DNA from: an uncultured Pseudomonas sp.
GTDB taxonomy: Bacteria > Pseudomonadota > Gammaproteobacteria > Pseudomonadales > Pseudomonadaceae
Assembly: GCA_966210885.1 (NCBI GenBank)
Contig: CBIHLQ010000004.1
Coordinates: 13,620 to 77,619, forward strand
DNA: 64,000 nt
Direction of reading: 5' to 3'
The translations under genes and the position numbers were made by a program. Shown here one piece after another: positions 1-64,000 of the stretch; the first letter of the stretch is position 1, and every line of letters begins with the position of its first letter. A model generated the notes under the pieces. It made no database searches. It had not been told where the DNA came from and worked only from the letters and a program-made list of their open reading frames with translations.

Positions 1-14
1 TGGCGGAATCTCAC

Positions 15-1253
15 ATGGACCAGTCGAAGAAAACCCTTTGGCACTTTCCCTTGGCGCTGGCGGCGATGCTGGTTCTCAGCGCCTGCGGCAAAGCCCCGGA
101 AGCCACTGCGCAGATGCCGGTAGCTCAGGTCAGCGTCGCCGAAGTGATCGAACAACCGATCAACGAGTGGGACGAGTTCACCGGCCGCCTGGAAGCGCCC
201 GAGTCGGTGGATGTTCGCCCGCGGGTGTCCGGCTTTATCGACCGGGTGGCGTTCGACGAAGGCAGTTTGGTGAAGAAAGGCGATTTGCTGTTCCAGATCG
301 ATCCGCGGCCGTTCCAGGCCGAGGTCAAACGCCTCGAAGCCCAATTGCAACAAGCCCGCGCCAACCAAACCCGCGCCCAGGGCGAAGCCCGTCGCGGCGA
401 GCGTCTGCGCAAGAGCAACGCGATTTCCGCCGAGCTGGCCGATGCCCGCGCCAGCGCCGCCCAGGAAGCCCAGGCCGCGGTCGCAGGCACCCAGGCTGAA
501 CTGGACAACGCCCGCCTCAACCTGAGTTTCACCCGCGTCACCGCGCCCATCGACGGCCGGGTTAGCCGCGCTGAAGTCACCGCCGGCAATCTGGTGACCG
601 CCGGGCAAAGCCACCTCACTTCGCTGGTCAGCACCGACAAGGTCTACGCCTACTTCGATGCCGACGAGCGCGTGTTTCTCAAGTACGTCGAGCTGGCGCG
701 TCAGGCCGGCGGCCAGACTCGCGATGCCAGCCCGGTGTACCTCGGTTTGTCCAGCGAAGAAGGTCACCCGCACCTCGGCCAGCTGGATTTCCTCGACAAC
801 CAGGTCAACCCGCAGACCGGCACCATCCGCGGCCGCGCGGTATTCGATAACAGCGATGGCCGTTTCACCCCCGGCCTTTATGCCCGGCTCAAGCTGGTTG
901 GCAGCAGCCAGTACGCCGCCGCGCTGATCAAGGATGAGGCGGTCGGCACGGATCTCGGCAAGAAGTTCGTCCTGGTACTCGATAAGGACAACGCCGTGCA
1001 GTACCGCGCCATCGAACTGGGGCCGAAACTGGAAGGCCTGCGCATCGTGCGTAGCGGCCTCTCCAAGGGCGAGAAGATCGTGGTCAACGGTCTGCAGCGC
1101 GCCTTCCCTGGCTCCACGGTCGATCCGCAAAACGTGCCCATGGCCGACGAAGCCACCCTCGCCCAACTGGCCCGCCTGCGCCGATCCGTGGATGACCTTG
1201 ATGACCCACGGGTCGCCAAACACGACATCAACAATGGCAAGCCGCGCGGCTGA
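15..1253 (+). CDS. mexE: RND efflux membrane fusion protein (MexE-like lipoprotein)
   Basis: Lipobox LSAC, MFP motifs (GRLEAPESVDVRPRVSG, APIDGRV); first gene of an MFP-RND-OMF operon. Confidence 0.92.
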   Translation: MDQSKKTLWHFPLALAAMLVLSACGKAPEATAQMPVAQVSVAEVIEQPINEWDEFTGRLEAPESVDVRPRVSGFIDRVAFDEGSLVKKGDLLFQIDPRPFQAEVKRLEAQLQQARANQTRAQGEARRGERLRKSNAISAELADARASAAQEAQAAVAGTQAELDNARLNLSFTRVTAPIDGRVSRAEVTAGNLVTAGQSHLTSLVSTDKVYAYFDADERVFLKYVELARQAGGQTRDASPVYLGLSSEEGHPHLGQLDFLDNQVNPQTGTIRGRAVFDNSDGRFTPGLYARLKLVGSSQYAAALIKDEAVGTDLGKKFVLVLDKDNAVQYRAIELGPKLEGLRIVRSGLSKGEKIVVNGLQRAFPGSTVDPQNVPMADEATLAQLARLRRSVDDLDDPRVAKHDINNGKPRG

Positions 1254-1263
1254 TAAGACGCCT

Positions 1264-1313
1264 TGGTGCGCACGGCGCACCCTACCCGACCGTAGGGTGC
1301 GCTATGCGCACCA
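1264..1313. repeat. REP-type inverted repeat pair between mexE and mexF
   Basis: TGGTGCGCACGGCGCACCCTAC ... GTAGGGTGCGCTATGCGCACCA; GTAG-headed palindromes typical of Pseudomonas REPs. Confidence 0.8.
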
Positions 1314-1331
1314 GCGCTCAAGGATTCTCAA

Positions 1332-4300
1332 ATGAACTTCTCCCAATTCTTTATTCAGCGGCCGATTTTCGCCGCGGTGCTGTCGCTGATCATCCTGATC
1401 GGCGGCGCCATCTCGCTGTTCCAGTTACCGATCAGCGAATACCCGGAAGTGGTGCCGCCGACCGTGGTGGTGCGCGCCAACTTCCCCGGCGCCAACCCCA
1501 AGGTGATCGGCGAAACCGTTGCCTCGCCGCTGGAACAGGCGATCACCGGCGTCGAAGGCATGTTGTATATGTCCTCGCAAGGCACGGCCGACGGCAAGAT
1601 GACCCTGACCCTGACCTTCGCCCTGGGCACCGACCTGGACAAAGCCCAGGTGCAGGTGCAGAACCGCGTGACCCGCACCATGCCGACCCTGCCCACCGAG
1701 GTGCAGCGCCTCGGCGTGACCGTCGACAAGGCTTCGCCGGACCTGACCATGGTCGTGCACCTGACCTCGCCCGACGACCGCTACGACATGCTTTACCTGT
1801 CCAACTACGCCGCGCTCAACGTCAAGGACGAGCTGGCACGGCTGGAGGGCGTCGGCGATGTGCAGTTGTTCGGCCTCGGCAACTATTCGCTGCGCGTCTG
1901 GCTCGACCCGAACAAGGTGGCCTCGCGCAATCTGACCGCTGCGGACGTGGTCAACGCCATCCGCGAGCAGAATCGTCAGGTCGCCGCCGGCTCGCTCGGC
2001 GCGCCGCCTTCGGCCGGCGACAACAGCTTCCAGCTGTCGATCAACACCCAGGGCCGTCTGGTCAGCGAGGAAGAGTTCGAGAACATCATCGTCCGTGCCG
2101 GTGAGAATGGCGAAATCACCCGTCTGAAAGACATCGCGCGGATCGAGCTGGGCTCCAGCCAATACGCCCTGCGCTCGTTGCTCAACAACAAGCCGGCGGT
2201 AGCCATCCCGGTGTTCCAGCGTCCCGGCTCCAACGCCATCGCCATTTCCGACGCGGTGCGCGCACGCATGGCCGAGCTGAAGCAGAGTTTCCCCGAGGGC
2301 GTCGATTACGAGATCGTCTACGACCCGACCATCTTCGTCCGCGGTTCGATCGAGGCGGTGGTGCATACGCTGCTCGAAGCCATCATTCTGGTGGTGCTGG
2401 TGGTCGTGCTGTTCCTGCAAACCTGGCGCGCTTCGATCATTCCGCTGGCCGCGGTGCCGGTGTCGTTGATCGGCACCTTCGCGGTGATGCACGCCTTCGG
2501 CTTCTCGCTAAACGCGCTGTCGCTGTTCGGCCTGGTGCTGGCGATCGGCATCGTGGTGGACGACGCCATCGTCGTGGTGGAGAACGTCGAACGTAATATC
2601 GGCCTGGGCAAAACCCCGGTGGAAGCCACCAAGCAGGCGATGAAGGAAGTCACCGGCCCGATAGTCGCGACCGCCCTGGTGCTGTGTGCGGTGTTCGTGC
2701 CGACCGCGTTCATCTCTGGCCTGAGCGGACAGTTCTATCAACAGTTCGCGCTGACCATCGCGATTTCCACGGTGATCTCCGCGTTCAACTCGCTGACCCT
2801 GTCCCCGGCCCTGGCCGCGGTGTTGTTGCGCAGTCACGATGCGCCCAAGGACGCCTTCTCCAAACTGCTCGACAGGCTGTTCGGCGGCTGGCTGTTCGCC
2901 CCGTTCAACCGTCTGTTCGAGCGCGCCAGTCACGGCTATGTCGGCACCGTGAAGCGCGTGCTACGTGGCAGCTCGGTGGCCCTGCTGGTGTATGCCGGGC
3001 TGATGGGCCTGACCTATCTGGGTTTTGCGACTACGCCAACAGGGTTTGTACCCGGGCAGGATAAACAGTACCTGGTGGCCTTCGCCCAGTTGCCGGACGC
3101 CGCGACCCTCGATCGCACCGAGGCGGTGATGAAAGAAATGTCGGACATCGCCGGCAAGCACCCCGGTGTGGAAAACACCATCGCCTTCCCCGGTCTGTCG
3201 ATCAACGGCTTCACCAACAGCCCGAACAGCGGCATCGTCTTCGTCGCCCTCAAAGACTTCGATCAGCGTAAGGACGAAAGCATGTCCGCCGGGGCCATTG
3301 CCGCTGAGCTCAACGGCCAGTTCGGCTCTATTCAGGAAGCCTATCTGGCGATCTTCCCGCCACCACCGGTTCAGGGCCTGGGCACCATCGGCGGCTTCCG
3401 CCTGCAAGTGCAGGACCGTGGCAACCTCGGCTACGACGAGCTGTACCTGCAGACCCAAAACGTCATCGCCAAGGCGCGCCAGCTGCCGGAGCTGGACCCG
3501 ATGTCGGTGTTTACCAGCTATCAAGTGAATGTGCCGCAGATCGATGCTGCCATCGACCGCGAGAAGGCCAAGACCCACGGCGTGGCGATCAGCGACATCT
3601 TCGACACCATGCAGATCTACCTGGGCTCGCTGTACGCCAACGACTTCAACCGTTTTGGCCGCACCTACCAGGTCAATGTGCAGGCCGAGCAACAGTTCCG
3701 CCTGGAGCCGCAACAGATCGGCCAGCTCAAGGTGCGCAACAACCGTGGCGAAATGATCCCGCTGTCGACCTTCGTCAAGGTCAGCGACAGCGCCGGCCCG
3801 GATCGGGTGATGCATTACAACGGCTTCCTCACCGCCGAGATCAACGGCGCGGCAGCCCCTGGCTACAGCTCCGGTCAGGCCGAAGCGGCGATTGCCAAAC
3901 TGCTCAAAGAGGAGCTGCCCAACGGCATGAGCTTCGAGTGGACCGACCTGACCTACCAGCAGATCCTTGCCGGTAACAGCGCGATCTTCGTCTTCCCGCT
4001 CTGTGTGCTGCTGGCCTTCCTGGTGCTGGCCGCCCAGTACGAAAGCTGGAGCCTGCCGCTGGCGGTGATCCTGATCGTGCCGATGACCCTGCTGTCGGCC
4101 ATCACCGGGGTGATCCTGGCCGGTGGCGACAACAACATCTTCACCCAGATCGGCTTGATCGTACTGGTGGGGCTGGCGTGCAAGAACGCCATTCTGATCG
4201 TCGAGTTCGCCAAGGAGAAACAGGAAGAAGGCATGGACCGCGTCGCCGCGGTGCTGGAAGCCTGCCGCCTGCGTCTGCGGCCGATCCTGATGACCAGCTT

Positions 4301-4511
4301 CGCCTTCATCATGGGTGTGGTGCCGCTGGTGTTGTCCTCCGGCGCCGGCGCGGAAATGCGCCACGCCATGGGGGTCGCGGTGTTCAGCGGCATGCTCGGG
4401 GTGACCTTCTTCGGTCTGCTGCTGACCCCAGTGTTCTATGTACTGATCCGCGCTTTTGTGGAGAAACACGCTGCGAAAAAAGCCGCGCGTTTGCAGGAGG
4501 TGCAGGCATGA
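1332..4511 (+). CDS. mexF: RND efflux transporter (MexF-like), 1059 aa
   Basis: MNFSQFFIQRPIFA start, GIVVDDAIVVVENVER and CKNAILIVEFA proton-relay motifs, RLRPILMTS. Confidence 0.95.
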   Translation: MNFSQFFIQRPIFAAVLSLIILIGGAISLFQLPISEYPEVVPPTVVVRANFPGANPKVIGETVASPLEQAITGVEGMLYMSSQGTADGKMTLTLTFALGTDLDKAQVQVQNRVTRTMPTLPTEVQRLGVTVDKASPDLTMVVHLTSPDDRYDMLYLSNYAALNVKDELARLEGVGDVQLFGLGNYSLRVWLDPNKVASRNLTAADVVNAIREQNRQVAAGSLGAPPSAGDNSFQLSINTQGRLVSEEEFENIIVRAGENGEITRLKDIARIELGSSQYALRSLLNNKPAVAIPVFQRPGSNAIAISDAVRARMAELKQSFPEGVDYEIVYDPTIFVRGSIEAVVHTLLEAIILVVLVVVLFLQTWRASIIPLAAVPVSLIGTFAVMHAFGFSLNALSLFGLVLAIGIVVDDAIVVVENVERNIGLGKTPVEATKQAMKEVTGPIVATALVLCAVFVPTAFISGLSGQFYQQFALTIAISTVISAFNSLTLSPALAAVLLRSHDAPKDAFSKLLDRLFGGWLFAPFNRLFERASHGYVGTVKRVLRGSSVALLVYAGLMGLTYLGFATTPTGFVPGQDKQYLVAFAQLPDAATLDRTEAVMKEMSDIAGKHPGVENTIAFPGLSINGFTNSPNSGIVFVALKDFDQRKDESMSAGAIAAELNGQFGSIQEAYLAIFPPPPVQGLGTIGGFRLQVQDRGNLGYDELYLQTQNVIAKARQLPELDPMSVFTSYQVNVPQIDAAIDREKAKTHGVAISDIFDTMQIYLGSLYANDFNRFGRTYQVNVQAEQQFRLEPQQIGQLKVRNNRGEMIPLSTFVKVSDSAGPDRVMHYNGFLTAEINGAAAPGYSSGQAEAAIAKLLKEELPNGMSFEWTDLTYQQILAGNSAIFVFPLCVLLAFLVLAAQYESWSLPLAVILIVPMTLLSAITGVILAGGDNNIFTQIGLIVLVGLACKNAILIVEFAKEKQEEGMDRVAAVLEACRLRLRPILMTSFAFIMGVVPLVLSSGAGAEMRHAMGVAVFSGMLGVTFFGLLLTPVFYVLIRAFVEKHAAKKAARLQEVQA

Positions 4512-5896
4512 AAGCATTGGCTCCCGCACTCCTGACCCTTGCGCTGACCGCTTGCGCCGTTGGCCCCGACTATCAAATGCCGGCAACCGCGCCGGCGCAG
4601 TTGAGCAGCGCCGAAACCGACAGCTACGACCGCTCGCGTTTCGAGGCGCTCTGGTGGCAGCAGTTCGACGACCCGACCCTGAACCGCTTGGTCCAGCAGT
4701 CGCTCGACGGCAACCGCCAACTGCGCGAGGCCTTCGCCCGTCTGCGCGCCGCCCGGGCTATTCGCGACGACGTCGCCAATGATCGCCTGCCGACCGTCAC
4801 CAGCCGCGCCAGCGGCGAGTTCGGCAAGGCCCAGCAGCCACCCACCAGCGAGCAGCGCATCCGTCAGGAACGCTATGACCTGGGCTTGGACATGGCCTGG
4901 GAGCTGGACCTGTTCGGCCGCATCCAGCGCCAACTGGAGGCCAGCGACGCGCAGATCGAGGTCGCCGAAGCCGACTACTACCAACTGCAAGTCAGTCTGA
5001 TCGCCGAGCTGGTGGATGCCTACGGCAACCTGCGCGGCGCGCAATTGCGCGAGCGCATCGCCCTGCAGAACCTGGAAAACCAGCAGGAGTCGCGGGCCAT
5101 CACCGAGCAATTGCGCGAAGCAGGCGTCGGCAGCGAACTGGATGTGCTGCGCAGCGACGCCCGCCTGGCCGCCACCGAAGCCAGCCTGCCGCAATTGCAA
5201 GCGCAGCAGCAACGGGCCAAACACCGTATCGCCACCCTGCTCGGCCAGCGCCCGGACCAGCTCGACGTGGATTTGTCCGCCGAGCCATTGCCGGCCATCG
5301 CCAAGGCCCTGCCGATCGGCGACCCGGCCGAACTGCTGCGGCGCAGGCCGGACGTGCGCGCCGCCGAGCGCCAGTTGGCGGCGGCAACGGCGAATATCGG
5401 CGTGGCCACCGCGGATCTGTTCCCACGGGTCAGCCTCAGCGGTTTTCTCGGCTTCGCCGCCGGCCGCGGTTCGCAGCTCGGTTCCTCGGCAGCGCGCGCT
5501 TGGAGCCTGGGCCCGAGCATCACCTGGGCGGCGTTCGACCTGGGCAGCGTGCGCGCGCGTTTACGCGGCGCCGAAGCCGAGGCCGAAGGCGCATTGGCCA
5601 ACTATGAACAGGAGGTCCTGCTGGCCCTGGAAGAATCGGCCAACGCCTTCAGCGACTACGCGAAGAACCAGCAACGCCTGCTCGCCCTGCTGCGCCAATC
5701 CGAAGCCAGCCGCGCCGCCGCCGAGCAAGCCGCGGTGCGCTACCGCGAAGGCGAAGTGGACTTCCTGGTACTGCTCGACGCCGAGCGCGAACGCCTCGCC
5801 GCCGAAGACGCCCAGGCCGTCGCCGAGGTCGAGCTGTACCGCGGCATAGTCGCCATCTACAAGGCGCTCGGCGGCGGTTGGCAGCCCAGCGCCTAG
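4508..5896 (+). CDS. oprN: Outer membrane efflux factor (OprN-like)
   Basis: ATG at 4508 overlaps the mexF stop (ATGA); lipobox LTAC; WELDLFG and RRPDVRAAE OMF motifs. The ORF-track start at 4178 is an over-extension. Confidence 0.92.
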   Translation: MKALAPALLTLALTACAVGPDYQMPATAPAQLSSAETDSYDRSRFEALWWQQFDDPTLNRLVQQSLDGNRQLREAFARLRAARAIRDDVANDRLPTVTSRASGEFGKAQQPPTSEQRIRQERYDLGLDMAWELDLFGRIQRQLEASDAQIEVAEADYYQLQVSLIAELVDAYGNLRGAQLRERIALQNLENQQESRAITEQLREAGVGSELDVLRSDARLAATEASLPQLQAQQQRAKHRIATLLGQRPDQLDVDLSAEPLPAIAKALPIGDPAELLRRRPDVRAAERQLAAATANIGVATADLFPRVSLSGFLGFAAGRGSQLGSSAARAWSLGPSITWAAFDLGSVRARLRGAEAEAEGALANYEQEVLLALEESANAFSDYAKNQQRLLALLRQSEASRAAAEQAAVRYREGEVDFLVLLDAERERLAAEDAQAVAEVELYRGIVAIYKALGGGWQPSA

Positions 5897-5930
5897 CTCT
5901 CTCCTTGGTTGGCCCAGCCAGCCTTTTCCC

Positions 5931-5963
5931 AGCCACGGTAACGCTCGTTACCGTGGTTTTTTT
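5931..5963 (+). terminator. Rho-independent terminator of mexEF-oprN
   Basis: CCACGGTAAC-GCTC-GTTACCGTGG perfect 10 bp stem followed by 7 T. Confidence 0.9.
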
Positions 5964-6120
5964 CATGTCCCCATTACGTGTTGCATGGGCGACGGCTGGG
6001 TTAGCCGAAGATGTACCCCAGCGACCTCAAGCATCTCAGCCATGTTGAATTCCAATGCTGTTCGTGAGTGATGCTCAACCACTTCCCTCCGGATTCCATA
6101 CGGATCTACCAAAGCTATTC

Positions 6121-6197
6121 AGGGTGGATCGGGGCGCGTAGATGATACTTTTTTCATCCACCATCGCGGCCGGTGGATGAGCGTCATCCGCCCTACG
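6121..6197. repeat. Degenerate REP/REPIN doublet
   Basis: AGGGTGGAT...TTTTTCATCCACC...GGTGGATGAGCGTCATCCGCCCTAC; nested inverted repeats ending in CTAC, left GTAG head missing. Confidence 0.65.
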
Positions 6198-6279
6198 AGG
6201 TCAGGCCTTGCGGATATACATAGGATCTACAACGGCGGCCATACCACGTTCGCGTAGACATTGGTCGGAACGTATTCAG

Positions 6280-8946
6280 TCACTGCGCGATGTGCGAATC
6301 AGGTGCTATAACTTTTGCCTTATTCGGTACCACCAGCAGATCCATACCTGAGATAAAGGTGCCGTCGCCTGACACCGTTATCATCCGAGTCCCCGTATCG
6401 GTCAGCCCAAGGCGCTGTAGTTGCTCGGGTGAGACCCGTAGTAGGTAATCGCCGGCGACTACTCCGGGGATGATATAGAAGCCATCCCAGCTACTGGTTA
6501 TCTGGCCAACGATCTCCATCCGCTCGTCCAACAGCTCCAGTTGCATATCGCCGATGCCCCGCTTGTTCTCATGCTCGAACAGATAGACAGTGCCATCGAT
6601 TTCAGTGGTCATGCGCACTGGAAAATCCAGTTCGGCCACTCGACCAGGACGAGGCACCAGGCTATGGCCGGCGACCTCGGGTGCCCATTGCGGATCGCTC
6701 AGGGTGCTGGTATCCACGCCTATATCGACACGCTGCTTGATCGGCAGTTGCCTCATATGGGCGATGCCCTGCGCGTCTGTGCGGACTTGCCGCCTGCCAC
6801 CGTTAATGGTGAACCCTGCCCCCTCCAGCGGATCCTCGCCGGGATCCATCACCCCGTTATTGTTGTTGTCCAGAAACATGCGTACGGAGGCGGCACCGGT
6901 ATTTGCCATAGGCTGTGCATCGAGCAGCCAGTCGGCCTTGCGTGGATCTCGGCCCAGGGAGAGAAAGAACTGCATACCGACTGCGATATCGCCGCTGTCC
7001 AGGTAGCTGGCGTTGACCCCCAGGCCGAATCGCCCCAGGCTTTTGGTGAAGCCGGCGGTATAACGTGTTTCGGGCGACTGAAAGCTGTGCGCAATACCCA
7101 GGGTCAGCCGATAACCCTCCGCCAGGTACTTGTCCGCCGTTAGGGCCACGCTGGCGAGTTCCGCCTGGGGGGCCAGGTTGTAGCTCAGTTGGCCACGAAA
7201 ACTCATATCGCGTATGCGTTGGCTGAGCTGCAAATTGCCGAAAGCGAACTCGTCGCCATTGATGGAATGCCAGTTGAGGGTATTGCTCAGCGCCGTGCGA
7301 TAGGCATACCCGGAGATGCGGGTGCTGACATCGTTATCGATTCGGCCGGATTCGTGCTCATCGCGAGTCGCCTGAAAGGTGATCGGTATCCGTGAGCGAG
7401 CGCCCACCGGAATGGAGCCGCTCAACCGTAGCTCATCACGGCTCTTGATGGGATCGTTGTAGAAGAGGAAGTAGTCGCTTTTGAAGTCGTAGAGAAACAA
7501 ACGACTGGCATCTATCGAAACGCCGCCGAGACGAGTCTGCAAGCCGAGTTCCGTTAGCGAGCCACCCTCTTGATCTCTGATCAGATCGGTGTTCAGACTC
7601 AAAGATTGCCAGAAAGTCCTCAGCCCGATATTGGAATACTGATGTTCGACACCATCCACGGGCGCTCTGATCAAGCCACCTGTGGCAGAGAGCGTTCGGG
7701 ACAATCCCATATCGAACTGGGCGATTGAGCGCGTCAGACCATCCTCGTCGCGATGCTCGATCAGGTTGTACTGGAGTTCGCCCGGCAACACCATGGACTC
7801 GGCGAGGGAGTAGCTATATTGCTCGACCTGGGTTTGCCCCAGGGGACCATGGAAAACCAATTGAAAGTCGTTGCGGCCATAGCTCAGGGGCTGGTCCTCA
7901 AAGCGATAGCGGCCCTCGGCATTGGGTTGCTGGAAGCCCACCAGTGCGCCGTTGTAGAAGAGTTCCACATCCCACCCCGGCGGCAGGTCGCCCTCAAAAG
8001 TCTGGCGGTCGAACTGCGTGGGCCGGGTCAGTGGCCGATTGCTCAGGGTGATCCCCTCGCCGGCTCTGCCCTGGGTAATGTTATCCACGCTCGGAGTGGA
8101 AAGACTGCCGAATTGGAAGGATCGCGCCTGCAGGGGGCCCAGCAGGCCGCCATCCGGATCGTGCCGCCCAAAGGTCGCGCGTATTTCTTGTGACTCACCT
8201 GCTGTATCGCCATTGAGATAAAGGGTGGACTCCATGCCCAGCAGATCGCCCGTCAAGAGTGCGGTGTAACGGCTATCGGTATGGGTGCCGGTATCGTCGC
8301 GGCGGGCTTCCGTCGCGAATGTCTGATCGATGAAGGGGGTGCTCAACATCTGATAAGGCATGTCGTGACGTGGATAGCCGGGATCCTCGTAGGCGCCATG
8401 CCTCCCGGCCCGCTCACCGACGCGTGCGCGCCGCAAGCGGGCCTGTAACGGTAAAGGTTCGAGCGGATAGACCTGCAATGTCAGCCTCGGTCGGTCGACC
8501 TCCAGCTCTATCGGTAGCCAGCGCTCGATCAACGATACCGCGACGTACAGATCGTCTGGCTCCGCCTGCACCAGCGCGGGATCGAAGGCTTCCGTTTCAC
8601 CGGCCAGGGTAATGCGAGCCTCTTTCAGGTTCAGGCTGAATCCGCGGTCCTCGCTCAGGACGAAACCGCTGGCGGTACCCTGCCCGGGCTGGGTCTGCAC
8701 CGCGATCGTGAGCAGGCGCGCCAGCTCGCCCAGAGGCAACAAGGTGTGTTCACCCATGTCAAAGGCAGGAATGGCGTCGGACAGCACCGATTGATCCAGA
8801 CGCACCTCGAGCAGCAGGCTCGGCTCAGAAGACTCAAGCCCAGGTTCCTGGGCGGCCAGGATACCGGCATGGCCCAGCAGCCCCGGCAATAACGCCAGCC
8901 GGACGAACCTACCCACCGCCCTCTGACAGGCTGCTAAAAATTTCAT
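6280..8946 (-). CDS. Atypical fimbrial usher-like outer membrane protein with C-terminal SdrD-B/carboxypeptidase-regulatory-like domains, 888 aa
   Basis: Signal peptide; usher plug-like segment EGDLPPGWDVELFYNGALVG...YRFEDQPLSYGRNDFQLVFHGPLGQ; amphipathic beta-strand core; C-terminal FLDNNNNGVMDPGE motif; lies downstream of a chaperone and pilins. Confidence 0.8.
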   Translation of the reverse strand: MKFLAACQRAVGRFVRLALLPGLLGHAGILAAQEPGLESSEPSLLLEVRLDQSVLSDAIPAFDMGEHTLLPLGELARLLTIAVQTQPGQGTASGFVLSEDRGFSLNLKEARITLAGETEAFDPALVQAEPDDLYVAVSLIERWLPIELEVDRPRLTLQVYPLEPLPLQARLRRARVGERAGRHGAYEDPGYPRHDMPYQMLSTPFIDQTFATEARRDDTGTHTDSRYTALLTGDLLGMESTLYLNGDTAGESQEIRATFGRHDPDGGLLGPLQARSFQFGSLSTPSVDNITQGRAGEGITLSNRPLTRPTQFDRQTFEGDLPPGWDVELFYNGALVGFQQPNAEGRYRFEDQPLSYGRNDFQLVFHGPLGQTQVEQYSYSLAESMVLPGELQYNLIEHRDEDGLTRSIAQFDMGLSRTLSATGGLIRAPVDGVEHQYSNIGLRTFWQSLSLNTDLIRDQEGGSLTELGLQTRLGGVSIDASRLFLYDFKSDYFLFYNDPIKSRDELRLSGSIPVGARSRIPITFQATRDEHESGRIDNDVSTRISGYAYRTALSNTLNWHSINGDEFAFGNLQLSQRIRDMSFRGQLSYNLAPQAELASVALTADKYLAEGYRLTLGIAHSFQSPETRYTAGFTKSLGRFGLGVNASYLDSGDIAVGMQFFLSLGRDPRKADWLLDAQPMANTGAASVRMFLDNNNNGVMDPGEDPLEGAGFTINGGRRQVRTDAQGIAHMRQLPIKQRVDIGVDTSTLSDPQWAPEVAGHSLVPRPGRVAELDFPVRMTTEIDGTVYLFEHENKRGIGDMQLELLDERMEIVGQITSSWDGFYIIPGVVAGDYLLRVSPEQLQRLGLTDTGTRMITVSGDGTFISGMDLLVVPNKAKVIAPDSHIAQ

Positions 8947-8960
8947 GGCAGACGTGCTGA

Positions 8961-9878
8961 TCAGGGCAGCTGAAGAACCGCCTCGGCCAGCAGGTCGCCG
9001 CCGTCCTCCGCCTGTTCCCGGTAAGTGATCCGCAGCACCCCATTGGCCAATTGCAGGCCGCCTGGAGGATCGAGCCTCAGCTTGGCGCGCCGCAGCGGAT
9101 TAGGGGTATAGACGGCCACGCCATTGGCACGACCGATGATCTGTTCGGCGCCCCCCTTGGGGGTGAAACTGGCAGCCAGATCGCCGTAAACGGACTGATT
9201 GCCGCTGCGCTCCATCTGCAAGGCCAGCAGTGATTGCCCGCGAGGCAGGTGCTGAAGCTCGAGCTGGGTCAAGGCCACGTCGGCATCGGTATTGCCATGG
9301 CGAACAATGACTGGGATGGAGATGCCGAGCAACGTATTCAGGACGATCCCGATGCCTTTGTCATTGCGGGTTTCGATGCTGGATCTGCCTTTGGCTTCCG
9401 GCAACTGGGTAAACAGCAAGTGCGAACGGTATTCTCCTGCCGCAAGATCGCCGGGTTTGCGCACCATGATGCGGACAGTCTGCCCCGCCCCCGGAGCAAG
9501 CGTCACCTGTCTCGGGGAATAGCGCAGCATGCTGTCGGAAAACTGCTCGCCTGGCTGTGGGGTCTCGATGTCTGAAAAGGCTCCGGTTTCGTCCATGCGC
9601 CGATTAACCAGGCTGATTCGATAAGTCGCGCTTTGGCTACCATTGTTGATCAATTCAAGCTGGGCTGCCCGCTGGTTGCCCTTGAAGACTATGCGGGTTG
9701 GATAAAGCATCAGCTCCGCCAGCGCTTCGCTCATACAGAACAGCATGAGCACACCGCATACAACTGCAGTTAAACGCCGGGGAAACCGGCTCGTGGCCAA
9801 AGTCCAGGAACAGGATGATTGAATCATGGCTCCGGCTGTTCCGGTGCGGATAGCTCTAGTCGAAGTGGTAACGCTCAT
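8961..9878 (-). CDS. Periplasmic pilus chaperone (PapD-N/EcpB-like)
   Basis: LMLYPTRIVF, YSPRQVTLAPGAGQTVRI and GEYRSHL motifs; ATG at 9878 has an AAGGA RBS 8 nt upstream (alternative start 9827). Confidence 0.85.
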   Translation of the reverse strand: MSVTTSTRAIRTGTAGAMIQSSCSWTLATSRFPRRLTAVVCGVLMLFCMSEALAELMLYPTRIVFKGNQRAAQLELINNGSQSATYRISLVNRRMDETGAFSDIETPQPGEQFSDSMLRYSPRQVTLAPGAGQTVRIMVRKPGDLAAGEYRSHLLFTQLPEAKGRSSIETRNDKGIGIVLNTLLGISIPVIVRHGNTDADVALTQLELQHLPRGQSLLALQMERSGNQSVYGDLAASFTPKGGAEQIIGRANGVAVYTPNPLRRAKLRLDPPGGLQLANGVLRITYREQAEDGGDLLAEAVLQLP

Positions 9879-9994
9879 TTTCCAATTCCTTCTAATTCCA
9901 CTTGTTCCCTGCGATCTGCGCAGGAAATGTGGATCCTTATTGAGCGGCATCTTTTTGCCGTTTCGACGAGGGTCGCCTGTGAATCTCGCTTGGC

Positions 9995-10459
9995 TCAGTT
10001 GTAGTTGACGATAACCATGAAACTGCCCGAATACTGGCCGGCAGTCTGACCGCTGCCCACCTGGAGAGCGGCACCCACCGACAAGGTCTGGGAGCCGCCC
10101 GCACTCAATTGGCCGCCTGCTTCCGACGGCGTGCTGGTGAAATCGTTGATAATCATGTCGGCGCCCGGCCCAGTCAGCTTTACAAAGTCGTTGGCTGGCA
10201 ACTCTATGGTATAGGTGGCATTGGGGTCGCCGGTGACCGTGAACTTGGCGGCCTGGCCTGCACTCGAAGGGATCAGCATCACGTCCCCGCTGGCACTGCG
10301 CATATCGTTGGTATCGACCGCCACGGTACCACCAACGCCAGCTACGAAGCTGCCGAAGGCCAAGGACTGGGTATTCTGGATGGCGATTTCCGCGCGGACA
10401 CTGGGAGCCATGAGGACGGCCAGTAGACTAACCGCGGCGATCGGCAGGTAATGCTTCAT
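9995..10459 (-). CDS. DUF4402-like pilin subunit 3 (candidate tip/minor subunit)
   Basis: Signal peptide MKHYL...VRA, LAFGSF, VGAALQVGSGQTAGQYSGSFMVIVNYN; start has a GAGAGAG RBS. Confidence 0.85.
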   Translation of the reverse strand: MKHYLPIAAVSLLAVLMAPSVRAEIAIQNTQSLAFGSFVAGVGGTVAVDTNDMRSASGDVMLIPSSAGQAAKFTVTGDPNATYTIELPANDFVKLTGPGADMIINDFTSTPSEAGGQLSAGGSQTLSVGAALQVGSGQTAGQYSGSFMVIVNYN

Positions 10460-10506
10460 TGGCTCTCTCTCGGGTGGGTGATTCCAGAGTACTGCAGGGC
10501 CCGATA

Positions 10507-10935
10507 TCAATTGTAGGTTATGGTGATACTGATATCGCTTATGCCGGAGGGACTGTCGCCAGTAGCTTTCAGAATGATACCGCTTACCGGATCACCATCA
10601 AGCAGCCCTTCCTGATCCACCAGCCTGAGGCAATCGCCCCGACCAGCACAACCTGTATCTACTTTCTCCTGCAGTTGGGCAATGATTAAGCGAAAACGAT
10701 CTTCATCCGTTCCGGCCATGAATTCGCTGGGAAGACGAATTATCAGATCCCCCGTGAGGCCGCTGACAAACACGGCCGTACCTTGCGGCATAAGCGTTTC
10801 GTTGATTTTGACCGGAGCGACTATCCTGGCGCTAGCCATCGCCGCTGCCCGGTTTGCACAGGTACTGCCGCTGACCCCGGCCATGCTCGAGGCCAGCGCA
10901 AATACAAGGGCGAAGCTGCCGAAACCCAACCTCAT
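10507..10935 (-). CDS. Short divergent DUF4402-like pilin subunit 2
   Basis: Signal peptide, ASARIVAP segment homologous to TSATVVVP of pilin 1, C-terminal ISITITYN, two Cys. Confidence 0.65.
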   Translation of the reverse strand: MRLGFGSFALVFALASSMAGVSGSTCANRAAAMASARIVAPVKINETLMPQGTAVFVSGLTGDLIIRLPSEFMAGTDEDRFRLIIAQLQEKVDTGCAGRGDCLRLVDQEGLLDGDPVSGIILKATGDSPSGISDISITITYN

Positions 10936-10991
10936 AGTTCCGCCCCCTTTCCGCTGGGCCAGCGGCCTCCTTGCCCCGCACCGGAGAACTG

Positions 10992-11531
10992 TTAGTTATA
11001 GTTCACTTCTGCCGTGATGGTGCCAGAGTAAACTCCTGTTGTTTGAGCATTCCCCACAGTCAGAGTCCCACCGACATAGAGTGTCTGTGTACCACCGGTG
11101 AGCGTGCCGCTCGCCGGACTATTCTCTGTAGCGCCATCGAGGTCGTGGACGGTCGCAAGGGCCATAGTCGTGACGGTATCCGTATGAGTCAGATTGTCGT
11201 CCGTGACGCTGATGCTGAAGCTGGCGTCGGCTTGGCCGGTAACCGTGAACTGCGCAGCGGCAGCAGTGCCCCCCGTCAGTACAACATCGCCGGTCGGGCT
11301 AGCCGCACCGCCAGTAGTCAATACGACGGTGCCGCCCGTGCCCGCAGCGAATTCGCCGAAAGAAAGATCCTGGGCCTGTGCAATCGCGATGGGCACAACG
11401 ACCGTAGCGCTGGTAGTGGCGGTGTCGCTTACTGCAGCAGCAAAACTGTTGGAAGCGCCAAAAGCCCCCAACGCGGCGACCGAAGCCACCGCGGCAAGAC
11501 GGAAGTTCTTGCTAGAAAGAATAGATTTCAT
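10992..11531 (-). CDS. DUF4402-like major pilin candidate, 179 aa
   Basis: Signal peptide, Ala/Thr/Gly-rich, DLSFG motif, YVGGTLTVGNAQTTGVYSGTITAEVNYN end; first gene of the operon. Confidence 0.88.
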   Translation of the reverse strand: MKSILSSKNFRLAAVASVAALGAFGASNSFAAAVSDTATTSATVVVPIAIAQAQDLSFGEFAAGTGGTVVLTTGGAASPTGDVVLTGGTAAAAQFTVTGQADASFSISVTDDNLTHTDTVTTMALATVHDLDGATENSPASGTLTGGTQTLYVGGTLTVGNAQTTGVYSGTITAEVNYN

Positions 11532-11590
11532 AGGTAAATCCCCTTGTTAAGCCATGTCGCAGACGTGCTTGCCGTCAACAGCAGCTTGAA

Positions 11591-11653
11591 CTGAAACACC
11601 AATCACAGGGGATCCGAAAACGGGCCAATGAGGGGGCCGAAAACAGACCAATG
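11591..11653. repeat. Three imperfect direct repeats in the pilin 5' leader
   Basis: GAAACACCAATC / GAAAACGGGCCAATG / GAAAACAGACCAATG; the last two also share a GGGG(A/G)..CC prefix, about 23 nt period. Confidence 0.6.
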
Positions 11654-11697
11654 TAGCCTGAGCACCGAGAAAGCGGCTCGAAAAAACTACATTGAAT

Positions 11698-11786
11698 GTC
11701 GACGGTCCCGCTGTCATGAGGCTTTAGGGCCCTTTAGACCGGTGACTTTGCGTCTCCGCCTTTCGACGGGTTTGCCTTTATCGCAC
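11698..11786 (-). ncRNA. c-di-GMP-I (GEMM-I) riboswitch aptamer upstream of the pilin operon
   Basis: Minus strand reads GUGCGAUAAAGGCAAACCCGUCGAAAGGCGGAGACGCAAAGUCACCGGUCUAAAGGGCCCUAAAGCCUCAUGACAGCGGGACCGUCGAC. It has GGCAAAC, a P2 stem with GAAA tetraloop, GACGCAAAG, a UCUAA..AUGA tetraloop receptor and P1 GU(g)CGAU/GUCGAC. Confidence 0.9.
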
Positions 11787-11839
11787 CTTAAGGATAGTCA
11801 ACTCGGATGAATGCGCAATTTGGGCGTCGCTTGCAAAGC

Positions 11840-12137
11840 GTAGTCTAATTTCGCTAGACGCCTCTGCCGCTGGAAAAGCCACCGGAAGAGATGTCATGTA
11901 TGAGCCGTAAATGCAGAGTGTCCAACGCCAACTTCAAGCCGCAAGTCGTGCAGATGGTGAAGGAGAAAAGCCTGATTGTGCCTCGGAGTTGATAGGTGAG
12001 ACGGCGGTTCGCCGTTGGTTTCAGCAGTACAACGCCAAGCTACCCGGATAGTCCGGAATCAGTAAGCCGCGAACCTTCAAGCAACAACGAATCCGCTAGT
12101 TCGAAGCTGTCAGCTCAAGCAGTAAAACGACCTGTTA
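11840..12137 (+). pseudogene. Decayed IS3-family element end with transposase OrfA remnant
   Basis: From ATG 11900, across stops and frameshifts: MSRKCRVSNANFKPQVVQMVKEKSL..GETAVRRWFQQYNA..SGISKPRTFKQQRIR*FEA..QLKQ*NDLL, which matches the IS3 OrfA HTH plus leucine-zipper pattern; IR-like GTAGTCTAATTTCGCTAGACGCC at about 11840. Confidence 0.75.
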
Positions 12138-12462
12138 GGCTATTGGCGTCACTATCAGGGCAATTTGCTCGGCTGATCCGATTGCTCGTCGAGATCGCCG
12201 CCGAAGGAGTCATCGGCGCCCTCCGCCCCGTAGCGGCATAGGCCGGGTCGACATCATAGGCGCCACCCGGCACCTGCGCGCCCTTCTCAAACGCCTCGCG
12301 ATTGCGCTCGATCGCCTGTCTCACCGCCTGAGGGGCGTCCTTCGCCACCTTGCCTTTGGTTGCGTCGCCGTTCGTCTTGTCCTTCGCGGAATCGCCTTGC
12401 GGCGGATTGCCGGGAATCTGGCATTGCTCGCTGTTTTTCGGGGTATCGGGTTGCCGACTCAT
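12115..12462 (-). CDS. Hypothetical hydrophilic low-complexity protein, 115 aa
   Basis: GGAG RBS before ATG 12462; no recognisable domain; 3' end overlaps the IS remnant. Confidence 0.4.
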   Translation of the reverse strand: MSRQPDTPKNSEQCQIPGNPPQGDSAKDKTNGDATKGKVAKDAPQAVRQAIERNREAFEKGAQVPGGAYDVDPAYAATGRRAPMTPSAAISTSNRISRANCPDSDANSLTGRFTA

Positions 12463-12679
12463 GATTCGAACTCCAATCGATGTGCGCACCCGGTAGAGAA
12501 AAACGCAGGTAAAAGTGCGCATCCCGGGATCGGCGGTTATGCCTTTCAGCGTCGCCCGAACGGCTGCCGTAGATCGACTGGAACGCCCGTGCTTGAGCCG
12601 CTTCACCGCTTCCGTGAACTATCTCGAATGTCGGTGCTCACATGGGTTATGTGCACTCAGCAATGGTCTACGCCGCCCT

Positions 12680-13105
12680 ATGGACAGCCAAGAGAGCAGC
12701 CGGATAGCCGCTCCGCTGGCGCGCTGTCTCGGAGAGCATGCGGATGCCATGCAGATCGCCGATGCGATTGTTGTCGTGTGGAGTGAAATTGATAGCGCCC
12801 TGGCGCCGATTATCGGGCACGGGGGGGTGATTGCGCTGTGCAAGCGCAGCCTTTATCTCGCCGCCCAGCGACACGCCTGCCTGACTGACGCTTATGCAAG
12901 CATCCAGTCAGGGGGCGAGTTCACCGATTTTAAGCCAGTTATCGCGCAACAGACCGGCATCACTGTCTCCGTCGGCGATGAGGTTTTCCAACAGTTCAAT
13001 GGGTTGCTTGTGTCGTTGATCGGCAGCTCTCTCACCGAGCGATTGCTGCGCTCCGTGTGGGAAAACTCGTTGGCCGCGCCGCCCGCGCAGGAGCATTTGC
13101 CATGA
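12680..13105 (+). CDS. Small alpha-helical protein coupled to the KaiC-like ATPase, 141 aa
   Basis: MDSQESSRIAAPL start; stop overlaps the ATPase start (ATGA at 13102-13105). Confidence 0.7.
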   Translation: MDSQESSRIAAPLARCLGEHADAMQIADAIVVVWSEIDSALAPIIGHGGVIALCKRSLYLAAQRHACLTDAYASIQSGGEFTDFKPVIAQQTGITVSVGDEVFQQFNGLLVSLIGSSLTERLLRSVWENSLAAPPAQEHLP

Positions 13106-14562
13106 AAAAAGTAGCCATCAACTGTTTGTCTACTGGCATTGCGGGCCTGGATCGAGTCCTGGCCGGTGGGTTGCCGGAGCTTTCCTTCAATGTGATCGCC
13201 GGCGCCCCCGGCTGCGGTAAGACCACGCTGTCGCATCAACTCATGTTCGAAATGGTCAAGCACAATGCCCCAGCGCTGTATTTCACGGGATTGGGCGAGC
13301 CTCCGTTGAAAATGCTGCGTCACCAGCAGCAGTTCGATTTCTTCGACGACGAGAAGATCGGCCAGTCGATCCACTTTATCAACCTGACGGAGGATATCTT
13401 CGGCGGCGACCTCAAGTTGATGCTGCAGCGGATCGTCGACGAGGTACTAAGCCATCAACCCAAGCTGGTATTCGTCGACTCCTTCCGCGCTGCGGTGCAC
13501 TCCAACGAGGTGGAGCAACAGCCGAACAGCGATCTGCAGCAATTTATGCAGCAGCTCGGGCTATTGTTGACCAGTTGGCAGATCACCTCGTTCCTGATCG
13601 GCGAATACTTTTCCGAGGTCGGCAACAACCCAGTGTTCACGGTGGCCGATGGCTTGATCTGGCTACATAAGGACGTGCATCGCAACTCCTTGGTGCGCAA
13701 GTTGGAAGTCATGAAAATGCGCGGTCAGCCAGTCCTGCCGGGGCTACATACCTACCGACTCAGCTTGCATAAAGGCATCGAAGTATTCGCACCCTCCGAT
13801 AGCCTGGCGCTGCCTGAGTGCATCCGTCCCTCGGAGACTTCCCGCCTGGGGATGGGGGTGGAGCATCTGGACGAGATGCTCGGGGGCGGTTTGCCGAGTG
13901 GTTATGCGCTGTTGGTGGTAGGCCCTTCGGGGTCTGGCAAGTCGACTCTGGCCATGGCGTTCTTGGCCGAAGGCGTACGCAACGGCGAGACCGCGGTGAT
14001 TGCCAATTTCGATAAAAATCCCTATCTGTCGTGCAACCCAGCACTCGTCAATTTGTTGAACAGTGGACAGATCGGCGTGCTGTACAGCCTCGCCCCCGAT
14101 CTGTCGATCGATGAGATTGCGCTCAAGTTGGTCGACGAAATCCGCCGACTCAAGGCGACCCGCGTGGTGATCGATTCGCTATCGGGCCTCGAACTCTCCC
14201 TGGCCCCGACCTCCCGCGCGGACTTCCGCGAATCGCTGGCTCGCCTGACCAGGACCCTGTCCAACACCGGTGTCAGCGTGCTGTTGATCTCCGAACTCGA
14301 GGATAGCTATACCGAGTTGCGCTTAAGCCCTCACGACACCGCGTTCCTCGCCGACGCAATCATCATGCAGCGCTATATCGAAGTCGACAGCAGGCTGCTG
14401 CGGGTGATGGCGGTGGTCAAGGTTCGGGGCAGCAAGCACTCCAATCAACTGCGTCAATTCACTATCGACGACGAGGGTATTCACCTGGGCGAACCCTTGA
14501 TAAATCAGGAAGGGTTGCTGGGTGGCCAGCCAACGGCAAATACCGGTAACGATTCGGCCTGA
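13102..14562 (+). CDS. KaiC-like double-domain RecA-superfamily ATPase, 486 aa
   Basis: Two Walker A motifs (GAPGCGKT, GPSGSGKS), Walker B motifs (VFVDS, VVIDS), KMRG and KVRG arginine fingers; GGAG RBS. Confidence 0.92.
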   Translation: MKKVAINCLSTGIAGLDRVLAGGLPELSFNVIAGAPGCGKTTLSHQLMFEMVKHNAPALYFTGLGEPPLKMLRHQQQFDFFDDEKIGQSIHFINLTEDIFGGDLKLMLQRIVDEVLSHQPKLVFVDSFRAAVHSNEVEQQPNSDLQQFMQQLGLLLTSWQITSFLIGEYFSEVGNNPVFTVADGLIWLHKDVHRNSLVRKLEVMKMRGQPVLPGLHTYRLSLHKGIEVFAPSDSLALPECIRPSETSRLGMGVEHLDEMLGGGLPSGYALLVVGPSGSGKSTLAMAFLAEGVRNGETAVIANFDKNPYLSCNPALVNLLNSGQIGVLYSLAPDLSIDEIALKLVDEIRRLKATRVVIDSLSGLELSLAPTSRADFRESLARLTRTLSNTGVSVLLISELEDSYTELRLSPHDTAFLADAIIMQRYIEVDSRLLRVMAVVKVRGSKHSNQLRQFTIDDEGIHLGEPLINQEGLLGGQPTANTGNDSA

Positions 14563-14591
14563 CGGGCGAGCGCCCTGGGGAGGCTTGTACT

Positions 14592-16181
14592 TTGAACAAA
14601 AAACGGGGCCGCGGCCCGGATACGGCCAAAGCTCGACCTGAATCGACGCCCGATCAACCGATCGAGTCGGTGTCGCAAAAGAAGTTGGACGAACTGAAGA
14701 AGCGTCTGGACGATAGCCATCCGTCGCCACTGGTGGAAGCCAACGAGCAGTTGGTGTTCGCCATGTTGCGCACCCAGATCAAGGCCGAGCAAGCCGAGCG
14801 CAAACTCCAGGAGGCTTTGCGCCTGGTCGAGCTGGACGCATTGACGGGCCTGCCGAACCGCGTGCTGTTTTTCGACCGTTTCACCCGTGCGATCGCCAAT
14901 GCCAAGCGGCATAACCAGCGTTTGGCGCTGTTGTTCCTCGACCTCAACAACTTCAAGCAAATCAACGACACCCTCGGCCATAGCGTGGGCGACGAGGTGC
15001 TCAAGCATGCGGCAAGGTGCTTCGTCTCCTCGGTGCGCGAGGCCGATACCGTCAGTCGTCTGGGCGGCGATGAGTTTTTGATCCTGCTCACGGAAGTTAC
15101 CCAGCCCGCCGATGCGACCTTGATCGCCAGAAAAGTCACGGCGGCGCTCGGCACGCCGAACCGTATCGGCGAGCACCTGTTGCGCCTGACCACCAGCATC
15201 GGCATCAGCATCTATCCCGACGATGGCGATACGCCCGACGAACTCGTCGAGCGCGCCGATGCCGCCATGTACCGGGCCAAGCGGCACGGGCTGGGCGGCT
15301 TCGTGTTTCACGGCGAGGCCAACGACAGCGAGCCGCTCGACCCGCCCGTCAGCTCGCTCAAGCGTCTGGTTACCCACTATGAGTTGTTACAGGCCGAGCA
15401 TGATCGGCACAGCTGCGACTTGTTGGAAGCCAACGAACAGTTGGTCCTGGCCGCCCTGACCGCACAGGCCCTGCAAGCCGAGGCGGAACAGGCGGAGCGC
15501 CGGCAAAAGGACGCCCTGACTCTGCTCACGCATGAAGTGCGCACGGCCTTGACGCCGATCCGCATGGTCGCGGAATTGTTAAGTCGCCCTAGCCAGCACG
15601 TGCCACTGCGCTTGCAACAGGTTTTCGAACGCAAGGTAAGCCATCTGTACCGCGTGCTGGACGACCTGCTGCATATCTCGCGCGCTAGCGTCGCCAAGTT
15701 GAAGCTCGAGCGGCAAACGGTCGATTTGAACCATATCGTCGAATCGGTGGTGCAAACCTGGCGGCCGGAGATGGACAGTCGAACACAGCGTTTTGAACTG
15801 CGGATGCCGCAACAGGCACTGTTGTTGGAAGGCGACCCGATGAGGCTGGAACAGATTTTCGACAACCTGCTCGGCAACGCCTGCCAATACACCCCGGCGG
15901 GCGGACAGATCGCGCTGACCGCGAAGTGCGAAGGCGATACCGTCGTCATCACGATCAACGACAGTGGCGTCGGCATCGATACCGAACTGTTGCCGAACAT
16001 CTTCGAGCCGTTCGTGCAGACGCCCGGCGCCATCGACTTCGACAGCGGCGGTTTGGGCATCGGGCTCACGGTGGTGCGCGAACTGGTCCTGGCCCACGGC
16101 GGCGAGGTCGCCGCCAGCAGTGCTGGCCCCGGTCTCGGTAGCCAGTTCGTGGTCAAACTGCCTCTGCTCGGGCAATCTTAA
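14592..16181 (+). CDS. GGDEF diguanylate cyclase - HisKA - HATPase_c fusion protein, 529 aa
   Basis: DALTGLPNR, DLNNFKQINDTLGHSVGD, READ I-site plus RLGGDEF; THEVRT H-box, NLLGNA N-box, DSGVGI, IFEPF, GLGIGL. Start codon (TTG) uncertain. Confidence 0.88.
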   Translation: MNKKRGRGPDTAKARPESTPDQPIESVSQKKLDELKKRLDDSHPSPLVEANEQLVFAMLRTQIKAEQAERKLQEALRLVELDALTGLPNRVLFFDRFTRAIANAKRHNQRLALLFLDLNNFKQINDTLGHSVGDEVLKHAARCFVSSVREADTVSRLGGDEFLILLTEVTQPADATLIARKVTAALGTPNRIGEHLLRLTTSIGISIYPDDGDTPDELVERADAAMYRAKRHGLGGFVFHGEANDSEPLDPPVSSLKRLVTHYELLQAEHDRHSCDLLEANEQLVLAALTAQALQAEAEQAERRQKDALTLLTHEVRTALTPIRMVAELLSRPSQHVPLRLQQVFERKVSHLYRVLDDLLHISRASVAKLKLERQTVDLNHIVESVVQTWRPEMDSRTQRFELRMPQQALLLEGDPMRLEQIFDNLLGNACQYTPAGGQIALTAKCEGDTVVITINDSGVGIDTELLPNIFEPFVQTPGAIDFDSGGLGIGLTVVRELVLAHGGEVAASSAGPGLGSQFVVKLPLLGQS

Positions 16182-16233
16182 GCGGCGAAATGCATCGCGC
16201 CATGGCCGGCGCCCGAACTGAGAGTTTTCCCGT

Positions 16234-16755
16234 ATGCCAGCCCTACTCCGCGCGCTTGAAGGCGACATTACCCGGCTGCGGGTGCACGCTATCGTCAACG
16301 CGGCGAACAGCTCGCTGCTCGGCGGCGGTGGGGTCGATGGCGCGATCCACCGCGCCGCCGGCCCGCAATTGCTCGAAGAATGCCGGCGCCTTGGCGGTTG
16401 CAAAACCGGCGAGGCCAAGCTGACCCGCGGCTATCGGCTGCCTGCCGACTACGTCATCCATACGGTCGGGCCGGTTTGGCGGGGCGGCGATCACGGCGAA
16501 GCCTCCTTGCTGGCGTCCTGTTACCGGCGCTCGCTGGAGCTTGCCGCCGAGCACGGCATCCGCAGTCTGGCCTTCCCCTGTATAGCTACAGGTGTTTATG
16601 GCTACCCCAACGAACTGGCGGCGCAGGTCGCGGTAACCACGGTACAAGCCGCGCTGCAACAGCTTGTCAGCCTCGAGGAGCTGATCTTCTGCTGTTTTTC
16701 GGCCCATGATCTGCGGCTCTATCAGAGGCTTCTCCGAGAGATGCCGAGCCATTAA
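16234..16755 (+). CDS. ymdB: Macro domain O-acetyl-ADP-ribose deacetylase (YmdB-like)
   Basis: [51 protein letters not shown]. Confidence 0.93.
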
Positions 16756-16973
16756 GGAACTGGCGGAGAGCGCTACGCGAACCGAACCTACTCGCGCGCC
16801 AACTACGCGGCAAATTTGCCCACGTATCCGTTGTCGCCGAGCATCCACGCCGCAGCTATGGCAAGATTCGCCGCTGCCTATTCATGGTGCGCTTCGTGGC
16901 TCGACCCGCTGGGTAAACAGTCGCCGATGGAACGCATGCATTCGGCCTTATCCGGCCGCTCTCGGAGATTTAC

Positions 16974-17483
16974 ATGACTCGCCAGACCTCGCTTATACCC
17001 CTGCTGTCGCTGATCGCCATCGCCTGTTTCGCCATGCTCGGCGGCGCGCTGCTGTTGCAGCACCTGGCCGGCTGGGAACCCTGCACCCTGTGCATCCAAA
17101 TCCGCCTGTGGCTGCTGCTGGGTGGCGTAATCGCGCTGTTGATCATCGCGGCCGAGGCACTCGGGCAGCGCTGGATCACCCTGATCTTCTGGCCGTTGTT
17201 GATCGCCGCAGGAGGAATGGCGGTGTACGACAACACCCATCTGGTACTGATCGAAACCGGCATCCTGGAAAGCTTCAGCTGCTCGCCCTTCCCCTTTTAT
17301 GCGTTCTACCTGCCGCTGCACGAATACCTGCCCGAGGTGTTCATGAGCGCCGGCGTCTGCGGGCAGAACGACTACGCCATCCTCGGCGTGCCCTTCACTC
17401 GCTGGACCCTGTTGAGCGTGACCCTGCTGCTGGCCTTGATCCTGTTCGGGGCCTGGCGCGCCCTGTTCAAAGCGAAGCGATAG
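16974..17483 (+). CDS. dsbB: DsbB-family disulfide bond formation membrane protein
   Basis: EPCTLCIQIR CxxC motif, four hydrophobic segments, second Cys pair in the periplasmic loop. Confidence 0.8.
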   Translation: MTRQTSLIPLLSLIAIACFAMLGGALLLQHLAGWEPCTLCIQIRLWLLLGGVIALLIIAAEALGQRWITLIFWPLLIAAGGMAVYDNTHLVLIETGILESFSCSPFPFYAFYLPLHEYLPEVFMSAGVCGQNDYAILGVPFTRWTLLSVTLLLALILFGAWRALFKAKR

Positions 17484-17504
17484 ACGCTTAGCAGCGAGGC
17501 CGCC

Positions 17505-18782
17505 ATGCAGCGCATTTTGATCGTCGGTTATGTCTGGCCGGAACCGCGCTCGTCGGCCGCGGGCAGCCGCATGATCGAATTGATCGAGCTGTTTCGCGAC
17601 CAGGGCTGGCAGGTGACCTTCGCTTGCGCGGCGGCATTGTCCGCGCATCGTTTCGAGCTGGCCGAACTGGGCGTACCTGAAGTGGCGATCAGCCTCAATT
17701 GCGACAGCTTCGATGCGCTGGTCGCCGAGCTGCAGCCGGACATGGTGCTGTTCGACCGTTTCTTCACCGAGGAGCAATTCGCCTGGCGCGTCGAGCGCGT
17801 TTGCCCGCAGGCGTTGCGGGTTCTCGATACCAGCGACCTGCACAGCCTGCGCGAGGCCCGCCAGCAGCTGCTGAAACAGGCTCAGCAGGCCTGCGCCAAC
17901 GAGGCCGAGAGGTATCGGCTCGGCGCCGTGCAGGCCGGCCCCGAGCAGTTGTTCGCGGCGATGGCGGGCAGCGATATCGCCCAGCGCGAGATCGCCGCGA
18001 TCTACCGCAGCGATCTGACCCTGATGATCTCGGAATTCGAGATGCAGCTGCTGCAACGGCAATTCGGCGTACCCGCGGCATTGCTCCATCACTGCCCGTT
18101 GATGCTGATCCCCTCGAATACCGCCCAGCCGGATTTCGCCGCCCGCGAGCACTTCCTCAGCATCGGCAATTTCCGCCATGCGCCGAACTGGGATGCGGTG
18201 CTCTGGCTCAAACACGCGCTGTGGCCGTTGATCCGTCAACGCCTGCCGCAGGCACAGCTGCACGTCTATGGCGCTTATCCGCCGCCCAAGGCCACGGCGC
18301 TGCACAACCCCAAGCAAGGCTTTCTAGTGCTCGGCTGGGCCGAGGATGCGCACCAGGTGATGAGCCGTGCCCGGGTCTGCCTGGCGCCTTTGCGCTTCGG
18401 CGCTGGGATCAAGGGCAAACTGGCCGACGCCATGGCCTGCGGCACGCCGAGCGTGACCACCGCGATCGGCTGCGAAGGCATGCATGGCGAGCTGCCCTGG
18501 GCCGGCGCGGTGAGCGAAGAGCCACAAGGCCTCGCCGACGCAGCGGTGGCCTTGTACCAAACCCCGAGCCTATGGCACGCCGCGCAGCGTAACGGTGCTC
18601 GTATCCTCGCCGAACGTTTTGCCCGCATCCCCCTGGGCGCGGCGCTGATCGCGCGCCTGCTGGCGCTTCATGAGCAGCGCGAGGGCCTGCGCCAGGCCAA
18701 TTTCGTCGGCAGCATGCTGCGTCATCACTTGCACAAGAGCACGCAGTACATGTCGCAGTGGATCGCCGCGAAGAACCGCTGA
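17505..18782 (+). CDS. Glycosyltransferase family 4 (GT-B) protein
   Basis: WPEPRSSAAG, IGNFRHAPNWDA, APLRFGAGIKGKLADAMACGTPSVTT. Confidence 0.88.
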   Translation: MQRILIVGYVWPEPRSSAAGSRMIELIELFRDQGWQVTFACAAALSAHRFELAELGVPEVAISLNCDSFDALVAELQPDMVLFDRFFTEEQFAWRVERVCPQALRVLDTSDLHSLREARQQLLKQAQQACANEAERYRLGAVQAGPEQLFAAMAGSDIAQREIAAIYRSDLTLMISEFEMQLLQRQFGVPAALLHHCPLMLIPSNTAQPDFAAREHFLSIGNFRHAPNWDAVLWLKHALWPLIRQRLPQAQLHVYGAYPPPKATALHNPKQGFLVLGWAEDAHQVMSRARVCLAPLRFGAGIKGKLADAMACGTPSVTTAIGCEGMHGELPWAGAVSEEPQGLADAAVALYQTPSLWHAAQRNGARILAERFARIPLGAALIARLLALHEQREGLRQANFVGSMLRHHLHKSTQYMSQWIAAKNR

Positions 18783-18802
18783 GCCTTGCCTTTCCGCCCA
18801 CA

Positions 18803-18925
18803 GGCGGATTTCCGCTTACAACTTGCCGCCTGATGGCGGATTTCCGCCATCAATACCCCCTCGTTCGCGCCGAACCTCCGCACGCGCTGGCCCCAAGCCC
18901 GTTCCAGCGCTGGCATAGGCATTGC
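18803..18925 (+). promoter_or_regulatory. Sigma54 promoter with two upstream activator palindromes for dctP
   Basis: TGGCATAGGCATTGC (GG-N10-GC) at 18911-18925; GGCGGATTTCCGC at 18803 and 18835, 32 bp apart. Confidence 0.72.
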
Positions 18926-18960
18926 GTTGGATTAGCCGCACAACGGCTGCAGGGCCGTAA

Positions 18961-20001
<1,041 letters not shown>

Positions 20002-20108
20002 ACTCCAGCCAGCCAGTCAGCGGGGCTGATGCTATTCGGGCTCCGCGCCGCTGCGCTACCATCGGCCGCGCGCCTGCAACCGTAGGCGTCAACGTATAAG
20101 GACATCCC

Positions 20109-20567
20109 ATGAAGACACTGCTGCTTTGCATGCTGCTGTTAGGCGCGCCCTTGGCTCAGGCCGCGGACCGCTTGACCGAGGAAAACATCGGCGCCATGTA
20201 TGCGCAATTGATCGCCGCCGCTCAAGACAAAAACGTAGAGGGCGTGCTCGAGCATATGAGCGACGAGGTGCGCATCCGCATTCAGGCGCCCAGCGTCATG
20301 GGCGGCGATATGGAAATGGATAAACGCCAATACCGCGAACTACTGACCCAGGGCTGGGACGGCGTCGACGACTACCGCCTGGAAGTGGAGATCCAACAGA
20401 TCGACATCGCGGCTGACGGCCAAAGCGCCAGCGTTCGCGACCTGACCCGCGAAACCCTGAGTATCCAGGGGAGCGAGGTCGAAGCCAGCACCCTGGAAAC
20501 CGCAACGCTGCAACTGCTCGACGGCAAGGTTAAATTCAGCCGGATAGACGGCATTATCCAGCCCTAA
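20109..20567 (+). CDS. Secreted NTF2/SnoaL-like fold hypothetical protein
   Basis: Signal peptide ending AQA; helix then beta-meander pattern; AAGGA RBS. Confidence 0.65.
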   Translation: MKTLLLCMLLLGAPLAQAADRLTEENIGAMYAQLIAAAQDKNVEGVLEHMSDEVRIRIQAPSVMGGDMEMDKRQYRELLTQGWDGVDDYRLEVEIQQIDIAADGQSASVRDLTRETLSIQGSEVEASTLETATLQLLDGKVKFSRIDGIIQP

Positions 20568-20615
20568 GGAATTTGCGCGAGCTTGGCGATTGTGGCCACG
20601 CTCGCGCCGCCCTAA

Positions 20616-20798
20616 CAGGCCGTTGAAAAACGTAGGCGAGGCAGGCAAGACAAGGACTAGGCGTCCCCACAAAAACAGCCGAAAAAAGGACTGGGCCCGC
20701 ACGCGAGTTTACGTGCTGTAAATGAGCATTTTGAGACGCCGAGTCCCGGGCTGTTTTTAACGCAGTATTGCCAACGCAGGTAGTTTTTCAATGGCCTG
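20616..20798 (+). mobile_element. MITE copy 1 (183 bp), non-autonomous IS5/IS1182-like
   Basis: TIRs CAGGCCGTTGAAAAA / TTTTTCAATGGCCTG; CTAA direct repeats at 20612-20615 and 20799-20802; homologous to 33816-34015. Confidence 0.85.
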
Positions 20799-23700
20799 CT
20801 AAGCCCCTCCCAGCAGTTGCAGACGCATGCGCTGGTTTTCCTGGAGCAGCTGCCGTTGCTTGAAGGCCTCGCGCAGTTGGCCGCGCAAGTCGTCGGCATC
20901 CCAGGGTTTGGTGATAAAGCGGAAGATAACCCCTTCGTTGACCGCTTTGAGGATGCTGTTGACTTCGCTGGAGCCGCTCAAAACCATGCGGATCACCTCC
21001 GGATAGATAATTCGGATTTTGCGCAGGAACTCCACACCGCTGATATCGGCCAGGCGCAGGTCGGTCAGCACCACATCGACCGGATAGGTGGCGAGCAGGG
21101 TCAGCGCCTCGGTGCTGCTGCTGGCTGTCAGGGTCTGATAGCTCTCCAGGCGTAACTCGCGTTGCAGGGCCTTGAGAATGCCCGGCTCGTCGTCGATCAA
21201 CAGCAGATAGCGTTGCTGTTCCTCGGCGAGGATGGTCGGCAGCATCAAATCGGCGCTATTGCTGAGGAACTGCAGACAAGCCTGTGCCGGCAAGGGAGGC
21301 GAATAGTAGTAACCCTGCAATTCATCGCAACCCGCGGCGCGCAGGAAGCCGAGTTGCTGGGCGTTTTCCACCCCTTCGGCGATGACCTTGATGCCCAGGT
21401 TATGGCCGATGGAAATCATCGAACGAGCCAACGAGGCGCTGTCCGGGTCCAAGTGCACATCGGTGACGAAGCTGCGGTCGATCTTCAGCTCGCTGAACGG
21501 GAAACGCTTCAGATAACCCAGGGAGGAGTAGCCGGTGCCGAAGTCGTCTATCGAGAAGCGAATGCCCAGCGCGATCAAGGCGTGCATCTTCTGCAACACC
21601 TCATCGGCGTTGGTCATCAGCATGGTTTCGGTCACTTCCAGCTTGATCTGCGTCGCACTCACCTGATGCCGTTCGAGGGTGAGCTGCACCCTGTCGACGA
21701 ATTCCGGCGCCATAAAACTGATCGCCGAGAAGTTCACCGCAATACAGACCCCCGCCAACTCACTGCGCCAGGCCCTGAGCTGCTGGCACACCGCGTCGAA
21801 CACGTAGAAGTCGATGCCGACGATCTGTCCGGTTTCCTCGGCCAGCGGGATAAAGTCGTCGGGCATTCTCGTCTTGCCCTGACAGCACCAGCGCACCAGG
21901 GCTTCGAAGCCGCACAGACGGCCATTGATCAGGTCCAACTGCGGTTGATAGACCACGCGGTATTCGTTGTTCTGCAGCGCCTGCCGAATTTCCCGCTCCA
22001 GCAGCAGGCGCCGTTGCATCTGCTGGTTCATCTGCGGGGTGAACGCACAGACACGGTTACGCCCTTGGTGCTTGGCCTGGTACATCGCCGTGTCGGCGTT
22101 GCGCAGCAAGGTGCCGATGTCCTGACCGTCTTCGGGGAAGCAGCAGAAGCCCAGGCTGCAACTCACCACCACTTCCTGGCCTTCGAGCATCAGCGGCTCG
22201 GCGACGCTCTCCTTGAAGCACTCGAGACGTGCGATGCGTTTGCTCAGGGGGTCGTCGTCGGCCAGCAGGATGATGAACTCATCGCCGCCCAAGCGCGCCA
22301 CGGTATCGGTCTCGCGGGCGCAGGTCAGCAAGCGCTCGGCCACCTGCATCAGCAACTGGTCGCCGGCGTGGTGTCCGAGGCTGTCGTTGACCACTTTGAA
22401 CTGATCCAGGTCCATGAATGCCAGGGTGAACCCGCCGTGGTTGCGGCTGGCGAAGGCGATCGCACGAAGAATCCGGTCGTTCAACAGGTTGCGGTTGGGC
22501 AACCCGGTCAAGCTATCGTGGTTGGCCTGGTGTTCCAGCTCTTCCTGATAGCCCTTGGCCTCGGTAATGTCGTGCAGGATGCCGACGAAGTGGCTGATTT
22601 TGCCGCGGTCGTTGATCACCGGGGAAAGCCGCAGCTCGTTCCAGAACGCCGAGCCGTCCTTGCGGTAGTTGCGCAGGACGGCGCCACCCTCCTCCTGGGC
22701 CTGCAATGCGCGACGGATACTCTCCAGTTCGGGTTGTTCGTGGTCGTCTCCTTGCAGGAAACGGCAATTGCGCCCCAGCACTTCCTCGTTGCGATAACCG
22801 GTGATGCGCTCGAAGGCCGGGTTGACGTAGACGATGGGTTGATCGTCCTGCTGGTTATCGGTGATCACGATGGCATTCACGCTGGCCTCTATCGCCCGCG
22901 TGCGGATGCGCAGCTCCAGATCACGCCGGCGCTGCTCGCTGACATCCTGGATTACCGAGATGGCGCCCTGCAGCACGCCCTGTTCGTCAAAGAAGGGAAC
23001 CGCCGAGTTGAGGATGGTTTTGTGGGTGTCATCGAACGCCTGGATATCGATCACCTGATTGCGTCGCGGCTGGCCCTCCAGCACCGCCCGGGCCATCGGC
23101 CATTGCCCGGCTTGCAGCGCCTCGCCGTTATCGGCCCAGGTGCCGGAATAACGCGCGTACTCGTCCAACTCGACCGGTTGATTGCCGGCCCAGATCAGCG
23201 CGTTCTCCGGATTGCTGAGGATCAAACGGCCCTGCCGGTCGGCGACTGAGACGCCGACCGGCAGGTTGTCGAGAATCTTGCGCAGCAGGGCCTCGCTCTG
23301 CACCAGCGCCAGGGTGCGCTGTTCGACCAATTGCTCCAGGCTCTCGAACAGGCGCACCCGGCCCAGGGCGATGGCCAGTTGACGGCCGATCGAGGACAGC
23401 GCGTTGAGCGTGTCGTCCGGCCATGCCTGGGCCTGACTGTGCACCACGTTGAGCATGCCGATGATTTCGCCACCGAGCAGCAGCGGGATGCTCGCATGCG
23501 CGCCTTCGCCCATGTGGCTCAACGCCGGGCAGCCGGCGATATTGCACGGCACGTCCATGCCGTCGCTGAACCAGGCATGCCGGCACGGACAATCGTTGGA
23601 GCAGGCGCTGAGGCGCGTGAGGTTTTTGTTAGCTCCGCGTTCCCGCGCGCCCGCGACCCGCGCACCGACGCCGGACTCCTCGGTATCGGCGAGCAACAGC

Positions 23701-24371
23701 CAGGTGGCCACCGCATTGGGGAACTCGAGAATGCGCCCCAGGGCCATGTCGATCACGCGCTTCTCGCTGTTGACGTCGGTTAGGCCACTGGTGAAGTGAA
23801 ACAGGCTATTGAGCAACGAGTTGGTGCGCGTCAGCTCGTCGTGCTTGGCCTGCAGCTCGTGATTGAGGCGCACGCCCTGTTCGTAGGTGGAAATCAGCAG
23901 ATCGAGGATTTGCTGACGCCCTGCGGTGATGAAGTGGCGTTCGCCGTCGAGCATGACCTCCACGCCCATTTGCACCCGTTCATTGTCGCGAAACTCCAGA
24001 TTGACCAGGAAGTAACGGATGCGCGACATCAGGTACTTCTCGTCGTAGGGTTTGACGATGAAGTTGTCGGCGCCGCAGGCCAGACCATGGACCACGTCGC
24101 GCGCATCGGCCAGGCTGGTGACCAATATCACCGGAATGCCGGCGGTCTGGACGTTGGCCTTGAGTTGCCGGCAGAGTTCGTAGCCATCCATCTGCGGCAT
24201 GACGATATCGCTGATGATCACAGTCGGCCGGTTCTCGGCAACGCAGGCCAGCGCCTCGACCCCGTTGCGCGCCACCGTCACCTTGCAGCCGGCGGATTCG
24301 AGCAGGTATTGCAGCTCGGCCGCCTGGGTCGGGCTGTCCTCGGCTATGAGGATTTTCGCGTCGGTCAACAT
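20799..24371 (-). CDS. Chemosensory output regulator REC-(helical)-GAF-PAS-PAS-GGDEF-EAL-REC, 1190 aa
   Basis: REC ISDIVMP; GAF ASIPLLLGGEIIGMLNV; PAS YVNPAFERITGY..GRNCRFLQG; RETD plus RLGGDEF; FEALVRW and IDDFGTGYSSL; C-terminal REC LTDLRL..TKPWD. Confidence 0.92.
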   Translation of the reverse strand: MLTDAKILIAEDSPTQAAELQYLLESAGCKVTVARNGVEALACVAENRPTVIISDIVMPQMDGYELCRQLKANVQTAGIPVILVTSLADARDVVHGLACGADNFIVKPYDEKYLMSRIRYFLVNLEFRDNERVQMGVEVMLDGERHFITAGRQQILDLLISTYEQGVRLNHELQAKHDELTRTNSLLNSLFHFTSGLTDVNSEKRVIDMALGRILEFPNAVATWLLLADTEESGVGARVAGARERGANKNLTRLSACSNDCPCRHAWFSDGMDVPCNIAGCPALSHMGEGAHASIPLLLGGEIIGMLNVVHSQAQAWPDDTLNALSSIGRQLAIALGRVRLFESLEQLVEQRTLALVQSEALLRKILDNLPVGVSVADRQGRLILSNPENALIWAGNQPVELDEYARYSGTWADNGEALQAGQWPMARAVLEGQPRRNQVIDIQAFDDTHKTILNSAVPFFDEQGVLQGAISVIQDVSEQRRRDLELRIRTRAIEASVNAIVITDNQQDDQPIVYVNPAFERITGYRNEEVLGRNCRFLQGDDHEQPELESIRRALQAQEEGGAVLRNYRKDGSAFWNELRLSPVINDRGKISHFVGILHDITEAKGYQEELEHQANHDSLTGLPNRNLLNDRILRAIAFASRNHGGFTLAFMDLDQFKVVNDSLGHHAGDQLLMQVAERLLTCARETDTVARLGGDEFIILLADDDPLSKRIARLECFKESVAEPLMLEGQEVVVSCSLGFCCFPEDGQDIGTLLRNADTAMYQAKHQGRNRVCAFTPQMNQQMQRRLLLEREIRQALQNNEYRVVYQPQLDLINGRLCGFEALVRWCCQGKTRMPDDFIPLAEETGQIVGIDFYVFDAVCQQLRAWRSELAGVCIAVNFSAISFMAPEFVDRVQLTLERHQVSATQIKLEVTETMLMTNADEVLQKMHALIALGIRFSIDDFGTGYSSLGYLKRFPFSELKIDRSFVTDVHLDPDSASLARSMISIGHNLGIKVIAEGVENAQQLGFLRAAGCDELQGYYYSPPLPAQACLQFLSNSADLMLPTILAEEQQRYLLLIDDEPGILKALQRELRLESYQTLTASSSTEALTLLATYPVDVVLTDLRLADISGVEFLRKIRIIYPEVIRMVLSGSSEVNSILKAVNEGVIFRFITKPWDADDLRGQLREAFKQRQLLQENQRMRLQLLGGA

Positions 24372-25435
24372 GATTTCTCTCCTCCAGGCAGGTCGCTGGA
24401 TGAAGTACTACGTGATGCAAGCGTATTGAGCAGCGCAGCTATCGCCTCCGGGGCCAAAACCAGTTTGGCGGCTTGCAGGTTGATGGCTGCCAGCGGCATG
24501 GCATCGATCACCGCGCTGGCGGGTTCCTGGGCAATCGTCAGCGCACCCTGGCGGTTCAGTTCCGCCAACCCCTCGGCGCCGTCGTGGCCCATGCCGGATA
24601 GCTGGATGGCCATAGCCCGGCTACCCAGGCTTTGCGCCACACTGGTGAACAGATGATTGGCCGAGGGGCAGAACGGCGTGTTGTGGTTGCCCCGCTCCAG
24701 GCGTGCCCGCAGATCCGAGTCGATCCCCAGGTGATGCGCCTCCGGCGCCAAGTAGAGCGCACCCGGGCGAAGCTCCTGGCCGTTGCTGACGAGGTGCACC
24801 GGCATCGCCGAGAGGCTTGCCAGCCAGTCGCGAAAGCTGTCGAGAAAGCCCGCGGAAATATGCTGCGCCAGCAATAATGGCCAGGGTTGCGCCGGTGCCA
24901 GTTCGTGCAGCAGGGTTTTCAGCGCCGCCGGGCCGCCGGCCGAAGCGGCGATGGCGACCACCCGGGGCTGCGCCGGGTGCAGTTGATGCTTCGACGGAAG
25001 CGCGCTCGGCGTGCCGCTCTTCTGCGTATAAGGCCGCCGCACGATCTTCACCTGGGCGAGGTTGAGCAAGGTACGCAGCAATTCGTTTACCTGTTGCTCG
25101 AAATTCGCGCAGTGCGGCCCGGAGGGTTTCTCCAATACCGCCAAGGCGCCGACTTCCAGTGCCCGCATGGCGGACGAGGCATCGTTGGCGTTGCTGCTGG
25201 AGGTCAGTATCACCACCGGCAGCGCATAGCGTTCGAGGATCCGCGCAGTGGTTTCATAGCCGTTCATGCCGGGCATATGTACATCCATGGTGACGATGTC
25301 CGGGGTGTAAGTGGCCAGCACGCGCAAAGCCTGATCGCCATTTTCGGCTTCGCGCACCTGCAGCCCCGCGCTCTCCATGACGCTGCGCAACAACAGACGG
25401 AGGATGGGAGAGTCGTCGACGATCAGTACGCGCAT
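24365..25435 (-). CDS. cheB: CheB methylesterase response regulator (WspF-like)
   Basis: REC MDVHMP; catalytic ASAGGP, QHI and LSGMGHDGA motifs. Confidence 0.92.
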   Translation of the reverse strand: MRVLIVDDSPILRLLLRSVMESAGLQVREAENGDQALRVLATYTPDIVTMDVHMPGMNGYETTARILERYALPVVILTSSSNANDASSAMRALEVGALAVLEKPSGPHCANFEQQVNELLRTLLNLAQVKIVRRPYTQKSGTPSALPSKHQLHPAQPRVVAIAASAGGPAALKTLLHELAPAQPWPLLLAQHISAGFLDSFRDWLASLSAMPVHLVSNGQELRPGALYLAPEAHHLGIDSDLRARLERGNHNTPFCPSANHLFTSVAQSLGSRAMAIQLSGMGHDGAEGLAELNRQGALTIAQEPASAVIDAMPLAAINLQAAKLVLAPEAIAALLNTLASRSTSSSDLPGGEKSC

Positions 25436-25447
25436 GGTCCATTACCC

Positions 25448-27646
25448 CTAAATCAAGCGCCGAATGGCGTCCAGCAGGCTGTCTTGCTCGAAGCCGCTTT
25501 TCACCAGGTAGGCGTTGGCACCGACCTCTAGCCCGTGAGCCCGGTCTTCCGCCGAGTGCAGTGCCGTCACCAGCACCACCGGCAATTGCGCGAGTTCACG
25601 ATCGAGGCGAATTCGCGAGGTCAACGTAAAGCCATCCATCCGCGGCATTTCGACATCCGATACCAGCAGATCGAACTTGCTTTGCTTCAACGCATTCCAG
25701 GCCTCCAGGCCGTCGTTGGCGGTGCTGACGATGTAGCCGGCCTCTTCGAGAATGGCCTTGAGCAGGCCACGCGAAGTGAAGGAGTCTTCGGCGATCAACA
25801 GGCGCTGCTTAACTTTTGGACCCGTTTGCTCGGCGCTTCGTTCGAAGCTGCCCCCGCCGGTCGCTTGGGCGCTGCGGTACAGATCGCCGGGATGCAGGAT
25901 GGGCACCAACTGGCCGTCGCCGAGCAGCGTCGCGCCGAGCAGGTTGCGCACCCGCGGTAGCTGCTTGCCGAGGTTCTTCACGGTGATTTCCTGGTCTCCG
26001 AGCAGTTCGTCGACCAGAAGGAAAAAGCGTTCGCCGCGCACTTTGAGCAGCAGTAGGGTCAGATTTCCCGCGCCGCGGACCGGGGCGTCGAGACCGAGCA
26101 CATCGGACAGCGCCCACATCGGCAGCACCTGTTCCTGGAACACCAGGGTCGGGCGGTTTTCCTGGGTTTGCACCGCGCCGGCCGGCAGCCGCAGGCAGCG
26201 TTCCACCGCCAGCGCCGGCACCGCGAAGGTGCGCTCGGCAATCCGCACGATGACCGCGCGGAACGTCGACAGGTTGAGCGGCAAGTGCAAATGCACGCAG
26301 GTACCCTGCCCGGCCGTGGATTCGAGTTCGATGCGCCCGCCAATCCGCTCGACCGACTCTTGAACGATGGCCATGCCCAGGCCGCGCCCGGAGAGGTCGG
26401 TGATCAAGGGGCTGGTCGACAAGCCAGAGGCAAAAATCAGCTTGCTTGCTTCGGCATCGCTAAGATCGTCCGCCTGCTCGCTACCGAGCAGCCCGTTGGC
26501 CACGGCACGGGCCTTGAGCTGGGCGATATCGAGGCCTCGACCGTCGTCCTGCAAGCGCAATTCGAAACGATCCGCCGATTCTTGCAACAGCTCCAATTGC
26601 AGTGCGCCGACTTCGGATTTACCGCAGGCGACCCGCTGCTCCGGGGTCTCCAGGCCATGATCGACGGCATTGCGCAGCAGGTGGGTCAGCGGCGTACGGA
26701 GTTCATCGAGGATGCGCTTATCGACTTGCAGATCGTTGCCGCCGATCTGCAGCGTTACCCGTTTACCGGCCTGGCTGGCAAGGTCCTGCACCATCGCCGG
26801 CAGGCCGTCGGTCAAGCGACTGCCGGCGAGTAGCAGCACGCTTTGCAGTTCCTCGTCGAGGGCTTCGGAGAGTTGCGTCAAGCCTTGCGATAAGTGTTTG
26901 CCGGCCTTTTCCAGACGGATCGCCTCGAAGTGCAGGCGATCCAACTGCGCTTGGCTCCAGTCCAGATAATCGAGCAACGCCTTGAGCGCGTCCTGGCTGC
27001 TCGTCGGCAACGTCCGTGTGCTTTCGCGCAGCTGCTTCAAGGCGACCCCGGCAGCCAGACGATGGCCACGCTGCGGTTCGAAGGCCGCGCGATGCTCGGT
27101 GAGCTGTCGGGCCTGATCGTAGGCCTCGAGCTTGTGTTGCAGCAGGGTTTCGTTATGGAACAGCAAGGCGTCCAAACGCCGCGCCGAGACACGCAAGGTG
27201 CCGGAATCAATGGGCGCCGCAGGGGCGGACGACGGATTTTCGGGCAAGTTGACCGCTTCGCCGCGGGCCGTCGCCTCCAGGTCTTCGATCAAGCGCTGAC
27301 GCTGTTCGGCGTCGATCGTCTGGCCGGCCTGCATCTGCTGCAACGCATGCAGGGCGTGGCGGCATAATTCGACCCGTTCAGGGGTCAGCGCCAGGCTGCC
27401 TGCGCGAACCTCGCCGAGCAGGCTTTCCCAGGCATGGCACAAGCGCTCGATAGGTTGCAAGCCAACCGCCCGCGCAGCGCCCTTGAGGCTATGCACCTCG
27501 CGGAACAGCGACTCGATGGCCGCATCGCTGGCATGCGCTTCGCGCCAGTTGGCCAGGCTGTCCGCGAGTACGCCCAAGCGCTCCTCGGCTTCCGCCTTGA
27601 AGCTGGCTAACAGACGCTGTTGCAGCGCTTCGCGATCCAGACTCAT
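25448..27646 (-). CDS. cheA: CheA-REC hybrid kinase (WspE-like: Hpt-HATPase-CheW-REC)
   Basis: FREVHSLKGAAR Hpt, HLLRNAVDHG, DDGRG, SGRGLGMAIV, C-terminal REC SDVEMP. Confidence 0.94.
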   Translation of the reverse strand: MSLDREALQQRLLASFKAEAEERLGVLADSLANWREAHASDAAIESLFREVHSLKGAARAVGLQPIERLCHAWESLLGEVRAGSLALTPERVELCRHALHALQQMQAGQTIDAEQRQRLIEDLEATARGEAVNLPENPSSAPAAPIDSGTLRVSARRLDALLFHNETLLQHKLEAYDQARQLTEHRAAFEPQRGHRLAAGVALKQLRESTRTLPTSSQDALKALLDYLDWSQAQLDRLHFEAIRLEKAGKHLSQGLTQLSEALDEELQSVLLLAGSRLTDGLPAMVQDLASQAGKRVTLQIGGNDLQVDKRILDELRTPLTHLLRNAVDHGLETPEQRVACGKSEVGALQLELLQESADRFELRLQDDGRGLDIAQLKARAVANGLLGSEQADDLSDAEASKLIFASGLSTSPLITDLSGRGLGMAIVQESVERIGGRIELESTAGQGTCVHLHLPLNLSTFRAVIVRIAERTFAVPALAVERCLRLPAGAVQTQENRPTLVFQEQVLPMWALSDVLGLDAPVRGAGNLTLLLLKVRGERFFLLVDELLGDQEITVKNLGKQLPRVRNLLGATLLGDGQLVPILHPGDLYRSAQATGGGSFERSAEQTGPKVKQRLLIAEDSFTSRGLLKAILEEAGYIVSTANDGLEAWNALKQSKFDLLVSDVEMPRMDGFTLTSRIRLDRELAQLPVVLVTALHSAEDRAHGLEVGANAYLVKSGFEQDSLLDAIRRLI

Positions 27647-27653
27647 AAGGTAC

Positions 27654-29408
27654 TCACAGCTTGAAGCGGGCGGCCAACCCTTTTAGTTTGAGGCCGAGTT
27701 GATGCAGGTTGCGCGCCGCCAGGTCGACCTGGCGGGTGCCGCCGACGTTGTCCTGGCTGGCTTGGCGGATGTTTTCCATGGCACCGGCGATCTGATCCAT
27801 GCCGACCAGTTGCTGCTGGCTGGTGGCGGCGATCTGCAGCGCCATTTCGTTGGATTGCTCGATGTTGCCGCTGAGGCTGCGGATCGCTTCGCCGCTGCTC
27901 CGTGCTCGCTCGTAACCGGTTTCCACGGTTTTGCTGCCCTGCTCGGCCAGCAGCACCGCCTTGGTCATGGCTTTCTGGATATCGCCGAGAATTCCGCGGA
28001 CCTGCGCCGTGGCTTGCTTCGATTGCTCGGCCAGGGCTTTGACCTCCTGCGCCACCACCGAAAAACCCATGCCCGTTTCGCCGGCCTTGACCGCCTCGAT
28101 GGAAGCGTTGACCCCGAGCAGGTTGGATTGTTCGGCGAGGTCGCCGACCGAAGCGACGATCTCACCGATCGCCTGGCTCTGTTCGCCCAGGCGCATGATG
28201 CTTTCCGCCACGGCCTGCATCTGCTCGCGAATCTGCTGCATGCCGGCGAGCGCCTCTTCCACCGCTTGCCTGCCGCCGAGAGCGACCTGGCGAGTGCGCT
28301 CGGTGCTTTCGGCGACCTTTTGCGACTTGCTGCCGGCCAGCACTGCGGTTTGCTTGACCTCCTCAACGGTGGTGGCGATCTCGCTGATCGCCGTGGCGGT
28401 TTCCTGAGTGCTGGTGGCCACTTGGCTGGTGGCGGCGAGGATTTCCTCGCTGGAACTGGCCAGCACCGAGATACCTTCATTCATCTCCAGCACCAATTCG
28501 CGCAAGTTACGCACCATGGTGGCAAAAGCACTGCCCAATACATCGCGTTCGGAGACGGCCTGGATATCCACCTGCAATTGCCCCTGCGCCAGGCTTTCCG
28601 CCCTACCGGCCAGCTCCTGCAGGTACACACCCATGCGGGTAAAGGCTTGACTCAGGCGGCCGACCTCGTCTTGACGCGAACTGCTGGTCATTTCCATGGG
28701 GATGTCGCCGCCACTGATGCGTTCGGCCCAGCCGGTCAGACGGGTCAATGGCAGGGCGATATGCCGGCTCAACCACCAAGCGCAACCGCCACCGAGCAGT
28801 GCCAGCAACAGGCCCAATTGCAGTAGATGCTGGCGCTGGGTTGCGAGTATTTGACGCGACTCTTGCTGCCCTTGACGTACCCTGAGCGCGGTCAGCTCGG
28901 TCAGTTGTTCGCCGAGGGCCATCATGCTATCGACCCGCTCGTCCTGGATGCCGCTGAACAATCGTTTGGCCTCAGCCTTACGGCCGCTCTCGACCATCGG
29001 CAGCACCTGGGTGTCGCGGGTGTGTCTGTAAGTACTGAGCAACGCCTCCAGCTTATCGATCAGAGCAGCGACCTCAGTGTCGTCGTTCAGGATCTGGCGC
29101 AGGTGTGCGAGCAGTTTGGAATTGCGCTCGCTGCTCTGCTGAACCTGCACCTGATAGTCATCATGCCTGACCTCGTCGCTCTCCAGCAGCGCCTGCAAAG
29201 CGATACGCTGGCTGAGGATATTGATCAGCAGATCCTTGACGTCCACAACCCGTTCGTAGCGTCGGGTAAAGTCTTGCGCCTCGCTTTGCTGCAGCTGTAC
29301 GAAACGTTCCAGGCTGAACAACAGCATGGCGCCGAACCCAAGAATCAGCAGAGCGAATGCCAGCAGCAGTTTGCTGCCGATCCGCCAGTTGTTCATGATT
29401 GCCATCAT
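27654..29408 (-). CDS. Methyl-accepting chemotaxis protein B (periplasmic four-helix-bundle-like sensor, HAMP), 584 aa
   Basis: Two TM segments, HAMP DEVGRLSQAF, hairpin SNLLGVNASIEAVKAGETGMGFSVVAQEVKALAE. Confidence 0.93.
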   Translation of the reverse strand: MMAIMNNWRIGSKLLLAFALLILGFGAMLLFSLERFVQLQQSEAQDFTRRYERVVDVKDLLINILSQRIALQALLESDEVRHDDYQVQVQQSSERNSKLLAHLRQILNDDTEVAALIDKLEALLSTYRHTRDTQVLPMVESGRKAEAKRLFSGIQDERVDSMMALGEQLTELTALRVRQGQQESRQILATQRQHLLQLGLLLALLGGGCAWWLSRHIALPLTRLTGWAERISGGDIPMEMTSSSRQDEVGRLSQAFTRMGVYLQELAGRAESLAQGQLQVDIQAVSERDVLGSAFATMVRNLRELVLEMNEGISVLASSSEEILAATSQVATSTQETATAISEIATTVEEVKQTAVLAGSKSQKVAESTERTRQVALGGRQAVEEALAGMQQIREQMQAVAESIMRLGEQSQAIGEIVASVGDLAEQSNLLGVNASIEAVKAGETGMGFSVVAQEVKALAEQSKQATAQVRGILGDIQKAMTKAVLLAEQGSKTVETGYERARSSGEAIRSLSGNIEQSNEMALQIAATSQQQLVGMDQIAGAMENIRQASQDNVGGTRQVDLAARNLHQLGLKLKGLAARFKL

Positions 29409-29436
29409 TCAGCTTCACCCTCAGTAGGCATCTGAT

Positions 29437-31074
29437 TCAGAGTTTGAAACGGGCAGCCAGGCCCTTGAGCTTGAGGCCGAGTTGATGCAGATTGCGCGCC
29501 GCCAAGTCGACCTGGCGGGTACCGCCGACGTTGTCCTGGCTGGCTTGACGGATGTTCTCCATGGCGCTGGCGACCTGATCCATACCGACCAGTTGCTGTT
29601 GGCTGGTGGCGGCGATCTGCAGCGCCATTTCGCTGGATTGCTCGATGCTGTCGCTGAGGCTGCGGATCGCCTCGCCGCTGCTCCGTGCTCGTTCGTAGCC
29701 GGTCTCCACGGTTTTGCTGCCTTGCTCGGCCAGCAGCACCGCCTTGGTCATGGCTTTCTGGATATCGCCGAGAATCCCGCGGACCTGCGCAGTGGCCTGC
29801 TTCGATTGCTCGGCCAGGGCCTTGACCTCCTGCGCGACCACCGAGAAACCCTTGCCGATTTCACCGGCCTTGACCGCCTCGATCGAGGCGTTGACCCCGA
29901 GCAAGTTGGATTGCTCGGCCAGATCGCCGACCGAGGCGACTATCTCGCCGATGGCCTGGCTCTGCTCGCCCAGGCGCATGATGCTTTCCGCCACTGCTTG
30001 CATCTGTTCGCGGATTTGCTGCATACCGGCGAGCGCATCCTCGACCGCCTGCCTGCCGCCCAGGGCGACCTGACGAGTGCGCTCGGTACTCTCGGCGACG
30101 CCTTGGGATTTCGCCCCGGCCAATACCGCGGTCTGCTTGACCTCCTCCACCGTGGTGGCGATTTCGCTGATGGCGGTGGCGGTCTCCTGGGTGCTGGTGG
30201 CCACTTGACTGGTGGCGGCGAGGATTTCCTCGCTGGAACTGGCCAGCACCGAGATGCCTTCGTTCATGTCCTGCACCAGTTCGCGCAGGTAGGCACTCAT
30301 GTCGGCGAATGCTTGAGCCAGCCTGCCCACTTCGTCCTGACGGGAGCTGGCGATGACCTCGCGCGGAATCTCGCCGCGACCGATCTGCTCGGCCCAGCCG
30401 GTTAGGCGCGCCAGCGGCAGTGCGATATGCCGGCTGAGCAACCAGGCCAGGAGCGCACCGCCAACCACCAAAATCAGGCTCAGATTGAACATGCGCTCGC
30501 GCAAGGCGCCCAGCGCCTGGCGCGAGCGTTGCTGGGCTTCGGCGATGCGTTGCTCGGTCAGCGTGGTCAGTTGCAGGCCCAGTTCGTGAACCCGTTCCAA
30601 GCGCTCCATTTGCACCCCGGTGCTCAACTGCAGCGCCTCTTGCAATTGGTTGGCGCGGATCATTTGCAACTGGTCCGCGCGGGTTTCATGCACTGCGGCA
30701 CGCAGTGCAGTCAGTTGTTCGAGAAGATCGCTCGCCTTGGGGTCGTCCACCACGCTCGCACGCATACGTTGCATCAGACGATCGTTCTGCAGCTTGCTTT
30801 GGCGAATCTGCTCCTCATGCTTATCCAGACCATCGACGGCGCCGGCGCTGATCGCCAGCAACAGCTCGCTACGCTGGGCCTCGATATTGATGCGCAGTTC
30901 CTTGGCATCGGAAATCCATCCGTAGTGGCCTTGGAATTGCCGCTCCTCGCTTTCCTGCAGGCTGACGAAGCGTTCCAGGGTCATGAAGATCAGGCTGCCG
31001 AAGCCGATGATCAGCACGGCGAAGGCAATGATCAGCTTACTGCCGATGTCGAACCGTAGCGTTTTGCCCATCAT
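29437..31074 (-). CDS. Methyl-accepting chemotaxis protein A, 545 aa, paralog of MCP B
   Basis: Same architecture; signalling domain nearly identical to MCP B. Confidence 0.93.
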   Translation of the reverse strand: MMGKTLRFDIGSKLIIAFAVLIIGFGSLIFMTLERFVSLQESEERQFQGHYGWISDAKELRINIEAQRSELLLAISAGAVDGLDKHEEQIRQSKLQNDRLMQRMRASVVDDPKASDLLEQLTALRAAVHETRADQLQMIRANQLQEALQLSTGVQMERLERVHELGLQLTTLTEQRIAEAQQRSRQALGALRERMFNLSLILVVGGALLAWLLSRHIALPLARLTGWAEQIGRGEIPREVIASSRQDEVGRLAQAFADMSAYLRELVQDMNEGISVLASSSEEILAATSQVATSTQETATAISEIATTVEEVKQTAVLAGAKSQGVAESTERTRQVALGGRQAVEDALAGMQQIREQMQAVAESIMRLGEQSQAIGEIVASVGDLAEQSNLLGVNASIEAVKAGEIGKGFSVVAQEVKALAEQSKQATAQVRGILGDIQKAMTKAVLLAEQGSKTVETGYERARSSGEAIRSLSDSIEQSSEMALQIAATSQQQLVGMDQVASAMENIRQASQDNVGGTRQVDLAARNLHQLGLKLKGLAARFKL

Positions 31075-31102
31075 GCGGGTGAATCTCCTTGGCTTGAATG
31101 CA

Positions 31103-31708
31103 TTACTCGGCCATCACGGGTAAATCGGGGTCGCCCAGCAGGCGTGCGCCGTCGAGCACCGTGGCTTGCTCGGCAGTCACTCCGAGCAGGTAATTCGCAC
31201 GCACGCCGGTGAGGTTGGCAGGCGCCTTTTGCAGGGCGTCGCGGCGGATCTGCGCGATACCCAGCACACGATCGATCAACACGCCGAACTCCATCTCCGG
31301 GCTTTGCAGAATCAGCAGGAAATTGCGTTCCGACAGGCTGTCGACCGGCAATTCGAACAACACCCGTAAATCCAGCACCGAAACGATCCGGCCGCGCACA
31401 TTGACGATGCCCAGTACATAAGCCGGAGTATTCGGCAAGGGGGTGTACTGGCTCAGCGGCATCACCAGGGCTACGTATTCGCTGGCGATCGCGTACAGCT
31501 CGCCGCTGATCCCGAAACGCAGCACTTCGAACTCGTCTGGGGGCGCCTGATCCCCGATCTCGCGGGCCCATTCCAAGCTGCGCTCGCGCAAACGCGCGGT
31601 GCGCGCTTCGGGATCGATGGCGAAGCCATCGAGCAGGCGCTGCTCGAATTCAGCCAGACGCTCGTTCAGCTGCGCCCAGCGGGCCGGGTCGTTCACGGAT
31701 TCGGACAT
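31103..31708 (-). CDS. cheW: CheW adaptor (WspD-like)
   Basis: TPLPNTPAYVLGIVNVRGRIVSVLDL. Confidence 0.9.
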   Translation of the reverse strand: MSESVNDPARWAQLNERLAEFEQRLLDGFAIDPEARTARLRERSLEWAREIGDQAPPDEFEVLRFGISGELYAIASEYVALVMPLSQYTPLPNTPAYVLGIVNVRGRIVSVLDLRVLFELPVDSLSERNFLLILQSPEMEFGVLIDRVLGIAQIRRDALQKAPANLTGVRANYLLGVTAEQATVLDGARLLGDPDLPVMAE

Positions 31709-33231
31709 GCCTGTCGTTGCTCCTGTAACTGCTCACACAGGCACAGGAGCTGCGCGCAGCTGATGCCGTCGCCGTGTGGCACCGGGGTTTTCTGATCTTG
31801 GCTTTTGAGTAGTTGCCGGCACACCTGCAACGCTTTGTCGCTGGCTTGCCGGTGACCTTGTGCGAGCAGCAGGCGCGCCTGCAGGAAGTAAGCGAGGATG
31901 AACTCGGCATCCAGATAGAGGCATTTCTGCAATGCGAGCAGCGCCGCCTGTTGGTCGCCGTCATGCTGCGCTAGTTGTGCCAGCAACCAATAGGCTGTGG
32001 CCGAGGCCGGATCCAGCGTCAACGCGCGTTGCAGCCAATCCTGAGCCTCGTCGTAATGTTGTTGGTCGGCGCAACTGCGGGCAAGCAGCAGGCAAGCCTG
32101 GTGCTGCTGCGCATGGCTCAAGCCCGTGCAGGCCAGATAGACCAACAGCGCTTCGCGGGCAACGCCACATCGGCCCTGGCTGAATGCTTCTTGTGCCTGT
32201 TGCCAGACCTCTTCGGCCCGACCCTTCGGCGCGACGTCCTGCTCGGTACGGCTGGGCGTGGCGATAATCGGCGGTTCGGCCAGCGTGGTTTCGGGCACTG
32301 CCGCGGGTGCGCTGGGTGTCGGCCGTAGGGGCCAGGATGCACGCACCGCTTCAACGCTTTTTTTGAGGGGACGGCTTTGCCGGGCGCCGCCGTGCAACGC
32401 GTAATTACAGCCGGCCCAGCACCCACTGAGACCGGCCTGGGTGGCGATGCCGGCCTCGACGGCGCTGAGCAGCAATAGCCCTTCCGGGGCGAGACAGGCC
32501 AGCAGCCGGCGTAGCGCAGCGGCCGCTCGATTGGCGGAGAAATACATCAATACGTTGCGACACAGAATCAGGTCGGCGCCGAGCATCGGACAGGGCTGTG
32601 CGCCGTCGGCCAGGTTGTACTGGATAAAGCGGATGCGCCCACTCCAGGCCGGCCGCACCTGCCACAAGCGCCCCTGCGCCTGGAAATGTTTGCTACGGAA
32701 TTGGTTTTCGTTGCGGCGAAAGGCGTTGGCGCCATATAGCCCTTGCTCGGCCTGGGCGAGAAACGCCGTATTGAGGTCGCTGGCGACGATTTCCAGCTTC
32801 CAGCTGTCGCGCTCCGCGCCGAGCAACTGGTCAACGAGAAACAGCAGGCTGTAGGCTTCCTCGCCGGTGCAGCAGCCCGCACTCCATAACCGCAGGCTAC
32901 GCTGCCCCGCCTGCCTGCGGCGCGCCAGCAGCGGTCCCAGATGGCGGCTGGCGAGCCAGTCGAACGCCTCGGCATCGCGACGGAAGTAGGTCTCGCCGAC
33001 GGTGAACGCCGGTATCAGCGTCTGTAACAGGGCCCGGTCCCAGGTGGCGAAGGCCAGTTCGCGCAGCCAGGTGTCGAAATCGACCACCTCCTGCTCCACC
33101 GCCAGCAGGTGCAGACGACGCAATAGGTCGGCGCTACGGGGGCCGGAAAAGTCCATCCCCAAGTGCCGCAGTACTTTGTTATGGAGGGCAATCAGCAACT
33201 GCGGCGAACATGCGGGCTCAGTTCGCGGCAT
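31693..33231 (-). CDS. cheR: CheR methyltransferase with C-terminal TPRs (WspC-like)
   Basis: TVGETYFRRD, LWSAGCCTGEEAYSL, DLILCRNVLMYF, TPR-like helices; start 33231 or 33249. Confidence 0.92.
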   Translation of the reverse strand: MPRTEPACSPQLLIALHNKVLRHLGMDFSGPRSADLLRRLHLLAVEQEVVDFDTWLRELAFATWDRALLQTLIPAFTVGETYFRRDAEAFDWLASRHLGPLLARRRQAGQRSLRLWSAGCCTGEEAYSLLFLVDQLLGAERDSWKLEIVASDLNTAFLAQAEQGLYGANAFRRNENQFRSKHFQAQGRLWQVRPAWSGRIRFIQYNLADGAQPCPMLGADLILCRNVLMYFSANRAAAALRRLLACLAPEGLLLLSAVEAGIATQAGLSGCWAGCNYALHGGARQSRPLKKSVEAVRASWPLRPTPSAPAAVPETTLAEPPIIATPSRTEQDVAPKGRAEEVWQQAQEAFSQGRCGVAREALLVYLACTGLSHAQQHQACLLLARSCADQQHYDEAQDWLQRALTLDPASATAYWLLAQLAQHDGDQQAALLALQKCLYLDAEFILAYFLQARLLLAQGHRQASDKALQVCRQLLKSQDQKTPVPHGDGISCAQLLCLCEQLQEQRQACPNP

Positions 33232-33697
33232 CGGGCGGGCCCTCGCCATTCGCCAGCAGCTCGCTCAATCTGGCCTCGTCGGCCTCGCTCAGCAGTTGCT
33301 CGACATCCTGAATCAGCAGCAGGCCCTCGGCGCTGCGCACCACTCCGTGCAATAAATTGGAAGGCACCTGCGGATCCGGCGCCTGGGTGAAGTCCTCGGC
33401 GCCATAGCTGCTCACCGGCGCCACCCGCTCCACGGGCAGCAACAAGTCGCGTCGGCTGGTGCGCAGCCAGATAAAAGGTTGCCACAAGCCCAGCGCAGGC
33501 ATGGCCCAGCCGAAACGTCGCGCCAGGTCCACCACCGGCAGCAGCCGCCCACGCACGTTCACCAGGCCGCAAATCGTCTCGGGAGCACCCGGCAAGGGGG
33601 TGCTTTGCAAGGCCGGAAGCACACGCACGACCTGCTCTAGCGCCACCGCCAAGGGCTGTTCGGCCAACCAGAAAGGCAACACCTGGTATCTGTCCAT
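33218..33697 (-). CDS. cheW: CheW adaptor (WspB-like)
   Basis: TPLPGAPETICGLVNVRGRLLPVVDL. Confidence 0.88.
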   Translation of the reverse strand: MDRYQVLPFWLAEQPLAVALEQVVRVLPALQSTPLPGAPETICGLVNVRGRLLPVVDLARRFGWAMPALGLWQPFIWLRTSRRDLLLPVERVAPVSSYGAEDFTQAPDPQVPSNLLHGVVRSAEGLLLIQDVEQLLSEADEARLSELLANGEGPPDAAN

Positions 33698-33815
33698 AGA
33701 TGCGTCCCTGTCACCGCACGCTATTGCTCTCCTTGAACCCTAGCTCAGGGGTGGCCGACGTCCAGTGTCGCTCCGTTTAGCTCACGAAATATTTACCCGG
33801 GCTTCGACGGACTAA

Positions 33816-34015
33816 CAGGCCGTTGAAAAACGTAGGCGAGGCAGCCGAGACAAGGACTAGGCGTCCCCACAAAAACAGCCGAAAAAGCGGACTGGGCTCG
33901 CACGCGAGTTTACGTGCTGTAAATGAGCATTTTGATGGGGGCGCCTAGCCTGGGCTCGCACGCGAGGCCGTTTTTAACGCAGTATCGGCAACGCAGGTAG
34001 TTTTTCAACAGCCTG
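33816..34015 (+). mobile_element. MITE copy 2 (200 bp), same orientation as copy 1
   Basis: TIRs CAGGCCGTTGAAAAA / TTTTTCAACAGCCTG; CTAA direct repeats at 33812-33815 and 34016-34019. Confidence 0.85.
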
Positions 34016-35449
34016 CTAAGGCTTGGCAGGCATAGCCCCGGGCTGCCACCCGCCGCCCAATGCTGCGATCAGTTGCACGCTGGCGCTCAGGCGGTTGCCG
34101 AGCAGGCTCAGGGCGCTGCGTTCGTTGTTCAACGCGGTGGCCTGCACGTTGACCACACTGTTGTAGTCGACGGTGCCGGCGCGGTACTGATTTTCGATCA
34201 GGCGCAGGGATTCGCGGGCGGACTCCAAGGCCTCCTGCTGCACCGCGGCCTCGCGCTCGAATACCGCAAGCTGCACCAGGTAGTCCTCCACTTCGCGGAA
34301 GCTGTCCAGCACGGCCTGGCGGTATTGCGCCACGGTCTGGTCGTAACTGGCCTCGACCCGTTCCAGCTCGGCGCGGCGGGCGCCGCCGTCGAACAGGGTA
34401 AGCGCCAGCGCCGGGCCCAGGGACCAGAAACGGTTGGGCACGCTGATCAGGTCGGCGAAGCTGCTGTTGCGGTAGCCGCCGCTGGCCGAGAGCGCCAGGT
34501 CCGGATACCAGGCCGCTTCGGCCACGCCGATTTCGGCATTGGCGGCGGCCACCCGACGTTCGGCGGCGGCGATGTCCGGGCGGCGTTGCAGCAGTTGCGA
34601 AGGCAATGCCAGGGGAATCGCCGGCAACTGCGGCAGCTCTTCGCGCACGGCGATGCGCAACGAGCCCGGCGCGGCGCCGGTCAGCACGGCGATGGCGTGT
34701 TCCAACTGCGCGCGCTGCCATTCCAGGTCGATGGCCTGGGCCTGGGTGCTCTTCAGCTGGGTCTGCGCCTGGGCCACATCGGAGCGCGGCACTATGCCGG
34801 CGCGGTACTGGTTCTCGGTCAGTTGCAGCGCCCGCGCATAGGCCGCGACGGTGGCGTCGAGCAGGCGCTTCTGCTCGTCCAGCACCCGCAGTTGCAGGTA
34901 GTTCTGCGCCAGCTCGGATTGCAGACTCAGGCGCGCGGCGGCCAGGTCCGCGGCGCTGGCGGCGGCGCCGGCCTGGCTGGATTCAAGACCGCGGCGCAGC
35001 TTGCCCCAGAGGTCCAGCTCCCAGGCGGCGTTCAGGCCCAGCTCATAGCTGTTGCTCACCGAACTGGCGTTGCCCAGGCTGCTGTTGGAACCCGCGCCCT
35101 GGCCGGAACGCGTCGCCCCGCCGCTGGCGGACAGGCTCGGATAGAAGCTCGCCCGCGCACCGCGTACCAGGGCGCGAGCCTGGCGGTATTGCGCCTCGGC
35201 GGCGGCGAGGTTCTGGTTATCGACGTTGAGTTTGCCGATCAACCCGTTCAGCTCGGCGTCGCCATACAGCTCCCACCAGGCGCCACGGGCCAGGGCATCG
35301 GCCGGCTGCGCCTGGACCCAGCCTTCGGCATGGCGGTACTCGGCGGGAACCTCCAGGGCCGGGCGCTGGTAGTCCGGGCCGAGGGTGCAGGCGCCGAGGC
35401 CGAGCATGGCGATGGCGAGGTACAGCGGACGCAGGGTCGAGGCATTCAT
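34016..35449 (-). CDS. opmB: Outer membrane efflux factor (OpmB/NodT-like)
   Basis: Lipobox LGACT, WELDLWG, RRPDIAAAERR; last gene of the mux operon. Confidence 0.88.
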   Translation of the reverse strand: MNASTLRPLYLAIAMLGLGACTLGPDYQRPALEVPAEYRHAEGWVQAQPADALARGAWWELYGDAELNGLIGKLNVDNQNLAAAEAQYRQARALVRGARASFYPSLSASGGATRSGQGAGSNSSLGNASSVSNSYELGLNAAWELDLWGKLRRGLESSQAGAAASAADLAAARLSLQSELAQNYLQLRVLDEQKRLLDATVAAYARALQLTENQYRAGIVPRSDVAQAQTQLKSTQAQAIDLEWQRAQLEHAIAVLTGAAPGSLRIAVREELPQLPAIPLALPSQLLQRRPDIAAAERRVAAANAEIGVAEAAWYPDLALSASGGYRNSSFADLISVPNRFWSLGPALALTLFDGGARRAELERVEASYDQTVAQYRQAVLDSFREVEDYLVQLAVFEREAAVQQEALESARESLRLIENQYRAGTVDYNSVVNVQATALNNERSALSLLGNRLSASVQLIAALGGGWQPGAMPAKP

Positions 35450-38400
35450 AACGGAGTTTCCAAAGCAGCATCGCTACGCACGCCGCGCCAGCGGTTGACG
35501 CGGTGGCGCAGGCGATCGAAATACAGGTAAACCACCGGGGTGGTGTAGAGCGTCAGCAACTGGCTGAGCAGCAGCCCGCCGACGATGGCGATGCCCAGCG
35601 GCTGGCGCATTTCCGCGCCCTCGGCGCTGGACAGGATCAACGGCAATGCGCCGAGGATCGCCGCCAGGGTGGTCATGATGATCGGCCGGAAGCGCAGCAG
35701 GCAGGCGCGGCGGATCGACTCCTCGGGGCTCAGCCGCTCCTGACGCTCCAGTTGCAGCGCCAGGTCGATCATCAGGATGGCGTTCTTCTTCACCACGCCG
35801 ATCAGCAGGAATAGCCCGAGCAGCGAGATCAGGCTGAACTCGCCGCCGACCAGCAGAATCGCCAGCAGCGCGCCGACCCCGGCCGAAGGCAGCGTGGAGA
35901 GGATCGTCAGCGGGTGGATATAGCTCTCGTAAAGCACGCCGAGCACGATATACACCACCAGCAGCGCGGCGAAGATCATCAGCGGTTGGCCCTGGGCCGC
36001 CTGCTGGAAGGCGCCGCCGGTGCCGCCGAGCAGGCCCTGCACCTCGGTCGGCAGACCGACCCGCGCCACCGCCTGTTCGATGGCGGCGCTGGCCTGCTCC
36101 AGGGTCACGTCCGGCGCCAGGGAGAAGCCGATGCTCTCCGCGGCGAACTGGCCCTGGTGGTTGACCCGGTCCTCCTCCAGGCTGCGTTCCCAGCGGGCGA
36201 AAGTGGACAGCGGCACGCGGCTGCCATCGGCGGCTATCAGTTGCACCTGGTCCAGCACTTCCGGGCTTTGCGCGTAGCGCGGGTCGACTTCCATGACCAC
36301 GCTGTACTGGTTGAGGCTGTCGTAAATGGTCGCGATCTGGCGCTGGCTGAAGGCGTTGTTCAGCACCGAGGTGACCATCGCCATGTCCACGCCCAGGCGC
36401 TTGGCGGTGTCGCGGTCGATCACCAGGCTGATCTGCTGGGCGCCCTCGCCTTCGTTGGCGTCGATATCGGTCAACTCCGGCAAGGCCGCCAGGGCGTCGC
36501 GTACCTTGGGCAGCCAGACGCGCAGGTCTTCCAGGTCGCTGGCCAGCAGTACGTATTCGTTGTCCGAGCTGCGCCCCTGGCGGCCGCCGAATTGCAGGTC
36601 CTGGTCGGGCATCAGGAACATACGCCCGCCCGGCACCTTGGGCACGCTCTTGCGCAGGCGCTCGATCACCTCCTGGGCCGATACGCCGCGCTCGTCGATG
36701 GGCTTCAGGCGCACGATCATAAAGGCGTTGTTGATCCCGCCGTTGCCGCCGATAAAGCCGGCCACGCTTTCCACCGCTGGGTCGGCGAGCACGGCACGGC
36801 GGTAGATTTCCATCTTCGGCTGCATCACCTGGAACGACAGGCCGTCGTCGCCGCGGATAAAGCCGATCAACTGGCCGGTGTCCTGCTGCGGCATAAAGGT
36901 CTTCGGCACCGCGACGTACAGGTAAACGTTGAGGCCGATGGTCGCCAGCAGGCCGAACAGCATCAGCCGCGAATGCGCCAGTGCCCATTCCAGGCTGCGC
37001 CGGTAACCGTCCAGCACCCGCGTTTGCAGGCGTGCGCCGAAGCGCTGCAACGGCCCCGGCGCGCGCTTTTCCTCGGCCTTCAGCCAGCGCGCGCAGAGCA
37101 TCGGCGTCAGCGTCAGCGACACCAGCAAGGAAATGATGATCGCCACCGCCAGGGTGATGGAGAACTCGCGGAACAGCCGCTCGGCGATGCCGCCGACGAA
37201 CAGAATGGAAACGAACACCGCGACCAGTGACAGGTTCATCGAGAGCAAGGTGAAGCCCACCTCGCGCGAGCCTTTCAGCGCCGCCTGCATGGGCGTCTCG
37301 CCGTTCTCGATATGCCGGGAGATGTTTTCCAGCACCACGATGGCGTCGTCCACCACCAGGCCCGTGGCGATGATCAGCGCCATCAGCGACAGGTTGTTCA
37401 GGGAGAAATCCCACAGGTACATGACTGCGAAAGCGCCGACCAGCGACACCGGCACCGCCAATGCCGGAATCAGCGCCGCACGCCAGCGACCGAGGAACGC
37501 GTAGACCACCAGAATCACCAGGGCGACGGCAATCAGCAGCGTGCGTTCGGCCTCGTGCAGGGTGGCGCGGATCACCGGCGAGCGGTCCATCGCTACCTCC
37601 AGCTTGACGCTGGCCGGGATCACCTCGCGCAACGCCGGCAACTGCGCGCGGATATCGGCGATGGTTTCGATGATATTGGCCCCGGACTGGCGGTTGACCA
37701 CCAGCAGCACCGCTTCGTTGTCGTTGTAGAAACCGCTGTTGTAGCGGTCTTCGACGCCATCGACGACGCTGGCCACATCGCCCAGGCGCACGCTGGCGCC
37801 GTTCTCCTGGCGAACGATCAGCGGCGCATAGTCGGCGGCGCGCTCCAGTTGGTCGTTGGCCTGCACCTGCCAGTGCCGGGCGTCGTTCTCCACTGCACCT
37901 TTGGGTCGTTGGCCGGTGGCGTCGGCGATGGCCTGGCGCACCTCATCGAGAGCGATGTTGTACTGATCGAGCAGGCGCGGCTGCAGCGAAACGCGCACCG
38001 CCGGCAGCGAGCTGCCGCCGATCTGCACCTCGCCGACCCCGCTCACCTGGGACAGCTTCTGCGCCAGGATGGTCGAGGCGACGTCGTACAGCTGGCCCTT
38101 GTTCAGCACCTCGCTGGTCAGCGACAGCACCATGATCGGCGCCTGCGACGGGTTGACCTTGCGGTAGCTGGGCATCGTGCGCATGCCGCTGGGCAGCAGC
38201 TTGCGCGCGGCGTTGATCGCAGCCTGCACCTCACGGGCGGCGGCGTCGATATCGCGGTCGATGTCGAACAGCAGGATGATCCGCGTGCTGCCCTGGCTGC
38301 TGCGGCTGGTCATCTCGCTGATCCCGGCGATGGTGCCGAGGGAGCGTTCCAGCGGCGTCGCCACCGTCGCCGCCATCACCTGCGGGCTGGCGCCGGGCAG

Positions 38401-38550
38401 GCTGGCTTGCACGGTGATCGCCGGAAAATCCATCTTCGGCAGCGGCGCCACCGGCAACAGGCCGAAGCTGACGCCGCCGAGCAGCAGGATCGCCAAGCTC
38501 AGCAGCAGCGTGGCGACCGGGCGCAGGATAAAGGGCGCGGACAGGTTCAC
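35446..38550 (-). CDS. mdtC: RND transporter MdtC/MuxC
   Basis: GTG start [39 protein letters not shown]. Confidence 0.92.
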   Translation of the reverse strand: MNLSAPFILRPVATLLLSLAILLLGGVSFGLLPVAPLPKMDFPAITVQASLPGASPQVMAATVATPLERSLGTIAGISEMTSRSSQGSTRIILLFDIDRDIDAAAREVQAAINAARKLLPSGMRTMPSYRKVNPSQAPIMVLSLTSEVLNKGQLYDVASTILAQKLSQVSGVGEVQIGGSSLPAVRVSLQPRLLDQYNIALDEVRQAIADATGQRPKGAVENDARHWQVQANDQLERAADYAPLIVRQENGASVRLGDVASVVDGVEDRYNSGFYNDNEAVLLVVNRQSGANIIETIADIRAQLPALREVIPASVKLEVAMDRSPVIRATLHEAERTLLIAVALVILVVYAFLGRWRAALIPALAVPVSLVGAFAVMYLWDFSLNNLSLMALIIATGLVVDDAIVVLENISRHIENGETPMQAALKGSREVGFTLLSMNLSLVAVFVSILFVGGIAERLFREFSITLAVAIIISLLVSLTLTPMLCARWLKAEEKRAPGPLQRFGARLQTRVLDGYRRSLEWALAHSRLMLFGLLATIGLNVYLYVAVPKTFMPQQDTGQLIGFIRGDDGLSFQVMQPKMEIYRRAVLADPAVESVAGFIGGNGGINNAFMIVRLKPIDERGVSAQEVIERLRKSVPKVPGGRMFLMPDQDLQFGGRQGRSSDNEYVLLASDLEDLRVWLPKVRDALAALPELTDIDANEGEGAQQISLVIDRDTAKRLGVDMAMVTSVLNNAFSQRQIATIYDSLNQYSVVMEVDPRYAQSPEVLDQVQLIAADGSRVPLSTFARWERSLEEDRVNHQGQFAAESIGFSLAPDVTLEQASAAIEQAVARVGLPTEVQGLLGGTGGAFQQAAQGQPLMIFAALLVVYIVLGVLYESYIHPLTILSTLPSAGVGALLAILLVGGEFSLISLLGLFLLIGVVKKNAILMIDLALQLERQERLSPEESIRRACLLRFRPIIMTTLAAILGALPLILSSAEGAEMRQPLGIAIVGGLLLSQLLTLYTTPVVYLYFDRLRHRVNRWRGVRSDAALETPL

Positions 38551-38565
38551 GCCTCGGGCCCCGCT

Positions 38566-38632
38566 GTAGCCCGGATGCAATCCGGGGCAAGGTCTAACGG
38601 CCGATACCGCTCCCGGATTGCATCCGGGCTAC
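38566..38632. repeat. REP doublet between mdtB and mdtC
   Basis: GTAGCCCGGATGCAATCCGGG ... CCCGGATTGCATCCGGGCTAC perfect inverted pair. Confidence 0.9.
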
Positions 38633-38641
38633 GCAAAGCCC

Positions 38642-41600
38642 TCACACCGCCACCCCCGCGGCGCTGCGCCCACTGAAGCGCCGCGACAAGCGATCGAAAT
38701 ACAGATAGATCACCGGCGTGGTGAACAGCGTCAGCACCTGGCTGACCAGCAGGCCGCCAACCATCACCAGGCCCAGCGGCTGGCGCAGCTCGGCGCCGGA
38801 GCCGCTGGCGAGCATCAGCGGCACGGCGCCGAACAGCGCCGCCAGGGTGGTCATCAGGATCGGGCGGAAACGCAGCAATGCGGCTTGGTAGATCGCCGCC
38901 TCGGGCGCCATGCCCTGGTTGCGTTCGGCGTCGAGGGCGAAGTCGATCATCATGATCGCGTTCTTTTTGACGATGCCGATCAGCAGGATGATGCCGATGA
39001 TCGCGATCAGGCCCAGGTCATTGCCGGTCAGCAGCAACGCCAGCAGCGCGCCAACGCCGGCCGAAGGCAGCGTGGAGAGAATGGTGATCGGGTGGATAAA
39101 GCTCTCGTAGAGCACGCCGAGCACGATATACATGGTGACGATGGCGGCGAGGATCAGCAGCAGCGTGCTCGACAGCGAGGCGCGGAACGCCTCGGCGGCG
39201 CCCTGGAATTTGCTCTGAATGCCGCCCGGCAAGCCGATTTGCGCCTGCACCCGCTCGATCACTTCAACCGCCTCGCCCAGGGCGACGCCGGGCGCCAGGT
39301 TGAACGACAGCGTCGCCGCCGGGAACTGGCCGATATGGTTGATCAGCAGGCGCGTGGCGCGCTGCTCGATGCGCGCCAGCGACGACAACGGCACCTGGGA
39401 GCCATCGGCGGTGGCCACATGTACCTGGTGCAGCGCGTCCGGGCCAAGACGGTCGGCGGCCTGGGTTTCCAGCACCACGCGGTACTGGCTGGCCTGGGTG
39501 AAGATGGTCGAAATCTGCCGCTGGCCGAAGGCATCGTAGAGCGCGTTGTCGATGTCAGCGACGCTGACGCCGAGGCGCCCCGCCACGTCGCGGTCGATAT
39601 CGAGAAACACCTGCAAACCACGGTTCTGCAAGTCGCTGGCGACATCGGTGAGCTGCGGCTGCTGGCGCAGCGCCTCGACCAGTTTCGGCGTCCAGGCTTC
39701 CAGCAGCTCGGTGTCCGGCGATTCCAGGCTGAACTGGAACTGGGTACGACTGACCCGGTCCTCGATGGTCAGGTCCTGCACCGGTTGCAGGTACAGCTGG
39801 ATGCCGGGCAGCGCCGCCAGTTGCGGGCGCAGGCGCTCGATCACTGCACTGGCGGTGACCTCACGTTCGCCGTGGGGCTTGAGGTTGATCAGCAGACGGC
39901 CGCTGTTCAGCGTCGGGTTGTCGCCGTCGACGCCGATATAGGACGACAGGCTGGCCACCGCCGGATCCTTGAGGATCACCTCGGCGAGTTGCTGCTGGCG
40001 TTCGCTCATGGCGCGGAACGAGACCGTCTGCGGCGCCTCGGAGATGCCCTGGATCAGCCCGGTGTCCTGCACCGGGAAAAAGCCCTTGGGCACCGCCAGG
40101 TACAGCAGCACGGTGAGGCCGAGGGTGGCCACGGCGGCCAATAGAGTCAGCGCCTGATGCCGCAACACCCACTGCAAGCCCTGGCCGTAGCGTTCGATCA
40201 TGCCGTCGATAAAGGCGCCAGCCGCGCGGTAGAAACGGCCCTGCTCTTGCTCTTTTTCCGCTTTGAGCAGGCGCGCGCACATCATCGGCGTCAGCGTCAG
40301 CGAAATCACCAGGGAGATCAGGATCGCCACCGCCAGGGTAATGGCGAACTCGCGGAACAGCCGCCCGACCACATCGGCCATAAACAGCAGCGGGATCAGG
40401 ACCGCGATCAACGAGAAGGTCAGCGAGATCAGGGTGAAGCCGATCTGCTTGGCACCCTTGAGCGCGGCGTTCAGCGGCGTCTCGCCCTCCTCCAGGTGGC
40501 GGGCGATGTTCTCCAGCATGACGATGGCGTCGTCGACCACGAAACCGGTGGCGATGGTCAGGGCCATCAGCGTCAGGTTGTTGATCGAGAATCCGGCCAG
40601 GTACATCACGCCGAAAGTGCCGATCAGCGACAGCGGCACGACGATCGACGGGATCAGCGTGGCCGACAGCTTGCGCAGAAACAGGAAGGTCACCAGCACC
40701 ACCAGCGCCACCGCCAGCAACAGCTCGAACTGCACATCGTGCACCGCCGCGCGAATGGTCTGGGTGCGGTCGCTGAGTACAACCACGTCGACATTGGCCG
40801 GCAGGCCGGCGGTGATCTGCGGCAGCAATTGCTGGATGCGCTCGACCACCTCGATCACATTGGCGCCGGGCTGGCGCTGGATATTCAGCAGCACCGCCTG
40901 CTGGCGGTTGGCCCAGGCGGCCAGGCGCTCGTTCTCCGCGCCGTCGACGATCTGCGCCACGTCCTTCAAGCGCAGCGCGGCGCCGTTCTGGTAGCTGACG
41001 ATCAGCTCGCGGTATTCCTCGGCGGATTTGAGCTGGTCGTTGGCGTCGAGTTGCGACACCCGGGTCGGGCCGTCGAAGTTGCCTTTTGGCTGGTTGACGT
41101 TGGATTTGCCAATCAGCGTGCGCACGTCGGACAGGTTCAGCCCATAGGCGGCCAGGGCCTCGGGATTGACCCGGATGCGCACCGCCGGACGCTGGCCGCC
41201 GGCCAGGGTGACCAGACCGACGCCGCTGATCTGCGCGATCTTCTGCGCCATGCGCGTGTCGATCAGGTCGTGTACCTGCGGCAAAGGCAGGGTTTCCGAG
41301 GTGATCGCCAGGGTCAGCACCGGGGTGTCGGCCGGGTTGACCTTGTTGTACACCGGCGGCGCCGGCAGGTCGTTGGGCAGCAGATTAGTCGCGCCGTTGA
41401 TCGCCGCCTGCACTTCCTGCTCGGCGATATCCAACTCCACTTCCAGGTTGAAGCGCAGGGTGATCACCGAGGCGCCACCAGAGCTGGTCGAGGACATTTG
41501 CTTGAGCCCCGGCATCTGCCCCAACTGGCGCTCCAACGGCGCGGTCACCGCGCTGGTCATCACCTCGGGGCTGGCGCCGGGGTACAGCGTCAGCACGCGA

Positions 41601-41734
41601 ATAGTCGGGTAGTCCACCTCGGGCAAGGCCGATACCGGCAACAGGCGGTAGGCGATGATGCCGCTGAGGAATATCGCCAGCATGATCAGCGTGGTGGCGA
41701 CCGGTCGCAGGATAAAGGTGCGCGAGAGGTTCAT
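38642..41734 (-). CDS. mdtB: RND transporter MdtB/MuxB
   Basis: [40 protein letters not shown]. Confidence 0.94.
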
Positions 41735-42954
41735 GCGTCGCGCTTCGGCCGCTTGCCGGCTTCAGGTTTGGCGACTGCCGGCTGATCGCCGATAACCTCG
41801 ACCTTGGCGCCATCCTTGAGCCGGTCGGTGCCTTCCAGCACCAGGCGGTCGCCAACCGCGACGCCGCTTTCGATCAGGGTGTTCTCACCGTCGCTGGGGC
41901 CCGCCTGCACCGGCGTCACGGCGACCGTCGAATCATCCTTGAGCAGGTAAACGAAGGTGCCGCGGGAGCCGTATTGCAGCGCCGCCGAGGGAATCAGCGT
42001 GGCCTGCTCGCGGGTGCGCACGCGCAGGCGCACGTTGACGAACTGGTTGGGGAACAGGGTTTCCTCGGCATTCTCGAAACGCGCCTTGAGCTTGAGCGTG
42101 CCGGTGGTCAGGTCGATCTGGTTGTCCAGGCTTTGCAGGCTTCCCGCGGCCAGGCGCTGCTTCTCGCTGCGATCCCAGGCTTCCACCGTCAGCGCCTGCG
42201 GGTCCGCCTTGCGCGCCTGTTGCACTTGCGGCAGTTCGCCTTCCGGCAGGGTGAAGCTGACCGAGATCGGCTGGGTCTGGGTAATGGTCACCAGCGGCGT
42301 GGTATCGCCGGCGCTGATCAGGTTGCCGATGTCCACCTGGCGCAGACCGAGGCGACCATCGATGGGCGCGCGGATCTGGGTGAACTGCAGGTCGAGCTTG
42401 GCGTCGTTGACCGCCGCCTGGTTGGCCTTGACGGTGCCGCGGTACTGGTTGACCAACGCTTCCTGGGTGTCCAGGGTCTGCTTGGCGATGGAATCCTCGG
42501 CGTACAGGCCGCGATAGCGCTTGAGATCGATCTCGGCGTTCTGCAACTGCGCGCGGCTCTGCTGCAAGGCGCCCTCGGCCTGCTGCAAGGCAACTTCGTA
42601 GCGGCGCGGGTCGATCATCGCCAGCAGCTCGCCGGCCTTGACCCGTTGCCCCTCCTCGAACGACACCTTGACCAGCTCACCGTCGACGCGGCTGCGCACG
42701 TTCACCGTGTTGAACGCCGTCACGGTGCCGAGCGCCTTCAACTCGACGGCGAAATCGCCCTGCTCTGCCGGCGCCACCCGTACCGGCACCGGCCCGTTAT
42801 CGCCGAAACGACCGCGGCCGCCTTTCGGCTGCTCCGGCGGCTGCGGCCAGAGCCACCAGGCCAGCGCGATAGCGATAACCAACAGGACAAAACCGATCTG
42901 CCATTGGCGGTGCGGGCTTTGCGGTGAACGGGAGATGGCAGGAATTTCGGACAT
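41731..42954 (-). CDS. mdtA: RND membrane fusion protein MdtA/MuxA
   Basis: [37 protein letters not shown]; ATG 42954 has an AAGGAAG RBS. Confidence 0.9.
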
Positions 42955-43017
42955 GATGCGTATCGCTTCCTTGGGAAGCGTGAACGATAAGCAGTGGCGA
43001 CGACTAAGCAAAGCCTC

Positions 43018-43044
43018 TTTACCGGCTATTTACCTTCCACTTAC
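43018..43044 (-). promoter_or_regulatory. Candidate CpxR-type boxes upstream of mdtA/muxA
   Basis: Minus strand GTAAG-N6-GTAAA-N6-GTAAA, three repeats at 11 bp period. Confidence 0.55.
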
Positions 43045-43125
43045 GTTGCTAAGCCCCTGAGCTGGCGATAAAAACTTGCGACGACCGGGCGTTGCCTCGG
43101 AGTGTTGCCGGGTATTGCCGAGACA

Positions 43126-43280
43126 CGTAGGTTGGGTTAGCGGCAATAGGCATGGCCTTGGCCACGATGCGATCTAAGCTGCCGCGTAACCCAACAACGG
43201 TGTTCACCGCCATGGAGGGTTACGCCGCCCCTATATCGGCGGCCTATCCGAAACTTTGCTGGCGACTAACCCGCCCGGTT
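43126..43280. repeat. Degenerate REPIN of a further REP family
   Basis: GTAGGTTGGGTTAGCGGC...CCGCGTAACCCAAC...GGGTTACG...CTAACCC nested inverted segments. Confidence 0.55.
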
Positions 43281-43295
43281 CTATGGATCGCGCGC

Positions 43296-43323
43296 AAAAA
43301 AAACGGCCTACCGAAGTAGACCG
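43296..43323 (-). terminator. Rho-independent terminator of tpx
   Basis: Minus strand CGGTCTAC-TTCG-GTAGGCCG-T8 (cUUCGg loop). Confidence 0.88.
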
Positions 43324-43343
43324 TTGTTTGCTGCGTACCCGTG

Positions 43344-43844
43344 TTACTTGAGCACTGCCAGAGCCGCGTCGTAATTCGGCTCGCTGCCGATCTCGGCGAC
43401 CAGCTCGCTATGCAGCACCTTGTCGTTCTCGTCCAGCACCACCACGGCGCGGGCGGCGACGCCGGTCAGCGGTCCGCTTGCGATGGCAACGCCGTAGTCC
43501 TTGAGGAAGTCGGCACCACGCATGGTCGACAGGTTGGTCACGTTCTCCAGGCCTTCGGCACCACAGAAGCGCGCCTGGGCGAACGGCAGGTCGGCGGAAA
43601 TGCACAGCACCTGAGTGTTGGCCAGCTTGCTCGCCTCGGCGTTGAACTTGCGTACCGAAGTGGCGCAGGTCGGGGTATCGACGCTCGGGAAGATATTCAA
43701 CACCTTACGCTTGCCCGCCAGGCTGCTGAGGCTGACGTCGGCCAGGCCGGCGCCGACCAGGGTGAAAGCTGGCGCCTGCTGACCGGCTTGCGGCAACTGG
43801 CCAGCGACTTCGACCGGGGAACCTTTAAGGGTGACTTGTGCCAT
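43344..43844 (-). CDS. tpx: Thiol peroxidase (atypical 2-Cys peroxiredoxin)
   Basis: [36 protein letters not shown]. Confidence 0.97.
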
Positions 43845-43931
43845 GTGCTTAGATCCTTTCTACGGAATTGAATGCGGTGAACAAGTAAGGGCGCAGACTC
43901 GCCATTTGGCAAGCCCGCGCCGCCGGCCATA

Positions 43932-45320
43932 CTACCTGACCTGTGGGTCAGACTGCATGACGCGTCCGTAGGGCACATCGTTTTTCGCGAAATGATTGCG
44001 GGTCAGCTTGACCACGACCGGGCTGAGCAACAACAGCGACACCAGGTTGGGAATGGCCATCAAGCCGTTCAGGGTATCGGCTACCAGCCAGGCGAAATCG
44101 AGATGGGCAACGGCGCCGAACGGCACGGCCAGCACCCAGAGAATGCGGAACGGCAGAATCGCCTTGGTGCCGACCATGAATTCCCAGCACTTTTCGCCGA
44201 AGTAGCTCCAGCCGAGGATGGTGGTGAACGCGAAGACCACCAGGGCGATGGTCAGCACATAGCCGCCCACGCCTGGCATCGCTGCTTCGAACGCCGCCGC
44301 CGACAATGCCGCACCGCTAACGCCGCTGGTCCAGACGCCGGAGGTGATGATTGCCAAACCGGTCAGGCTGCAGATGACGATGGTGTCAATAAAGGTACCG
44401 AGCATGCCGATCATCCCCGACCGCACCGAGCTATTGGTGGTGCCCGCCGCTTGCGCGATACCGGCAGTGCCCAGGCCCGCCTCGTTGGAGAAAATCCCGC
44501 GGGCGACACCGAAGCGGATCGCCGCCATCACCGCCGCACCGGCGAAACCGCCGGTCGCGGCGATCGGGGTGAAGGCATAGGTGAAGATCATTTCGAAGGC
44601 CGCGGGAATCTGCGCCGCGTTGACCGCCAGCACTACGATGGCGGCGACTATGTAGGCCACGCACATGAACGGCACCAGGGTCGCGGCGACCTTGCCGATA
44701 CGCTTGATGCCGCCGAGAATGACCAGGCCGACGAAGACCATGGTGACCAGGCCGGTCACCCACAGCGGTACGTTGAAGGTGGTCTCGAGTGCCGCGGCCA
44801 TGCTGTTGACCTGCACCATGTTGCCGATACCGAAACCGGCCAGACCGCCGAAAATCGCGAAGGCGGTGCCGAGCCACAGCCACTTCTTACCCAGACCGTT
44901 CTTGATCGCATACATCGGCCCGCCGACATGCTCGCCGTTGTCGTCCTTCTCGCGGTAATGCACCGCCAGCACCACTTCGCAGTACTTGGTGGCCATACCC
45001 ACCAATGCGGTGCACCACATCCAGAACAGCGCGCCGGGGCCGCCGAGGAAAATCGCCGTGGCCACACCGGCGATATTGCCGGTACCCACGGTGGCCGCCA
45101 GGCAGGTCATCAGCGCCTGAAACGGGCTGATCTCGCCGCTTTCGGCATCGTCTTTCTTGCGTCCCTGCCACATCAAACTGAAGCCGGCGCCTATTTTGGC
45201 AAGCGGCATGAACTTCAAACGCAACATCAAGAACAAACCGGTGCCGAGGATCAGCACCAACATGGGCGGGCCCCAGACGAGGCCATTGAGACTGTTCACC
45301 AAGGTATTGAGGGTTTCCAT
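43932..45320 (-). CDS. Alanine/glycine:cation symporter (AGCS family)
   Basis: AATVGTGNIAGVA, GGPGALFWMW, ARGIFSNEAGLG. Confidence 0.95.
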   Translation of the reverse strand: METLNTLVNSLNGLVWGPPMLVLILGTGLFLMLRLKFMPLAKIGAGFSLMWQGRKKDDAESGEISPFQALMTCLAATVGTGNIAGVATAIFLGGPGALFWMWCTALVGMATKYCEVVLAVHYREKDDNGEHVGGPMYAIKNGLGKKWLWLGTAFAIFGGLAGFGIGNMVQVNSMAAALETTFNVPLWVTGLVTMVFVGLVILGGIKRIGKVAATLVPFMCVAYIVAAIVVLAVNAAQIPAAFEMIFTYAFTPIAATGGFAGAAVMAAIRFGVARGIFSNEAGLGTAGIAQAAGTTNSSVRSGMIGMLGTFIDTIVICSLTGLAIITSGVWTSGVSGAALSAAAFEAAMPGVGGYVLTIALVVFAFTTILGWSYFGEKCWEFMVGTKAILPFRILWVLAVPFGAVAHLDFAWLVADTLNGLMAIPNLVSLLLLSPVVVKLTRNHFAKNDVPYGRVMQSDPQVR

Positions 45321-45640
45321 GTGCCTTCCTTATTTTTGTAATGACGCGAGGTTAGATACCCATCGCTTGCTCCGACTGCCGGGTAGGCGAACTGCGTAAC
45401 CTGCACATCGGTATGCGCGGATCACTGCAGTGAGTCGGGCAAAACCCGAGCGCCGCATAAGGGCTACTCGGGTACTTAGGGGACGTCAGTATATGAAGAG
45501 TTTCACAGGGGAATTATTCGTTTAAACCGAAAAATCCAGGCGGATTACTTGAAAAAATTGCTTAAAACTAATTGAAATTTAATGCTTATTACAAAAATGC
45601 AGCATATTTGCCATGTAAGTGCGCATTAGTGCGGGTTTCG

Positions 45641-48600
45641 TCAGAAATCGCGGCGGTAAAACAGGTCCAGGGAACTGGCCAAGCCGCTGGCGGCCTCGAG
45701 ATAGAGCCGTTTGCTCAGTTCATAACGCAGTGCGATGGTGCTCGCCGGCTCGAATACCCCGACCCCATAGCGCAGACTCAGCCGCTCGGATAGCTCGCCG
45801 CTGGCCACCACACTGGTGGTCACGCCGCTGCCTTCGGTGTCCAGCTGGAAATTTTCGATGCCCAAGGCGCCGGCTACCGTACTGGTCAGGGGTTTGCTGC
45901 CGGCCAGCCCCATCGCCAGGGCCGCTTGCGCCAGGAGATTGCTGTCGCCGGCGCTTTGCCCCAGCGGGCGACCGAGCACCAGGTAGGACAAGGCTTGCTC
46001 CTGGCTCATCGCCGGTTCGGAAAACACCTCGGTTTTCGGTTGCTCGGCATTGCCGGTCAAGCGCAAACCCACGGTCACATCGTCGACCTTACGGATCGCT
46101 TCTATATCGAGGAACGGCTGATCGATCGGGCCGGCGAATAGCAAACGCGCCCGGCGGAAGCTCAAGCGCTGACCATAGGCACGAAAGCGTCCATTTTCCA
46201 GGCGCAATACGCCGCGGGCGTCGAGGTCATCGCCGATATGAATGCGCCCGGCCAGATCGGCGGTCAGGCCAAAACCGCTGAACATCAAACGATCCTCGCC
46301 GACGATGACCTCGATATCCATGGCGATCTCCAAGGGTTGCCGCTCGGCTTCCTCCTGCCCGACGATTTGCGCGTCCGGGGAGACCTTGACGGTCGACGGC
46401 GGCAGCTCGCGAATGACGATACTGCCGCGCTGGATCGCCACTTGACCGCTTATCGCCAGCTTCTGCTCGGCAAGCGTCACGCGCAGATCCGGCGCCACTT
46501 CGATATCGGCATAGGGCTCGATATTGACCGGCAAGCGGCTGCCCGTGACGCGCAACTCGCCGCGCAGCGCATCGCCCCAGGCCAACCCTCCCTCGAGCCG
46601 GCCCTGGCCGCTTTCGCCGCTGCGCCAACTGCCGTTGAGCTGCAGGCTTTCGCCGGCGATCCGTGCTTCGAGCTCGAGGTCGTCGACGCGGGTCGGCAAT
46701 TGGCTGCCGGCTATCTCGCCCTCGCTCAAGCGCACCAGACCGTCGATGCGCGGTGCGGTCAGGGTGCCGTCGAGGCTGCCCTCGCCGTTCAACTGTCCGC
46801 CCAGATGTTCGACCAGCGGCAGGAACGGCCGCGCCAGGGCCAGTTGCAAACCCTGCAAACGAAAGGTGCCGGACAGCGGTTTATCCGCCGGCCGCGGGTC
46901 GAGTTGCGCGCGTAACGCCAGGCTGCCGATTCTCGGCCCGTTCAGGTCGAGGGTGGCATCGACGCTTTGCGGTTGCAGTTGCGCCTTCAGGCTCAGCTCG
47001 TCGTAGGCAAAATCCAGCCATTGCTGCTGTTCGCGTATGCGCCAGGTGCCGCTGCCGGCATCCACGCGTATTTCGCCGCGGGGCCCGGCATCCGTCAGGT
47101 CGAGCTGCAACACGCCGTCCAGTTGACCTTGCCAGGCGAAATCCTCGGGAAACCAGGGGCTCAGGCTGTCGAGCGGAAAGTTCGCCAAGCGGTAGCGCAA
47201 TTGCGGCTCGGGCAGCAGGCGTTGGTCTTCGGCGCACAGGCTGGCCGCGCCCGAGCGCCAACAGTGCGCTCCCAGTTCGAGCTGGCCATCGGCTCGGCGC
47301 AGCATGGGCGCAGGCTCCTGCAACTGCCAGCGCTGGTCGGCCATTTGCAACTCGGCGCTGCTCAAGCGCCCGCGCCAGATCTGGTCTTGCAACTGGCCGT
47401 CGGCGGCCAGGCTGGCATCCAGGGCGGGACCGTCGAGGCTCAGACTCAGCTGCTGTCGTTGCAGATCGCCCTGCCCGTTCAGGGCCAATTGCCCGAAACG
47501 GGTTTCGCCGACGGCCAGCCCCCGGGCCAGCGCCTCGATCTGCGCGCGTTGCGCATCGCTCAGGCTGGCATCCAGTTGCAGGCTTTGCATCCTTGTGTCG
47601 GCGAAGGCCAAGCCCTGGCCTTGCAGCGTCAAGTGTCCCGCCGGGGCCTGAAGCGTGCCGCGCAGCCCGAGTTCGCCGCTCAAGCGGCCTTGCAGCCCCG
47701 GCCATAACTGGCCCAACTTGGGCATAGCCAGACGTAATTGGCCGCTCAGGCCCGCGGCGCGGGCAAGCTCGCCGTCGATACGATTGTCGCCCAGACGCAG
47801 CGCGAGCTCGTCCAGCGTCCATTGCTCGCCGGTGCCGGCAAGCTGCGCCTGCAACAGCGCCGGGTGACCGCGCAGGTCACCGGCGATATCCACTGTGGCG
47901 CTCAGCGATAGCTGCCCCTGGTGCAGCTGTCCCTGGCTGCTTATCGGGCCGCCCAGGGTGCCGGGCAATTGCGCGAGCCAATAGGCGGGGTTGAAATCGC
48001 TCAAGTCGATTTGCGCATCCCAACGGATACCCTCGGCGAAGCCCAGGCTCAGGCGCCCATCGGCTTGGCCCGGCCCCGCGCGCAATTTCAAATCGGGCAA
48101 ATACAGCTGTTGCAGGTCGCCGCTGAGCGGGCTGCTGAAGCTGAAGGCGCCGGCCGGGCCATCCAGTTCGGCGACGACATTGCCCAGGTAGTTGCCATCG
48201 TCGTAGCTCAGATCGGCGGTCAGGTGGCGCAGCTGCACCTGGGGTTCTTGCGCGAGCGGATACAAGCGGCGCCAGGGGAAATTCTCCCAGAGCAAATGGC
48301 TGTCGGCGCTGAACCCGTCGCGCCAATTCAACTCGCCGCTGAGCTGAACGTATTGCTCTTCGTCCGCGCTCAGCTTCAGCGCGTCGATGCGCGCGCCCTC
48401 GGCATCCGCCACGCCCAGCAAGGTCAGGGCCACCGCGCCGCCTTCGCCGGGCAGCTCGGCGTTACCGCTGAGCTGATAGCCGCTGGCCAGATCGCCCTGG
48501 GCATCCAGGCGCAAGTCGTTCAGGCGCAGGGTGTCGGGCAGTTCGGCGCTGGGTTTGAAGTCGTCCAGGCGCAGTTGGGCGCGAGCGGGAAGGTTCTCCA

Positions 48601-49309
48601 GCAGCGGTTGCACTTCGGCGACCAAGCGCCCGTCCAGATAGCCGCTGCTGTCCGCGGTCAACAGCACGCTTTGCCTGAGGTTGCCGCCGACCTGCACGAC
48701 AACTTGCCACGGCTGCGCTTGCGGTGCGGGCAGCTTCAAGGTGCCGGCGAGGTCCAGCGGCCAATTGCCCTGGGCTTGCAGGCTGCCATGCAGGTCGAGG
48801 CTCAGGTCTTCACGCTGCGCACGCAGGTTGTCGATCTGCAAGCCGCTGGCCGTCCACTGGGCGTCTAGTTGCAGGTTCTGCAATTGCTCGTCGCCATCGA
48901 TTTGCAGACTGCCGATACGCACCTGGTTCAGTTGCAGGGCCAACGGCAGGTCGATATCCGGCAGCATCGGCTTACTGTCACTAGCCGGTTCGCTCGGCGC
49001 CATGTCCACGGCGATGCGTTCGGCCTGCAGGCGCTCGACGCAGAGCGTCAGACGCCACAGGCAGGACGGCGACCAGTCGACTACGGGCTCCTCGAGCCTC
49101 ACCTGGCTTTCGCCTTGCTGCCAAAGCAGCAGATCCGCCCGCCAGTAGCCGCCCAGACGACCGTCGAACCGCTGCACCTGTAACCCCGGCACTTGCGCCA
49201 GCAGCCAACGGCTACCGCTCTGGCTGCCGAGCAGCACGGCAACGGCAACCGCCAGCACCAGGACCAGCGCCAGCAGGCCGAGCAAGGCAACTTTCAGCGC
49301 CCGCCTCAC
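45641..49309 (-). CDS. tamB: Translocation and assembly module TamB
   Basis: GTG at 49309 overlaps the tamA stop; N-terminal TM, beta-rich body, DUF490-like C-terminus (LSYLVLGRP, LDLFYRRDF). Confidence 0.9.
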   Translation of the reverse strand: MRRALKVALLGLLALVLVLAVAVAVLLGSQSGSRWLLAQVPGLQVQRFDGRLGGYWRADLLLWQQGESQVRLEEPVVDWSPSCLWRLTLCVERLQAERIAVDMAPSEPASDSKPMLPDIDLPLALQLNQVRIGSLQIDGDEQLQNLQLDAQWTASGLQIDNLRAQREDLSLDLHGSLQAQGNWPLDLAGTLKLPAPQAQPWQVVVQVGGNLRQSVLLTADSSGYLDGRLVAEVQPLLENLPARAQLRLDDFKPSAELPDTLRLNDLRLDAQGDLASGYQLSGNAELPGEGGAVALTLLGVADAEGARIDALKLSADEEQYVQLSGELNWRDGFSADSHLLWENFPWRRLYPLAQEPQVQLRHLTADLSYDDGNYLGNVVAELDGPAGAFSFSSPLSGDLQQLYLPDLKLRAGPGQADGRLSLGFAEGIRWDAQIDLSDFNPAYWLAQLPGTLGGPISSQGQLHQGQLSLSATVDIAGDLRGHPALLQAQLAGTGEQWTLDELALRLGDNRIDGELARAAGLSGQLRLAMPKLGQLWPGLQGRLSGELGLRGTLQAPAGHLTLQGQGLAFADTRMQSLQLDASLSDAQRAQIEALARGLAVGETRFGQLALNGQGDLQRQQLSLSLDGPALDASLAADGQLQDQIWRGRLSSAELQMADQRWQLQEPAPMLRRADGQLELGAHCWRSGAASLCAEDQRLLPEPQLRYRLANFPLDSLSPWFPEDFAWQGQLDGVLQLDLTDAGPRGEIRVDAGSGTWRIREQQQWLDFAYDELSLKAQLQPQSVDATLDLNGPRIGSLALRAQLDPRPADKPLSGTFRLQGLQLALARPFLPLVEHLGGQLNGEGSLDGTLTAPRIDGLVRLSEGEIAGSQLPTRVDDLELEARIAGESLQLNGSWRSGESGQGRLEGGLAWGDALRGELRVTGSRLPVNIEPYADIEVAPDLRVTLAEQKLAISGQVAIQRGSIVIRELPPSTVKVSPDAQIVGQEEAERQPLEIAMDIEVIVGEDRLMFSGFGLTADLAGRIHIGDDLDARGVLRLENGRFRAYGQRLSFRRARLLFAGPIDQPFLDIEAIRKVDDVTVGLRLTGNAEQPKTEVFSEPAMSQEQALSYLVLGRPLGQSAGDSNLLAQAALAMGLAGSKPLTSTVAGALGIENFQLDTEGSGVTTSVVASGELSERLSLRYGVGVFEPASTIALRYELSKRLYLEAASGLASSLDLFYRRDF

Positions 49310-51030
49310 AGCTCGGGGCCCATCGAGAAATGCAGGCGCACGCCGCCCTCGCCGTCCAGCGGGTGGGCCAGGTCCAGACGTAGCGGGCCGACCGGCGAAA
49401 CCCAGCGTACCCCAACGCCCACGGCACTTTTCACCGAGGGCGCACTCAGCGAGTTGAAGGCGTTGCCCTGATCGTAGAAGGTCGCCACGCGCCAGCGCTC
49501 GGCGAAGCTGTATTGGTATTCCACGCTGGCGGCGAACAGGTACTGCCCGCCGATCTTGTCGCCCTGGCCATTGTCCGGCGACAGGCTCTGGTAGTCGTAA
49601 CCCCGCACGCTTTGATCGCCACCGGCGAAGAAGCGCAACGATGGCGGCACGGCGTTGAAACCGTTGGATTCGGTGCCGCCGAACTGTACCCGACCGAGAA
49701 AGCGATGTCGGCGACCGAGGGTTGTCAGGCCCTTGAGCGATGCGTTGCCGTGGATCACGTCGGCATCGGACAACAGCCCCTCTTTGGCGACCGCCAGATC
49801 GAACTGCAGGCGATAACCCTGGTTCGGATCGATCGGGTTGTCGCTGCGCAAATAGGCATAGTTGACACCCGGCATCAGCAAGGTGCTCAGGCCGGTATCG
49901 TCGCCCAGCGCATACTCCTCGTGTTGCCACTTCAGCGAGAGGATGCGCAACCAACCGCTGTCCAGTTGGGAATGCCATTCCGGCCCGACTTTCAGCAGTT
50001 TGCTGCGACTATCGGTGTCGGCGATGTCTTCGGCTTGATAACCGCCAACGAAGCGCCATTTGTCGGTCAAGGGCGGATCGCCGGGGATGTCGTACCACAG
50101 CCCGATATTCTGCTGCGGCGCGGAAAGCTCCATCTCTGCGCCATAGCTGTGGCCCTGGGGGTTGGCCCAGTGACGGGTCCAACTGGCGCGACCACGGGGC
50201 CCGACATCCGTGGCGAACCCCAGGCCGAAGGCCACGCTGCGCGGTTCGCGGATCTGCAAATGAACGGCAACGGGAACGCGCTCGCCCTGCGCCGCGAGCG
50301 GATCGGCATCGACCCGCACCGATTCGAAATAACCGCTCGAGCGCAAAGCCTGATGCAGCTCGGCTATCGACTCGGCTTCGTAAGGGGCGTCCCGCTCGAA
50401 AGGCACCATGCGCTGGAGCAGGGATTCGTCGAGTGGCGTATCGCCGCTGAACGTCACCTCGCCCATGCGGTAACGGGGGCCGCTGAGATAGACCAACTCG
50501 ATATCGGCGACCCCGCCCAGGGGGTCGATGCGCAGCTGTTGGCTGGCGAAACGCCCGTCGAAAAAGCCGTAGCGCGAGGCCTGATTCTGGATATGCCGTT
50601 TGGCCGCCTCGTAACGGCCATGGTTGAGCACATCGCCCGGCTGCATGCGCATATCGGCGGGCAGGCGAAACGCGGGCAGTTGCTGCGCCGGCCCCTCGAT
50701 GCGCACCTCGACGTCGCGCAGGCGCACGGGTTCGCCGGGAATGATATCGAGGATCAGGCTCGGAGGGGTGGCGGCTACTTCGCTGCCGATCTGTGGCTGG
50801 TAATAACCCAACGCCTGCAAGGCTGTAGCGGCCCGGGCCTCGGCGGTGCGGCGAAAACGCTGCAGCTCCTCGACATCCTTATCGTCCAGGCTGCCGATAT
50901 AGCCTTCGACGTTTTCCTTGAGGGCCGCGTTGGCCGGCTGCACGCGCACCTGTAAACGCGCTTCCGCAACAACGGAGGCGCTGAACAATAAAAGCGCGAG
51001 AGCCGCGCACAGTGGGCTAAGCACAGTCAT
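49306..51030 (-). CDS. tamA: Translocation and assembly module TamA (Omp85 family)
   Basis: POTRA-like N-terminus, RFFAGGDQSVRGY, WVSPVGPLRLD, FSMGPEL. Confidence 0.95.
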   Translation of the reverse strand: MTVLSPLCAALALLLFSASVVAEARLQVRVQPANAALKENVEGYIGSLDDKDVEELQRFRRTAEARAATALQALGYYQPQIGSEVAATPPSLILDIIPGEPVRLRDVEVRIEGPAQQLPAFRLPADMRMQPGDVLNHGRYEAAKRHIQNQASRYGFFDGRFASQQLRIDPLGGVADIELVYLSGPRYRMGEVTFSGDTPLDESLLQRMVPFERDAPYEAESIAELHQALRSSGYFESVRVDADPLAAQGERVPVAVHLQIREPRSVAFGLGFATDVGPRGRASWTRHWANPQGHSYGAEMELSAPQQNIGLWYDIPGDPPLTDKWRFVGGYQAEDIADTDSRSKLLKVGPEWHSQLDSGWLRILSLKWQHEEYALGDDTGLSTLLMPGVNYAYLRSDNPIDPNQGYRLQFDLAVAKEGLLSDADVIHGNASLKGLTTLGRRHRFLGRVQFGGTESNGFNAVPPSLRFFAGGDQSVRGYDYQSLSPDNGQGDKIGGQYLFAASVEYQYSFAERWRVATFYDQGNAFNSLSAPSVKSAVGVGVRWVSPVGPLRLDLAHPLDGEGGVRLHFSMGPEL

Positions 51031-51117
51031 GCCCGGATGCTAACACGAGCCAAGTACCGTGCTAGAGCCAATGGCGCAGTAGCATACGATCCTTTATTAC
51101 AGTTTTTTACGCCTTAT

Positions 51118-51759
51118 TCAGGCGCTGGCTTTAAGCACCGGCTGGGGGTTGGGATGGAAGAACACGTGCTCGATGATCGGGCCAACCGCCACTTCGCCGA
51201 GCTCCTCGTAACCCTGACGCTTGTAGAAATCCAGGTAGCGCGCGTTGCCGGTATCGAGCACCACACCTTGCGAGCTGGCGTCGTCGGCGCACCAGTTATG
51301 CAGCGCTTCGAGCAGTTGCTCGCCGAAATGCTGGCCCTGGAATTCCGGGTGCACGCCCAGTAGCGGCAACAGGTGATAGGGACCGGGCGGCAGGCAGGCG
51401 AGCACCGCATCGTGGTATTCGAGGTAGCGCTTGGTGCAGCGGAAGCCGGTGGTCAACAGCATGCGCATGCGCCAGGCCCAACTTTCGGTGATATCCAGGC
51501 GGCGCTGCGGCGGTGCGATCAGCGCCATGCCGATCAAGCGATCGTCGACCAGTAAACCGATGGCCGGTAATTCCTCGCGAAAATGCTGTTGCACCAGCTC
51601 ACGCACGGTGGCGCGTACGCGTTGGTCATAGCCGGGGCGTTCGGCTTCGAACAAATAGGCGAAGGTGGGCTCGTGGCGGTAAGCGTGATACAGCAGCGAG
51701 CGCGCTTCACGGGCATACCCCCCGTCGAGCATACGAATTTCAGCGGTACGATGCGGCAT
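51118..51759 (-). CDS. GNAT family N-acetyltransferase
   Basis: LGVHPEFQGQHFGEQLL acetyl-CoA motif, FYKRQGY. Confidence 0.85.
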   Translation of the reverse strand: MPHRTAEIRMLDGGYAREARSLLYHAYRHEPTFAYLFEAERPGYDQRVRATVRELVQQHFREELPAIGLLVDDRLIGMALIAPPQRRLDITESWAWRMRMLLTTGFRCTKRYLEYHDAVLACLPPGPYHLLPLLGVHPEFQGQHFGEQLLEALHNWCADDASSQGVVLDTGNARYLDFYKRQGYEELGEVAVGPIIEHVFFHPNPQPVLKASA

Positions 51760-51914
51760 GGTCGTAACCTCGGCTTTTTCTATTTTCTTTGTATTTATAT
51801 CGGGCCTGAAGGCACCCTAGCACCGCATTCGCCCGCCCGCTAGAACTGGCCGTATGCCTCGCTGATCGGCTAGCATCGCAGCCTTATCGAATTAGGCCCC
51901 AGGACTTTCCGCCC

Positions 51915-52727
51915 ATGAAGATCGTCTCCTTCAATATCAACGGCCTGCGTGCGCGCCCTCACCAATTGGCGGCGCTGATCGAGAAACACCAGCCGGATGT
52001 GATCGGCCTGCAGGAAACCAAGGTGGCCGACGAGCAATTCCCCGAAGCGGAGATTCGCCAGCTCGGTTACCACGTGCACTACCACGGCCAGAAGGGCCAT
52101 TACGGCGTAGCCCTGCTTTCGCGCCAGGCGCCGCTGAGCGTGCACAAGGGCTTTCCCGACGATGGCGAGGAGTCGCAGCGGCGCTTTATCTACGGCACCT
52201 TCGCCGATGCCGACGGCAACCCCGTCACCGTGATGAATGGCTACTTCCCCCAAGGCGAAAGCCGCGACCACCCGATCAAGTTCCCCGCCAAACAACGCTT
52301 TTATGCGGACTTGCAGCGTTTGCTACAGGGCCAGTTCCAGCCCGCGCAGGCATTGGTGGTGATGGGCGATATCAATATCTCCCCGGAGGATTGCGATATC
52401 GGCATCGGTGAAGAGAACCGCAAGCGCTGGCTGCGCACCGGCAAGTGCAGTTTCCTGCCGGAAGAGCGCGAATGGCTGGCGACCCTGAAAGCCTGGGGCC
52501 TGGTCGACAGCTTCCGTCATCTCAACCCGGCGGTCGACGACCGTTTCAGCTGGTTCGACTACCGCAGCCGCGGTTTCGAGGACGAGCCGAAACGCGGCCT
52601 GCGCATCGACGTGATACTCGCGTCCCAGGCGTTGCAAGCGCGTATCAAGGATGCCGGTATCGACTACGAGCTGCGCGCCATGGAAAAGCCCTCCGATCAT
52701 GCGCCGATCTGGTTGGAACTGAGCTGA
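51915..52727 (+). CDS. xthA: Exodeoxyribonuclease III
   Basis: [34 protein letters not shown]. Confidence 0.97.
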
Positions 52728-52901
52728 TCCAAAGGCTAACCCTTAGCCCTCCCGAGGGCGTCTTTTAAGACGTCCTCGATGCGCCGCACCCCGCCTCGCC
52801 TCCCCCCGCTTTGCGCACGGCCAATGGCCGGCGCCCGCTGTCACATAACAGTCATCTTTTTGTCTTATCGTCGCCGCACTTTTCCTAGAAGGTGTTGCCG
52901 C

Positions 52902-54284
52902 ATGCCGCGTGCCCTGTCCATTTGCGATCGTAAAACCCTGAGCCGTACCCTCGCTTTCCTGGCATTGGGAATCGCTTGCCACAGTCTGTCCGGGATCGCC
53001 TCCGCCGCCCTGCCGATCCCTGCCGATAACAGCAGCGTCTTGCGTATTCAGGGCTCCAACACCATAGGCGCGAAGCTCGGCCCAGCCCTGATCGAAGGCT
53101 TGTTCGAAGAGCAAGGGCTGAGCGCCATTCGCATCGAAGCCGGCGCGGTCGAAAACGAGCAGAAGGTCACCGGCATGACCGCCGATGGTCGCAGCGTGAC
53201 TGTCGAAGTGGCGGCCCATGGTTCCGGCACCGGTTTCGTCGGGCTGAAGAACGGCAGCGCCGATCTGGCGGCATCCTCACGGCCGATCAAGGACAGCGAA
53301 GCCGGCGAGCTGGCGCATTTGGGCGATCTGAAAAGCCGTGAGGCCGAACAAGTCATCGCGCTCGATGGACTGGCGATCATCCTCCATCCGGGTAATCCGC
53401 TCGGCGCACTGCGCAGCGAACAGGTGGCGCAGATTTTCGCCGGGGAAATTAAAAACTGGGCCGAGCTCGGCGGTTTGCCGGGTGCGATCAATCTGTATGC
53501 CCGCGATGGCAACTCCGGCACCTACGACACCTTCAAGGAACTGGTGCTCAATGCCCATGGCAAAAGCCTGAGCGAAAGCGCCAAGCGTTTCGAATCGAGC
53601 GAGCAACTCTCCGATTCGGTCAGCCGGGACTCTCAGGGCATCGGTTTTATCGGTCTGCCCTATATCCGCCAGGCCAAAGCCCTGGCCATAGCCGTCGGCG
53701 AGTCGCAGCCAATGCTGCCGAGCGTGACCCTGATCGCCACCGAGGATTACCCGCTGTCGCGTCGTTTGTTCCTGTACAACCAACCGGACATGCAAAACCC
53801 CTGGGGCCAGGCGCTGGTGCGTTTCGCCCACAGCCCCCGCGGTCAGGCGATAGTCGATCAAAGCGGCTTTATCGCCCAGACCGTGCAAGCGGTCAGCGTC
53901 GCGGCCAGCCCCGCCATGCCCGCCGCCTACCAGACCCTGGCCCGCGAGGCGCAGCGCCTGTCGGTCAACTTCCGTTTCCAGGAAGGCAGCTCCAGCCTGG
54001 ACAACAAGGCCCTGCGAGACGTCGAGCGGGTTCTCCTGTACCTGAAGAAACAAGACAAGATGAAGCAGAAAGTCGTGCTCATGGGTTTTGGCGATAGCAA
54101 AGCCGACCCGGCACGCGCCAAATTGCTGTCCAAGTTACGGGCCATGGCGGTGCGTCGAGAGCTGGCCAGGCAAGGGGTGATTTTTCGCGAAGTCACTGGG
54201 CTTGGCGAAGAGCTGCCAGTAGCGGCGAACGATGCGGATGAGGGTCGGATCAAGAATCGCCGGGTGGAAGTCTGGGTTTACTAA
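52902..54284 (+). CDS. PstS-like periplasmic binding domain fused to an OmpA-like domain
   Basis: IQGSNTIG, AAHGSGTG, RDGNSGTYDTF; C-terminal GEELPVAAND..NRRVEVWV. Confidence 0.88.
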   Translation: MPRALSICDRKTLSRTLAFLALGIACHSLSGIASAALPIPADNSSVLRIQGSNTIGAKLGPALIEGLFEEQGLSAIRIEAGAVENEQKVTGMTADGRSVTVEVAAHGSGTGFVGLKNGSADLAASSRPIKDSEAGELAHLGDLKSREAEQVIALDGLAIILHPGNPLGALRSEQVAQIFAGEIKNWAELGGLPGAINLYARDGNSGTYDTFKELVLNAHGKSLSESAKRFESSEQLSDSVSRDSQGIGFIGLPYIRQAKALAIAVGESQPMLPSVTLIATEDYPLSRRLFLYNQPDMQNPWGQALVRFAHSPRGQAIVDQSGFIAQTVQAVSVAASPAMPAAYQTLAREAQRLSVNFRFQEGSSSLDNKALRDVERVLLYLKKQDKMKQKVVLMGFGDSKADPARAKLLSKLRAMAVRRELARQGVIFREVTGLGEELPVAANDADEGRIKNRRVEVWVY

Positions 54285-54414
54285 GCGTAAACACGCGCAG
54301 GATGGGGCTGCGCAGAAACCCCGGCGTTGATTGCTTTTATTGCTGCATCAGACAGTGATTAACCACGCCGACTGACTAAGCTAAAGAAACCCAACGTCCG
54401 CCCGAGGTTCCGCC

Positions 54415-55155
54415 ATGACCACGAGCACACCTTTACTGCTGGCTCTGCTGGTCGTGCAGAGCGTACAGGCCGAGGTGTTCCGGGTGTATGGCAGCCCTGA
54501 TGGTTTCCCCAAGTATTTTGAACAGGACGGCGAAGCCAAGGGCATTGTGGTGGACATCACCAAGCACTGTCTGGACGACATGCAGGTGCCCTACCAGATC
54601 AAACTGATGCCGTGGAAACGCGCCTATACCATGGCCGAACGCGGCGAAGGAGGCGTGATCGGCCTATCGATAAGCGATGAACGCCTGGCCCTGTTCGACT
54701 TTTCCGCGCCCATATTCACCGAACATGTCGTGCTGGTTGTGAAAAAGGGTCGCGAGTTTCCCTATTTGGCCATTACCGACCTGCAAGACAAGCTGATTGG
54801 CGCAACCATCGGCACCAGCTACGGCAACGCCTTCGATCAAGCCGTGGCCGATGGCACCCTGACCATTGTCGGTTTCAACGACACCCGCAGCGGCCTGGGC
54901 ATGCTTCAGCATGAGCGCATCGATGCCATTCTGATCGGCTCCAGCGTGGACATCCGCAAGCTCGCGCAAAGCTGGCCGGGCTTGCAGGGGGATGCCTTCA
55001 CCACCCTGCCCGTGCCCTTCAAGAGCGACGGCAAGCACATGGGCATTTCCAAGTCATTGAAAATGGGCTGGTTCCTTGAGCGATTCAATCAATGCCTGAA
55101 GAATGGCCACGCCTCGGGTCTTTTCGCCCCGATCATCTATCGGTACAGCAACTGA
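54415..55155 (+). CDS. Orphan family-3 solute-binding protein
   Basis: Signal peptide, PWKRAY, DLQDKLIGATIGTSYG. Confidence 0.8.
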   Translation: MTTSTPLLLALLVVQSVQAEVFRVYGSPDGFPKYFEQDGEAKGIVVDITKHCLDDMQVPYQIKLMPWKRAYTMAERGEGGVIGLSISDERLALFDFSAPIFTEHVVLVVKKGREFPYLAITDLQDKLIGATIGTSYGNAFDQAVADGTLTIVGFNDTRSGLGMLQHERIDAILIGSSVDIRKLAQSWPGLQGDAFTTLPVPFKSDGKHMGISKSLKMGWFLERFNQCLKNGHASGLFAPIIYRYSN

Positions 55156-55216
55156 GCGCACCGCAGCGGCCAATACACTTGCCAAGTACGCCCGCAGCAC
55201 CTATTGCTTAATAAGC

Positions 55217-55285
55217 GTGACGCCGGGCCCCTCTGGCGGTGAGCCCTCACCGTGATGTCGGAGTCACTGAGTTGATTCTCAACTT
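55217..55285 (+). ncRNA. Candidate structured leader RNA (possible terC RNA motif)
   Basis: GTGAC...GTCAC outer stem enclosing a CGGTGA-GCCC-TCACCG hairpin, then AGTTGA-TTC-TCAACT, just upstream of the TerC RBS. Confidence 0.5.
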
Positions 55286-55308
55286 AGGCAGACATTCGAG
55301 GTGGCTCA

Positions 55309-56292
55309 ATGGATAGCCTGGCAAATATTCTCAGTACCCCCCTGTTCGGCACCCCTGGCTGGTTCTGGCTGGCCTTTATCCTGATCATCCTCGGTTTGCT
55401 GGTGTTCGATCTCGGTGTGCTGCACCGCGATCAGCATGAAATCGAGATGCGCGAAAGTCTGTTGCTGTACAGCGGCTACTTCAGCGTAGGTCTGGGCTTT
55501 GGCGGCTGGATTTGGTGGCAACTCGGAGCCACTAAGGCGCTGGAGTTCTATACCGGCTTTCTGGTCGAACAGTCGCTGTCGATGGACAACGTGTTCGTCA
55601 TGGCGGTGATTCTCAACTTCTTCGCCATCCCCAGGCGCTATCAGCACCGCGTGCTGTTCTGGGGCATTCTCGGGGTGATCGTGCTGCGCGCGACTATGAT
55701 CGGCCTGGGCACGGCGCTGGTGCAGAACTTCGAATGGGTGCTTTATCTATTCGGCGCGTTCCTGCTGTTCACCGGGGTACGGATGCTCTCGGCCGAGCAA
55801 GAACAGCACCCCGACCTGAACCAGAATCGCCTGTTGCAGTTCCTACGTCAGCACTTGCGGGTGACCGAGGATATGCACGACGGGCACTTTCTGCTGCGTC
55901 AGCCGGATAGAAAATCGGGCAAGAACCTGCTGCATGCCACACCGCTGCTGCTGGCCCTGGTGCTGATCGAGTTGGCCGATTTGGTGTTCGCCGTGGACAG
56001 CGTGCCGGCGGTGCTGGCCATCTCCCAGGACCCTTTTATCGTCTACACCTCGAACATCTTCGCGATTCTCGGCCTGCGCGCGCTCTACTTCGCCCTGGCG
56101 GCGCTGATGCACCGCTTTATCTACCTCAAGTACGCGCTGGCATTGGTTCTGATGTTTATCGGCGGCAAGATATTTCTCCATGACATCATCAAGGTGCCCG
56201 CCCTGTTCTCGCTGTGCACAACCCTCGGCCTGCTCGCCGGCGGAGTGATACTGTCGCTGCTGAGAACCCGCGCGCACAAGCGCAAGGAGTGA
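55309..56292 (+). CDS. TerC/Alx family membrane protein
   Basis: EQSLSMDNVFV, DLVFAVDSVPAVLA, YTSNIFAILGLRALYF. Confidence 0.95.
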   Translation: MDSLANILSTPLFGTPGWFWLAFILIILGLLVFDLGVLHRDQHEIEMRESLLLYSGYFSVGLGFGGWIWWQLGATKALEFYTGFLVEQSLSMDNVFVMAVILNFFAIPRRYQHRVLFWGILGVIVLRATMIGLGTALVQNFEWVLYLFGAFLLFTGVRMLSAEQEQHPDLNQNRLLQFLRQHLRVTEDMHDGHFLLRQPDRKSGKNLLHATPLLLALVLIELADLVFAVDSVPAVLAISQDPFIVYTSNIFAILGLRALYFALAALMHRFIYLKYALALVLMFIGGKIFLHDIIKVPALFSLCTTLGLLAGGVILSLLRTRAHKRKE

Positions 56293-56296
56293 TTGT

Positions 56297-56473
56297 TTGA
56301 GTTCACCGAGCATCGTTATCGAGCCGCTGCTGCAGCGCGGCAAGCTGCATTGGCAAGTGCGCATGGGGCGACGTTGCCTGACCTTCCATCATGAACAGGC
56401 CGCTCGCGCCTTCGCCGCGCAACTGCATATGCGCCTGCTCTGGCTGCACGAGTTGAGCAACGGCGAGCGTTAA
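56297..56473 (+). CDS. Small 58-aa protein downstream of the TerC gene, missing from the ORF track
   Basis: AAGGAG RBS 7 nt before TTG; MSSPSIVIEPLLQRGKLHWQVRMGRRCLTFHHEQAARAFAAQLHMRLLWLHELSNGER; GC-rich codon usage like its neighbours. Confidence 0.6.
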   Translation: MSSPSIVIEPLLQRGKLHWQVRMGRRCLTFHHEQAARAFAAQLHMRLLWLHELSNGER

Positions 56474-56491
56474 TCGGTAGCCCTACATTGA

Positions 56492-56520
56492 CAGTCTGTT
56501 GAAAAACCACCTACCTGCCA
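56492..56520. mobile_element. Solo MITE end remnant
   Basis: CAGTCTGTTGAAAAACCACCT resembles the MITE terminus CAGGCTGTTGAAAAACTACCT. Confidence 0.45.
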
Positions 56521-56534
56521 GGCGCCGCAGATGC

Positions 56535-59500
56535 CTACGCAGGCGCGAGGTCACTTTTACAACTCGCGAGAAGCTCGCCCAAGGTACGTGGCAGCTCGAC
56601 GCCATAGCCCTGCACGTAATCGACTCCCAACTCGACCAGGCGCTCGCGAATGCTGGGCGTCTCGACGTATTCGGCGATGGTCTTGCGGCCCAGTACGTGG
56701 GCGATTTCGTTGATCGATTTGACCATGGCGAGATCACTGGGCGAGCGCTCGATTTCCTTGACGAAGCTGCCGTCGATCTTCACGTAATCCACCGGCAATT
56801 GTTTCAGGTACTCGTAAGAGGAGAAGCCGGTGCCGAAATCGTCTATCGAAAAAGTACAGCCAAAACGCTGCAGGTAACGCACCAGATCCGCGGTCTTGGT
56901 CAGATTGGCCACCGCGGCGGTTTCGGTCAGCTCGAAGCAGATTTTTTCCGGCGGCACCGCGTAGTCTTCGAACAACGTCTCGATGAACTCGAGCAGTTTG
57001 TCGTCGTTGAGGCTGCTGCCCGACAGGTTGATCGACAGGCCGCTGCATTGCGCCCATAACCACGGATATTGCGCCAACTCGGCGAACACCCGCTTGAGCA
57101 CCCAGCGGTCGACCTTGGTCATGCGGTTATAGCGCTCGGCGGCGCCAATGAAATCCAGCAGATTCAGCTCGTTTTGCATCACCAGCAGCACTTCGTAGTG
57201 CGGCAGTTGCTCGACAGCCGCACGCGCCGGAGCGATTTGCTGCACCCGCAGGCTGAGTTCGCCGCGTTCGACGATATCGTCCACACGCCCGGCGATGGCC
57301 ATCAGGCCGGTGCGCGCACCGTCGATCTCGTCGCTATAGATATGCACGCGATTGCGCCCTTCTTCCTTGGCGGTATTGCAGGCGGTTTGCAGGTCGCGGA
57401 ACAGGTTGATGACATCGTGTCGTTCGCTCGTCAGGACCAAGCCCACACTCATGGTCATGCCGTGCGAGTGGCCTTGCCATTCCAATGGGTGGGCCTCGAT
57501 CGCTGCGCGCAGCGTTTCGGCAAGCAGGCCTGCCGGGTACTCGTCGCTGTACGGCAGGACCACGGCGAAATCCACGCCGCCGATCCGCGCCAGACTCGCC
57601 GCCTCGGGGAGATGAGCCGCCAGCAACTTGGCGGTTTGCTTGAGGTAAGTATCGCCGGCCAGAGGGCCGAAAATGGAATTGAGCACGCTGAACTGATCGA
57701 TGTGGCCATAGATGAACGCATGGGATTCGCTGGCAGCCAGGGCCTGCGCCACTGCCGCCTCGAAACTGCGGCGGTTGAGCAGACCGGTGAGTTCGTCATG
57801 ACTGCGGACATGGGCGATGTCGCGGTACAGCTTGCCGACGATGTTCTGCAGGTGCTCCTGAATCACCCCTTGGGTCTCGGGTGCGGCGCTGCCGATCCAG
57901 CCGCTGGCGAGCTGCTCCATCAGGCCCTCGGCGGTAAAACTGCCGGCTTCGCAACCCTGGCGGTCGACCAAGACATAGTGATCGCAGGCAGGGTTGACCC
58001 AGATCAGCTGCAGGTGCTGGCCGCGCTGCGTCACCAACCAGTCGCCGACGCGCAGCTGTTGCACCCGCTCGCGCCAGCGTTGCTGGGCGGGATCGAGCAA
58101 AGGGGCGACCTCTTCCGCTGGCGGCTCGGGCAAGGCCAGCCACTCGACCGGCTCTTCGCCGAGCAGTTGTTGCTGCAACTGTTTCAGGGTGGTGCTGTGC
58201 CGGTACTGCCCGGGCAGGAAGCTCTCCATACGTTTGCGCAACAACTCCAGGACCGGCACGACCTCGTAGGCGCGTTCTACCGGGTTGATCTCGCCGACCT
58301 CACCATTCGGCTCGCTTTGCAACCAAGCGTTGAGTTGGCGAATCACCGCCAGATCGTCGAGCCATTCGGAACTCTCCTCGCCCTGCCGAATCAGCTCGTG
58401 CACCAGCAATTCGCGCCACCCCACGTCCAGCCAATCGAGCAATACTCTCGGCGTGTGGCTGCCGAACAGCTTGGCCAGTTCGCGGCCGACCTGTTCACGC
58501 GCGCGTTCCAGGGCATCGCGGCCGCGGCTGTACTGGCGTACACGATCGGCATTGTTGCTGTAGGCGCGTTGTTGCACGGCGAGCAATTGCTCGAGTTCTT
58601 CATTACAACGGGTGAACACCTGGTTATCGCCGCGGTAGTCGTTGACGATGCCGTCGATCAACAGCTGGACGCGGCTTTCCATGACGTGGTTGGGCGGCTC
58701 GGAAAAATCGCACAGACGTATCAACTTATCCAAGGTGGCACGCACCGGGTGGGTGCTATCGGCAAAAGCTGCGGGTTCGAGCATCGCAGCCCGGACCACG
58801 GGCAGCATCAGGCGTTGCAATGCCGGTTTTATGGCCGTGGCGATCGCCGGTTCTTGTTCGATCTGCTGAAAGAGTTCGGCGACCACCCCGGCATCGTCGC
58901 GTTGGCGAGGCGACAGGACGGCGCCTTCGGCGCCCAATTGCTGCAAGAAACTTTGCACTGACCATCCCTGCGCAGGCGGCAAGCGGCTCTGCAAAGTGGC
59001 GAGAGCCGTTTCCAGCGCGGCGGCGTCCAGCGGCTTCCCTGGAGGTTCCTGCGACACCGATTGCGCTTGTGTGGCCCCGACGCCGAAAGCCCGCAGCTGT
59101 TGAATCGCCCGGTAAGGCGCATCCGGCGCCGCATGCCTGGCGCTTTCGCGGCGCCGTCCGCTCGCCGGATGTTCGAGCGGATCGAACCGCGGCTCGACCT
59201 GGAATTGGGCGAAAAGCCCATCCAACTGCTGGAAATAGGTTTGTAATGTGCGGCCCAATGCTTGCGCGACCACGTGGTAGAAGAGGTCGCGTACGCTCGG
59301 CGGTTGTTCGCGCAAATGCAGCCGTGCCTGCAAGGTACGCACCATGAACTCGAGCGACAACGGACTTTCGCGATCCCTGGCGGCCGCGCCCGTCACGGCA
59401 TTCAAGCGGGCGCAACTGCGCCATTCCATGACGCCCAAGGTTTCGCGTAATTGACGTACCAAGCGGCGCGCCTCGAGCATCTCCTCCACTTCGGCATCAT

Positions 59501-59795
59501 CTACGAGTTGCCACTCGGTGGCATTCGCCGGAGCCGTTGCCAAAGGCGTGATGCCGACAGGCAGTAAATCGAGAATAGCTTCCACGCTCTGCGCGACGAC
59601 GCTTTCGCGCAGAGCGCCGCATACACGCAAAAAATCTTCGCAACCCTGGGCTTCGATATTGTTCCGAGCGGCCAAGCGGTGCTCTTTCAGGGCATGAATC
59701 GCAGCATCGATCAGGGCATCCAAGCAAGGAGTCAAGTGCGTACTCACCGCCTGAGCCAAGCCATCCATTACTGCAGTGCGTTGCGGCATCTGCAT
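56535..59795 (-). CDS. DUF1631-like helical domain plus degenerate GGDEF plus EAL protein
   Basis: N-terminal HPVRATLDKL and LDVGWRELL DUF1631-like motifs; HDELTGLLNR...RIGGVDF; YEVLLVM, FELTET, IDDFGTG, IAEYVE, QGY; GGGGAG RBS before ATG 59795. Confidence 0.85.
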   Translation of the reverse strand: MQMPQRTAVMDGLAQAVSTHLTPCLDALIDAAIHALKEHRLAARNNIEAQGCEDFLRVCGALRESVVAQSVEAILDLLPVGITPLATAPANATEWQLVDDAEVEEMLEARRLVRQLRETLGVMEWRSCARLNAVTGAAARDRESPLSLEFMVRTLQARLHLREQPPSVRDLFYHVVAQALGRTLQTYFQQLDGLFAQFQVEPRFDPLEHPASGRRRESARHAAPDAPYRAIQQLRAFGVGATQAQSVSQEPPGKPLDAAALETALATLQSRLPPAQGWSVQSFLQQLGAEGAVLSPRQRDDAGVVAELFQQIEQEPAIATAIKPALQRLMLPVVRAAMLEPAAFADSTHPVRATLDKLIRLCDFSEPPNHVMESRVQLLIDGIVNDYRGDNQVFTRCNEELEQLLAVQQRAYSNNADRVRQYSRGRDALERAREQVGRELAKLFGSHTPRVLLDWLDVGWRELLVHELIRQGEESSEWLDDLAVIRQLNAWLQSEPNGEVGEINPVERAYEVVPVLELLRKRMESFLPGQYRHSTTLKQLQQQLLGEEPVEWLALPEPPAEEVAPLLDPAQQRWRERVQQLRVGDWLVTQRGQHLQLIWVNPACDHYVLVDRQGCEAGSFTAEGLMEQLASGWIGSAAPETQGVIQEHLQNIVGKLYRDIAHVRSHDELTGLLNRRSFEAAVAQALAASESHAFIYGHIDQFSVLNSIFGPLAGDTYLKQTAKLLAAHLPEAASLARIGGVDFAVVLPYSDEYPAGLLAETLRAAIEAHPLEWQGHSHGMTMSVGLVLTSERHDVINLFRDLQTACNTAKEEGRNRVHIYSDEIDGARTGLMAIAGRVDDIVERGELSLRVQQIAPARAAVEQLPHYEVLLVMQNELNLLDFIGAAERYNRMTKVDRWVLKRVFAELAQYPWLWAQCSGLSINLSGSSLNDDKLLEFIETLFEDYAVPPEKICFELTETAAVANLTKTADLVRYLQRFGCTFSIDDFGTGFSSYEYLKQLPVDYVKIDGSFVKEIERSPSDLAMVKSINEIAHVLGRKTIAEYVETPSIRERLVELGVDYVQGYGVELPRTLGELLASCKSDLAPA

Positions 59796-59940
59796 AGCTC
59801 CCCCTTGCATCCTGGTACAGAGCGAATCGCTGCAATACCACTATAGACATCGGCGTCGCATCCTGCGGGTGGGGTGGCAATTCGCCGCTCACCGGCAAGA
59901 ATTGCTGCTATGGGGACGTGCGCAAGGCGAGCGGCGCAAA

Positions 59941-59970
59941 CCACAAGGCCCGCAAATGCGGGCCTTGTGG
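59941..59970 (-). terminator. Terminator hairpin downstream of the acyl-CoA dehydrogenase gene
   Basis: CCACAAGGCCCGC-AAAT-GCGGGCCTTGTGG perfect 13 bp stem, short T tract on the minus strand. Confidence 0.75.
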
Positions 59971-59985
59971 ATATTACCGATTGGA

Positions 59986-61215
59986 TCAGCGACTGGCTTT
60001 TATCATGTCCTTGGACATGTACTTACCGATCTCGAACTTGCCGATAGCCATGCGGTGTACTTCGTCCGGGCCGTCGGCCAGACGCAGGGTGCGCTGCATG
60101 GCGTACCAGTAAGCCAGCGGGAAATCGTTGGAAACCCCGGCGCCTCCGTGGATCTGGATCGCGCGGTCGATCACCTTGAGCGCGACGTTCGGCGCCACCA
60201 CCTTGATCTGGGCGATTTCGCTGGCCGCGATCTTGTTGCCCACGGTATCCATCATATAAGCGGCGTTGAGCGTCAAGAGACGGGCCATGTTGATCTCCAT
60301 GCGCGAGTCGGCGATGTGATCGATATTGCCGCCCAGCCGCGCCAAGGGTTTGCCGAATGCGGTGCGGCTGACGGCGCGCTCGCACATCAACTTCAACGCG
60401 CGCTCGGCCATGCCGATCGAACGCATGCAGTGGTGAATCCGCCCCGGGCCGAGGCGACCCTGGGCGATCTCGAAACCGCGACCTTCGCCCAGCAGCACGT
60501 TCTCGTAAGGTACCCGGACGTTTTCGAACAGCACTTCGGCGTGGCCATGGGGCGCGTCGTCGTAGCCGAACACCGGCAGCGGACGAATCACTTTCACGCC
60601 CGGCGCATCCATCGGCACCAGAATCATCGAGTGCTGCTGATGGCGCGGCGCGTCGGGGTTGGTCAGGCCCATGAAGATCATGATCTTGCAGCGCGGATCG
60701 CAGGCGCCGGAGGTCCACCACTTGCGGCCGTTGATCACCCACTCGTCGCCCTCGCGGCGGGCATTGGCTTCCATATTGGTGGCGTCGCTCGATGCCACGC
60801 CCGGCTCGGTCATGGCGAAGGCCGAGCGGATCTCGCCGCTGAGCAGTGGTTTGAGCCATTGTTCTTTCTGCGCTTCGTTGGCGTAACGCACCAACACTTC
60901 CATATTGCCGGTATCGGGTGCGGCGCAGTTGAACGGCTCGGCACCAATCAACGAGCTGCCCATGATTTCCGCCAAGGGCGCGTATTCGGTGTTGGTCAGG
61001 CCGGCACCCAGTTCCGAGTCCGGCAAAAACAGGTTCCACAGGCCTTCGGCCTTGGCCTTGATTTTCAGTTCTTCCATGATCGCCGTCGGCTGCCAGCGGT
61101 CGCCCTCGTTGACCTGCTGCTCGAATACCGCCTCGGCGGGATAGACGTGGGTCTCCATAAACGCGGTGACGCGCTCACGCAGGTCCTGGACTTTAGGGGA
61201 GTAGGCGAAATCCAT
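59986..61215 (-). CDS. Acyl-CoA dehydrogenase
   Basis: [56 protein letters not shown]. Confidence 0.96.
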
Positions 61216-61372
61216 GATGGGCTACCTTCTGGCGGGTGTCTGGTGGTGTTTTCAATGTGATGACGATGCTAGATCAGGGTTCTGGATTTATCTAACCTAT
61301 TTTCGTCGTGTATAAACATTCATCACCGATATATGATTCACTAATGCGGACAACCCTCGGAGCGCGCTTGGC

Positions 61373-62305
61373 ATGAATCTCAACAAGGTCGACCTGAACC
61401 TCTTCATCGTTTTCGACGCCATCTACACCGAAGCCAATCTGACCCGCGCCGGACAGATTGTCGGTATCACCCAGCCGGCGGTTTCCAACGCCCTCGCCCG
61501 TCTGCGCGAAACCTTCAACGACCCCCTGTTCGTGCGCACCGCACAAGGTATGGTGCCGACGCCGATGGCGCAGAACATCATCGGCCCGGTGCGCAACGCC
61601 CTGCAGCAATTGCGCATCTCGGTGCAGGAAAGCCGCACCTTCACCCCCGCCCAGGCGAATAAAACCTACCGCATCAGCATGACCGACCTGACCGAGGCCG
61701 TGGTCCTGCCGCCGTTGTTCCAGCGTCTGCGCCGCCTGGCGCCGAACGTGACGATCGAGAGCATGCTCTCGCGGCGCCGCGACACCACCAAGGAACTGGC
61801 CGCCGGGCGTCTGGATTTCGCCGTCGACGCGCCGCTCAACACCGACCCCCAGGTGCGTCACGTCAAGCTGATGGAAGACCGTTACGTCTGCGCCATGCGC
61901 AAAGGCCATCCGTTGTCCAAGGACAAGATCAGCCTGGACGAATACCTGTCCCTGACCCATATCCATATTTCCAGCCGCCGCAGCGGCCTGGGTTATATCG
62001 ACCTGTCGCTCGGCAAGATGGGCTTGCAACGCCGCGTGGCATTGCGCTCGCAGCACTACCTGATGGCATCCACGGTGATGCTCAATACCGACCTGGCGAT
62101 GACCGTGCCGGAACGCTTCGCCCGGCGTAACGAGCTGCATTACGTGCAATTGCCGGTGAATGACGTGCCGGCCCTGGAAACCCACCTGTACTGGCATGAA
62201 AGCACCGACCAGGACCCGGCGAACCGCTGGATGCGCGAGCAGATCATCGAAATCTGCCAGCACGTCACAGCGCAGGAAAAGAAGATCGAAAAGGCGTCGG
62301 AATGA
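61373..62305 (+). CDS. LysR family transcriptional regulator, divergent from the acyl-CoA dehydrogenase gene
   Basis: DLNLFIVFDAIY..NLTRAG..ITQPAVSNALARLR HTH. Confidence 0.96.
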   Translation: MNLNKVDLNLFIVFDAIYTEANLTRAGQIVGITQPAVSNALARLRETFNDPLFVRTAQGMVPTPMAQNIIGPVRNALQQLRISVQESRTFTPAQANKTYRISMTDLTEAVVLPPLFQRLRRLAPNVTIESMLSRRRDTTKELAAGRLDFAVDAPLNTDPQVRHVKLMEDRYVCAMRKGHPLSKDKISLDEYLSLTHIHISSRRSGLGYIDLSLGKMGLQRRVALRSQHYLMASTVMLNTDLAMTVPERFARRNELHYVQLPVNDVPALETHLYWHESTDQDPANRWMREQIIEICQHVTAQEKKIEKASE

Positions 62306-62406
62306 GGGCACCGAGCCAGCCGCTCGGGGGGACGAAATAGGCTGGGCAAACCGGCGCGCGGAGCTTATCTTGCTCCTATGAGGAGCTGCTTGTTGGGTCG
62401 TGCCGG

Positions 62407-63156
62407 ATGCGCCATTTGCTACTGCTTTGCCTTTTACTCTGCGGCGCGGCTCAGGCCCAGGAACTGCTGATTGTCGGCAACAACTATTCGGTACCGAAAA
62501 TCTATGCCGAAGCCGATGAACCCCGAGGTATGTTGGTCGACATACTTCGGTATGCCGATGCCGCCATGCCCGCACATAGCTTTACCCTGCACCTCTACCC
62601 CTGGGCTCGCGCCTACTGGATGGCAGAGGACGCCCAGGCCGGCATCGTCGGCCTGAGCTGGACGGCCGAACGCCAGCAGATTTTCGACTACTCCGAACCG
62701 CTGTTCTATGACGAAGTGCTGATCGTGGTGCGTAACGGCGAGGCGTTCGACTTCAAGGATATCGACGACCTCAAGGGGCGTCGTGTGGGGATCGGGGCCG
62801 GCGGCAGTTTCGGCGAGGAGTTCGAGCAGGCCCGTCGGCTTGGCCTGTTTCAGGTCGACGAGGATAACGGCCCGGTTTCGCGACTGAACAAATTGCTGGC
62901 CGGCCGCATCGACGTGGCCTTGATCAACCCGGGCCTGGTTGGTCTACAGCGGGCCATCGCCCAGGACCAGAAATTGCTGGCCCACGCCGGCGATATCCAG
63001 GCACTGCCCCGGCCACTCAAGCGCGACGCCAATTACCTCGGTTTCCATAAGCGGCTGGCCATGGGCGAATTTCTCAAGGCGTTCAACGAAGTGATTCGCC
63101 GCGGGTACGAGAATGGCGACATCCCGCGCCTGTTGGAGCGCTACCAGCAACCCTAG
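62407..63156 (+). CDS. Orphan family-3 solute-binding protein
   Basis: Signal peptide ending AQA, YPWARAY, DLKGRRVG. Confidence 0.8.
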   Translation: MRHLLLLCLLLCGAAQAQELLIVGNNYSVPKIYAEADEPRGMLVDILRYADAAMPAHSFTLHLYPWARAYWMAEDAQAGIVGLSWTAERQQIFDYSEPLFYDEVLIVVRNGEAFDFKDIDDLKGRRVGIGAGGSFGEEFEQARRLGLFQVDEDNGPVSRLNKLLAGRIDVALINPGLVGLQRAIAQDQKLLAHAGDIQALPRPLKRDANYLGFHKRLAMGEFLKAFNEVIRRGYENGDIPRLLERYQQP

Positions 63157-63161
63157 CGGCG

Positions 63162-64000
63162 CTACGCGCTCTCGCGCAGCACCAGTTCGAAACCGACATC
63201 GATGCAATGCTGCGCCGGTTGCTCGCCACGCATCAGGGTCAACAACATTTCCCCCGCCAACTGGCCGATGCGCCCGCGAGTGGTGCGTACCGTGGTCAGG
63301 GCCGGCTGCAACCAGGCCGCCGCCGGCAGGTCGTTGAAACCGGCGATCGCCAGCCGTTGCGGCACCACGAGGCCGAGCTGGCGGGCGCGGAACAGCGCAC
63401 CCATCGCCAGGTCGTCGTTGTTGAAGAACACCGCGTCGATTTGCGGATGCTGCGCCAGCAGGCGATCCAGCAGATTGGCGCCCAGACCGATCGAGGACAG
63501 CTCCGGGGTCAGCAATTCCAGGTTCGGGTCGTAACGCCCATGGCTGCGCATGGTCTGTCGATAGCCTTCGGCACGCTGCAAGGTGCGCGGGTCGAGTTGC
63601 GCGGCGGCAAAGGCGATATGCCGGTAACCGCGTTCGATCAGCGCTCGGGTCATGACGGCGCCGGCCTCGAATTGAGAAAAACCGACGCAGTAATCGTCCT
63701 CGGCGTCGCTCAACTCCATCATGGTGACCACTGGGCCACGGCAACCGCCGAGGATTTCCCGCGCCGTGTCGCTGCGCTCGAAGCCGGTCACCAGCAAGCC
63801 CGCGGGCTGGTGCGCGAGGTATGAGCGCAGCAGACGTTCGTCTTCTTCCGGGCGGTAGTGGCTGACGCCGATCATCATCTCGAAGCCGGCCGGCATCAGC
63901 ACCCGCTGGATGGCCTCGACGGTGTCGACGAACACCGAGTTGGACAGCGATGGAATAATCACCGCCACCAGGTTGGATTTCGAACTGGCCAAGGCCCGTG
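63162..64000 (-). CDS. gntR: LacI-family gluconate regulator GntR (5' end beyond the window)
   Basis: RALASSKSNLVAVIIPSLSNSVF, FFNNDDLAMGAL, IAGFNDL, PALTTVRT; the HTH lies outside the window. Confidence 0.85.
   Translation of the reverse strand, partial: RALASSKSNLVAVIIPSLSNSVFVDTVEAIQRVLMPAGFEMMIGVSHYRPEEDERLLRSYLAHQPAGLLVTGFERSDTAREILGGCRGPVVTMMELSDAEDDYCVGFSQFEAGAVMTRALIERGYRHIAFAAAQLDPRTLQRAEGYRQTMRSHGRYDPNLELLTPELSSIGLGANLLDRLLAQHPQIDAVFFNNDDLAMGALFRARQLGLVVPQRLAIAGFNDLPAAAWLQPALTTVRTTRGRIGQLAGEMLLTLMRGEQPAQHCIDVGFELVLRESA

Follow-up and report, generated by a model that had tools for sequence, protein, structure and literature searches.

A duplicated EANEQLV helix before each output domain of a GGDEF-histidine kinase fusion encoded beside a KaiC-like ATPase in an uncultured Pseudomonas

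The window (the whole 64,000-nt stretch of DNA that was analysed) carries three tightly packed genes on the forward strand, between positions 12683 and 16181. The first gene of this operon (12683..13105, +) encodes a small all-alpha protein of 140 aa, the second (13102..14562, +) a double-domain KaiC-like ATPase (PF06745, 3.7e-63), and the third (14592..16181, +) a 529-aa protein in which Pfam recognized a fusion of GGDEF, HisKA and HATPase_c domains. The stop of the small-protein gene and the start of the KaiC-like gene overlap in the sequence ATGA. The KaiC-like gene and the fusion gene are separated by a 29-nt gap with the ribosome-binding site GGGGAGG, which is positioned 7 nt upstream of the TTG start of the fusion ORF. 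The gene that follows (16234-16755) codes for a Macro-domain protein according to Pfam, and the first-pass annotation was correct in stating that no cognate response regulator is adjacent to the fusion gene. We also considered an anti-phage defence system and rejected it, as there was no PADLOC match and just short similarities at the level of the P-loop.

With a domain cut-off of E<=0.01, Pfam placed in the fusion protein a GGDEF domain (aa 81-233), a HisKA domain (aa 307-365) and a HATPase_c domain (aa 414-525), and found no PAS, REC, HAMP or TM segment. The absence of TM, PAS and REC domains, remarked upon earlier from the sequence, was thus confirmed. The HAMP model (PF00672) had no match in this protein, nor in P0139 and P0171, two variants with tandem helices and no GGDEF domain (hhK, see below). 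There was no Pfam match before aa 81, thus no KaiB-like (thioredoxin-fold) domain was found there, and the AlphaFold2 (AF2) model showed residues 1-80 as helices and disorder alone. The description of the protein as sensor-less therefore holds in cis; it does not hold for the system as a whole, where the 140-aa protein and the ATPase are likely inputs in trans.

Both enzymatic parts keep the residues expected for activity, as judged from an alignment of 111 full-length homologues. More than 100 full-length homologues, with 51-84% identity, came from Pseudomonas, Xanthomonadales, Burkholderiales and Rhodocyclales. The GGDEF domain (aa 81-240, 14832..15311, +; PF00990, 1e-49) has an intact active site at aa 158-162. 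Its RxxD I-site reads R149-E-A-D152 and is followed by TVSRL and then by GGDEF, which puts it five residues before the active site. Residues G159, D160, E161, F162 and D152, as well as D117, N125 and D126, were invariant among the 111 homologues, and R149 was conserved in at least 90% of them. The histidine-kinase core (15510..16166, +) consists of HisKA (PF00512, 2.4e-6; score 27.9 bits, cut-off 26.9) and HATPase_c (PF02518, 4.8e-26). The phospho-accepting histidine is H314 (codon 15531-15533), and the ATP-binding domain has all four of its boxes (N, G1, F, G2), with conserved residues N425, N429, D457, G459, G461, F471, G487, G489 and G491. The H-box, THEVRTALTPI, does have RTAL in place of RxPL, as had been pointed out. 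The family consensus is AHELRNPLTPI; alanine instead of the usual proline of RNPL occurred in just 8 of the 111 homologues, and therefore we regard RTAL as a quirk of the lineage.

A motif L-x-EANEQLV-x-A-x-L occurs in the fusion protein twice, once before each enzyme domain. Helix 1, LVEANEQLVFAMLRTQIKAEQAER, covers aa 47-70 (nt 14730-14801), with EANEQLV at aa 49-55, and belongs to a helical segment that, by HMM and AF2, extends over aa 47-80 (14730..14831, +) up to the GGDEF domain. Helix 2, LLEANEQLVLAALTAQALQAEAEQAER, covers aa 277-303 (nt 15420-15500) within a long helix, aa 254-330 (15351..15581, +), delineated by AF2 and HMM. The wider consensus of the helix is L-x-EANEQLVLAAL-x-AQ. 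We built a 30-position HMM of the motif from both copies in 20 homologues. When the 5.66-Mb genome of origin was searched with this HMM, helix 1 scored 8e-13 and helix 2 scored 2e-9, while the next best ORF had E=0.41; therefore the repeat is far beyond chance, and the duplicated helix before GGDEF and before HisKA, first noticed in the sequence alone, stood up to both the sequence and the motif HMM.

The copies are alike at the DNA level too, as had been noted, but this likeness carries no extra information. At the residues common to both copies, identical codons were used in 7 of 13 cases, compared to 6.1 expected from the codon usage of the genome (P=0.41). Such an agreement with expectation excludes gene conversion or a duplication in the recent past; the two copies go back to ancient times and have been maintained as protein sequence. 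Among the 111 homologues N51 and L284 were invariant, and L47, E49, A50, E52, L54, L59, E279, A280, N281, A288, L289, A291, Q292 and L294 were conserved in at least 90% of the sequences. Core residues of the helices reached about 4 bits per position, a value equal to that of the catalytic residues.

The spacing between the motif and the output domain turned out to be nearly constant. In all the motif-bearing proteins retrieved, the distance from the invariant asparagine to the start of the GGDEF domain (D-x-LT) was 31 residues in 177 of 181 helices, and its distance to the phospho-accepting histidine was 33 residues in 171 helices. The same values are seen here, from N51 to D82 of the GGDEF domain (31) and from N281 to H314 (33). 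An AF2 monomer model of the fusion protein was made with the 111-sequence alignment. In this model a helix of residues 46-80 directly abuts the GGDEF domain, residues 243-259 are disordered, and a single 77-residue helix (254-330) takes helix 2 into the first DHp helix with His314. The overall pLDDT was 74.6 and the pTM 0.38, with moderate pLDDT (56-77) in the helices; at this pTM the monomer model gave no confident placement of the domains or of a contact between helix 1 and helix 2.

Helical stalks of this kind are familiar. S-helices and other coiled-coil stalks precede GGDEF or DHp domains, as for example in WspR and PleD, and in GCN4-type zippers an asparagine is buried at the 'a' position. 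The EANEQLV helix resembles the S-helix in being a helical linker of fixed length directly N-terminal to GGDEF or DHp, presumably a parallel dimeric coil; the modelled helices 46-80 and 254-330 together with the fixed spacing agree with a coiled-coil linker immediately before an output domain. On the other hand, the consensus lacks the S-helix's ERT signature, no domain was found by Pfam upstream of helix 1 that could serve as a sensor in cis, the conservation goes far beyond what a heptad repeat requires, and the motif belongs to one operon type. With GCN4 the helix shares the pattern L(d)-xxx-N(a)-xx-L(d), and its invariant asparagine would dictate a parallel dimer with both chains in register. 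The likeness is one of mechanism and not of homology, and unlike GCN4 the EANEQLV coil is fused to enzymes.

In what appears to be the best heptad reading, the core of helix 1 would be made of L47(d), N51(a), L54(d), M58(a) and A61(d), and that of helix 2 of L277(d), N281(a), L284(d), A288(a) and A291(d). The residues E49, E52, Q53, V55, L56 and L59, with their equivalents in helix 2, would then be situated outside the a/d core. We infer the coiled-coil state and the register from the sequence pattern. It may be asked if the motif is nothing but a structural zipper, a device for dimerisation and register of the GGDEF and DHp domains that has no partner and is conserved by common descent. The asparagine at 'a', typical for dimer-specifying zippers, and the fixed spacing to both domains speak for it, as does a relative with no KaiC (L013), where the spacing and the core asparagine of helix 2 persist. 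However, the non-core E, E, Q, V, L and L are conserved equally with the core positions, and in the same L013 the exposed residues have drifted, though this is a single case in a protein that is diverging generally. Two further observations, given below, count against a pure zipper: helix 1 is intact after loss of the GGDEF domain, and the motif has survived transfer to another HisKA subtype (P0214) and to a place following a REC domain (P0266), in each case within KaiC operons. We consider this explanation unlikely.

The distribution of the motif is narrow. In its own genome the fusion protein is the sole carrier; the motif was detected in 2 of 41 related genomes, in 2 of 400 genomes sampled across the class, and in 225 of 1.84 billion cluster representatives. 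A generic signalling helix is excluded by this uniqueness in the own genome and rarity among the representatives. The first-pass annotation had suggested a connection with KaiC-like genes, to be looked for with an HMM of the helix, and had set against it a generic helix with no enrichment near such genes. For comparison we took 80 loci retrieved by generic GGDEF and HATPase patterns, 9 with the helix and 71 controls without. A KaiC-like gene was situated directly upstream in all 7 helix loci for which upstream sequence was available, compared to 1 of the 71 helix-less loci (Fisher p=3e-9). The enrichment next to KaiC-like genes is thus real and the helix is not of the generic type. The same arrangement, with the KaiC-like gene directly upstream of the helix gene, was observed in G015, P0266, P0230, P0214 and G216. 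Gene context was examined in about 16 loci, out of the 225 motif clusters.

The association is restricted further to one KaiC subgroup. Some KaiC homologue was present in 18 of the 41 related genomes, while the subgroup found here (64-100% identity) was present in G000 and G015 only, and these are exactly the two genomes that have the motif. None of the 16 related genomes with other KaiC types had it. The genome under study has a second KaiC, with 29% identity, which is flanked by a PAS kinase and a lone REC protein, in a system free of the helix. A helix common to all KaiC-linked kinases is excluded by this second system and by the 16 related genomes. Since the helix is almost confined to proteins encoded beside one KaiC subgroup, it is probably the element by which the ATPase and a small partner protein control both outputs. 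An apparent natural fusion of KaiC with a helix-GGDEF protein (P0246) was rejected as an artefact of a long-read contig full of frameshifts.

Architectures were counted in the best 150 of the 225 representatives, with h, G and K standing for helix, GGDEF and kinase core. The most frequent form was helix-GGDEF-helix-HK (hGhK; 46 proteins, plus fragments), followed by helix-helix-HK (hhK; 26) and helix-HK (hK; 13). Rarer forms were helix-HisKA-HATPase-REC-helix-GGDEF in P0266 and helix-GGDEF-helix-PAS-HK-REC in P0230 and P0182. In G216 the outputs are encoded by separate genes, in the operon small-KaiC-[coil-helix-HK-REC]-[coil-helix-GGDEF-EAL], and the N-terminal coil-plus-helix modules of the two output proteins are paralogous. 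The HK gene of G216 has a frameshift in the assembly. Each output domain had its own helix in every architecture found, the unfused two-gene form included, and the earlier proposal of a shared module before both outputs is supported in this form: the helix is attached to each output domain. Moreover, the helix subtype goes with its domain and not with the position in the chain. For example, in P0266, where the order of the outputs is reversed, the copy next to the kinase shows the helix 2 signature '...AQEL...QRQQ', and the one next to GGDEF resembles helix 1. The motif was kept on the different HisKA subtype of P0214 and behind the REC domain of P0266, both within KaiC operons.

The linkers between the two helices of hhK proteins vary from about 15 to 100 residues and retain the remnants 'DALT' and 'SLQRPxTHYE..AEHERR' of the GGDEF flanks. 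In a tree of the kinase cores the hhK and hGhK proteins were interleaved, and the well-supported branches require at least about 10 changes. From the interleaved tree and the flank remnants it follows that the GGDEF domain was deleted repeatedly with both helices left in place. The domain has disappeared independently at least about 10 times, and helix 1 is still fully conserved; therefore helix 1 does more than hold the cyclase. Within the sampled clade the fused form looks ancestral. The conjecture that the repeat records a fusion of two genes is plausible and finds support in the unfused state of G216, although inside the clade it is the fused form that looks ancestral.

The tandem helices retained in hhK proteins bring up another explanation, that the helices pair with each other, within a chain or between HK and GGDEF proteins, into a four-helix bundle that would couple the outputs physically and take no signal from outside. 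The presence of one motif on the two outputs, the hydrophobic face LVLAAL, whose unusual width suits a bundle, and the two separate helix-bearing proteins encoded in the one operon of G216 agree with it. Conversely, complete single-helix kinases occur in KaiC operons (P0214 and Ramlibacter L016), the hhK linkers differ in length between about 15 and 100 residues, and the AF2 model (pTM 0.38) had no confident inter-helix arrangement. Pairing seems to us quite improbable. Possible as they are, the structural zipper and the helix pairing fit less well than a stalk helix that receives its input in trans, because of the non-core conservation, the persistence of helix 1 after GGDEF loss and the existence of single-helix kinases.

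The two candidate sources of such an input are the neighbours encoded upstream. In the KaiC-like ATPase the PF06745 match falls into two stretches, with Walker A motifs GAPGCGKT and GPSGSGKS, and the protein aligned over its full length with the solved KaiC structure 8zn5. In this alignment the phosphosites S431/T432 read A-F, and the catalytic EE pair is replaced by GE in CI and by DK in CII. The protein scored below the cut-offs of the NCBIfam KaiC equivalogs. Its sequence agrees with 'group II' as defined by Terrettaz et al. (bioRxiv 10.1101/2022.01.26.477890): the residues at S431/T432 cannot be phosphorylated, the closest relatives belong to Xanthomonadales, a kinase is encoded next, and the genome also contains a second KaiC, from a different group. 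Terrettaz et al. report group II as linked to a histidine kinase alone and as akin to proteins of Xanthomonadales. The association of KaiC with kinases is already published, and the kaiC-HK and kaiC-GGDEF/EAL gene contexts appear in De Luca et al. 2011 (PMC3164672). In these papers the neighbour is described just as a histidine kinase, and the sections and terms searched contained no GGDEF fusion, duplicated helix motif or upstream small protein such as we see here.

The small protein belongs to no Pfam, NCBIfam or PADLOC family. We found 179 homologues of about 142 aa, none of them named. Its AF2 model (pLDDT 82, pTM 0.77) is all-alpha, with seven helices, and a Foldseek search against the PDB gave no match (best E 0.8); an analogue of KaiA or KaiB by fold is thus unsupported. 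A homologue was positioned upstream of the KaiC-like gene in most of the related loci examined. In Halomonas sp. PR-M31 (L015) a complete small protein forms one chain with helix-GGDEF, again at a spacing of 31 residues, and no double-domain KaiC was found in the 3.8-Mb assembly. This case shows that KaiC is not always needed and argues against it as the sole partner. A second fusion, P0259, known from a single metagenome contig, has neither the last helix of the small domain nor a KaiC and looks like a deletion product. A search for further small-domain fusions with residues 1-120 of P0259 as the query returned P0259 itself alone. Given the Halomonas case and its constant presence, the small protein is at least as good a partner candidate as KaiC.

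In cyanobacteria SasA docks on KaiC via an N-terminal KaiB-like thioredoxin fold. The system proposed here would resemble SasA-KaiC in that a KaiC ring provides the input to a histidine kinase which has no ligand-binding sensor of its own. Unlike SasA, the fusion protein has a helical N-terminal stretch of 80 residues with no globular domain, the KaiC-like partner has no phosphorylation cycle, and a diguanylate cyclase would be controlled as well. One could suppose that the helix itself docks the KaiC-like hexamer, in the way of the KaiB-like domain of SasA, so that both outputs read its nucleotide state. The strict adjacency and co-occurrence of the helix with this KaiC subgroup and the output protein's having no globular input domain point in this direction. 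In addition, two-hybrid and co-IP experiments showed that Pseudomonas KaiC groups I and III bind neighbouring kinases; in the same tested cases, however, the element sufficient for binding was a PAS domain and not a helix (bioRxiv 10.1101/2022.01.26.477890). Direct docking is not favoured either by the Halomonas fusion, found where the assembly lacks a double-domain KaiC, or by the constancy of the small protein as a neighbour, which equals that of KaiC. On balance we doubt that the helix docks the hexamer directly.

We consider it fairly probable that EANEQLV is a subgroup-specific signalling (stalk) helix, in which the coil is coupled to each output and the exposed face receives an input in trans. 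Each copy would most likely form a parallel, in-register dimeric coiled coil, with asparagine at the core 'a' position as Asn16 in GCN4, and the coil would run on into the output domain, which is GGDEF for helix 1 and the His314-bearing DHp helix for helix 2. With an unbroken coil, the cyclase pair and the kinase would be directly exposed to any change of packing or register. The exposed residues E49, E52, Q53, V55, L56 and L59, with the equivalent ones of helix 2, are most likely the putative binding surface. The input may come from the 140-aa orphan-fold protein, from the non-phosphorylating KaiC-like ring or from a complex of both, and a single input could govern c-di-GMP synthesis and phosphotransfer jointly. 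Both the partner in trans and the direction in which control runs are inferred. A more specific version, which we put forward tentatively, is that the helix is the receiver of an as yet undescribed KaiC output route in which the ring and the 140-aa adaptor bind every output with no KaiB- or SasA-like fold involved. If that were so, the state of the ATPase would be relayed at once to c-di-GMP synthesis and to phosphotransfer.

KaiC homologues occur widely outside cyanobacteria, and little is known of how they signal to the cell. The three genes make a compact, testable system, in which the ATPase is incapable of a phosphorylation clock and the outputs have no sensor domain. The 30-residue motif on every output domain would be an exact guide for mutagenesis, and the repeated clean loss of GGDEF provides natural controls. 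The family would connect a KaiC-type ATPase with c-di-GMP signalling. Literature searches with the motif strings found nothing relevant, and the literature searched contained no description of the motif, of its duplication per output, of a GGDEF-HK as the partner of group II, or of the small protein.

None of 12 related loci had a c-di-GMP riboswitch as a conserved neighbour. In the genome studied here, a pilus operon controlled by a c-di-GMP riboswitch adjoins the three-gene operon.

A metagenome contig bearing the database protein P0230 (locus L090) carries, as a pair, a KaiC-like gene and a gene coding for a helix-GGDEF-helix-PAS-HK-REC protein, where the helix is the EANEQLV motif that precedes both the GGDEF and the HisKA domains in the 529-aa fusion protein of the window. 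Since this pair is flanked by TraG/TraX-like genes on one side and by relaxase/ParB genes on the other, we conclude that it is carried on a conjugative element. This location, together with the patchy distribution of the system, which 2 of 25 genomes in the genus carry, suggests horizontal spread.

The arrangement of the components varied among the related loci. In Halomonas sp. PR-M31 (L015, 5542-6645), the small protein, the helix (QANERLLLAALRAEK) and the GGDEF domain are naturally fused; no double-domain KaiC homologue was found in this assembly. Genome G216 has an unfused operon (L094, 5024-10695) with the order small-KaiC-[helix-HK-REC]-[helix-GGDEF-EAL]. Its kinase has one reading-frame break, between the helix and HisKA, which is either an assembly error or a real frameshift. 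An apparent KaiC::helix-GGDEF fusion, P0246, was rejected: its source contig (L092, metagenomic) is full of frameshifted gene fragments, and P0246 is therefore unfit as Rosetta-stone evidence.

A distant GGDEF-HK relative was observed in a Gemmatimonadaceae MAG (L013, 5737-7449), with no KaiC gene within 6 kb. The distances from the position of the motif's Asn to the GGDEF start (31 residues) and to the phospho-His (33 residues) are retained, while the motifs have drifted to EVSELLAV and AANARLELDLL, and the ATP-binding boxes of the kinase look degenerate.

Divergent from the KaiC-like operon of the window are a c-di-GMP riboswitch (11698-11786) and a pilus operon. The Rfam riboswitch was not found at any of 12 related loci; thus, this juxtaposition is peculiar to the source genome.

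The 140-aa protein encoded upstream of the KaiC-like gene (12683-13105) belongs to an unnamed family with members of ~142 aa. Given its confident all-alpha AF2 model and the lack of a neighbor in a Foldseek search against the PDB, the predicted structure may be an orphan fold.

Outside the window, the same genome encodes another KaiC system (contig C14, 99312-102655) made of a PAS-histidine kinase, a KaiC homolog (29% identity to the KaiC-like protein of the window) and a single-domain REC protein; the EANEQLV helix is absent from it. This fits the co-occurrence of group II KaiC, the subgroup matched by the window's ATPase, with another KaiC group in the same genome, as described in a preprint (bioRxiv 10.1101/2022.01.26.477890). 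With two KaiC groups in one genome, cross-talk between both systems is possible.
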